A DNA stretch of 63,453 nucleotides, the filler included, from Octopus bimaculoides (lineage: Eukaryota): NCBI RefSeq assembly GCF_001194135.2. It is 6 parts of 5 records of this genome, joined end to end, with 100 filler letters (N's around TTAATTAATTAA, not from the genome) between each part and the next. Parts side by side here need not be neighbours in the genome. Positions count along the whole stretch, not along the records: positions 1 to 22,517 come from NC_068985.1; 5 more parts are not named here. The stretch is one strand, 5' to 3'. The notes under the pieces were generated by a model. The model did no database searches. It had not been told where the DNA came from and saw only the letters and a program-made list of their open reading frames with translations. The position numbers and the translations under genes are program-made. Shown here in pieces: positions 1-63,453 of the stretch (its first letter is position 1; each line of letters starts with the position of its first letter).

Positions 1-926
1 ACGGATGAAATCTACGTATGCTTAATAATTTTACGCAAAACAGCCTTCAGACTTTCCCTATTAATTTCATCGTCTTTTGAATTATGAACATATTTACATC
101 ATAAGGGTTTTTTCGTTGTAAGGCTTTCTTTTTTAGTTGATTTTCAGCTAGCAAGACTTATCGTAGATGGCATAATAAGTCACACCCGGACAAGGTCGGG
201 TTATACTGCTGGTATATATATATATATGCATGTTTATCGGTATATATTTAAACTTAGTGTGTTTTACCGGGGTTTTTTTCAATCTCATAATTCGCAAACT
301 CAGATATAGTTCAATCTATTATCTTCATCTAGATATAATTATATTTGCAATTATTGAAACTCATTAAATTAGGTTTCTCTTACATGTATGGAACCCATTT
401 ATCTTCTCTTCAAATGTCATCATGCGACGCTGCAACAAAAATCTATTGCTAATTAATTTGGTAGACTAGAAAATGAATATGTGAGCCACACCGCCAGAAT
501 GTATAAGAAAAAGAGATGTATAGAAAATTAAAAATGATAAGCCAAAAATAATGAGTTGAATTGTTTAGAAAGGATTAACTGGGGGAAAAAAAGACGCATG
601 TAAAAAGCATAGAGATTTAACATGAAACTAAACAGAATCGATCGCAAAAACTCAAATTGCAGAAAAGTGAGAAAAGAAACGAAATGTCTTTGAGTAGATG
701 TTATTGATATAATTAATTGGTTGAATATTATTTTCCTTTTTATTATGTAAACTAATTAAATTAAAATAAATCAGAGATGTTACATACGTGATAAAGTTAT
801 ATGAAGCTGATGAGCGTAGAAAATGCCCTGATTACATTCAATACGTTTAAAGAGTTAAAAGAGGAGTTCATTTGATTATGAAGATATACTAACTGAAGAA
901 GAAATGTTCAGGTTAACCTGCCGCAG

Positions 927-1080
927 CCGTGGTGGCTGTGTGGTTGAGCAGATCAGTTTACAACTACATGGTCTCAGGTTCAGTGATACTGCGCAGTAAC
1001 CTTGAGTAAATATTTTCTATTATTAATACCTTGTGAGTGAATTTCGTGCATGGTGATTATTAAAAGTCATTTCACTGCAA
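927..1080 (+). mobile_element. Degenerate 5' part of tRNA-derived SINE group C/D (head plus CORE-like segment)
   Basis: gtggctgtgtggtt...ggttcagt...accttgagtaaat aligns by eye to the better copy at 55391-55546. Confidence 0.55.
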
Positions 1081-1480
1081 AATCATAATTGCCATTACTA
1101 ATCTATTAATGACTCGTATTCCAAATACGCTGGCGTGTTCTTACCCGTTCATTACGATGCCGTTATATTGTTTCTTACAGTGGATCTAGTTCAAAACGGG
1201 GGCACCAGTATTTTCTTAACGAAACACTTTGAAACTTGGGACACTGCTAGAATGTGTCATATGAAACATCTTTTTTCTCTTAGTCTTCTTAACAAAAAAA
1301 CGTACATCGCAAGTTATTTCATGTTAAAGTTGTCGTATTTCTGTAATTTCAACCAATCACTGGCGTCCATTCAGCCGAATACAGTAAGTGCTGACTACGT
1401 AAGCAAACGATTCTCAAACGATTCTGGCGGTGATAAAATTATTATTTCCTTGTCAAAAAATGGCTGAAGCATATTGGCAG

Positions 1481-1514
1481 TAGGGTTAGGGTTAGGGTTA
1501 GGGTTAGAGTTAGG
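1481..1514 (+). repeat. Short interstitial telomere-like (TTAGGG)n tract
   Basis: taggg ttaggg ttaggg ttaggg ttagag ttagg. Confidence 0.85.
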
Positions 1515-2079
1515 CAGTAACTAATAAACCTTTCTATTGAAGGTAGAGCATCTGTGTTTGTATTTATTTTCTGTTCAACAACTTTTCGCTAATTTTCTAT
1601 GTACCGTGNNNNNNNNNNNNNNNNNNNNNNNNNNNNNNNNNNNNNNNNNNNNNNNNNNNNNNNNNNNNNNNNNNNNNNNNNNNNNNNNNNNNNNNNNNNN
1701 NNNNNNNNNNNNNNNNNNNNNNNNNNNNNNNNNNNNNNNNNNNNNNNNNNNNNNNNNNNNNNNNNNNNNNNNNNNNNNNNNNNNNNNNNNNNNNNNNNNN
1801 NNNNNNNNNNNNNNNNNNNNNNNNNNNNNNNNNNNNNNNNNNNNNNNNNNNNNNNNNNNNNNNNNNNNNNNNNNNNNNNNNNNNNNNNNNNNNNNNNNNN
1901 NNNNNNNNNNNNNNNNNNNNNNNNNNNNNNNNNNNNNNNNNNNNNNNNNNNNNNNNNNNNNNNNNNNNNNNNNNNNNNNNNNNNNNNNNNNNNNNNNNNN
2001 NNNNNNNNNNNNNNNNNNNNNNNNNNNNNNNNNNNNNNNNNNNNNNNNNNNNNNNNNNNNNNNNNNNNNNNNNNNNNNN

Positions 2080-2393
2080 GTTGTGAGTGTTTATTGAGCG
2101 AAAACACCTAAAGCTCCACGAGGCTCCGGCAGGGGATGGTGGCGAACCCTGCTGTACTCTTTCACCACAATTTTCTCTCACTCTTACTTCCTGTTTCTGT
2201 TGTGCCTGTAATTCAAAGGGTCAGCCTTGTGACATGGTGTCACGCTGAATATCCCCGAGAACTACGTTAAGGGTACACGTGTCTGTGGTGTGCTCAGCCA
2301 CTTGCACGTTAATTTCACGAGCAGGCTGTTCCGTTGATCGGATCGACTGGAACCCTCGACGTCGTAAGCGACGGAGTGCAAACACCAACAACA
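2080..2393 (+). mobile_element. SINE group H, head lost in gap
   Basis: Reverse-complement homolog of 15541-15880; the 3' half is shared with 58150-58332. Confidence 0.8.
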
Positions 2394-2934
2394 GTTATTT
2401 TGCAAATTGCGTATTACTTATGGGAGGTGCACCAGACATTAAACACAATACCCCAGAAAAACATCGCAACTGGTATATACGTAAAATGTAAGTCACGCCC
2501 TTATTTGAATGGGCGTGACTTATAGTTTACTTATATACCAGTTGCGCTGAATAAAGATCGCTCGTCGTAATATCCATCACCAATCTGTCTTAAAATTTGA
2601 TGTTCATGTCGGGAACGCTTTTAATTATCAGGGTTAATAGGTTACATAGCTTTTTGACATCATACATTTATTTTAATTCTCTTGTCTTTTCCATATTAAT
2701 CTCCAAGAATTCAGAAATTTCAGATCGGATGAATATTATACTACTGTAGATTCCCATCTTACTTAACTAGAGTTATTCAGTCAACTACAGCAGTAATTAA
2801 TCCGCAAGACGTAATCACTATTATCCTCCACTGTAACCAGACAGGAATTTAAAGCGATATAAATTCATGTAATGATACGAGGAAGACAAAAGAATACGGC
2901 CACATGCGATTGACATTTCATAGATCTGGTTTCT

Positions 2935-3161
2935 TATTTCTCTATTGACCACAAGGGGCTACACACAGAAGGGACAAACAAGGACAGACAAAAGGATTAA
3001 GTCAATTACATCAACCGCAGTGCGTAACTGGTACTTAATTTATCGACCCGAAAGGATGAAAGGTAAAGTCGACCTCGGCGGTATTTGAACTCAGACCGTA
3101 ACGGCAGACGGAACACCGATAAGCGTTTTGCCCGGCGTGCTAACGTTTCTGCCAGCTCGCC
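2935..3161 (-). mobile_element. tRNA-derived SINE, B-tail monomer, full length with 23-bp TSD
   Basis: B-box-like gagttcaaat on minus; gacatttcatagat(c/t)tggtttct is duplicated at 2912-2934 and 3162-3184. Confidence 0.9.
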
Positions 3162-3416
3162 GACATTTCATAGATTTGGTTTCTAAAATATTACCATTCC
3201 ATGTTATGCAACAGAAAATGGATTCATACCATTTCTTCAACTATTCCCTTTCATCATGCGATTTATTTCATGGACGGATTAAAAAGTTTGGATTACACTT
3301 GGACGTTAATCTGATCAAATATACTTTCCTCTTTGTGTACCAACTGTTCTTTCCTAACAGATTCTATGAGTATAATATCACAAGTAAGAAATATAACCAT
3401 CTACGTGCGATTTAAA

Positions 3417-3460
<44 letters not shown>

Positions 3461-4397
3461 GTAATTACATACATACACACCTGCAAATACAAAGTGTGCG
3501 TGTGTCTGTGCGTGTCTGTGAGTGAGTGCACAAATGGAAGAAGTGCGCACTCAGCGCATTTCTTTAAAACAATTTGATTCGGCACTATGCAGCCTAAAGA
3601 TTTGCATGTTTCTTACCGAAACGTAGCTCGTTCAGGTTCAAATTACGGAATAGCAAATTGCAGAAGTTCAAGGTGCCCACTGTATTTCCCAGACGGCTAC
3701 TAGAGAATGGGCTGTTATTGGTCAAGACGGATCACATGGTGTTGTTAGGAAATGCATTAGAAAGGAGCACTGCCTAAAACCCTTGGTTGTACAGAAAGCT
3801 GATTGCAGCCTGATATCTGACGAACTTTTGAAGGAAATTATAATCCGTGAGGAGCAAAGCCCACGAGAGAGAGAGAGAGAGAGCAAGTGAGGGAGAGAGA
3901 AAGAGAGGGGGGGTGAAAGAGGGGGAGAGTGAAAGAGAGGGAGAGTGAAAGAGAGGTAGAGGGAAAGAGAGGGAGAGGGAAAGAGAGGGAGAGAGAGAGA
4001 GGGTAGNNNNNNNNNNNNNNNNNNNNNNNNNNNNNNNNNNNNNNNNNNNNNNNNNNNNNNNNNNNNNNNNNNNNNNNNNNNNNNNNNNNNNNNNNNNNNN
4101 NNNNNNNNNNNNNNNNNNNNNNNNNNNNNNNNNNNNNNNNNNNNNNNNNNNNNNNNNNNNNNNNNNNNNNNNNNNNNNNNNNNNNNNNNNNNNNNNNNNN
4201 NNNNNNNNNNNNNNNNNNNNNNNNNNNNNNNNNNNNNNNNNNNNNNNNNNNNNNNNNNNNNNNNNNNNNNNNNNNNNNNNNNNNNNNNNNNNNNNNNNNN
4301 NNNNNNNNNNNNNNNNNNNNNNNNNNNNNNNNNNNNNNNNNNNNNNNNNNNNNNNNNNNNNNNNNNNNNNNNNNNNNNNNNNNNNNNNNNNNNNNNN

Positions 4398-4769
4398 TCG
4401 ACCCCAGTGCATAACTGCTGCTTAATTTATCGACCCCGAAAGAATGAAAGGCAAAGTCCACCTCGGCGGAATGTGGACCCAGAACGTAAAGACAGACGAA
4501 ATACCGCTAAGCATTTCGCCCGAAGTGCTAACGTTTCTTATTTCTTTATTGCCCACAAAGGGCTAAACATAGAGGGGACAAACAAGGACAGACAAAGGGA
4601 TTAAGTCAATTATATCGACCCCAGTGCATAACTGCTGCTTAATTTATCGACCCCGAAAAATGAACGGTAGAGTCAACCTCGGCGGAATTTGAACTCAGAA
4701 CGTAACGGCAGACGAAATATCGCTAAACATTTCGCCCGGAGCGCTAACGTTTCTGCCAGCTCGCCGCCT
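4398..4769 (-). mobile_element. SINE A/B dimer, tail end hidden by gap
   Basis: Two tandem copies of the core tcgaccccgaaa-gatgaaaggcaaagtc-acctcggcggaat, joined at gtttct|tatttc (4538/4539). Confidence 0.9.
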
Positions 4770-4817
4770 GAGACCAAGAAATGTTATAACAATTGTGGTG
4801 TATCTAATTCATATTTC

Positions 4818-4849
<32 letters not shown>

Positions 4850-6602
4850 GCGCATCACATAGACGTACCACACATATACACACATGTATGTTGGGGGAGT
4901 GAACATATATATATATTTAATGTACGTGTGTGTATGTGTGTGTGTGCGCGTGCGTGTGTATGTGTTCACCCTGGGACCTCAACTGTAAAATCTCTGAAAT
5001 ATTTTACATATTTTTAATGTAGCTCTAATTGACTGCATTTGGAGGACGTTGTTTAACTTCATCCCTTCAATGTGTATGCATTTATATAACTATGAATGTA
5101 TATGCGTATATATATACACACTCGTATGTATGCTTGTATTTATAGAGGCGGTAAATATGTATTTACATTTGCTGACATAATTTTATCCTCATGAAACTAA
5201 AATAAAGACGAATGAAAGTTGAAAGCATAGCAACATTCGGAAACTGCTTTCTTTGTTGACATCTCAATAGAAATGTTTCAAGATTGTACTTCTTTGACTC
5301 TTGGCTAACGGGGACTTTTTGTTTTACATTTGTTTAACACTTATATTCGAATATTAATTAGCCCGATGTGGAAATTTAATCTAAGATGCCTCCCTTGTTA
5401 TTTTCACTGTCCAATAAGTACTTTCGTGTATTTTGATCTTGTGATATCGAAAGAAAATCAATTTGATATTAGTATCATATATCGATTTAGTAATGTGAAA
5501 GCCAGCATTGGTAAACATGTTTACGTCACTTTTCACGAGGAAACTATTCAGGTAATTAAAAAGCCAACATGAATAATTGCTTCAAAACCATTTGCGACTT
5601 TTATTGTACTAGCTTCCATATTGAACATACACCTATTCACTAGCTCCCAAAATCTTCATCACAGTCAGTTATTCAGTGTTGACCAAAACACATCGCTGTA
5701 TATTTGATCGCCATTAAACCCCTACTTCTGAATCTTGATTATATGTATCGGCTGATCACGAAATTTCGAAGATGTGCACAAATTTATTGTTCGATCTTAG
5801 TTACAAGACATAAACGCTGAATTATTGTCGGAGTTTGTGCTTGACGTAACTATAACTATATCCGAGTATTTACGAAGGACGATTAGATTTAATTCTCATT
5901 AGAGTTAACACTTTGAAGTTACCACTTAGAGCCACATCAGCCTTAACTCCTTTGACCAATATCCAGATGCGATAATGAACGGTTACAAAATTTAGTGTTT
6001 CATAATGTATATGCATAAGTTACGTTATTTAAAAATCCTCATATAACGCAGATATATCCATATAATTAAAAACCTCTACATTCAAATTTAAATTCTAAAT
6101 GGATTCTATAAAGAAATAAGCTTTAATATTCAGTTAAACAGTAAAGACGATAGGTGAATGAGCCATTCATGGAAAAGGGCAAGTTATTTCAAAATGTCGT
6201 TGTAACATTTTCATTTTCTACATTCATAACTATACACGCGCATAGACCATATATAGACACAGATGCATAACTCGAACGACGGGAGAGCCACGCCAAAAAC
6301 ATACAGCCCCAACCAAATACTTTTAAACATACCTGCACGCACACTCAAACACACGCGCACACACACATATACAATATAATCTGGGTAATAATCACATAAC
6401 GTGCATCTAAAAGCTCTTTTTTATCGTTTTTTCCTATCACGTAGCAACATACATCAAGGTTATTTTCTGAGTTCTACAAATTTATGGGTCTCTCTTAGTA
6501 ATGATATGAGAATGAAAATTCGGGGACTTAAAGCTCCTGCAACGACACATAAACAAATGTTCTAATTTGTACTTAAAGCTGTTTTTCCATCTCTCTATCT
6601 CC

Positions 6603-6660
<58 letters not shown>

Positions 6661-7180
6661 NNNNNNNNNNNNNNNNNNNNNNNNNNNNNNNNNNNNNNNN
6701 NNNNNNNNNNNNNNNNNNNNNNNNNNNNNNNNNNNNNNNNNNNNNNNNNNNNNNNNNNNNNNNNNNNNNNNNNNNNNNNNNNNNNNNNNNNNNNNNNNNN
6801 NNNNNNNNNNNNNNNNNNNNNNNNNNNNNNNNNNNNNNNNNNNNNNNNNNNNNNNNNNNNNNNNNNNNNNNNNNNNNNNNNNNNNNNNNNNNNNNNNNNN
6901 NNNNNNNNNNNNNNNNNNNNNNNNNNNNNNNNNNNNNNNNNNNNNNNNNNNNNNNNNNNNNNNNNNNNNNNNNNNNNNNNNNNNNNNNNNNNNNNNNNNN
7001 NNNNNNNNNNNNNNNNNNNNNNNNNNNNNNNNNNNNNNNNNNNNNNNNNNNNNNNNNNNNNNNNNNNNNNNNNNNNNNNNNNNNNNNNNNNNNNNNNNNN
7101 NNNNNNNNNNNNNNNNNNNNNNNNNNNNNNNNNNNNNNNNNNNNNNNNNNNNNNNNNNNNNNNNNNNNNNNNNNNNNNNN

Positions 7181-7392
7181 GTGTCAGTGTTTGTCCCCAC
7201 CAACACGCTTGACAACCGATGGTAGTGTGTTTACATCCCGTAATTAGCGGTTCGGCAAAAGAGACCGATAGAATAAGTACTAGGCTTCCAAAGAATGAGT
7301 CTCCTGGTCGATTTGCTCGACTAAAGGTGGTGCTCCAGCATGGCCGCAGTCAAATGACTGAAACAAGTAAAAGAATAAAAGAATAAAAGAAT
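7181..7392 (+). mobile_element. SINE group C body and tail ending in (AAAAGAAT)n
   Basis: Homologous to 14205-14418, 56045-56258 and the minus-strand copies. Confidence 0.85.
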
Positions 7393-9689
7393 ATATATGC
7401 ACATGTATGCGCGTCTGTGTGACTATGTGAGCGCGCGTGTGTAAAACCTGAACAGTTAGTGTATCAATAAAGTTGTCAATTCACCATTCCAGTCTGTCTG
7501 GTGTTAAAGTTGTGTACATAATATTATAATGAAGAAACCAATAACTACATTCTCTCCTATATTTCTGAATTCTGTTAACGTTCTTAGATACGAAGTCTAA
7601 TTTTAGCCTAAGCTGATTTCTCTAACAATACAAACTATGAGGAAATGGCTTGAAAAGTGCTTGAAAAATAGTCGGCTCCTTTCTCGGAATACTTCTAACT
7701 GTGCTACGCAGGTGCAGGGAAATACAGAAATCAAATGACTACTCACTAAAATAGCATTAAATTTCACACTATTAATTCTTGAGTCTATGCAAACTTTTAT
7801 GTAAACAAGCCAGCGCTTCAAATGGGTCACTAAGGCGTTAATGGCAGCAGAGTAGAACGATGACTGTGTAACCATGAGCAAAATGAAAGACAACATTCTT
7901 GTATAAATAAAACATCTAGCGAGATTACTCTAGCCTCCACTCCCCGCTTCGTCACTTCTTCTTCCTCTAATTCCCTCTCTTTCTTTCTTTCTATCTCCCC
8001 TTCTTATGACTATCAATACTTCTTCATCGAATCATTTTCATTCATTATATTTGAATCGTTTCACCACTTCGATTTTTCCTTTATGGTTTCCTTGATAATC
8101 TCCATCACTTCCCCTCCTCCTCCAAGATTCTTATCCCCACTTCACCCTTTCTCTCTCTCTCTCTCTCTTTCTTTCTCTCTCTCTCTCTCTCTCTCTCACT
8201 CTCTCTCTCTCTGTCCTTCTTTCTCCCGTTCTCACTTTCCGTTATATCTCTACATGTCTAATATTGACTCTGCTCTCTTTCCATTTGTTCTCACTCCCGA
8301 CATTTATATCTTCCTATAAGCGTTCCAATGAATCTGTCTTCATCACGCAGAAGCAGATACATGCATAGGAAGATGCACACACATACGCACGCACACGCAC
8401 ACACACATACGCACACATACGTACACACACACATACCCTCACATACTCGTGCATATACACAAACCTGAATACATACAAGCTTACACATACATTTATATGT
8501 ATTCATGTACGTACGATGTAAATCATATACGCGTGGGTGTGTGCGCGCGTCTGTATATCAATACATAGAGAAAGTGAGACGTGTATATATATATATATAT
8601 ATGCATGTGCGTATCTCTCTCTCTCTCTCTCTCTCTCTAAATATATTTGTGTGCGCGTAAGCATATACATATACATATGTACTTCTTTCTCTCTCGCCAC
8701 ATATCTCTCTGGTTATTTAACCCTCTCTCTGAGTTTCTTTCATTCTTTTCTGCTTCCCACGTTCGATATTAAATTGCTCTTTGAACTACGCCATGCATGG
8801 CGTTTATTATTCATAGTTTCTGGCTTTCTTCCAACAGAGGTCATAACTTTGAATCAGCGATAAAAGCAATTTGTTCGAAGCAAAAGTGTGTACACTATAT
8901 CAATCTTTCTAATATAGTACATTCTGAGAACCTCACATAAAGACATCTTTAAACTATCAAACTTTACAAGATTCGATTAGTTTTGATGCCATGATATTTT
9001 TCTTTTGTAATATTTTTTTTTCATAATCATGATATGTGGCTATCAAATATGTAGCATGTATTTGACTGATTAATCGATAAAATTCAAACAAAATTCTCTT
9101 ACTAAGAGATACGGAATGATAGATTCTGATCTTAATCTTTTAAACAATAGGCTTTCTCTATTTAATTACATATTTATTAAATAATAAATATTGTATGTTT
9201 GTACTTAACATACACACCCACCCACTGATACACATTTATATATACATATACACATGCAAAAACATATATATATGTATTATATATANNNNNNNNNNNNNNN
9301 NNNNNNNNNNNNNNNNNNNNNNNNNNNNNNNNNNNNNNNNNNNNNNNNNNNNNNNNNATATATATATATATATATATATACGTGTGTGTGTGTGTGTGTG
9401 TATTTAGAATGGGCAGTTTCTATATCTAACAGTATTCGCTTCTTTTTTCTGAAATATGACTGCTCAGACGTTGTGAATGAAATATTTTTTATTTGTTTAT
9501 GAAATTACTTCGATGTAGTTTAAACAAGAGAAAACAATTACTTATGTACGGCTATTATATATATGTAGTCACTCAATCGAGTTACAGAGGGAGTATATAA
9601 TATTAGATGACGTATTTACTGTAAAGAATCATACACGATGCTTGTGAGGCTGAGGTCATTTAATTAAATTTAGTGCTTCGTTTCGTGAG

Positions 9690-9900
9690 AATCGAATAAA
9701 GGTTCATGGCATTTACAAATCTCTCCGGTGATCTTATGTATACAAGGGAATGGAATACATATCTGAAGACGTGTGGTTATATGAAAGGCGTTTGGACGGA
9801 GACTTGCATTAAAAGTCGAAGGTATTTGGTCACGGCTAAACAACTCCTAGCTATCAGTGAAACCAATGGATTAGTTTGTATAAAGTGCAATGTACAGAGT
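9690..9900 (+). pseudogene. Possible very degenerate R4/Dong-like retrotransposon fragment
   Basis: KVHGIYK and LVTAKQLLAISETN in different frames resemble the LHGxY and LIxAAQEQALxTN motifs; weak. Confidence 0.3.
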
Positions 9901-10389
9901 TAGTCATTGTATGTATGTAAGAAGAATACCAACTTATATGTTACCGAAATAATTTCAGTATCAGGTTAAGTCTAACTTGCTAATCGACTTCAGAGGTGTA
10001 GTATATATTTTAATCAGCCACGATAGTTTTCCAGCAAATTATTTTACATGTTCAAGAGAAGAAATAAGAATGACGGTCGGGTAAGATTTGAAATTCAGCT
10101 TTTAAGTTTTCAAATTCGCGCTTTCATAAATAACAACGTAGTTTCTCTATTATAAAACTTGTCTGAATGTGTGTGTGAGTATGGGCATGTGTCCGGAAGT
10201 GGGTGTATATGTTCGTACGTATATGACTCAATCTATCTTTGTATCTTTCTCCCCCTCTCGTTCTTCCTTCTGTTGTTCTTCACCTCTCCCCTTCACTACT
10301 ATATATCTCTCTTCCTTCCAGTTTGTTGCTTCATAGCGTTTAGTATACACATATTTTTTCACGTCTGGCCGTATAGCCTTTCTTGTGTA

Positions 10390-10740
10390 TCTTCACTGTT
10401 TCTTTTTCTTGTCTTGTTTTCTGTCCGCCACTACATTCCACCACGGTACAAATTTGATTTGTGGTCCGTGGGAAGAGCCATTCTAACAATGTGTCCTGTC
10501 CTGACTCTTCGAAACGCTTAGTTCTAGAATGGTGGCAGCTGATGAAGGAAATGTTCTCTAGGTGGCCTGTGTGTTTTCTGTACTCTGTGTATCATTTTGT
10601 CCAAGTTTTTTTTTTGCAACGTCCTGTACCCAGATATGCATCTATATATACATGTAGATGTAGGTATGTACATACATGTACGTATATATACATGTACTCA
10701 TATGTTGTTTGTATTATATATATATACATACATATATACG
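10390..10740 (+). mobile_element. Interspersed repeat carrying a permuted hammerhead motif, copy 1
   Basis: Homologous to the minus-strand copies at about 37180-37542 and 46030-46400 (shared gacgtcctgtaccc, ttttgtcca, ttcgaaacgc, ctgatgaa). Confidence 0.75.
10478..10550 (+). ncRNA. Candidate non-circularly permuted hammerhead ribozyme, GUC cleavage triplet at 10493-10495
   Basis: GUGU-C-CUGUC ... UCUU-C-GAAACGC ... GGCAG-CUGAUGA-AGGA; stems I, II and III pair in register. Confidence 0.65.
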
Positions 10741-10954
10741 GCAGATAAGTAAAAGGAGAGGATATTTGCCGTATAAATTTTAAACCATGTTCTAACCCTG
10801 CTCATATATGAAACTCTGTTGTGAGATTGCCAGGCAATAACCGACATAAGCGTATGAATAATTGGGTAGAATACCGGCAGTATATTGAATATGCACTAAG
10901 GTACGTATGCATGCATCTATATATCTATATTCTTTTATCTTTTATTTGTTTAAG

Positions 10955-11130
10955 ACATTTTACTGCAGCCATGCTGGAGCACCACCCTTAATCGAACAGA
11001 TCGGGCACAGGACTTATTCATTGTAAGCCTAGTACTTATTCCAGCGGGTTCTTTTGGTGAGTTACAGGGACGTAAACACACCAACATCGGTTGTGAAGTG
11101 ATGGTGGGGTACAAACACAGACCCACAAAC
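10955..11130 (-). mobile_element. SINE group C
   Basis: gcagccatgctggagcacc...aagcctagtacttatt...gtaaacacaccaacatcggttgt. Confidence 0.8.
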
Positions 11131-11256
11131 ATATACATGCATACACAGACACACACACACACACGCACACACACACACACACGCACGCACATATATATAT
11201 ATATGTATGTATATTACATATACATGTGTTTATATTTGTATATGAACGTAGATTCG

Positions 11257-11310
<54 letters not shown>

Positions 11311-11604
11311 TGTATGTATTCATGTATGCATGCATTTATGTATCTATGTTTTCGTGCATAGGTGTGTGTATGTATTTATGTGTTATGTAATCACCCTGAG
11401 TAATTACTTTCTTAATCTGACGCCTCTATGAAAGAGGAGGAAATAGTAAAGTTGCTGTTTCTCGTATGAGTCATTATAAATTAATGATAAGTTGATTTAT
11501 TGCAATACCTCGCAGAGAAATATATTAAACACTTTCGCAATTTATGTCTTATTACTTTATTCTTTCTCTCCTTCCCCGATACGCATGTATGAATGTGTGA
11601 ACAC

Positions 11605-11666
<62 letters not shown>

Positions 11667-12399
11667 NNNNNNNNNNNNNNNNNNNNNNNNNNNNNNNNNN
11701 NNNNNNNNNNNNNNNNNNNNNNNNNNNNNNNNNNNNNNNNNNNNNNNNNNNNNNNNNNNNNNNNNNNNNNNNNNNNNNNNNNNNNNNNNNNNNNNNNNNN
11801 NNNNNNNNNNNNNNNNNNNNNNNNNNNNNNNNNNNNNNNNNNNNNNNNNNNNNNNNNNNNNNNNNNNNNNNNNNNNNNNNNNNNNNNNNNNNNNNNNNNN
11901 NNNNNNNNNNNNNNNNNNNNNNNNNNNNNNNNNNNNNNNNNNNNNNNNNNNNNNNNNNNNNNNNNNNNNNNNNNNNNNNNNNNNNNNNNNNNNNNNNNNN
12001 NNNNNNNNNNNNNNNNNNNNNNNNNNNNNNNNNNNNNNNNNNNNNNNNNNNNNNNNNNNNNNNNNNNNNNNNNNNNNNNNNNNNNNNNNNNNNNNNNNNN
12101 NNNNNNNNNNNNNNNNNNNNNNNNNNNNNNNNNNNNNNNNNNNNNNNNNNNNNNNNNNNNNNNNNNNNNNNNNNNNNNNNNNNNNNNNNNNNNNNNNNNN
12201 NNNNNNNNNNNNNNNNNNNNNNNNNNNNNNNNNNNNNNNNNNNNNNNNNNNNNNNNNNNNNNNNNNNNNNNNNNNNNNNNNNNNNNNNNNNNNNNNNNNN
12301 NNNNNNNNNNNNNNNNNNNNNNNNNNNNNNNNNNNNNNATATATATACATATATATACCATATGGAATTACGCTTACCATATAAAATTATCAACCAAAC

Positions 12400-13700
12400 A
12401 GTTTTGCTAGGATAACTTGTTATTAGGGTAATTATCTTTAAAACTCCTAGACTTATTTTTATTACGTATAAAGGGATATAAAGAACGGTTACCTCCCTTA
12501 CGCTGCAAAGTTACAATTTTTCGATTTAGTGTAGTTATTCGAACTAAAATTTAAATTGCTATTACAGTTATGACGTGTTTTCATGTCCCGATTAATAGAG
12601 GTAGAATTAATGTCAATAGGGTTAATATAAGTAATCTTTTTTCTTTATAGCCTGCTTTAAGTAAGTCAGATTTAAAAATTCGGCTTTATCGTTAAATATA
12701 TCAACATAAGCAGATAATCTAGAATGTCTAAGGGAAATATTTCTAACTAAATTCCGTATAATAGCCTTTGAGTGATTACTGAAAAAGCTAATATATATTA
12801 AATTAATTGATGGTTTATGGTATGGGAAATACGAATCATTGCATAAGTTAAGGGTAATATCCAAAAAGTTGGCTTTAGTTATATCATCATTGAAATCAAT
12901 GCTTAAGCCCATGTTTCGGAAAAATTTACCCAACCTATTTTTTACCCTTTGAAAGTTTTGGTTAGAAACATTTTGAAGGCTAGAAACAATCAACACGATA
13001 TAAACTTACATTGATGTTTGGGAATTGGTCAGCCATCGCATAAAGAATATATATATCGACCAAATCAGCCGATTGTGCTGAGTCAGAACTTGCCATCGTG
13101 ATATCAAAAGCGTATCTTTACGGACCCATAGTTTGTTTTCAAATCCAATGATTGATTTTCTTGCAGCTAACACCACATTAATTTCATCCCGGTTGAGATC
13201 TGCTTTGTTGTGTACAAACCAAATGCTTTCTTGAGTACAATTGAGTTAATGGAGGAATATTAACTAGAAATACTGAACTGTATAAACTTAGTGCACTTCT
13301 TGTTATTAATAGAATTAAACCAGTCGACCACTTGGTTTATTAGACCATAAATTAAGCTTTAATTTTTTAAATAAAGAAGGAATATATTTATCTAGAACAG
13401 TTTTGCTAAGTACACCGATATCAGAGCTAGAAGTACAAATAAGTCGTAAGTTTGGGTTATTAAAAATTTGGTTTGTGGTCTTTTAAAATGGAATGGAATA
13501 TTCTATCTAGATCCTTCCCGTATGACAAAGGTAAATCTTTTTGTTCGCTTCTTAAAGAAGAACAATTTCTCATCCTCTTCTCTAACAATACTCTTATAAA
13601 CACGTTTAAAGAACCCGTTTACCGCTGGAAACATTGGCAAAAACATACCTTTAGTTCCTATAGGTAATTTCTATAATCTATAAAATTCGACCTTTAGCAG
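12400..13700 (-). pseudogene. Penelope-like element reverse transcriptase remnant with stops and frameshifts
   Basis: Motifs in order: NNPNLRLICTSSSDIG, VVDWFNSINNK, ARKSI, FDITMASSDSAQSADLVDIYIL, LYRVDCF (decayed YRDD), FLDITLNL..YFPYHKP, SNH. Confidence 0.85.
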
Positions 13701-14204
13701 TCTTCCTGCATTTCATTTCCACTACATATATCTCTTTCCACGCTTTAAAGTTTTATTCCCATTCACATGTCCCACTATGTTTCTCCACTCTTAATTTTCT
13801 GTTAATTTCTTTTTATTCTCCGCCTTCTCTTTCTCTAAATTACCTTTGACGTTAAATCTATTAACGTTTTTTTATAAAAATAACTTGCCAATGTTTCCCT
13901 TCATCATATACTCGGTAATCACATTTGGTTAAAATGGGTTATTGATTTGTTTTGTTTCTCTTTTTTTCTTCCTGACGAGATGACTGCATTGTTCTACATA
14001 ATTTTATTCTTTCCGGAATAATATCGATGCTTTCTTCGAAATCTATGTCGGAAGTATAAAGATTTGAATAACATCTGCGTTTAACTCCATTTCTTAATCT
14101 ATATATTTATCAGTCTCTCTCTCTCTCTCTCTCTNNNNNNNNNNATATATGTATGTATGTATGTATACATTTATACATGTATATATTTATATATGTATAT
14201 ATTT

Positions 14205-14418
14205 GTGCATGTGTGTTTCTGTTTGTCCCCCGCCACCGCTTACCAACAGACGCTGGTGTGTTTATGACCCCGTAACCAAGTGGTTCGGCCAATGAGACCG
14301 ATAGAATAAGTACTAGGCTTAAAAAGAATCATGCCTGGGGTCGATTTCTTCTAGTAGAAACACTTTTAATGCGGTGCTCCAGCATGGCCTCATTCAAATT
14401 ACTGAAACAAGTAAAAGT
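14205..14418 (+). mobile_element. SINE group C
   Basis: gagaccgatagaataagtactaggctt...gcggtgctccagcatggcc...tgaaacaagtaaaag. Confidence 0.8.
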
Positions 14419-14913
14419 CTAACAGAAGATATGTTCGAATATTTTCTCGTAGAAGAGACAGAATCCTTCAAAACTTCGATTTAAAAAATAACAGCCATAA
14501 ATGTAACATGTATAAGATGAGAAATGTATTTTAAATATTTTCACCAGTAAAAAACATGAGATTGTTTGAGCAGGGAGTAATGCATATGCGCACAAAATAG
14601 CAGAAGATACTGGAACCAAGCCGTAATTATATCATTGATTGAATAAATTGCTGTTCTTAAAACTTGTCTTATTTTTGCTTACAAAACCGAGCGCAATTTT
14701 CGGCCCACACAATATTTCATATATATAGTCAATACTGTTGTTTACCAACTAATACTTCCACTGTCCACACTAGTTTGTTTATTTCATTAACGCATATACA
14801 ACACGGACTTCATGTTCTTTACATATTTCCTTGTCGATGAATCTGGTACGTAATGTTTAATAGAGTCGTTCACCAAAATTATTGGCAGTCATATCAGATT
14901 CATTGACAAGTAT

Positions 14914-15530
14914 ACTTTTCTATTCTAGGCACAAGACCCGAAATTTTTGTAGAGGGGGCCAGTGGATTAGATCGACCCCAGTGCGCAACTGGTACTTAAT
15001 TTATCGACCCCGAAACGATGAAAGAGAAAGTCGACCTCGGCGGAATTTGAACTCAGAACGTAAAGATAGACGAAATGCCGTTCAGCATTTCGCCCGGCTT
15101 GCTAGCGTTTCTTATTTCTTTGTTGTCCACAAGGGGCTAAAGATAGAGAGGACAAACACGGACATACAAAGTGATTAAGTCGATTACATCGACCCCAGTG
15201 CGCAACTGGTACTTAATTTATCGACCCCGAAACGATGAAAGGCAAAGTCGACCTCAGCGGAATTTGAACTCAGAACATAAAGACAGACGAAATACCTATT
15301 TCTTTACTGCCCACAAGGGGCTACACACAGAGGGGACAAACAAGGACAGACAAACGGATTAAAACGATTATATCGACCCCAGTGCATAACTGGTACTTAA
15401 TTTATCGACCCCGAAAGGATGAAAGGCAAAGTCGACCTCGGCGGAATTTGAACTCAGAACGCAGTGGCAGACGAAATACCGCTAAGCATTTCGCCCGGCG
15501 TGCTAACCGTTTCTGCCAGCTCGTCACGTT
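14914..15530 (-). mobile_element. SINE A/B trimer
   Basis: Three cores with junctions at 15112/15113 and about 15296; outer TSD attcattgRYaagtat at 14898-14913 and 15881-15896. Confidence 0.9.
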
Positions 15531-15540
15531 ATTCATTGGT

Positions 15541-15880
15541 CGTGGCACTCCGTCAGTTACAACGACGAGGGTTCCAGTTTATCCGATCAACGGAACAGAC
15601 TGCAAGTGGCTGAGCACTCCAGAGATATGTGTTCCCTTAACGTATTTGTCGGGGAGATTCAGCGTGACACAGTGTGCAAAGGCTGGCCCTTCAAAATACA
15701 GATACAATAGAAACAGTGAGAGGAGGTTGTGGCGAAAGAGGACAGCAAGGTTCACCCCCTGCCGGAGCCTCGTGGAACTTCAGGTATTTTCGCTCAATAA
15801 AAACTCACAACGCCCGGTCTGGCAATCGAAACGGCGATCCTACGACCGCGAGTCCGCTGCCCTAAGCACTGGGACGCCAC
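15541..15880 (-). mobile_element. SINE group H, full length, inserted in the trimer's TSD
   Basis: tRNA-like head on minus (gcttagggcagcggactcgcggtcgtagg...ttcgattgcc); 10-bp TSD attcattggt at 15531-15540 and 15881-15890. Confidence 0.85.
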
Positions 15881-16991
15881 ATTCATTGGTAAGTATTACA
15901 TCAATAATAGTAGCAACTGAGTTAAAAATATATAATTTTGCAAAGGGTATTGTACTGAAAGATACGATTAAATAATCTACAATAATCTATTCAAAACATG
16001 TCATAAACGAATTTCCGCTGGTTTTAATATGCACTCCGTCATGCTATCTGCAATTTATGGCTACTTCGTTCATTGTAACTATAATTCATTACTGTTTAGC
16101 TATATAGATATACACAAAAAATTAGTTTCTGCTCAGAAAACTAAAACAAAAGCTTTAATCTTCTTGTCAGTTCATATCTTACGAATATTTTATGCTGCTC
16201 CTCAGGATAAAATGTTGCTGAAGTCAGAATTGCAATATAAGTTAAAATTTATCGGATAAAAATAATATTGTTGAGTACATTCACTTGTAGAAGTAGTTGT
16301 AGTAATTTATGCGAGGTTTTAACTAATATGCTCCGGAAATACCTTCCTAACTGCAAACCCAATATTTCTTGCAAACGTAATGTGAATAATTCATTATCCC
16401 GCGTGAATTATAATCCTTTATGTTATTTATCTCAGTGGTAAAGTTATTGCTCCTCGATTAATTATTTATAAGGACGAATCTCTGTATTAACTGTCTACTA
16501 TTCATAGTTATTGAAATTTATTTGTTTAAAAGTGAGGGTGACCACGGTGTATCAATATTCCTACGAGATTAACACTCGACTCTGTTCAATTTATGTTTGT
16601 ATATAATCATGACCTTTACTCAGCTAACATACATGAGAACATTACGAATATCAAACTGTATGCCTTTCCATTCATTTAAAAATAATTAACGCACTCATAG
16701 GTGTTACGGTGGGTATACCTTTTCTTTTCATCTGTTATTCAAATGATATTTTGTGATTCTACGAGCATGGAGAGTAGATTGATCTCAGTATAATATACTG
16801 TTAGCTTGTACATTGTCAGAATCTCGAAGGACCAATGTAACTTGAAGAGAACCTGAGTATCTAGGAAGTTCTAAAAATTATCTACATTTGATTTCTAAAA
16901 ACACTTTACAGAGCCAATTATCAACTCCCAAGTATTATAACTTTAACTATGAAATCTAGCACGCGACGCATGGCAAATTTTCGCAAATATT

Positions 16992-17197
16992 TATTTCTTT
17001 TTTGCTCGCAGGTGGCTAAACATAGAGGGGGAAAAGAAGGACAGATAAAGGGAATAAGTCCATTACATTAACCTCTGTGCATAACTGGTACTTATTTAAT
17101 CGACCCCGAAAAGATGAAAGGCAAAGTCAACCTCGGCGGAATTTAAACGAAGAACGTATCGGCAGACGAAATACCGCTCAGCATTTCTCCCAAATAC
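16992..17197 (-). mobile_element. 5'-truncated B-tail SINE with 14-bp TSD
   Basis: ttttcgcaaatatt at 16978-16991 and 17198-17211. Confidence 0.85.
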
Positions 17198-17499
17198 TTT
17201 TCGCAAATATTGCACAGTATCATTGTATTCTCTAATGAGGCTTCTGAGCGCAAAACATTAAGCAGCCCTTTCATCTAAACACCTAACACAGCTAATTTGT
17301 AGTCTTCTCAACGTATGAACCAATTTTGAAAGATTCACTGTGAAGATATAATTCATCGCGTAGAATATAGCGGTCTCAATAAACACTTTTCTTAATAAAA
17401 AAGATGCTTGTATTTTAAATTTGTCACGTGGGTTATGTCTCATTATATCTAAACGTGCAGTACTAAATCTAACATTTCAAATATGTTTATACATTATGC

Positions 17500-17780
17500 G
17501 GAAATCTACAAAAACAAACCAGCCTAGATTAGTCAACAGATCCACTCCTATTTTATTGCAAGACAACGCTTGACCACACATCGCCAAACTGACCTTGGCG
17601 AAAATACAGGAGTTGGAGTTGGAAGTTCTCCATCATCCACCATACTCACCTGATCTTGTTCCCACTCACTATCACTGCTTCCAAAGTTTGGATAACATTT
17701 TGATAGGAAAAAAACTTAAATCCGACAATGCTGTAAAACAGGCCTTCCAAGATTTTATTGACTCTAGATTGCCAGATTTA
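17500..17780 (+). pseudogene. Mariner transposase C-terminal fragment
   Basis: ILLQDNA*PH and HPPYSPDLVPTHYHCFQSL; the third catalytic Asp is replaced by His. Confidence 0.9.
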
Positions 17781-18354
17781 AAATATTTGGTGAATATTCA
17801 TATTATTTAATTGTCAAAACTAATACAAATTAGCCGATTAAAGCTTCCATAGATAAATAATCATAATTGTATATACGTATACTTTAATATTGCAGTAAAG
17901 AAAACATCGCCTGGAACATTAAATAAATGTATGATAATTGTTTGCGTGGCTTGTGACTTTGCAATATTCGAAATTCATTTTACGTGGCTCATATATGAAG
18001 CAAATATGTTCAATTTTGATATAGAGTAATACATTAAGGCATCTCATTATTTTTTGAAAGAAAGTGAGCACCGACTCTCCGAGAATGTACTACATATCTT
18101 GAATAAGCTGGTATGGAACCCTTCCAGGAGAGAAACCACCATTTCTGAAATTATCATTAAAATATCTATTCTGTATATGCAATACTAAACCAGTTGAGAA
18201 TAAACATCTTCTTCCTACATCAATCCCCTCTCGTATATGTATTGCATTTTCTACCGAATTGCAGTTCTACCGTATGAAGGATGTATTCTTCAGACAAGCT
18301 GAGTATTTTCCTGTAATTTGATTCCCAACTTGAGGAATCTATTTGTTTTCTGAG

Positions 18355-18445
18355 AGTAGATTCACAAGTATCTAAAATGTATCTAAGTAGATTCACAAGT
18401 ATCTAAAATGTATCTAAGTAGATTCACAAGTATCTAAAAGTATCC
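18355..18445. repeat. 31-bp tandem repeat x3
   Basis: Unit agtagattcacaagtatctaaaatgtatcta. Confidence 0.9.
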
Positions 18446-19158
18446 ATCGCAAATTCCTTTTACATAATAATAATATATTACCTACAATGTTGTATTTACT
18501 GTTGTAGCCCAGCATCCGCATCAACGGCTATTGCACATTCCTACTTTAATGGCAGTTTGCATTATATTTTCTAATGACGTCTCCCTAATTTAAGACAAAA
18601 TATTAAGGTTTCTTTGTGTTTGGGAGATATTTGGAATGAGTCGAAGTGTTATGGAGAATGGGTAGTAATATACATAAGGTCATATGAAGGGTAGCAGTAA
18701 TATCTATGTTTGGCACAAATATTTAATGCTAGTAATTTTGATAACCAGTACCTTTTTTGCAGCTTAATGTGTTAATAAAAAGGAGACGCCAATGTTGAGA
18801 GAGACAATAAAAATGGGATGTAAGTGGCTGATTCATGGATCACTCTAATGTCCCTTGTTAGTTAAGAGAATCCTAAATATTTATCGGAAGGTCAACCGAA
18901 AGAGAAGAGGAAAACAAAAGTTGAGTTGCAAGAATGAGTAATTGCTCGTTGGCAATGATATCAAGTTTGGGTGTCATCTGAGGTTGTTTGATGTTTATGA
19001 GTGTTTTATCAATTTGAGGTCTGAATTATTCATTGGAATGTAAAAAAAAAATCACTGCGATAAACATATGACCAATAAGTGATCTTTCGAGCGTCCGTTA
19101 AAGTTTAGGGCGTTTTTAGGAAACTAAATATTTATTTTCTCTTGTACGTTTACCATAT

Positions 19159-19372
19159 ATTCTTTTCTACTCTAGGAACAGGGTGCGAAGTTTTGGGGGA
19201 GGGGGCCGGTCGATGAGATCAACCCCACTACGAAACTGGTTCTCAATTTATCGGCCCCAAAAGGATGAAAAGTAGAATCGACCTCGACGGAATTTGAACT
19301 CAAAACATAAAGACAGACGAAACACTGCTAAGCATTTCGCCCGGCTCGCTAACGTTTCTGCCAGCTCGCCGC
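19159..19372 (-). mobile_element. SINE A monomer
   Basis: Full head-core-tail alignment to the other A copies. Confidence 0.85.
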
Positions 19373-20093
19373 ATTATATTTACCAGATGCTGTGTCAGTA
19401 ATGATATACCTGTCTAACCTACGTTAAGCATCAGGTATTTCGGCATACTTACCAACATTTTAAATGGAAGGGAAACAATACCAACAAACGATTTTGTTTA
19501 TACTACAAATATATGTTTTCTTAGCCAGTGTTTGATTTGAACTGCGTGTCTGTCTTAATAATGTGATTGATCTACTCATCAGTAAAACTCTTAATAGAAA
19601 AACAAATATTCACTGCCACACATCTGTTGGTGTGGATCCATATTCCTCCTTGCATGACATGAGTGTGAATACATGGATGTGTGTGTGTGCGTGTATGCAC
19701 GTACGAACTGAATTTATATCCTATGGCACTCTCATTTGTGGGTGTTTTATTATGAATATATATTTAAATTTGCCTCATTTGTTTATGCATTTATATACAA
19801 ACTGAACGACATAACGTGCAAACTATTTCAAGCTTGAATTATACACGTGATACTGTAATTAGGTTTTCAAATGTCTTCCAGAACAATGCAAAGAAAGTGC
19901 CATCCTTCAACCTTGTATAAATTTATGACACATTGATTTGTAACTAGTTTGAGATGTTCTGACACGTAAAACTCTCGGCTCTTGTGACAGCCGTAATTTC
20001 TGCTGATTATTAATAAAAACAAAGCACACCCTCTGTTTTGCTATTTCTTTATTTGTTTCATTGTTTCTTACGGTAAAAATATTGTAGGAAAAA

Positions 20094-20534
20094 GGCGGCG
20101 AGTTGGCAGAAACGTTAGCATGCCGGGCAAAATACTTAGCAAGTATTTCGTCTATCTTCACGTTCTGAGTTCAAATTCCGCCGAGGTCGACTTTGCCTTT
20201 CATCTTTTCGGGGTCGATTAAATAAGTACCAGTTACCCACTGGTGTCAATGTAATCGACGTAAACCCTTTCTTCGTCTGTCCTTGTTTGTCCCCTCTATG
20301 TTTAGCCCCTTGTGGGCAATAAAGAAATAAGAAACGTTAGCACTTCGGGCGAAATGCTTAGCGGTATTTCGTCTGTCTTTACGTTCTGAGTTCAAATTCT
20401 GTCGTGGTCGACTTTGCCTTTCATCCTTTCGGGGTCGATAAATTAAGTGCCAGTGGCGTACTGGGGTCGATCTAATCGACTGGTTCCCTCCACCAAAATT
20501 TCGGGTCTTATGCCTAGAGTAAAAATAATAATAG
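20094..20534 (+). mobile_element. SINE B-A dimer with a single 11-bp TSD
   Basis: tgtaggaaaaa at 20083-20093 and 20535-20545; junction gaaata|agaaacgttagc at 20329/20330. Confidence 0.9.
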
Positions 20535-21409
20535 TGTAGGAAAAACAAAGTCCAGCCAACTGCAGTGATGTTCATAATTGCTCCAAAATTTGCAGATCGG
20601 AACATTTACCGAGAAGGATATATTTCAATTATATTTCAATAATAGTGAATATGTGTATTCGCTGAATGTATGAGAGCTTGTTTTAAGGATGAGATGTAAA
20701 ATTGATGTAATGAGTGTCCATTCATGAAATTCGATGGAACACCCTACTTACAGCCGAAGCCGCTAGAAAAAAAAATGAAAATTTTAGCTGCAGGCTCTCT
20801 AGTCTCGGTTACGTCGCTCAACTCAGCAGTTTTCAATGGCTTGACTACCAGTATATTTTGTAAACTTGTAGAGAGTAATCATACTTGAATAAAATCCAAT
20901 GAGATGAAAAGCGAACTCGGAATTCCGAGAAAAAAATTTAGATTTTTTTATCTAAATTTCAAATCAGCGTTACAATCATTATTGTCATTTTTCTGTGTGC
21001 TGTAGATAACAATTACAATCTAAACTATGTCTGCAAAGCTAAATTTTGAGAAAGAAAAATAACGAAATTAATGAAAAAGTAAAAATCAATTTCAATAGGA
21101 AAATTTTCTAGGTGAATGACACTTTCAAAATTGAACAAAAAATCGGGGAGGTGTAACAACTAATTTAGGGTGAAAAGTAAAACAAGATTTAATATTGGTT
21201 CAGTAATATAGATTGACACAGTTTGAAATTCGACATTTCAGAAAAATTTACAAATATTTTAAATCACAAGTCAGTACCAATTAAAGAAAAGATGTACAAC
21301 TCTGTACATTTCTAGACAGTGATGTCATGTATAAATAAATATTTATTCATCAGTAATTAACATATATGCATACATACAGAGAAACACAGAAAATCCCAAA
21401 CATGCATAT

Positions 21410-21880
<471 letters not shown>

Positions 21881-22517
21881 TTGTATGTATGAATGCATGT
21901 GTGTATAAATAGAATTGTGGGCTTATGAGTAAGCACACCCTTATACATACATTCACAGTCACACACGCACGCACGCACACTAATAGATACATTTGTGCAC
22001 ATAACACATATGTATGCATTCCGTAGTCAATGTGTTGACCATTGAAATGGAAGCATAAATATTTATGACTGAATTATTTCGTTTGAGGTAAATTTGATCG
22101 AATGATTGATATTAAAATCAAATTATCTTGCAACATAAATCTGTTACCTCTTAAAAGGAAACTTTGGAGAAAAAGGTAAAAGAAACATAACAAATATAGA
22201 TTCATAAATTTGATAAATCAGATGCTGAGAAAGAAAAAAAAGCTGAATGTTAATATATTTACACCTGACAAAGCGGTATGAATATTTATAAGGATAAACA
22301 AGTTGTCATTGCCGATAACTCACATTAGAAAGGTATTACATATGCAGAAACATTTGGAAAGCAAATAAATATTAATTGGAGTAAATACACACAAACAAAC
22401 ACACATATACACACATATGTATAAATAGGCGCAAAAAGCATACATAAAGCATATATGTATTCATGCATAATAGCTATGTATGTATATATATATGTATATA
22501 TATATATATATATATAT

Positions 22518-22617
22518 NNNNNNNNNNNNNNNNNNNNNNNNNNNNNNNNNNNNNNNNNNNNTTAATTAATTAANNNNNNNNNNNNNNNNNNNNNNNNNNN
22601 NNNNNNNNNNNNNNNNN
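22518..22617. other. Artificial scaffold spacer N44-TTAATTAATTAA-N44
   Basis: Identical 100-bp construct at 30608, 40758, 46579 and 54347. Confidence 0.95.
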
Positions 22618-22656
<39 letters not shown>

Positions 22657-24214
22657 ATCCTAATCTTTACCTTAGGGAGAAACACTCATAAAGAGTGTGA
22701 AAACGAAAGCTCAAATATAAATATTCCATTTGTAGTCACACACAATTCTAGAAAACACATCTTAACATTCGGCCAAAAGACAGTTTGCAATTCTACATCA
22801 GTCGTCGAATGTGTGACAAATAATTAAAGAAACACTAATTATCTACAGCCAAAAACAACAATCATATCTCAAATGTTTCCTAACAAAGGTGAGATTCACA
22901 TCAGAGAAAGAAATAATGTACATAAGGTGTGGAGAGCATTATTATAGAGTATGTGAAGTAATCAAAACGACCATTTGATTCAAGAACGGGAAGGAATTGA
23001 AGATGAATACAAACATAAATTACAAGACAAAAAAAAAATGCCATCTGCATCACGTATCCACAGTGTAATGAGAATTATATAGGAGAAACTCGATCATAAT
23101 TACCCAGCCGTGTGATAGTTCAAAAACAGCAAATAAAAGATTCATCTCTTTAAAATGTTCCATGTAGTGAAATCTAGATATTTATGCAAATGGAGAATTC
23201 AAAATATTTCCTTTTTCCGAAGTAAAATAAGAAAATGATCGACTACAAAACATAAAAAGCAGAATAATTTATAAGAATACTGAATCCCAAATTAAACCGG
23301 AAGTTGTCGACATCATTACTGAAAACAACAGCCGATCTGCTTTAAGTACGCCATAATAAGCCTCAGAATATTTTTTTTAGATTTTTCGAATTTTCAGAAG
23401 TTTTTGCGAATTTGTATTCTGCACACAGGAATTCACACGACTATGGAAAAAAAAATTTTTTTTTAACATTTTTTAAATTAAAAAAAAAAAAAATTATTTT
23501 TCGTTATTTTTTCTTTTTTTTTTTCTTTTTAAATCACGGTTTAAAATACGGGCAATCCGAGCAATAGACCATTGAATGCGTTTACAGAAAGAAAGATTTT
23601 GAAAAANNNNNNNNNNNNNNNNNNNNNNNNNNNNNNNNNNNNNNNNNNNNNNNNNNNNNNNNNNNNNNNNNNNNNNNNNNNNNNNNNNNNNNNNNNNNNN
23701 NNNNNNNNNNNNNNNNNNNNNNNNNNNNNNNNNNNNNNNNNNNNNNNNNNNNNNNNNNNNNNNNNNNNNNNNNNNNNNNNNNNNNNNNNNNNNNNNNNNN
23801 NNNNNNNNNNNNNNNNNNNNNNNNNNNNNNNNNNNNNNNNNNNNNNNNNNNNNNNNNNNNNNNNNNNNGAATGCCCATGTGTAGAACACAAATCGCAAAT
23901 AATTTCTGAAAATTTGAAGAAACAAAAACGTTATGTGGTGTTATATGTCATACGTAAAGGAGAATTCTGCCAAAACAACATGCTCTATACAGATTAACTT
24001 AAAACATGTGTTTGGAAATTTGAACAACAGAAGCACTTAACGCAATACAGACAAGAAGAAAACCTTTTTCCAAAAGGTTCGTGTCAATCTGGTTCTCATA
24101 AAGTTTTTAAGAAGTTAATAGCATTTTACAAAATCCTTCTTTAAACTGTATCAAATACAATACTTTTTGCAAAACCTTTGGTTGTTTATATATGTATATA
24201 TATATATATATTCT

Positions 24215-24400
24215 ATTGACTGTAGCTATGCGGGAGCACCACCTTAAAAGGGTTTTTAGTCGAAGAAGTTACCCCCAGGACTTATTGTTTGTAAGCCTAT
24301 TACTTATTCTATCGGGCTCTTTTGTCGAATCGCTAAGTTACAAGGATGTAAACACACCAACATCGGTTATCAAGCTATGGGGTGGGGTCAAATACAGACT
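24215..24400 (-). mobile_element. SINE group C
   Basis: ggagcaccacc...ccccaggacttatt...gtaaacacaccaacatcgg. Confidence 0.8.
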
Positions 24401-24744
24401 CAAAGTAGCACTCAAAAATATATGCATATATGTGTGTGTGTGTATGTGTTCCTATAATGATAAGCGGTACATGGTCTAGTGGTTAAAAGTGCTTCACTCA
24501 CGATCACCATCAGAAATGTAGTGAACCTATGACTGGCAACTTGGAGTTCAAATCTCTGTGGGACTGACTTTAACTTCCCTTTTCCTTTAACCATATGATA
24601 AGCATTAGTTATGTGTTGAGATTAATTAGATCAATCCCACTCTTTCTATAAAATGCATTGCCTTGTGGCTATGTGAGAAACCATGATAATGATCATTATT
24701 ATTACAGTATTTTGGATGTTTTATGTGGATCACTGATAGTTACC

Positions 24745-26169
24745 ATTTTCTCAAGAGGCTCTAAATGATTTGTGCAGGGATCTCTATTTAACCAAAGAGA
24801 AAAGTGAGTTTCTGGCATCAAGGCTTCAAGAATGTAATCTTCTTGAGAAAGGAGTGAAAATAATACTGTACAGAAAACGTACAGAGGATCTGCTTGCATT
24901 ATTCACCATAAAAGATGACTTATGCTTTTGTATTGACATCACTGAACTTTTTGAGCAACTGGAAATACCATATGATAAAACCAACTGGCGACATTTCATA
25001 GATGCATCCAAGGACAGCATCAAAGCTGTTCTGATACACACTAGTAACACTCAGCCTTCTGTTCCCATAGCTTATAGCACAACCAAGAAAGATTCATATG
25101 AAAATCTGAAAGCAATTCTAACAAGCATACAGTATGATGACCATACCTGGCATATTTGTGCAGATTTTAAGGTTGTGACCATGCTTACTGGCCTTCAACT
25201 TGGCTATACTAAATTTTGCTGCTTCCTGTGCTTATGGAATTCTAGAGCATGAGCTGAACATTATGTACGCAAGGATTGGTCGATCCGAGATGAAACTGAG
25301 CAAGGTAAACACAGCATCATGCACAAACCACTTGTGAAAAGTGATAGAATTTTTTTACCACCTTCGCATATTAAACTTGGTTTGTTTAAGCAATTTGTGA
25401 AAGCCTTGGACAAGGAATCCTTCGCATTTGCATATCTTGCAGAAAAGTTCCCTCTCTTGAGTCAAACTAAAATTAAAGGTTTCTTCATAGGTCCCCAAAT
25501 TCGAAAAATTGTACTTGATGAAACCTTCATCACACATCTCTAGAGAAAAGAGAAGCTTGCCTTTCAGTCATTGAGGAAAGTTTGCGATAACTTCCTGGGC
25601 AACCATCGTTCAGAAGACTATGTGCAAGTTGTGAATGATCTGCTGAGTCATGATCATGATATGGGATGTAACACGTCTCTAAAGGTTCATGTGCTTCACT
25701 CTCATTTGGATTTTTTTGCGAAAAAACTTGGTGATGTGAGTAATGAACATGGCGAAAGATTCCTTCAGGATATTTCAGTGATGGAGCGACGATTCAAAGG
25801 AAAATGGAACCCTAGCATGTTGGCAGACTATTGCTGGGGTATAAAAAAAAGATCACACTCCGCACAAGAGGCTTAGAAGGACAAAAGTTGTTTAAACTGA
25901 CAGGTGTGTTTTTAATTCATAACCAATATATGTCTTGTTATACCAACTAAAGTTTTGTTTTGTTTTTTTGTAACTTTCAATATTTGCAATGTTGTGTTCA
26001 ATACGCAATATTATGCAGTATATTATAAATCATATGGTCCATGGTACAGGAAAACGGTGCCTAATCTGGAGTAATAAAGGTCAGAATCAGAATCAGGACA
26101 ATTTTCTGACCCAGAAACAAGTCTTAGTTAACTTGTACTTTTTTTGCACCTGAAATTTTTTGCACAGTG
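24745..26169 (+). mobile_element. CMC-superfamily (Chapaev3-like) DNA transposon relic; transposase frame about 24745-25876 with two in-frame stops
   Basis: ALNDLCRDL, FIDASK, ICADFKV, GYTKFCCFLCLW, LPPSHIKLGL, HSHLDFF, EHGERF, MLADYCW; ORFs 24770, 25319 and 25571 share one frame; right end reads ...GCACAGTG at 26169. Confidence 0.8.
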
Positions 26170-26253
26170 ATATCAGAGAATATTTGGCTATTTCGTGATT
26201 GTAAGTTAGAAGTGCACGCACATAAATACAAACACGCACGAACGCGCGCACGT

Positions 26254-26292
<39 letters not shown>

Positions 26293-26949
26293 CTAACGTA
26301 CCCACTTATCCAGGCGCACGTATATACACATATATATATACACAAATATAATGACTGAAACTTTGATCATNNNNNNNNNNNNNNNNNNNNNNNNNNNNNN
26401 NNNNNNNNNNNNNNNNNNNNNNNNNNNNNNNNNNNNNNNNNNNNNNNNNNNNNNNNNNNNNNNNNNNNNNNNNNNNNNNNNNNNNNNNNNNNNNNNNNNN
26501 NNNNNNNNNNNNNNNNNNNNNNNNNNNNNNNNNNNNNNNNNNNNNNNNNNNNNNNNNNNNNNNNNNNNNNNNNNNNNNNNNNNNNNNNNNNNNNNNNNNN
26601 NNNNNNNNNNNNNNNNNNNNNNNNNNNNNNNNNNNNNNNNNNNNNNNNNNNNNNNNNNNNNNNNNNNNNNNNNNNNNNNNNNNNNNNNNNNNNNNNNNNN
26701 NNNNNNNNNNNNNNNNNNNNNNNNNNNNNNNNNNNNNNNNNNNNNNNNNNNNNNNNNNNNNNNNNNNNNNNNNNNNNNNNNNNNNNNNNNNNNNNNNNNN
26801 NNNNNNNNNNNNNNNNNNNNNNNNNNNNNNNNNNNNNNNNNNNNNNNNNNNNNNNNNNNNNNNNNNNNNNNNNTATATATATATATATATACACACACAC
26901 AGAGACACGTACAAATATATGTATGCAAGTATATACATATATCCTTCTG

Positions 26950-27005
<56 letters not shown>

Positions 27006-27290
27006 CCTACCTACCTACCTACCTACCTATATATATATAGACCACTTCATATATATAAGTAGATAGTGATGCAGAAACACGGAGAAGCCTAATATATATA
27101 ATATATATACACATTTAGATACACACCCTCCCAAAACCCAAACATCCCCCTCCACACACATACATATAGTATAGTTTATAGCTTAGAGACAGGTATTCTC
27201 TGTATAGAAAACACTTTGTAGCGTTCAAGAGATTTGATCTTGAACAGGTATAGGAGTAAATGTAAGGTAGGCAAGTCGATATACAAATAA

Positions 27291-27482
27291 TATTCTTTTC
27301 TACTCTAGGCACAAGGTCAGAAATTTTGTGGGAGGGGACTAGTCGATTAGATCGACCCCAGTATGCGACTGGTACTTAATTTATCGACCCCGAAAGAATG
27401 AAAGGCAAAGTCGACCTCGGCGGAATTTGAACTCAGAACGTAATGACAGACGATATACCCCTAATAAGTATTTCGCCCCGCG
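27291..27482 (-). mobile_element. SINE A, 5'-truncated
   Basis: tctaggcacaagg...tcgacctcggcggaatttgaactcagaacg. Confidence 0.85.
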
Positions 27483-27499
27483 ATATACATATGTACATA

Positions 27500-27637
27500 T
27501 ACTCTTTTACTCTTACTCTTTTACTTGTTTCAGTCATTTGACTGCGGCCATGCTGAAGCACCGCCTCTAGTCGAGCAAATCGACCCCAGGACTTATTCTT
27601 TGTAAGCCTAGTACTTATTCAATCGGTCTCTTTTGCC

Positions 27638-27640
<3 letters not shown>
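27500..27640 (-). mobile_element. SINE group C tail, interrupted by a (GTA)n(GTT)n array
   Basis: ttgtttcagtcatttgactgcggccatgctg...ttttgccgaa, then gtagtagta. Confidence 0.8.
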
Positions 27641-27694
<54 letters not shown>

Positions 27695-28167
27695 TTTGTT
27701 GTTGTTGTTGTTGTTGTTGTTGTCGTTATCGTTGTTGTTCTCGTATTCTTGTAGGTACAAATATCAGAGTACAAATGAAGTGGTAAGCCACTTGCCACTT
27801 AATAAACAAAGTGTTGAAGAAAACAACTACGAAAAGATTTGGAGTACAAACAGGGATCACAACTAAAATTTTTAGAATTATTTATGTATATATATCTTCT
27901 ATCTTTTACTTGTTTCAGTCATTGGATTTTCAGGATCGCCGTGTTACCGGGAACTATACCAACTCCAGTTGCCAGATGGTGGTGCAGGACAAACCCAAAG
28001 GCATACACACATACTTACGCATACGTCGAGTTTTTTCAGTTTTCGTCTTAGCAAATTCACTCATAAGAATTTAGTCAGCTCATGGCTATAGTAGAAAACA
28101 CAGAACTCAAGACCCCTGAATTGGGAAGTAAACTTATGGATGTGTATTTGTCTCTGTCTGTCTACGT

Positions 28168-28227
<60 letters not shown>

Positions 28228-28357
28228 NNNNNNNNNNNNNNNNNNNNNNNNNNNNNNNNNNNNNNNNNNNNNNNNNNNNNNNNNNNNNNNNNNNNNNNNN
28301 NNNNNNNNNNNNNNNNNNNNNNNNNNNNNNNNNNNNNNNNNNNNNNNNNNNNNNNNA

Positions 28358-28465
28358 AGAGAGAGGAGAGAAGAGAGAGGAGAGAAGAGAGAGGAGAGAA
28401 GAGAGAGGAGAGAAGAGAGAGGAGAGAAGAGAGAGGAGAGAAGAGAGAGACAGACAGAGACAGAC

Positions 28466-28529
<64 letters not shown>
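28358..28529. repeat. 14-bp purine repeat (aagagagaggagag)n followed by (GACA)n
   Basis: Direct reading. Confidence 0.9.
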
Positions 28530-28530
<1 letters not shown>

Positions 28531-28830
28531 GGTAGAGAGAAACAAACGAAAGAGAAATAAATCTGTGTCTGTTTTACTCATTCTTCTATAGACATTATAT
28601 ATACACTCGTGTTTCTGTATATGTATGCCCCTGTGCTTGTTATCAATACATTTCATTCTTTTCGCTGTTTGAGTTACTTTATCTATTTGGGTGAATATCT
28701 GGCCACCCATCCATCCATGTACCGACCCATCACCATTTATGTACCCATATACCGGCTTATTCATACACGTATTTCTCCATTTATCCACCCCTCCATTCTG
28801 CTCTGTAGCTGTTTAAATTACATACATATT

Positions 28831-28863
<33 letters not shown>

Positions 28864-28898
28864 GCATGTGTGTGTGTGAATANNNNNNNNNNNNNNNN

Positions 28899-28931
<33 letters not shown>

Positions 28932-28939
28932 TGTCACTA

Positions 28940-29099
28940 AAGTGACTAAAGGCACTAGTGAGCACCAGTATTGCTAGAAATAAGAGTCAAAACAATTCAT
29001 AGCCACGAGAAGCACTTATCTTATCCTCTTCGTGGCTATGACTTGTTTTGACTCTTATTTCTAGCAATACTGGTGCTCACTAGTGCCTTTAGTCACTTC
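28940..29099. repeat. Near-perfect 72-bp inverted repeat with 16-nt spacer
   Basis: Arms 28940-29011 and 29028-29099, one mismatch. Confidence 0.95.
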
Positions 29100-29660
29100 A
29101 CTGACATTTATATTTCTGTCTTTCGGTTGTAAATTGTGAATGAGCTACCATTATTATTATTATGTGTGTGTGTGTGTGTGTGTCTATCCATGTGTGTGTT
29201 TGTGTATCTATGTTTGTTAGTGTGTTTGTGTGTGAGTGTGTTTTTGTATGTATTGACTGACCTATTTAGACTGATATGTACAATAGACAGAATTATATTT
29301 GTGCCCGTTTATGTCTCTGCTTGTCTCTCTGTGCATTTGCTTCTGCCTGTTTATGTTACTTCTTTATCTAACATAAGTTACCATATTACATGTGCACCGT
29401 TCGCCTATTAGATGGCAACAGATGTATGAAATTATAAGGACAATGGAAAGAAAAATGTATACGCCACAACTCTCCTTCTTGTAACGCTTTGTATTTTCGT
29501 TCCCTGTAGACGCTCCCTTAGACATCTTCGGCTCCCAAACAACAATACCAACAATCTGAAGGGCAACGGTAGAAGTCTAACAATGTACTTACACCCACCC
29601 ACGGTGTAATAACCGAAGGGCTAAAGGACCAGACATGTAACAAAAGAACACACATATGCT

Positions 29661-29700
<40 letters not shown>

Positions 29701-29701
29701 C

Positions 29702-29759
<58 letters not shown>

Positions 29760-29899
29760 AGAGATAGATAGTTAAAGATTTATATATATACTCATATATG
29801 TGTATAGCAGTTGGAGAAACTAGCTCTCTTGAAACATGAATAGACACTTGAAATACAAAAATGGTAAAGAATATTCCAAGAATTGCACTACACTGCACA

Positions 29900-30450
29900 A
29901 TATTTCTATACCAAAATGCTGTTCCATACGTATTATCAACGAATGAACAAAAGAATGAATAACTTAAGTCGTTTGGATGTTTAGAAACCGAAGAAATGAA
30001 TTTCAACTTCTTTACTTCAGAAATTGTTCTCATTTAGAAGCACTGTGAATGTCTCGCTAGAAGTTTAGACTGAGTAGGAGTCTGCTCCAAGCCTTAGCAT
30101 TTCCAAATAATTTTCCCTAAAACTACTACTGTAACTTACAATTCTTTCCACAGGCCAGATTTTTCTTCAAACATCGATCTTGAAGAAATCAAGCTGGTTA
30201 CAGACCACATCAATTTCATCAGATTGTAAGAGCCTCAAAACTATAAAGATGTAAGGCATACAACAACTACGGAATATAATATATTGCATGATATTCTCCT
30301 TATAGCGGAGCTTTCGTCTTTCAGACAAGCTTAGCCTCTCCTGATATATAATTTTACTGTAGTACACTGCATAAATTATACAAAAGTCCATGGTTATTTC
30401 AAGTGCAGTATTCGCTTTCCTAATACAGCATTCACGTGAAGTTGAATATA
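29900..30450 (-). pseudogene. Highly degenerate LINE RT C-terminal region
   Basis: IRKANTAL...LSLSERRKLRYK...QLDFFKIDV*RKIW resembles the RIxKAxxAF...LSLxTKxKxYK...RLxxFxxRxLRKI pattern after the LINE RT domain. Confidence 0.45.
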
Positions 30451-30573
30451 AAGGTTGCCTTGTAGATTTGTATATCTACATACATACATAAATACATAAA
30501 TACATACATACAAACTTATGCCAATAAATATGTGTTTGCATGTATATATGTGCATATATATGTGTGTGTTTGC

Positions 30574-30607
<34 letters not shown>

Positions 30608-30707
30608 NNNNNNNNNNNNNNNNNNNNNNNNNNNNNNNNNNNNNNNNNNNNTTAATTAATTAANNNNNNNNNNNNNNNNNNNNNNNNNNNNNNNNNNNNN
30701 NNNNNNN
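30608..30707. other. Artificial scaffold spacer
   Basis: N44-TTAATTAATTAA-N44. Confidence 0.95.
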
Positions 30708-30730
30708 TATATATATATATATATATATAT

Positions 30731-31030
30731 GACGGGCTCTGCCGTCGAAGACAACGAATGAGCGTTAAGCTTTTTTGCCGAACGACCTGCACAACTGATT
30801 TGTTTATAGTGAGCAAATGTATATGCTATACATTAGATTGCTCTGTCCTTCAAACTGACGTTTCCTGAACAGGTGCACTGTGTACCACGAGTCGGAGGCC
30901 AAAGTAATTGCAGAGCAGCATGACATGATGTGTTTTGCTCAAGAACGCAACGCGCCACCCGGACTAGGAATTGAAACCACGATCTCACGATCGCGTGTGC
31001 AACACCCTAACCACTAGGTCATGCGCCCTC
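30731..31030 (-). mobile_element. tRNA-derived SINE with E-type head and a different body
   Basis: ttgctcaagaac...ggaattgaaaccacgatctcacgatc...accactaggtcatgcg. Confidence 0.65.
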
Positions 31031-31132
31031 ACACTCACACACACACACATATATATATATATGTATATATGTGTGTGTATGTATATATATATTCTGCACT
31101 CATATGACTCAATTATTATTCAGTTATTTCAC

Positions 31133-31320
31133 GTTACGTTCTGAGTTCCAATCTCGTTGGGGCTGAATTTATCTTTCCTCCTTCCGGTGTCAATAAAGTC
31201 ATTACTAGTAGACGATTAAATCGACTTACCCCCACCCACCACAGATACACTCCCCCCATCCCTCCCACTCCATCTCAAAATTGTGGCTTTGTGCCAAAGT
31301 TAGAAACCATTATTATTATT
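31133..31320 (+). mobile_element. Degenerate SINE A
   Basis: cgttctgagttccaat...ggctttgtgccaaagttagaaacc(att)n. Confidence 0.65.
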
Positions 31321-31384
31321 TTAGACCTGTTGCACAGGATTTCCTTTCACACTTAAGCTCGACCTAAAATATTATCTGCTTTGA

Positions 31385-31607
31385 CAGTAATGATGATAAT
31401 AATGGTAGTAGTGGTGGTAGTAGAAGCAGCAGTAATCATGATGATAATAATGATAATGACGACGACAAGAAGAAGAAGAAGAAGAAGAAGAAGAAGAAGA
31501 AGAAGAAGAAGAAGAAGAAGAAGAAGAAGAAGAAGAAGAAGAAGAAGAAGAAGAAGAAGAAGAAGAAGAAGAAGAAGAAGAAGAAGAAGAAGAAGAAGAA
31601 GAAGAAG

Positions 31608-31672
<65 letters not shown>
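31385..31672. repeat. Compound trinucleotide array: (TGA/TAG)n, (AGA)n, (ACA)n
   Basis: Direct reading; explains the poly-R, poly-L and poly-F ORFs. Confidence 0.95.
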
Positions 31673-31689
31673 ATTGTTTTGCGAAGCTA

Positions 31690-32300
31690 GCAGAGTCTAA
31701 TTGGATCCCCTTATTCAATCCGTACGAATTTTCTCTCAAGACATCCAGATGACATTTGGGATAGAGGAATGCGTTGTTTTTGAACTGAAGAGAGGACGAA
31801 AAGTAAACAGCAGTAGAGTACAACTTCCAGATGAGAGAAGTCAACAGAGAGGGTTACAAGCACATTGGTGTTTTACAACTAAGCCTGATATTGAACACCA
31901 AGATGAAGGAGAAAATTTCTTCTGAATATACCAGAAGAGTTAAAAAGCTATATAGGTCTTAACTACATGGAGTGAATCTGATTAAAGGCACCAACACGTG
32001 GGCTCTAGGTGTTTTACGTCACTACACTGGATTTGTAGAATGGACAAAGGAAGAACTTTTCAACATGGATACAAATACTAGGGAAGTAACGGTTAATCGT
32101 GGATCCCTTCGTACTAGAAGTAACGTAGCAGGCTTTACTTACCTAGGAAGGAAGGTGGAAGAGAACTGGTTGGAATAGAGGGTAGCGTTGTGAAGGAGCT
32201 CAAATCCTTTCATGCCTTTCTGAGGAAAAGTGATAAAAGAATCTTGCGGACTGCACTGAGTGAGAAGGTGATCAGTGACAATGGTGAAATCCTCCATCAG
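31690..32300 (+). pseudogene. R4/Dong-like (RLE-type) non-LTR retrotransposon fragment
   Basis: IFSQDIQMTFGIEEC, GYKHIGVL, NLIKGTNTWA, WTKEEL..MD, RLYLPRKEGGR across frameshifts. Confidence 0.8.
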
Positions 32301-32309
32301 TACAGTATG

Positions 32310-34944
32310 AGGGCTTATACAAAATGGAAAGCAGTCACGGTGGAGTTGCGTTGTGCATCCGTGAAGATGTCACACCCGCTAACCCAGTCACACCACTAAC
32401 CCTACAACTTGATGTCGTAATATGCACATTATATCGCCCACCTGATGCCTCAAATCATGATCGTACATTTGAGGAAAGCCTCACAACGATAAAAGAAGTA
32501 CTAACAAAACAAGATCAAAGCGTTAATATACTTCAGATGGGTGACTTCAACGTCCCCAACATCAGATGACTTGACAGTGACATAATCTCTGGAATAACAC
32601 GCAAAGAGCGCAATGAAGCATAATCTCTACTTGATTTCACAAAATCTTGTTCATGGTGCAACCAATACTCTCTTCACCAGGAATGATAACATATCAGATC
32701 TCTGTTTCCCCAACAATATAGGTATCATCCACAACGTGATAGAACTGACAATGTATGGTCCAAAACCAATTGATGATGAATTCCATACAGACGGAATCCA
32801 AACTCTGTCCAGACTGAACTTCTACACGGTTGCCTGGAAGTCAATCGAAAAGGGGATTATCCAGCAAAATTAGTTTAAAAGTATCTCTACGCAAGTCATT
32901 GATATAAAACTTATAATGCATGCTATATCCGTTAAATTTGTCTCAGAAAAGATAGCAACTACATGCAAGACAGAATAAAGATTTCCAATCGCTTAAATGG
33001 ACAACATAATGACTGCGAAAAATCCCTCCTGAAAGAGGTGCTTCCAGAGATCGAAAATAAACTCAAATTCTCCCATGAAAAGGAAAAGGTACAAAGAGAA
33101 AACAGGGCAGCGGAAAATATTAAAATAATCCCAAAGCCTTCTACAAGTTAGCGAAAGAGTCTACCTCGGTGCACTACAAGATAGAGCCATTATTTGAAGA
33201 AGACGGTTCGCTAACTGCGGTCCCAAGAGGATAAGTGAAGTGCTAAATAAACAGTTCCAGAGTGTCTTCATCTCTTCACTGGAACACATGCAATAAGCGA
33301 CCCTAAAGAGTTCTTCAACACTGCATACCTACACAGGAAAAGGCGACCATCGACTAAATCAACATAAAAGAGGAAGGTGTAATATCAGCCATTGGTGAGA
33401 AGAGCTCAAACTCAGCAACGGGCCCAGGTACAAGTCAGGCTATTCTCCTAAAAACGTGCAAGAAAGCTCTTGCAAAGCCACTACAGATAGTTTTTCAGGG
33501 TTTCCTTGCATGTGGCAAACTTCCCAAACTGTTAAGGGAGGTATCATCTGCCCTGTCCATAGAAGAGGCAGCAGAACAGATGCTATAAATTACAGTCCTA
33601 TCTCTCTGACTTCACATATTAGCAAGGTCATGGAATACATTGTCAGAAAGAGATTGATTACGTTCCTGGAAGAGAATAACTTGCTCGAAAACACAACATG
33701 GTTTCCTCCCAGGAAGGAGCTGCTTCACACAGCTACCACAACATTATGACTGGGTACTGAAACAGCAGCTCAGCTACTCAACTGTGGATGTGATATATCT
33801 TGACTTTGCCAAGGCCTATGTCCAAGTCGATCATGGGATGATATGTCACAAACTACGTGACCGTGATATCATTGGAAGACACAAATCAGACAGTTGTAGC
33901 CAATGGTGCTCTCTCCGGGTAGACATCAATCCGCAGCGGAACTCCTTAAGGAACTGTACTAGGACCACTACTGTTTGTGATGGCTCTCTCAGACATTCCC
34001 TCAGTCGTACAGTCAACCTCTCTCACCAGCTAGACAGATGACACAAAAGTATCACAGGCGATCAAGGACCCTGATAACATAGTAAAACTACAAAACGACC
34101 TGCACGTAATATACAAGTGGATTGAGAAAAATAACATGCAATTCAATACTGATAAGTTTCAAGTACTTCGCTTTCGGCCCACAGACATACTACAGTCGGA
34201 ATACGTAGGACTATGGAGTTGTGCAATCCCAGCGTTAGAATCTGTGCGTGACCTGGAAGTTTACCTGAATAATGATACAAGATTCCATGTGCATATTACC
34301 AAGATGGCAACGTTGTGCAAGCGAGTAGCTGGATGGATGCTGAAATCATTCAGAGCCAGAAATAAGGATAGCTTTTGTTCTGTCGTCTGGATTACTGTTC
34401 CCGACTGTGGTCATCGCAGAGCTTGAAACTGGTGCGGAAATTGAAGCAATCCAGCGTCACTCCACAAAGATTGACTCGGTGACGCAGATGAGATATTGGT
34501 AAAGGCTAAAAGACCTGATTCTCTCCCTAGAAAGAAATGCAGTGATATACATATGGAAAATCCTGAAAGGTCTAGCTCCCAACTTTGGAATTAAAAGCTA
34601 TACCAACCACAGAACCAGATGCTACTGCACAATACCAAAGATCCCTTCTTCTCCAGCTCGAATAAGGAGCCAATACTGCAACAGCTAGGGTGTCAGGGGA
34701 CCACAACTGTTTAACATCCTGCCAAACAACCTCATTATTTACGATGTGTAGATGTGGAGACCTTCAAAAAGCATCTGGTCAAAGTTTTATCTGAAATCCC
34801 AATTGAATCCACCACGAGGCATGAGGCACAAAGATGAGCGGTTCCGTCCACCCGCTTCTTCATCTTCGTATAGAAACGAAGCCCAAATACACTGAAAGGC
34901 GAAACTCCAGTATGGCTCCAGCCTTTGGGTGAAACTTGTAAAAG
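32310..34944 (+). mobile_element. CR1-like LINE, decayed: AP endonuclease, RT and 3' tail
   Basis: GGVALCI, YRPPD, GDFNVP; NYSPISLTSHISKVME, DVIYLDFAKAY, MQFNTDKF; ends at a (GATA)n array. Confidence 0.88.
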
Positions 34945-35024
34945 ATAGATAGATAGATAGATAGATACATACATACATACATACATACATACATACATAC
35001 AATCATACATACATACATACATAC

Positions 35025-35136
35025 ATGTGAGCATACAGGTGCAAAACAGGAGGAGAAAGTAGTACTCGAATACCGATGGTAGAGTAAAGTATTATTTTAT
35101 TAAGGCTGGAAACATCTTCACAAACTGTTACTCAGT
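35025..35136 (-). mobile_element. Second copy of the repeat carrying the 60.35-kb hammerhead, cut by gap
   Basis: Reverse complement tgagtaacagttt...tactctacc..ggtattcgagtact matches 60381-60490. Confidence 0.7.
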
Positions 35137-35791
35137 NNNNNNNNNNNNNNNNNNNNNNNNNNNNNNNNNNNNNNNNNNNNNNNNNNNNNNNNNNNNNNNN
35201 NNNNNNNNNNNNNNNNNNNNNNNNNNNNNNNNNNNNNNNNNNNNNNNNNNNNNNNNNNNNNNNNNNNNNNNNNNNNNNNNNNNNNNNNNNNNNNNNNNNN
35301 NNNNNNNNNNNNNNNNNNNNNNNNNNNNNNNNNNNNNNNNNNNNNNNNNNNNNNNNNNNNNNNNNNNNNNNNNNNNNNNNNNNNNNNNNNNNNNNNNNNN
35401 NNNNNNNNNNNNNNNNNNNNNNNNNNNNNNNNNNNNNNNNNNNNNNNNNNNNNNNNNNNNNNNNNNNNNNNNNNNNNNNNNNNNNNNNNNNNNNNNNNNN
35501 NNNNNNNNNNNNNNNNNNNNNNNNNNNNNNNNNNNNNNNNNNNNNNNNNNNNNNNNNNNNNNNNNNNNNNNNNNNNNNNNNNNNNNNNNNNNNNNNNNNN
35601 NNNNNNNNNNNNNNNNNNNNNNNNNNNNNNNNNNNNNNNNNNNNNNNNNNNNNNNNNNNNNNNNNNNNNNNNNNNNNNNNNNNNNNNNNNNNNNNNNNNN
35701 NNNNNNNNNNNNNNNNNNNNNNNNNNNNNNNNNNNNNNNNNNNNNNNNNNNNNNNNNNNNNNNNNNNGATGAATGCCACTACTTCATATAT

Positions 35792-35841
<50 letters not shown>

Positions 35842-36530
35842 TTCTCTCTCTCTCAATCTATCTATCTCCTTTTCTATCTATCAATCTCTGTCATTGTCTG
35901 TTATTCCCTCTTTCATTTACCGTTGGTATCGATATCTGGCTATCTGAAGGTATTCTTATCAATGTCTAATACTACGATACTCAAGTAACTCTACCCATTG
36001 TGGAGTATTGATTAATAGTATTAAATTAAACCACCACCACTACCAAGATCACCATCACCACCTCAATCACCACCATCGCTGCCGCCACAACTGTTCGTGT
36101 ATGAATGTCAGCACTGCCTCCAATTAGAACCGTTATGACGTCATCATGCTACCTGTGGGGTTACATATAAGTCGGATATGCTGGTGTAGATGGTGGTGGT
36201 GGTGGTGGTATGTTTGTTAATGAAGTATATGGAAAGTCTCTTCGGCACAAAGCCAGTCTGACTTGTCCTACACTAGAGTTAGCTCTGTGTATGTGTGTGT
36301 GTGTGTGTGTATGCGAGTGTGTATATGGGTGTGTGTGTCTGTGTCTGAGTGTGCGTGTGCGCGTCTGTATGGGGCGCAGTTATAAATGAAAGATATAATG
36401 CAAATAGTGTAGGTGGGTGCGTAGTGTGGTGGTGAGTGGTGAGTGGGAGAGAGTATGGATATGTATGGTTTTTTTGTGATGGTGTCGTGTGGTATTATGT
36501 ATACACAGATACACATAAGCATATATATAC

Positions 36531-36815
36531 ACTTTAGTGAATGCACATGGCTTAGTGGTAAGAGCGTCGGGCTCATAATCATGAGGTAGTGAGTTTGATT
36601 CTCAGATCGGGCTATGTATTGTGTTTTTTAGCAAGACACTTTAATTCACGTTGCTCCAGTTCACTCACCTGTAGAAATGAGTTGCGACGTCACAGGTACC
36701 AAGATGTATCGGCCTTTGCCTTTCCCTTGGTTAACATCGGTGACGTGAAGAGGGGGAAGTTGGTATGCATGGGCGACTGCTGGTCTTCCATAAGCAATCA
36801 TGTCTGGACCCGATA
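36531..36815 (+). mobile_element. tRNA-derived SINE group E
   Basis: ggcttagtggtaagagcg...agcaagacacttt..ttcacgttgctccagttcactca; reverse homolog at 62660-62941. Confidence 0.85.
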
Positions 36816-37179
36816 TACGTATGGTCCAGGACACAATGTTATATGAGTATAGAGTGGTTATAGAAATCAAAGAGATAATACCGGGAAAAAAACCAAACGT
36901 TATGTAATGAACTTCATTAGCTAACCTCTGTTTCTGCTATATTATGTGTTAGACTCTTTCTTGAGTACCAGGATAACATCCAATAGTTTCATCAGAGCCT
37001 TGAATATGAAGCTCACTTTATTCGGGAAAGTTACGTTTTCAGAACATACAGGCGTTATGAGTAAAAAAGTTTATGTTGGTGGTTATGGAAAGTTCTATCC
37101 CATGGTAGAAGAATGTATTCAAATATATGCATGTGCTTTGGGTAGAATTAAAAGGGAGATATATCGGTAGACGCGTACA

Positions 37180-37542
37180 CACGGTCGTATGCATATATAT
37201 ATAGGCATATGCATGTATATACACGCTTATATATATATATATATATATATCCTTTGTGTTTTTGTTGTTATTTTTTGCATTTACAATTTTTATATATATA
37301 TATATGTATATATACACATATAATACAAATAATATGTGAGTATATGCATATATACGTACATGTATGTACATACCTACATCTACATGTATATATAGATGCA
37401 TATCTGGGTACAGGACGTCAAAAAAAACGTGGACAAAATGAAAAACAGAACATAAACAGAGCACAGAAAACAAACAGGCCACATAGAGAATATTTCTTTC
37501 ATCAGCTGCCCCTATTCTAAACTAAGCGTTTCGAAGAGTTAG
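37180..37542 (-). mobile_element. Permuted-hammerhead repeat, copy 2; cleavage-site strand lies in the gap
   Basis: Minus strand ctcttc-GAAACGC-ttagtt-tagaatag-gggcag-CTGATGA-aaga. Confidence 0.7.
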
Positions 37543-37846
37543 NNNNNNNNNNNNNNNNNNNNNNNNNNNNNNNNNNNNNNNNNNNNNNNNNNNNNNNNNN
37601 NNNNNNNNNNNNNNNNNNNNNNNNNNNNNNNNNNNNNNNNNNNNNNNNNNNNNNNNNNNNNNNNNNNNNNNNNNNNNNNNNNNNNNNNNNNNNNNNNNNN
37701 NNNNNNNNNNNNNNNNNNNNNNNNNNNNNNNNNNNNNNNNNNNNNNNNNNNNNNNNNNNNNNNNNNNNNNNNNNNNNNNNNNNNNNNNNNNNNNNNNNNN
37801 NNNNNNNNNNNNNNNNNNNNNNNNNNNNNNNNNNNNNNNNNNNNNN

Positions 37847-38034
37847 AGAGTTAAGGAATGAAGCACATAAGATCTGGGCTACATATGTTTTATAGCGAGC
37901 GGAACCTCGGAAGTGGTAAACAGCCAAGTGCGGTGTATACGGCAGGCTACACATTAGGCCAACGGTATCTAATGAGTTTTTACACCAACTTATTTTATGT
38001 AGCCTGGATCTTATCTACTCCATTCCTTAACTCT
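37847..38034. repeat. Foldback/MITE-like element with about 38-bp imperfect inverted arms
   Basis: 37847-37884 versus 37997-38034, 5 mismatches. Confidence 0.7.
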
Positions 38035-38139
38035 TATAGTCTTATTCACATACCGTAAAATATAAAATCTACAACCTTCCGCCTCAATAAACCACTATCG
38101 CTGCTGAAAGTTAATTTTTATATTTACTACGGACTACAA

Positions 38140-38498
38140 CCTTGCTGGAGCACCGCCTTTAGTCGAGCATATCGACCCCAGGACTTATTCTGTGTAAGCC
38201 TAGTACTTATTCTATCGGTCTCTTTTGCCGAACCGCTAAGTTACGGGGACGTAAACACACCAGAATCGGTTGTCAAGTGATGTTGGGGGACAAACACAGA
38301 CACACAAACACACATACATATATATATACATATATATGACGGGCTTCTTTCAGTTACCGTCTACCAAATCCACTCACAAGGCTTTGGTCGGCTCGAGGCT
38401 ATAGCAGAAGACACTTGCCCAAGGTGCCATGCAGTGGGACTGAACCCGGAACCATGTGGTTGGTAAGCAAGCTACTTACCACACAGCCACTCTTGCGC
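38140..38498 (-). mobile_element. Complete composite SINE C/D (head, CORE-like segment, internal microsatellite, body, tail)
   Basis: Continuous alignment to 55390-56258 and 56500-56890. Confidence 0.88.
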
Positions 38499-51274: not shown

Positions 51275-52478
51275 TATATATATAGACTTATATATGTAAA
51301 GTAATTAGTTTATTTTTTTATAATTTTTTTTTTTTAAATAAGTGCATGTCCTCTGTAGGGCTTGTGAAAAGGGCACCATCTTCTTGGCATTGAAACTCCA
51401 AATGAGGTTCTATCTCTAAAGGGATCATCACAGCAAAACTATTTTTCCATAAAGGTAAACTTGAGGTTTCATGAATTTTTATGATAATCAAATCTCAAAC
51501 TTATTTCACACTTTGCTTGTTTGATAAGTCTGCACAAAGGGAGAGCTAGAAAGTTATTCTTTTGGTCTTTAAAGTGATTTGAGTTTTTGTGGTGTACTAT
51601 ATATTCTGTTTGGTCAACTGATTAAATTTTATGTATGCTAATGTTAATTTCCTGCATCTATTTGTTTCTAGTACGGAACAGTTTTCTACACTTTGCTTCT
51701 GTACCTTGTTAACCTCGTTCTCTCTGTTTTGGTCTTCCTTGCAATTAACAATGTCATTGTCAATGAAATTTACTTTATCCAATGTTAAACAATATCAAAC
51801 CACTATTTTCTCAATCACTTTGTGTCTTTACCTAGTGTTTTCTTTTCTGTTTTCTCTGTTTTCCTGATATGCATCAACTTGTCTATTCAGGTACACTCAT
51901 TTATTGCAACAACCTGATGTGTACCTCAATGTTCATTCGTCCATTTTGCTAAAAACCTTGCCAACCATTAAATATTTAAATGTTAGAATCTCAATATTTG
52001 TAAAATAATTATGACTAATCATTTACCAAATAGCTATCCCTAGTATAAAGGTTGACAGTTACAGATTGAGAAAGTCTTTAAAGCATCTGTTAGAATGCTT
52101 TACAATATTTTCATCCAGCTTCTTGTACTCTGAATTCAAACTCGACAAAAGGCCAACTTTGCTTTTCATCCTTCTGGAGTCAGAAAAACAAAGTATCATT
52201 TACTGCAATTTAAAAAGAGATGTACTGTCCAGTTTGTCATACCATGTCAAAGAAAGAAATTACTGGAGAGATCTTGTATATTTCAAGAGCTTTTAATAGC
52301 CATTCATGGGGAACACTGTGGAAAGATTTTCAGTAATAAACCCATGCAGTACTTTATTCTTTGTGTGATTATTTTCAAGTATCTATTGTTGTATTTCAGG
52401 ACGGTCATTTTTTTTTTGCCAAATAAGCACACATACTATATATTTATTCATCACTCATTTGGTATTAAAAAAATATAT

Positions 52479-52537
<59 letters not shown>

Positions 52538-53239
52538 CATATACATACTGACATGCTAGTATTCTAACAATCCTAACTTGAAATAAAGAAACAATGGAAG
52601 TGAAATGAAATATCTAGCTAAGTACTNNNNNNNNNNNNNNNNNNNNNNNNNNNNNNNNNNNNNNNNNNNNNNNNNNNNNNNNNNNNNNNNNNNNNNNNNN
52701 NNNNNNNNNNNNNNNNNNNNNNNNNNNNNNNNNNNNNNNNNNNNNNNNNNNNNNNNNNNNNNNNNNNNNNNNNNNNNNNNNNNNNNNNNNNNNNNNNNNN
52801 NNNNNNNNNNNNNNNNNNNNNNNNNNNNNNNNNNNNNNNNNNNNNNNNNNNNNNNNNNNNNNNNNNNNNNNNNNNNNNNNNNNNNNNNNNNNNNNNNNNN
52901 NNNNNNNNNNNNNNNNNNNNNNNNNNNNNNNNNNNNNNNNNNNNNNNNNNNNNNNNNNNNNNNNNNNNNNNNNNNNNNNNNNNNNNNNNNNNNNNNNNNN
53001 NNNNNNNNNNNNNNNNNNNNNNNNNNNNNNNNNNNNNNNNNNNNNNNNNNNNNNNNNNNNNNNNNNNNNNNNNNNNNNNNNNNNNNNNNNNNNNNNNNNN
53101 NNNNNNNNNNNNNNGTTGCCAAATTAACAATGAAGAGAACATACATATTTCTCCATTCCCACCTGCAGCTGCTGCTACACTACTACCACCACCACCACCA
53201 CCACCACCACCACTACCACCACCACTACTACTAGTAGTA

Positions 53240-53461
53240 GTTTCAAATTTAGGCACAAGGCCAGCAGTATAAGGGTAAGTGGGGGTAGTTAGTCAATCAC
53301 ATCAAACCCAGTACTTAACAGGTATGCATTTGATCGACCATGAAAAGATGAAAAGCAAAGTCAACATCAGTTGAATTTGAACTAAGAATGTAAAAAGTCA
53401 GAAGAAATGATGCTCAGCATTTTGTCCAATGTGCTAACAACTCTGCCAGCTTGCCACCTTA
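53240..53461 (-). mobile_element. SINE A, heavily CpG-decayed
   Basis: gtcaacatcagttg, aatgta, tccaatgtg and cttgccacc versus gtcgacctcggcgg, aacgta, cccggcgtg and ctcgccgcc. Confidence 0.8.
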
Positions 53462-54016
53462 ATGATAATAATGATGATGATGATAATAAATGTCTAAATG
53501 TCCTGATACAGTACCAGGCAGTGGCTCTCATGGCTTCTGATCTTAACTGATTGGAAGTGTTATCATGTACATTGATTTGCCTTGGTATAAAAAGATGGGC
53601 TACAGCAAATATTCTGCTCAAAACCACAAATTTGCTTGTCACTTGCTTGACCTTAACCAGTTGAACATGTCCCTTGGTGGCTAACGATATGTGCATCTCT
53701 GATCATGAGCAGAAGTAGTGGGGGAGCATCATAGCCATGTGTGGAGGGAGATTTTTTGAGGTTTGAGTAATTCACCTCTGGAAACATTGGTGTTTCATTG
53801 ATTACCCTTAAACAACCCTTTTTCAGGGTCTTTTTGAGCAGAATGAGCTACTTGACCTGATGAAGATACTAACTGGGCTCCACTTGCAAGGTCATGCACT
53901 GTTTATCTTGACATAAGGTCATCATGTCATGCACATATGGTTGTGGTGCATGAGCCTGGTGTACCCTTATCAGATGAGTAGTTATGATGGGTACACTGGG
54001 CTTCATATATTTCACC

Positions 54017-54346
54017 AATCTTCAACATTCCAGAGAGGGGGATTTGAGAGGTGAAGGGGAGGGAGGAATCTTCAACATTCCAGAGAGAGGGATTTGAGGG
54101 GTGAAGGAGAGGAAGGGTAGGAAGGAATCTTCAACATTCCAGAGAGGGGGATTTGAGAGGTGAAGTGGGGAAGGGTAGGAAGGAATCTTCAACATTCCAG
54201 AGAGGGGGATTTGAGAGGTGAAGGGGAGGAATGAATCTTCAACATTTCAGAGAGGGGGATTTAAGAGGTGAAGGGGAGGAAGGGGAGTAATGAATCTTCA
54301 ACATTCCAGAGAGGGGGATTTAAGAGGTGAAGGGGAGGAATGAATT
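54017..54346. repeat. G/A-rich minisatellite, six units of 50-59 bp, runs into the spacer
   Basis: aatcttcaacattccagagagggggattt(g/a)agaggtgaagggga... Confidence 0.92.
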
Positions 54347-54446
54347 NNNNNNNNNNNNNNNNNNNNNNNNNNNNNNNNNNNNNNNNNNNNTTAATTAATT
54401 AANNNNNNNNNNNNNNNNNNNNNNNNNNNNNNNNNNNNNNNNNNNN
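54347..54446. other. Artificial scaffold spacer
   Basis: N44-TTAATTAATTAA-N44. Confidence 0.95.
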
Positions 54447-54824
54447 GGGTGAAATTCAAAATTATGTTTAAACGCTCTCGCGTGAAAAATATTAGCAAGA
54501 AATTTTATAAGCATTTTGGTTTTTAATTAAGAAAGCAATTTCCAGAATGGCAGGTAAAAGACCATTTAGAGGAAAATCTACAAAAGATGACAGCAACAAA
54601 ATACACACACACGAAAACACACACACACACAAACACACACACATGCATACAGACACACACATATATGTAAATAAATACTCATAGGTTATATATGTTTACA
54701 TATAATCGCACTGAGCATACAAACACACACAAACGCACACGTATGTGCATCCTCTGTGGGTACATTTATTTGTTTGTGAGTGTGCATATTGCATGTATGA
54801 AAGATAGACAGAGATTAAGGGTGT

Positions 54825-54874
<50 letters not shown>

Positions 54875-55389
54875 TGAGAGAGAAAGAGTGTGTGTTTGTG
54901 TGAGGGTGGGTATGTGGGTGTATACGTGTATGTGTACATGTGTGTCAGCTGGAACTCTTTGCTATCAAATTATCTGAAAAGCGTCTTCAGTATCATTGAA
55001 GGAGAAAGCAATATACAGAGGGAGAGAGATTGAGAAAGAGAGAGAGAGAACGAGAGAGAGAGGAAGAGAGTAAAAGAGAAGGACTGAGAGACAGAGAGGC
55101 AGAGAGAAAGAGAGAGAAGAGGAGAGAGAGAGAAGTGGAGAGAGAGAGAAGAGGAGATAGAGAGAAAGAGAGTAGAGAGAAAGGAATAAAGAGAAAAAGA
55201 GAGAGAGAGAGAAAGATATGCAACTCGTGGCTATGAAATGACCTTAAAAACGTATTCAGTGCAAGTGTATAAACAATGCTTTATATGAAACATCTCAGAG
55301 CTGGGATACTTACCAAGACCTGGCAGGAATTATTTCATGACGTTTACATGCGAATATTACAAGAAATGCTGAATAATTGTGGGCTCTGT

Positions 55390-56009
55390 AGTGGCTGTGT
55401 GGTAAGCAGCTTGCTTACTAACCACTTAGTTCTGGGTTCAGTCCCACTGCGTGGCACCTTGGGCAAGTGTCTTCTACTATAGCCTCAGCCGACCGAAGCC
55501 TTGTGAGTGGATTTAGTAGACGGAAACTAAAAGAAGCCCGTCGTATGTATGTATATGTATATGTACATATATATATATATATNNNNNNNNNNNNNNNNNN
55601 NNNNNNNNNNNNNNNNNNNNNNNNNNNNNNNNNNNNNNNNNNNNNNNNNNNNNNNNNNNNNNNNNNNNNNNNNNNNNNNNNNNNNNNNNNNNNNNNNNNN
55701 NNNNNNNNNNNNNNNNNNNNNNNNNNNNNNNNNNNNNNNNNNNNNNNNNNNNNNNNNNNNNNNNNNNNNNNNNNNNNNNNNNNNNNNNNNNNNNNNNNNN
55801 NNNNNNNNNNNNNNNNNNNNNNNNNNNNNNNNNNNNNNNNNNNNNNNNNNNNNNNNNNNNNNNNNNNNNNNNNNNNNNNNNNNNNNNNNNNNNNNNNNNN
55901 NNNNNNNNNNNNNNNNNNNNNNNNNNNNNNNNNNNNNNNNNNNNNNNNNNNNNNNNNNNNNNNNNNNNNNNNNNNNNNNNNNNNNNNNNNNNNNNNNNNN
56001 NNNNNNNNN

Positions 56010-56046
<37 letters not shown>

Positions 56047-56258
56047 ATCTGTGTTTGTCCTCCCACCGTCGCTTTTCAACCGATGTCAGTGTGTTTACGT
56101 TCACGTAACTTAGTGGTTCGGCAAAAGAGACCGATACAATAAGTACTAGGCTTACAAAGAATAAGTCCTGGGGTCGATTTGTCCGACTCAAATGCAGTGT
56201 ACCAGCATGGCTGCAGTCAAACGACTGAAACAGATAAATGAATAAAAGAATAAGAGAA
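55390..56258 (+). mobile_element. Composite SINE C/D whose internal microsatellite spans an assembly gap
   Basis: Head 55390-55546, repeat/gap to about 56045, body and tail to 56258. Confidence 0.85.
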
Positions 56259-56499
56259 TTCTGGAAATAAACCTTCCAACCTAATCATCGGAATACTGTA
56301 TGGCAGTCATCATACATTCCGTGATGTTATTAGTGGCCTGTGCCCCTGATAAAAGATTGGTGGAGACTTAAGCAAGAATTCATTAGCGATGTTTTCCTTT
56401 GGAAAACTGACATATATTAAAGACGGAGGGTGTCCAGCAAAAACCTTTGAATGGTCATATGTGCCCGGACAATATGTATATATATATTCTTTTACTTGT

Positions 56500-56890
56500 T
56501 TTAGTCATTTCATTGCCACCATGCTGGAGCACTACTTTGAAAGATTTTAGTAGAACAAATCGAACCCAGGACTCTTTTTTTAAGCCTAGTACTTATTCTA
56601 TCGGTTTCTTTTGCCGAACTGCTATGTTACGGGGACTTAAACACACCAGTACCAGTTGTGAAACGCTGATAAGGAGAACTAACAAAGACACAAAGATACA
56701 CACATAGATACAAACAGACACACACACACACACATATACGACGGGCTTCTTTCATTTTCCTTCTACCAATTTCTCACAAGGCTTTGGTCGGCCCGAGGCT
56801 ATAGTAGAAGAACTTGCCCGTGGTGCCACGCAGTGGGAATGAACTCGAAACCATATTGTCGGGAAGCTTCTTGCCATACAGACACGCCTG
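56500..56890 (-). mobile_element. Complete composite SINE C/D
   Basis: Aligns end to end with 38140-38498. Confidence 0.85.
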
Positions 56891-56894
56891 TCCC

Positions 56895-56988
<94 letters not shown>

Positions 56989-57424
56989 TGAAATGAGGAA
57001 TAAGGAGAGCTTCTAATAATAAAGAATGTTAAAAAGAAACTTTATATTTCGAGCGCAAAGGCCTATTATCAGCAGATTACAATCGAAGAAATGTATATTT
57101 ACCTATATTCTGCCATTTTGGATAGCCCAAATGCTAGAGTTAGCAGCAGCAGTCCCAGATTTTGTTGTAGAAGTTAAAAGCAACAACTTTCTAAATTTTG
57201 TAGTTGATGTGATATTGCTTTTACAATATGAAAATTTGTGGAAAAAAAACAAAACAAAACAAAAAACAAAAGCAAGATTAACACAAACAGGCTGCGTGCA
57301 ACCGATGGAGCCCGTATGGTAGTGTTCTGATGTTTCTAATACAATTTTTGTTTGCTTATGTTCTACAATTTGTTGATTTATCCTTATTTTCTTCCCTGCA
57401 TTTTTTAAATTGTAAAGGTAATCA

Positions 57425-57478
<54 letters not shown>

Positions 57479-58003
57479 AGTCATACAAAAGTATACATTA
57501 GATGACAAAAGTATAAGAAATCCTTTTAATATCTCTCAAGGCTAAAACCCACGTAAGCACATAAAATGGCGTGATTCATGTATAAAAGTAAAGTTTTATA
57601 AACGACATTAGAAAATGTAAGGTATAAAAGGTAGATAGAACAGCAGCAAATGTGAACGAAGTGGGAAATCTTCAATATTGGATCAAAGGGAAACAGAATT
57701 CTAATACAGCTCTTATAGAGAAAATACTGTTAAAGTTTTATAGGGTATTACGAAACAACGAGGGGAAATGTAAAAGGTACGACTATAAAAATGAATATTT
57801 AAGATTAAAACGTGTTGAGAAACTCATATCGTAAGGAAATAAACAAATATATAAATAAGTAAATACATAAATAAATTAATAAATAGATAAATAAATAAAT
57901 GAATAAACAAATAAATGGAATAGAAGAAAGAAAATGACGTAGAAGCAAAAAAGTTCAATAGGAAGTGTAGGGGAGAGTAAAATTATTTAGAATAAAGTAA
58001 ATG

Positions 58004-58332
58004 AAGACGCCTGACTTAGTGGTTAGGCTCACGATCGTAGGGTCGTGAGTTCAATTCCCAGTGACGCGTTATGTGTCACTGGGAATTGAACATGAAGTAA
58101 AGACATTTTACTTCATGTTGTTCCAGTCCACTCAGCTGGCAAATATGAAGAGTACCTGTATTTCAAAGGGCCAGCCTTGTCCCATTCTGTGTCATACCGA
58201 ATCTCCGCAATTACTACGTTAAGAGTGCACGTTTCTGTGAAGTACTCAGCCACATGTGCGTTGATTTCACGAGGAGGTTGTTCCGTTGATCGTATCAACT
58301 GGAATCCTTGTCGTCGTGATCGATGCAGTTCC
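58004..58332 (+). mobile_element. SINE with E-type head and H-type tail
   Basis: Head matches 36545-36670; tail ttcaaagggccagccttgt...tgttccgttgatcg matches 2210-2380. Confidence 0.8.
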
Positions 58333-58619
58333 AGTGAAAATAACCGTTCGAATATTTTACTGAAGAACCACAATGCTGAAATTTCTAAAATTAAAAATCA
58401 AATATTTATAAATTTTCAGAAATAGAATTTAAAGTTAAGAGTATTATCAAGTTTCAAATTAAGAGTTCGGGTCAGTGTTAAATAGATGAAGGCGATTTAG
58501 CAAGTATTAGGCTGTTAGTTTATTTAGCAAGATTATAAGGAAATAATTTCTGTCGTGAATCCTTAGACTCATAAGGCTAGAAAGCCAGCTTCCTTGGCTT
58601 AGAAGTGACCGAGATCACA

Positions 58620-58772
58620 ACATTCAGCCTTGAACGGGTTGCCAGTCAACGCAGAGTTAGTTATTTACGCATGAATGCACTAGAGCAGCTTGAAATGATG
58701 TATTTTGCTCAAGAGCACACCGCACCACCCGATCTGAGAATCGAAACACTGTAGCCACTAGGCCACGCGCAT
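58620..58772 (-). mobile_element. Degenerate E-type SINE head
   Basis: ttgctcaagagcacac...gaatcgaaac...ccactaggccacgcgc. Confidence 0.6.
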
Positions 58773-58864
58773 TAATATACCACGGAATTAAAGATCAGTG
58801 GAAATAGTTCTCATTCGGAGTTCATAGCAAAGATATGAGAAGTCAGAGATGAAATATGTTTCAA

Positions 58865-59265
58865 ATTTTGGCACAAGGCCAGCAAGTTCGTAGAATAGAT
58901 TTAATCAATTATATGGACCTCAGTGCTTGACTGGTATGCATTTCATCGACTACCAAAAGATAAAAGGCAAAGTCAACCTTAACGGAAATTGAACTCGGAA
59001 CGTTAAGATGGACGAAGTGGCGCTAAGCATTCTGTGCAATGTGCTATTGATTCTACCCGCTCGCCACCTGTCAGAAATTAAATACTGGTTTCAAATTATG
59101 GCACAAGGCCAGCAATTTTGCAGAGTGGTGTTCAACTGCGACTTATTTTATCGACTCCGAAATGATAGAAAGCAAAGGCAACTTCGCCGGAATTTTAACT
59201 CAGAGCGTAAGGACGAACCAAATGCCGTTAAGCATTTTGTCCGGCGTGCTATCAACTATACCAGC
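58865..59265 (-). mobile_element. Two adjacent SINE A variants
   Basis: ggcacaaggccagca at 58870 and 59100, each followed by core and head. Confidence 0.8.
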
Positions 59266-60350
59266 TGGATGCCCCTCAGAGATGAAATATTAGTAGTTGT
59301 TGGATGTGAAGGGCTACAAAGGAATATTTAATACGAAATCACGACTTAAATAAATGGAAATAGTTAATTAAGCTAGAGCAAGTGAAATAATGGGAATTGG
59401 GATAATTAATAGTTCGAATTAATCAAGAACACGATAAAATATATTGCAGTAAATTAAGAAGTATAAAAATTAAACTGTTTAGAGATATAAGTAAAAGTTA
59501 TAAAATAGTGCAAGTCACGCTAAATGTTAAAAATTGATGTGAAGGATAAATTATAATTTGAAATAATTGGGAAGATCTTAAGATTTTTGGGATAAAAGAA
59601 ACTTATCTTCCAGAATGTCTTTTAGTCAGGGAGTTCTTAGCAAAAAGCAATTTCAGATTCTCCTGCTGTCAGAAGGTTTTCAAATCTTCTTCTCATCCAA
59701 ATACGATTTAACTTTGTAATGATTTCCCAGTCACGATTATTAGCTATGTTTTTATTCTTTAGATTTCACGTATAAATTAAACTAGGTGTAATCTTGCATC
59801 AACAAAGGATTTTTGACAGATCGTTTGTTGATTATATTGTGTTTTAGAGGGATTAACAATGAGGCTGATCTATTGTAGAGTTGGATGCTATTCATGAAAC
59901 GAAAAGGGCTCGACTAAGGTTTTACTACAAGTGCAACTGATAGAAGATATACTGGTAATTCTAGATTGACTTATATTCATTATGCTGAGACGTAATAATC
60001 TAAACAAAGCTTGGTGTGGTAGAAAAAGCTAGGGTGTTGCTTTTTTTAAGCAAAGTGTTATTATATTGATGGCTACTTCCCGTTTATAGGGCGAGATAGG
60101 CTAACTGATTTCTAATCCTATTTTACGGTTAGATCGCAAAGATATAAAAGTTGCCCTTTAGAGCCGCCTGTCAGTAAAATTTCATTGTAGGAAAACTTAC
60201 CTTTAAAAATGTGCTCTTTTACAAACGATTCTAAATTTTAAGGAACCGTTCTTAACCAGAACATTTTTAAAAAGCCCGAAATTCAACCTAGGATTCCTTG
60301 GTTTTTTGTTTTTGTTTGATTATATCGTCATTTCTGTTCCATTCTAACAG

Positions 60351-60392
60351 ACCTGTCCGACGAACGGGAACGTGAAACTCTGAGTAACAGTT
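60351..60392 (+). ncRNA. Minimal type I hammerhead-like motif with a U4C change
   Basis: CUGU-CCGACGA-ACG(GGAA)CGU-GAAA-CUC(U)GAG-UA-ACAG; stem I CUGU/ACAG, GUA triplet. Confidence 0.65.
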
Positions 60393-60498
60393 TTTGTGAT
60401 ATTTCTGCTGCTTTTAAATAAAGCAGATTACTCTACCTCTGGTATTTGAGTACTCTTTTTTTCCACCTTGTTTCACATTTATGTGCTTACTCCGGTAT

Positions 60499-60544
<46 letters not shown>

Positions 60545-62659
60545 GAACATACATAAAGACACACATATATACAAACATATATATAAGTGTGCGTATAAAC
60601 AGATGCAAAAATAATTTTTAAAGAACTAATACTCTCACTTATAAGATGTTGGCTGCTAACCATATATGGTCAATTATTGAATATTTTATAGCATAGAAAG
60701 CCCGGCCATTCACGTGACATTTATATAATTCGAATTGTATTGAAAATCGTAAATTATAAATTCATAAACATAGATCAATAATAATCAATGTTATAATATT
60801 AATTCATATCGATAAACAACATATTTCTGAAATAAAGGAACTGTCTCTTGTTATGACACAGGGAATCGATACCATTCAGAATATAAATTAATTAAGGTAT
60901 CTTTATTAATGTCTGATGCAATAACTACTCTTATATTTAATGTGTGTGTGTTTGTGGGTGTTGTGAATGTTTGTGTTTGTGTGTTGTATATGTGTTTTCC
61001 CGTTTATTATTTTTTAAACAAGTTTATTAATAAGAACGAAATATTTTTCAACAACACATCCCACGCATGTAAATCCAGGAACAAGCTCCATTTGACTGAT
61101 CTAATTTTAAAATTTCACCGTAAAAGTGAAAACTGCAAACTTAGTGGTTCTGTTACATTGGCTACACAAGTACAACACTCTCTTGTAAGCCAACATGCAT
61201 TTACAACAAAGAGAAATTGCAAACCATTAGAGAAGGAAGTTTTCCTGTTTTCCTATATACAGCAATGCAATCCTTACACCCAACGCTCACTGTTTTGGAG
61301 ACCTATTTTGCAATTTCCAAACATTTCTGTACAAACGGTAAATGAAACTTATTTCATAAACCTATAGAATCGCCAAGAAGTTTCAGCTACGTTTAAATTT
61401 TATATTACATAACTACATTTAGTTTTAATATATTCTTAGATTTGGTCGTACATCTAAACTCTCCGCATGTACAACATATTACAATCACTATGCACAAAAA
61501 TAGGATACTCGACAATATCTAATGTTTCTATATTATTTTCACCAAGTCAAAAATTATGACACAATATCTATAATTTTGTGGTTGTGTGGTAACATGAAAT
61601 ATACCTCAGCCCATACATGTGTACGGTATCAGAACGACTGTTATGTTTAGTAAAGGAGTGGGCATCCTTCAACTTTTTCCACCTAAGAATTTTAGCCCAA
61701 TATTTAAATGTTGTTATTTATAGTTTAATCTACATCGAGTTCAACCATTTAAACCAATTAATTCATGTCCTTCCAAGTCTCTGCCAATAGGCAAATAGAC
61801 GGTTTCTAACCTAGATCCAAGGTTACTTCATTGAAATTTTAACATCAACAGGGTATTTTTTTACGTACGTACGTGCATCTGCAAGTTGTTTAAAAAATCT
61901 AATTTATTCCTTACTGCACTGCATAAAAATATGCATTATCAACGTGATAGTGTTTTTAAATTTTCTAGAGCAATACAGGGAAATATCATTACCACGAGCA
62001 TATAAATAAAACTCGCTTCATTTGAAACCAGTTTGATAAGTGCCAACGGACGAAATTCTCAGTATTTGGGCCAATCTGTAACTTCTGCCGAGTGTTTTAT
62101 ACCCATGGATAACTCTTCACAATCTTTAGACGATTAAGAACTCAGCTTCATACGCAAACATCGACGTCATTTGTGTGTGTGCATGTGTGTGCGTGCACGG
62201 ATGTATATGTGCATGGTTGTGTGCGTGTTTGGGTCAGCCATGTTTTGAGTTATGCTAGACGTTTAGTTTTTGTTTTAACTTGAAAATTATATTAGGAAAA
62301 CTAATATATTTTTTCCGTAAATTGATTTGTTGGTTTACAGAACATTTGAAATGAGAAGATTTGAAAAAGAAACAATTTTCAAACTGGAGATTAATATTTG
62401 CACAGGAATAAATTGTCGGTTTATGAAAATATAAATAGACGGTTTTATTGAATCAACGCAAACTATCGATAGATTTGTTTAAGTAGGGGAAACTGGAATT
62501 GGTATTAAATTAGAAAACAGAATAGCAAGTGGAAAGAAAACATAAACCAAGATTGACACTGCGATAAACAAGCTCGCAGGGTTATTACGTGTTCTCGAGT
62601 TCGATACAATAGCGTACTTTGGACAAATTTCTTCTATTTGAACTAAAGTTTACCATCCG

Positions 62660-62941
62660 AGGCACAAGTCCGGGTAAGATTGTTTATGGAAGACCAGCAG
62701 TCGCCCATGCATAACAGATTCCCCTCTCCATGCCACCGATGTTATCCAAGGGAAAGGCAAAAGTTGATACAGCTTGGCACTAGTGACGTCGCAACTCATT
62801 TCTACAGCTGAGTGAACTGGAGCAACGTGAAATCATGTGTCTTGCTCAAGAACACAACACTCAGGCCGGTTCGGGAATTGAACTCACAACATCACAATCG
62901 TAGGGTCGACGCTCTGATCACTGTGCCATGTACCTTCACTA
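62660..62941 (-). mobile_element. SINE group E
   Basis: Reverse complement of 36531-36815. Confidence 0.88.
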
Positions 62942-63453
62942 TCAGAACTACGTGCTAAGTAAACATTTGTATGTATGTTTGTAAATATATATGTTTGTAT
63001 GTATGTATGTATAAATGAAGATTTGTGTTTTTGTTTTAATCTAATGTACCTATGAAGATAGGTACAAATAGGAATTCATATTATGTATGTATGTCTGTAT
63101 GTATGTATGTATGTATGTATGTACGTAGTACGTATGTATGTATGTATGTATGTATGTATGTATGTATGTATGTATGTACGAATGCATGTAACACAGCCTT
63201 CTCTTCCTTATGACTCTCCCCTTTACGTCCCTGCAACACTTTACATAATTTTTTTTTAACCCCCCCCCCTCGTCCCCCTTACATTATATCCATTATTCTC
63301 TTGTTATTAGACTTACTTTTTTCTACTTTTTATCTCACCACTACCTACACGCACAAATACCCACACACCTTACATATATACCGCCCACATACATGACAAA
63401 CATACATACGCGCCCTCACACACACATAGCCGAACGCACATATATACACACAC

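Follow-up and report, generated by a model that had tools for sequence, protein, structure and literature searches.

The window analysed here is a stretch of 63,453 nucleotides (filler included) from Octopus bimaculoides (RefSeq assembly GCF_001194135.2), in which positions 1-22,517, hereafter called the piece, come from NC_068985.1. Six N gaps (1609-2079, 4007-4397, 6661-7180, 9286-9357, 11667-12338 and 14135-14144) mark the piece as draft scaffold. A SINE-like repeat, abundant and about 200 nt long, is found at 2928-3134, 4532-4738, 14889-15496, 16985-17191, 19136-19342 and 20271-20525 (the last one inverted), with a 184-nt tandem dimer at 15113-15480, and it gives 9-15 overlapping matches in L003, a 76-kb O. 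bimaculoides locus (CM046612.1). A reading frame that runs through one of the SINE-like copies (15382-15975) is 88% identical, over 21% of the length, to an O. bimaculoides 'uncharacterized protein', the annotation of which is probably repeat-derived. A second interspersed repeat, consisting of a body followed by a long CA/TA tail, occurs at 7183-7380, 10928-11394 and 14176-14417 (inverted), and has as many as 10 overlapping matches in L003; a distance of 190 nt separates one of its copies from the repeat to its left, which carries the candidate discussed below. Simple and tandem sequence is present as well, in the form of 5.7 units of TAGGGT at 1481-1514 (an internal run of (TTAGGG)n, the telomere repeat of the vertebrate type, in a shifted register), 8.6 tandem copies of a purine-rich 16-nt unit at 3865-4001, a 31-nt tandem repeat of 2.9 copies with 98% identity at 18355-18444 (AGTAGATTCACAAGTATCTAAAATGTATCTA), and, at 21406-21880, about 475 nt of compound (TA)n/(TG)n microsatellite.

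Within this setting, all conserved core nucleotides of a hammerhead ribozyme are present on the plus strand at 10491-10549, as can be read directly from the sequence. They are distributed over three blocks and two linkers:

10491 to 10495, plus strand: first half of the site (S) block, with GUGU at 10491-94 (positions 16.4-16.1) as the stem III 5' strand, followed by C17 at 10495
10496 to 10500, plus strand: CUGUC, the 5' strand of stem I (1.1-1.5), pairing with GGCAG at 10534-38 in 5 bp, including one G-U
10501 to 10505, plus strand: CUGAC, the 5-nt linker from stem I to stem II
10506 to 10517, plus strand: the GAAA (G) block, with UCUU (stem II 3' strand), an extra C at 10510, G12-A13-A14-A15.1 at 10511-14 and CGC (stem III 3' strand)
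10518 to 10533, plus strand: the 16-nt linker from the GAAA block to the CUGAUGA block, holding the palindrome UUCUAGAA
10534 to 10549, plus strand: the CUGAUGA (C) block, with GGCAG (stem I 3' strand), C3-A9 at 10539-45 and AGGA (stem II 5' strand)

The core (C3 U4 G5 A6 N7 G8 A9, G12 A13 A14, A15.1-U16.1 and H17) is complete in the window copy, with all 13 positions canonical, and the predicted cleavage position is 3' of C10495, in a GUC triplet, which is of the preferred type. Stem III consists of GUGU/ACGC (4 bp, one G-U), while stem II can be drawn in two registers: either AGGA pairs with UCUU, with the extra C ahead of G12, or A10546 is extra after A9 and GGA (10547-49) pairs with UUC (10508-10). 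Given this one extra base (ahead of G12 or after A9), each block is uninterrupted and the blocks follow one another in S-G-C order. The first-pass annotation of this DNA, which had proposed a pseudoknotted hammerhead here, had the letters and coordinates of its parts (GUGU, C17, CUGUC, UCUU-C-GAAA-CGC and GGCAG-CUGAUGA-AGGA) exact to the base.

The strand order that it had read as a-c-b is that of the type-SGC non-circular permutation, comprising the HRIMA-1 motif and variants, which was validated by Eckert, Friedrich, Weinberg and Weinberg (Nucleic Acids Res 2023, PMC10085705), and its remark that non-circularly permuted hammerheads had been reported elsewhere is correct. The block-order topology is already known, namely as type SGC. 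The S-G-C order of the octopus site is not a circular permutation of S-C-G, the unknotted three-way junction, and a canonical hammerhead (type I, II or III) was looked for separately: all ten CUGANGA sites in the piece were examined and none qualifies, and downstream of 10545 there is no GAAA after a stem II hairpin. With Rfam 15, no hammerhead was found at gathering score in the whole piece, or at E up to 10 in 10200-10900, where the search returned miRNA-family noise only, in TA/CA simple sequence. On the minus strand at 12622-13176 lie decayed frames with RT-like motifs (..YRVD.., ..FLDITL..Y.KP..SNH..), truncated by the N gap at 11667-12338, which we take to resemble the RT of Penelope-like or related retroelements; they gave no Pfam match and no relative in the protein collection. 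Penelope-like elements carry hammerhead motifs, as noted in a passage of PMC8557442 that cites Cervera and de la Pena (2014, 2020), and the motif was considered as part of such an element. This was rejected, the RT-like frames being on the opposite strand, 2 kb off and beyond another repeat and an N gap, and no sequence is shared between them and the motif.

A second copy of part of the site was reached through the SINE-derived frame, from which the O. bimaculoides protein match leads to the locus of that protein, L003. The protein search with this frame gave two matches, one of them leading to L003; a further match by the protein route (P0002) led to a 543-nt contig only, and no match was obtained in the protein search with the frame across the motif or in the exact-product look-ups of three reading frames of the window. 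An alignment to L003 delimits the following feature:

10506 to 10738, no strand assigned: a copy of an interspersed repeat of the octopus, about 235 nt long

This stretch, which takes in the GAAA and CUGAUGA blocks with the linker between them, aligns to L003 22838-23088 (CM046612.1) with 83% identity (E 7e-74; 65-100% by segment), and since the flanks of the two copies are not collinear, the copy in L003 is a paralogue. On the left, the repeat borders on TG-rich simple sequence, of which there is about 160 nt in L003 and a short run (UGUGUCCUGUCCUG) followed by unique sequence in the window, and on the right it ends in TA-rich simple sequence. The TA/CA stretch at 10632-10750 is 81% identical to the L003 copy and hence belongs firmly to the repeat unit, as opposed to being a microsatellite that runs freely. 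The claim that the site belongs to a repeat family thus stands for 10506 onward, by virtue of this paralogue, but the site block falls outside the conserved repeat and blastn at two sensitivities found no second copy inside 1-22517. A 20-nt match at 13461-80 was considered as such a copy and dismissed, its extension not being significant (6% of shuffles score equally high). Likewise, a two-copy profile search of the piece and L003 together (98 kb) found no third copy of the repeat core, the TA-rich tail alone being matched elsewhere.

Along the site and its surroundings, identity to the paralogue is distributed as follows:

10440 to 10477, upstream: 45%
10478 to 10486, the 5' arm of a 9-bp helix (see below) minus its first base: 2/9
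S block: 6/10
S-G linker: 0/5 (S block and linker together 6/15)
G block: 11/12 (92%), the sole change being G12 to A within a CpG
G-C linker: 14/16 (88%)
C block: 16/16
51 nt after the C block: 84%
TA-rich end: 81%

Homology is thus clear from about 10501-10506 onward, the interval that separates the site block from the GAAA block. A linker that differs at all five positions, directly beside sequence of 92-100% identity, points to a homology edge rather than to relaxed constraint, and we infer that the element does not include the S block, which would be flanking or tail sequence. In the paralogue, the first half of the site block reads GUGUG (i.e. G at position 17) and GAAA is replaced by AAAA (A at G12). 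Either A at G12, the general base, or G at position 17, which violates the NUH rule, abolishes hammerhead cleavage. Over the 13 core positions, the two copies are identical at 11, G12 and position 17 being the differences, which is no better than in the neighbouring repeat, and no compensatory pair changes are seen between them (n = 2 copies). The first-pass annotation had held that a core and stems no better conserved than the flanking repeat would refute a ribozyme, and by that measure the ribozyme reading fails, albeit from two copies only. The ribozyme interpretation is not supported by the available comparison of two copies.

The left flank of the paralogue nevertheless bears some resemblance to the site block. 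Between L003 22823-22837 and window 10491-10505 the purine/pyrimidine pattern agrees at 13 of 15 positions, seven of the nine differences are transitions, and the pattern required for pairing of the S block fits at the same offset except for the G at 17 (i.e. it fits as G-Y-G-U-N-Y-U-G-Y-Y); the stem I 5' strand reads UUGCU, with which pairing is still possible. This fit, together with the transitions, is the one hint that the element might include the S block as a portion that decays fast, although the pairing-compatible flank may also reflect a quickly decaying TG-rich edge or tail that is common to both copies.

If the former applied, the octopus repeat family would bear a genuine type-SGC hammerhead, intact in the window copy and decayed in the paralogue, with the S block within the element, and the ribozyme would cut plus-strand transcripts 3' of C10495, for example in the processing of element RNA. 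The cleavage site would then lie at the left edge of the repeat, where TG-rich insertion sites or tails would supply the 5' strand of stem III. Such a family ribozyme would fit the complete canonical core with its three drawable stems, the short stem I-II linker and the extra base after A9 (both as in validated SGC ribozymes), and the low chance of a match per window (see below); moreover, as the change of G12 to A in the paralogue lies within a CpG, the G is probably ancestral, and the paralogue retains the potential for stems I and III at the same offset, via C/U changes opposite G. Those pairing-preserving changes are, however, all one-sided and therefore uninformative, whereas the linker and S block differ at 9 of 15 positions beside 84-100% identity, as expected for a homology edge, and two core changes in the paralogue are lethal. 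As set out below, stem II is only marginally stable and a fourth helix is unsupported, and if the TG-rich side were a (CA)n tail, the element would be a minus-strand retroposon with the motif in antisense. Furthermore, RefSeq was searched with SGC descriptors by Eckert et al., who retained covarying families only (PMC10085705). Altogether, we regard a family ribozyme as very improbable on these sequences.

The predicted energies of the stems differ considerably. Stem I amounts to -4.1 kcal/mol and stem III to -1.5 kcal/mol, while stem II reaches only 0.0 kcal/mol with four A-U/G-U-rich pairs and a bulge, or +1.8 kcal/mol with three pairs, compared to -7.1 and -4.8 kcal/mol for stem II of SGC-1 and SGC-3, two validated ribozymes whose sequences were reassembled from the oligonucleotides given in PMC10085705. 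In these predictions stem II is marginal and constitutes the weak point of the candidate. Two further helices can be drawn:

10523 to 10528, plus strand: UCUAGA, the possible 5' strand of a fourth helix, pairing with UCUAGG at 10557-62 in 6 bp
10477 to 10485, plus strand: GCCAUUCUA, the 5' arm of a 9-bp helix, pairing with UAGAAUGGU at 10525-33

The first, the counterpart of the fourth helix in SGC ribozymes, has spacers of 5 and 7 nt between it and the C block; a helix of equal or greater length occurs in 77% of shuffles, and its C-G pair 10524/10561 is U/U in the paralogue. The 9-bp helix (-10.6 kcal/mol) dominates the nested fold and overlaps the fourth-helix strand, but it was discarded as a structural element, since its 5' arm lies in unique flank sequence that is absent from the paralogue, and an equally long helix is found in 5% of shuffles. 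The nested fold as a whole (MFE -20.5 kcal/mol, z +1.45) is no stabler than shuffles on either strand.

These energies also bear on a reading in which the window copy alone works, as an accident at a single locus that was co-opted in a plus-strand host transcript across 10478-10562. The core is indeed intact in the window copy only, and single sequences that satisfy a permuted descriptor can cleave in vitro, e.g. GCS-1 from Caballeronia peredens (PMC10085705). Stem II is nonetheless weak, and a competing 9-bp helix is formed with unique flank sequence. The surroundings are simple sequence and repeats, in which neither a gene nor a long conserved reading frame lies near the site; no protein family is matched there, and nothing points to transcription. 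Co-option of this kind is, in our view, highly improbable.

It could also be that the conserved stretch has a role other than that of a ribozyme, for example as a hairpin or small-RNA precursor, with the hammerhead letters being incidental. Conservation between the copies extends over 10506-10738, including a TA-rich part in which sub-threshold matches to miRNA families are found (mir-297, mir-466, mir-1277 and others in Rfam, at 10632-10750). These matches reach at most 43 bits, against gathering scores of 70-100, and they lie in TA/CA simple sequence; the fold energy is no better than that of shuffles on either strand, and any young interspersed repeat would show comparable conservation. There is thus very little probability that such a role explains the site.

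How readily the motif arises by chance was estimated with a descriptor consisting of CUGANGA, GAAA and U-H, a stem I of 5 bp, a stem II of 4 bp with 0-1 extra base, and a stem III of A-U plus 3 bp, in which G-U pairs, any block order and gaps of up to 60 nt were allowed. On both strands of 1-22517, this descriptor has 10491-10549 as its sole match. A match in any order was obtained in 165 of 30000 first-order Markov pseudo-windows (0.55%) and in 74 of 12000 block shuffles (0.62%), a match in S-G-C order in 0.07-0.09% of the null windows, and one in S-G-C order with equally short linkers in about 0.01%. Stems as stable as those of the candidate (sum -5.6 kcal/mol) were present in 4 of 250 chance matches (about 1.6%). 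For a single 20-kb window, an any-order match at the stability of the candidate is unusual (about 1e-4), and this low per-window chance, the canonical core with its GUC and the flank of the paralogue that fits the pairing pattern all count against a chance origin.

The picture changes at the scale of the genome. With a genome of a few Gb (that of the octopus being, we assume, about 2.7 Gb), roughly ten or more chance matches are still to be expected. Moreover, the null is too strict, because the G and C blocks are copied as part of a repeat. The S-block pattern that fits fixed G and C blocks, G-Y-G-U-H-Y-U-G-Y-Y, was counted in octopus strand sequence totalling 165 kb, where its frequency is about 5e-5 per position, and one copy of the repeat in 62 kb of L003 suggests, very roughly and with a wide Poisson range, 1e3-1e5 copies per genome. 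Combining the two, the number of copies that would complete the motif nearby by chance ranges from below one to a few tens.

Searches of other collections touch on the same question. The 23-base HRIMA-1 consensus pattern, in a metagenome scan, matched two long contigs (L001 3991-4045 and L002 7311-7374), neither of which was accepted as HRIMA-1: by eye their stems are unpaired, the L001 match resembles coding sequence, and both were judged to be chance matches, which illustrates that core-only patterns are readily matched in very large collections. The motif-block pattern gave no hits among metagenome contigs, where octopus DNA is not expected, and neither this pattern nor a 28-mer of the repeat gave any among viral and prokaryotic contigs, collections likewise not expected to hold octopus DNA.

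Following these results, the site is very probably a fortuitous composite, i.e. a chance look-alike and not a biological ribozyme. On this reading, the repeat of about 235 nt happens to carry CGAAAC and, 24 nt on, CUGAUGA, and the short sequences flanking these two can pair weakly as stem II. In the window copy, the TG/TC-rich simple sequence UGUGUCCUGUCCUG at the left edge of the repeat happens to supply GUGUC-CUGUC, which, being able to pair with ACGC and GGCAG, completes the hammerhead consensus in S-G-C order. The fold is presumably under no selection. A transcript of the window copy might still cleave slowly or detectably in vitro, because all core bases are present and GCS-1 shows that lone descriptor matches can cleave; we consider such an outcome rather unlikely, and it would not make the site a functional element.

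An abundant octopus repeat with a working type-SGC (doubly pseudoknotted) hammerhead would be the first of this topology to occur in an animal genome, and also the first borne by a genomic repeat, which we hold to be decidedly improbable. If true, it would move the non-circular hammerhead permutation from uncultured virus-like RNAs into an animal genome, tied to a mobile repeat, and it would provide thousands of natural variants for studying the folding of pseudoknotted hammerheads. As it stands, the locus is rather a cautionary case, in which a repeat with two thirds of a ribozyme consensus completes the motif accidentally where simple-sequence flanks fit. Given that such completion can happen in repeats, descriptor matches in repeat-rich genomes need a copy-to-copy comparison before they are believed.

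Repeats with canonical hammerheads are familiar from metazoans, in the form of Penelope-like elements, retrozymes and schistosome and newt satellite or SINE-like repeats. The hammerheads in these belong to the circular permutations of type I or III, are contained entirely in the repeat unit and are conserved across copies. The octopus site resembles these in that a hammerhead-type motif is tied to an interspersed repeat in an invertebrate genome. It differs in being non-circular, in having one block outside the conserved unit and in lying in a piece (1-22,517) without a canonical hammerhead.

[quoted passage not shown] Their setting is a different one. So far, SGC ribozymes are known from metatranscriptome and metagenome contigs only, 583 having been predicted and the natural SGC sequences tested being IMG/M metagenome or metatranscriptome contigs, and the published contigs are linked to hairpin-ribozyme, virus-like circular RNAs (PMC10085705). 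In the later literature, no paper was found that reports a type-SGC ribozyme in an animal genome. The octopus site belongs instead to a repeat on an animal chromosome, amid SINE-like repeats, microsatellites and scaffold gaps, and not to a small RNA of the virus-like or circular type. The structural details diverge as well: the stem I-II linker is 5 nt (7 nt in the alternative stem II register) against typically 3 nt in published SGC ribozymes (PMC10085705), a length that it approaches without matching it, and stem II has 3-4 weak pairs against 5 G-C-rich ones. The fourth helix, which in SGC ribozymes clamps the CUGAUGA block on either side and on which cleavage of SGC-3 depends (PMC10085705), has 7 bp at 0-1 nt from the C block in SGC-1 and SGC-3, as opposed to at most 6 bp with spacers of 5 and 7 nt in the octopus. 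Finally, covariation in the SGC stems is copious (PMC10085705), whereas the two copies show none at the octopus site, of which the S block is not conserved.

Closer in kind is GCS-1 of Caballeronia peredens (PMC10085705), which we infer to be the one RefSeq exception among the natural sequences tested by Eckert et al., all others being IMG/M accessions. Unlike the octopus site, which is known from sequence alone, GCS-1 has G-C-S order, is bacterial and intergenic, and was tested in vitro, where it cleaves partially, its biological relevance being called unclear by the authors (PMC10085705). Both are lone sequences that satisfy a permuted hammerhead descriptor without support from covariation, and GCS-1 is the best precedent for the probable nature of the octopus site.
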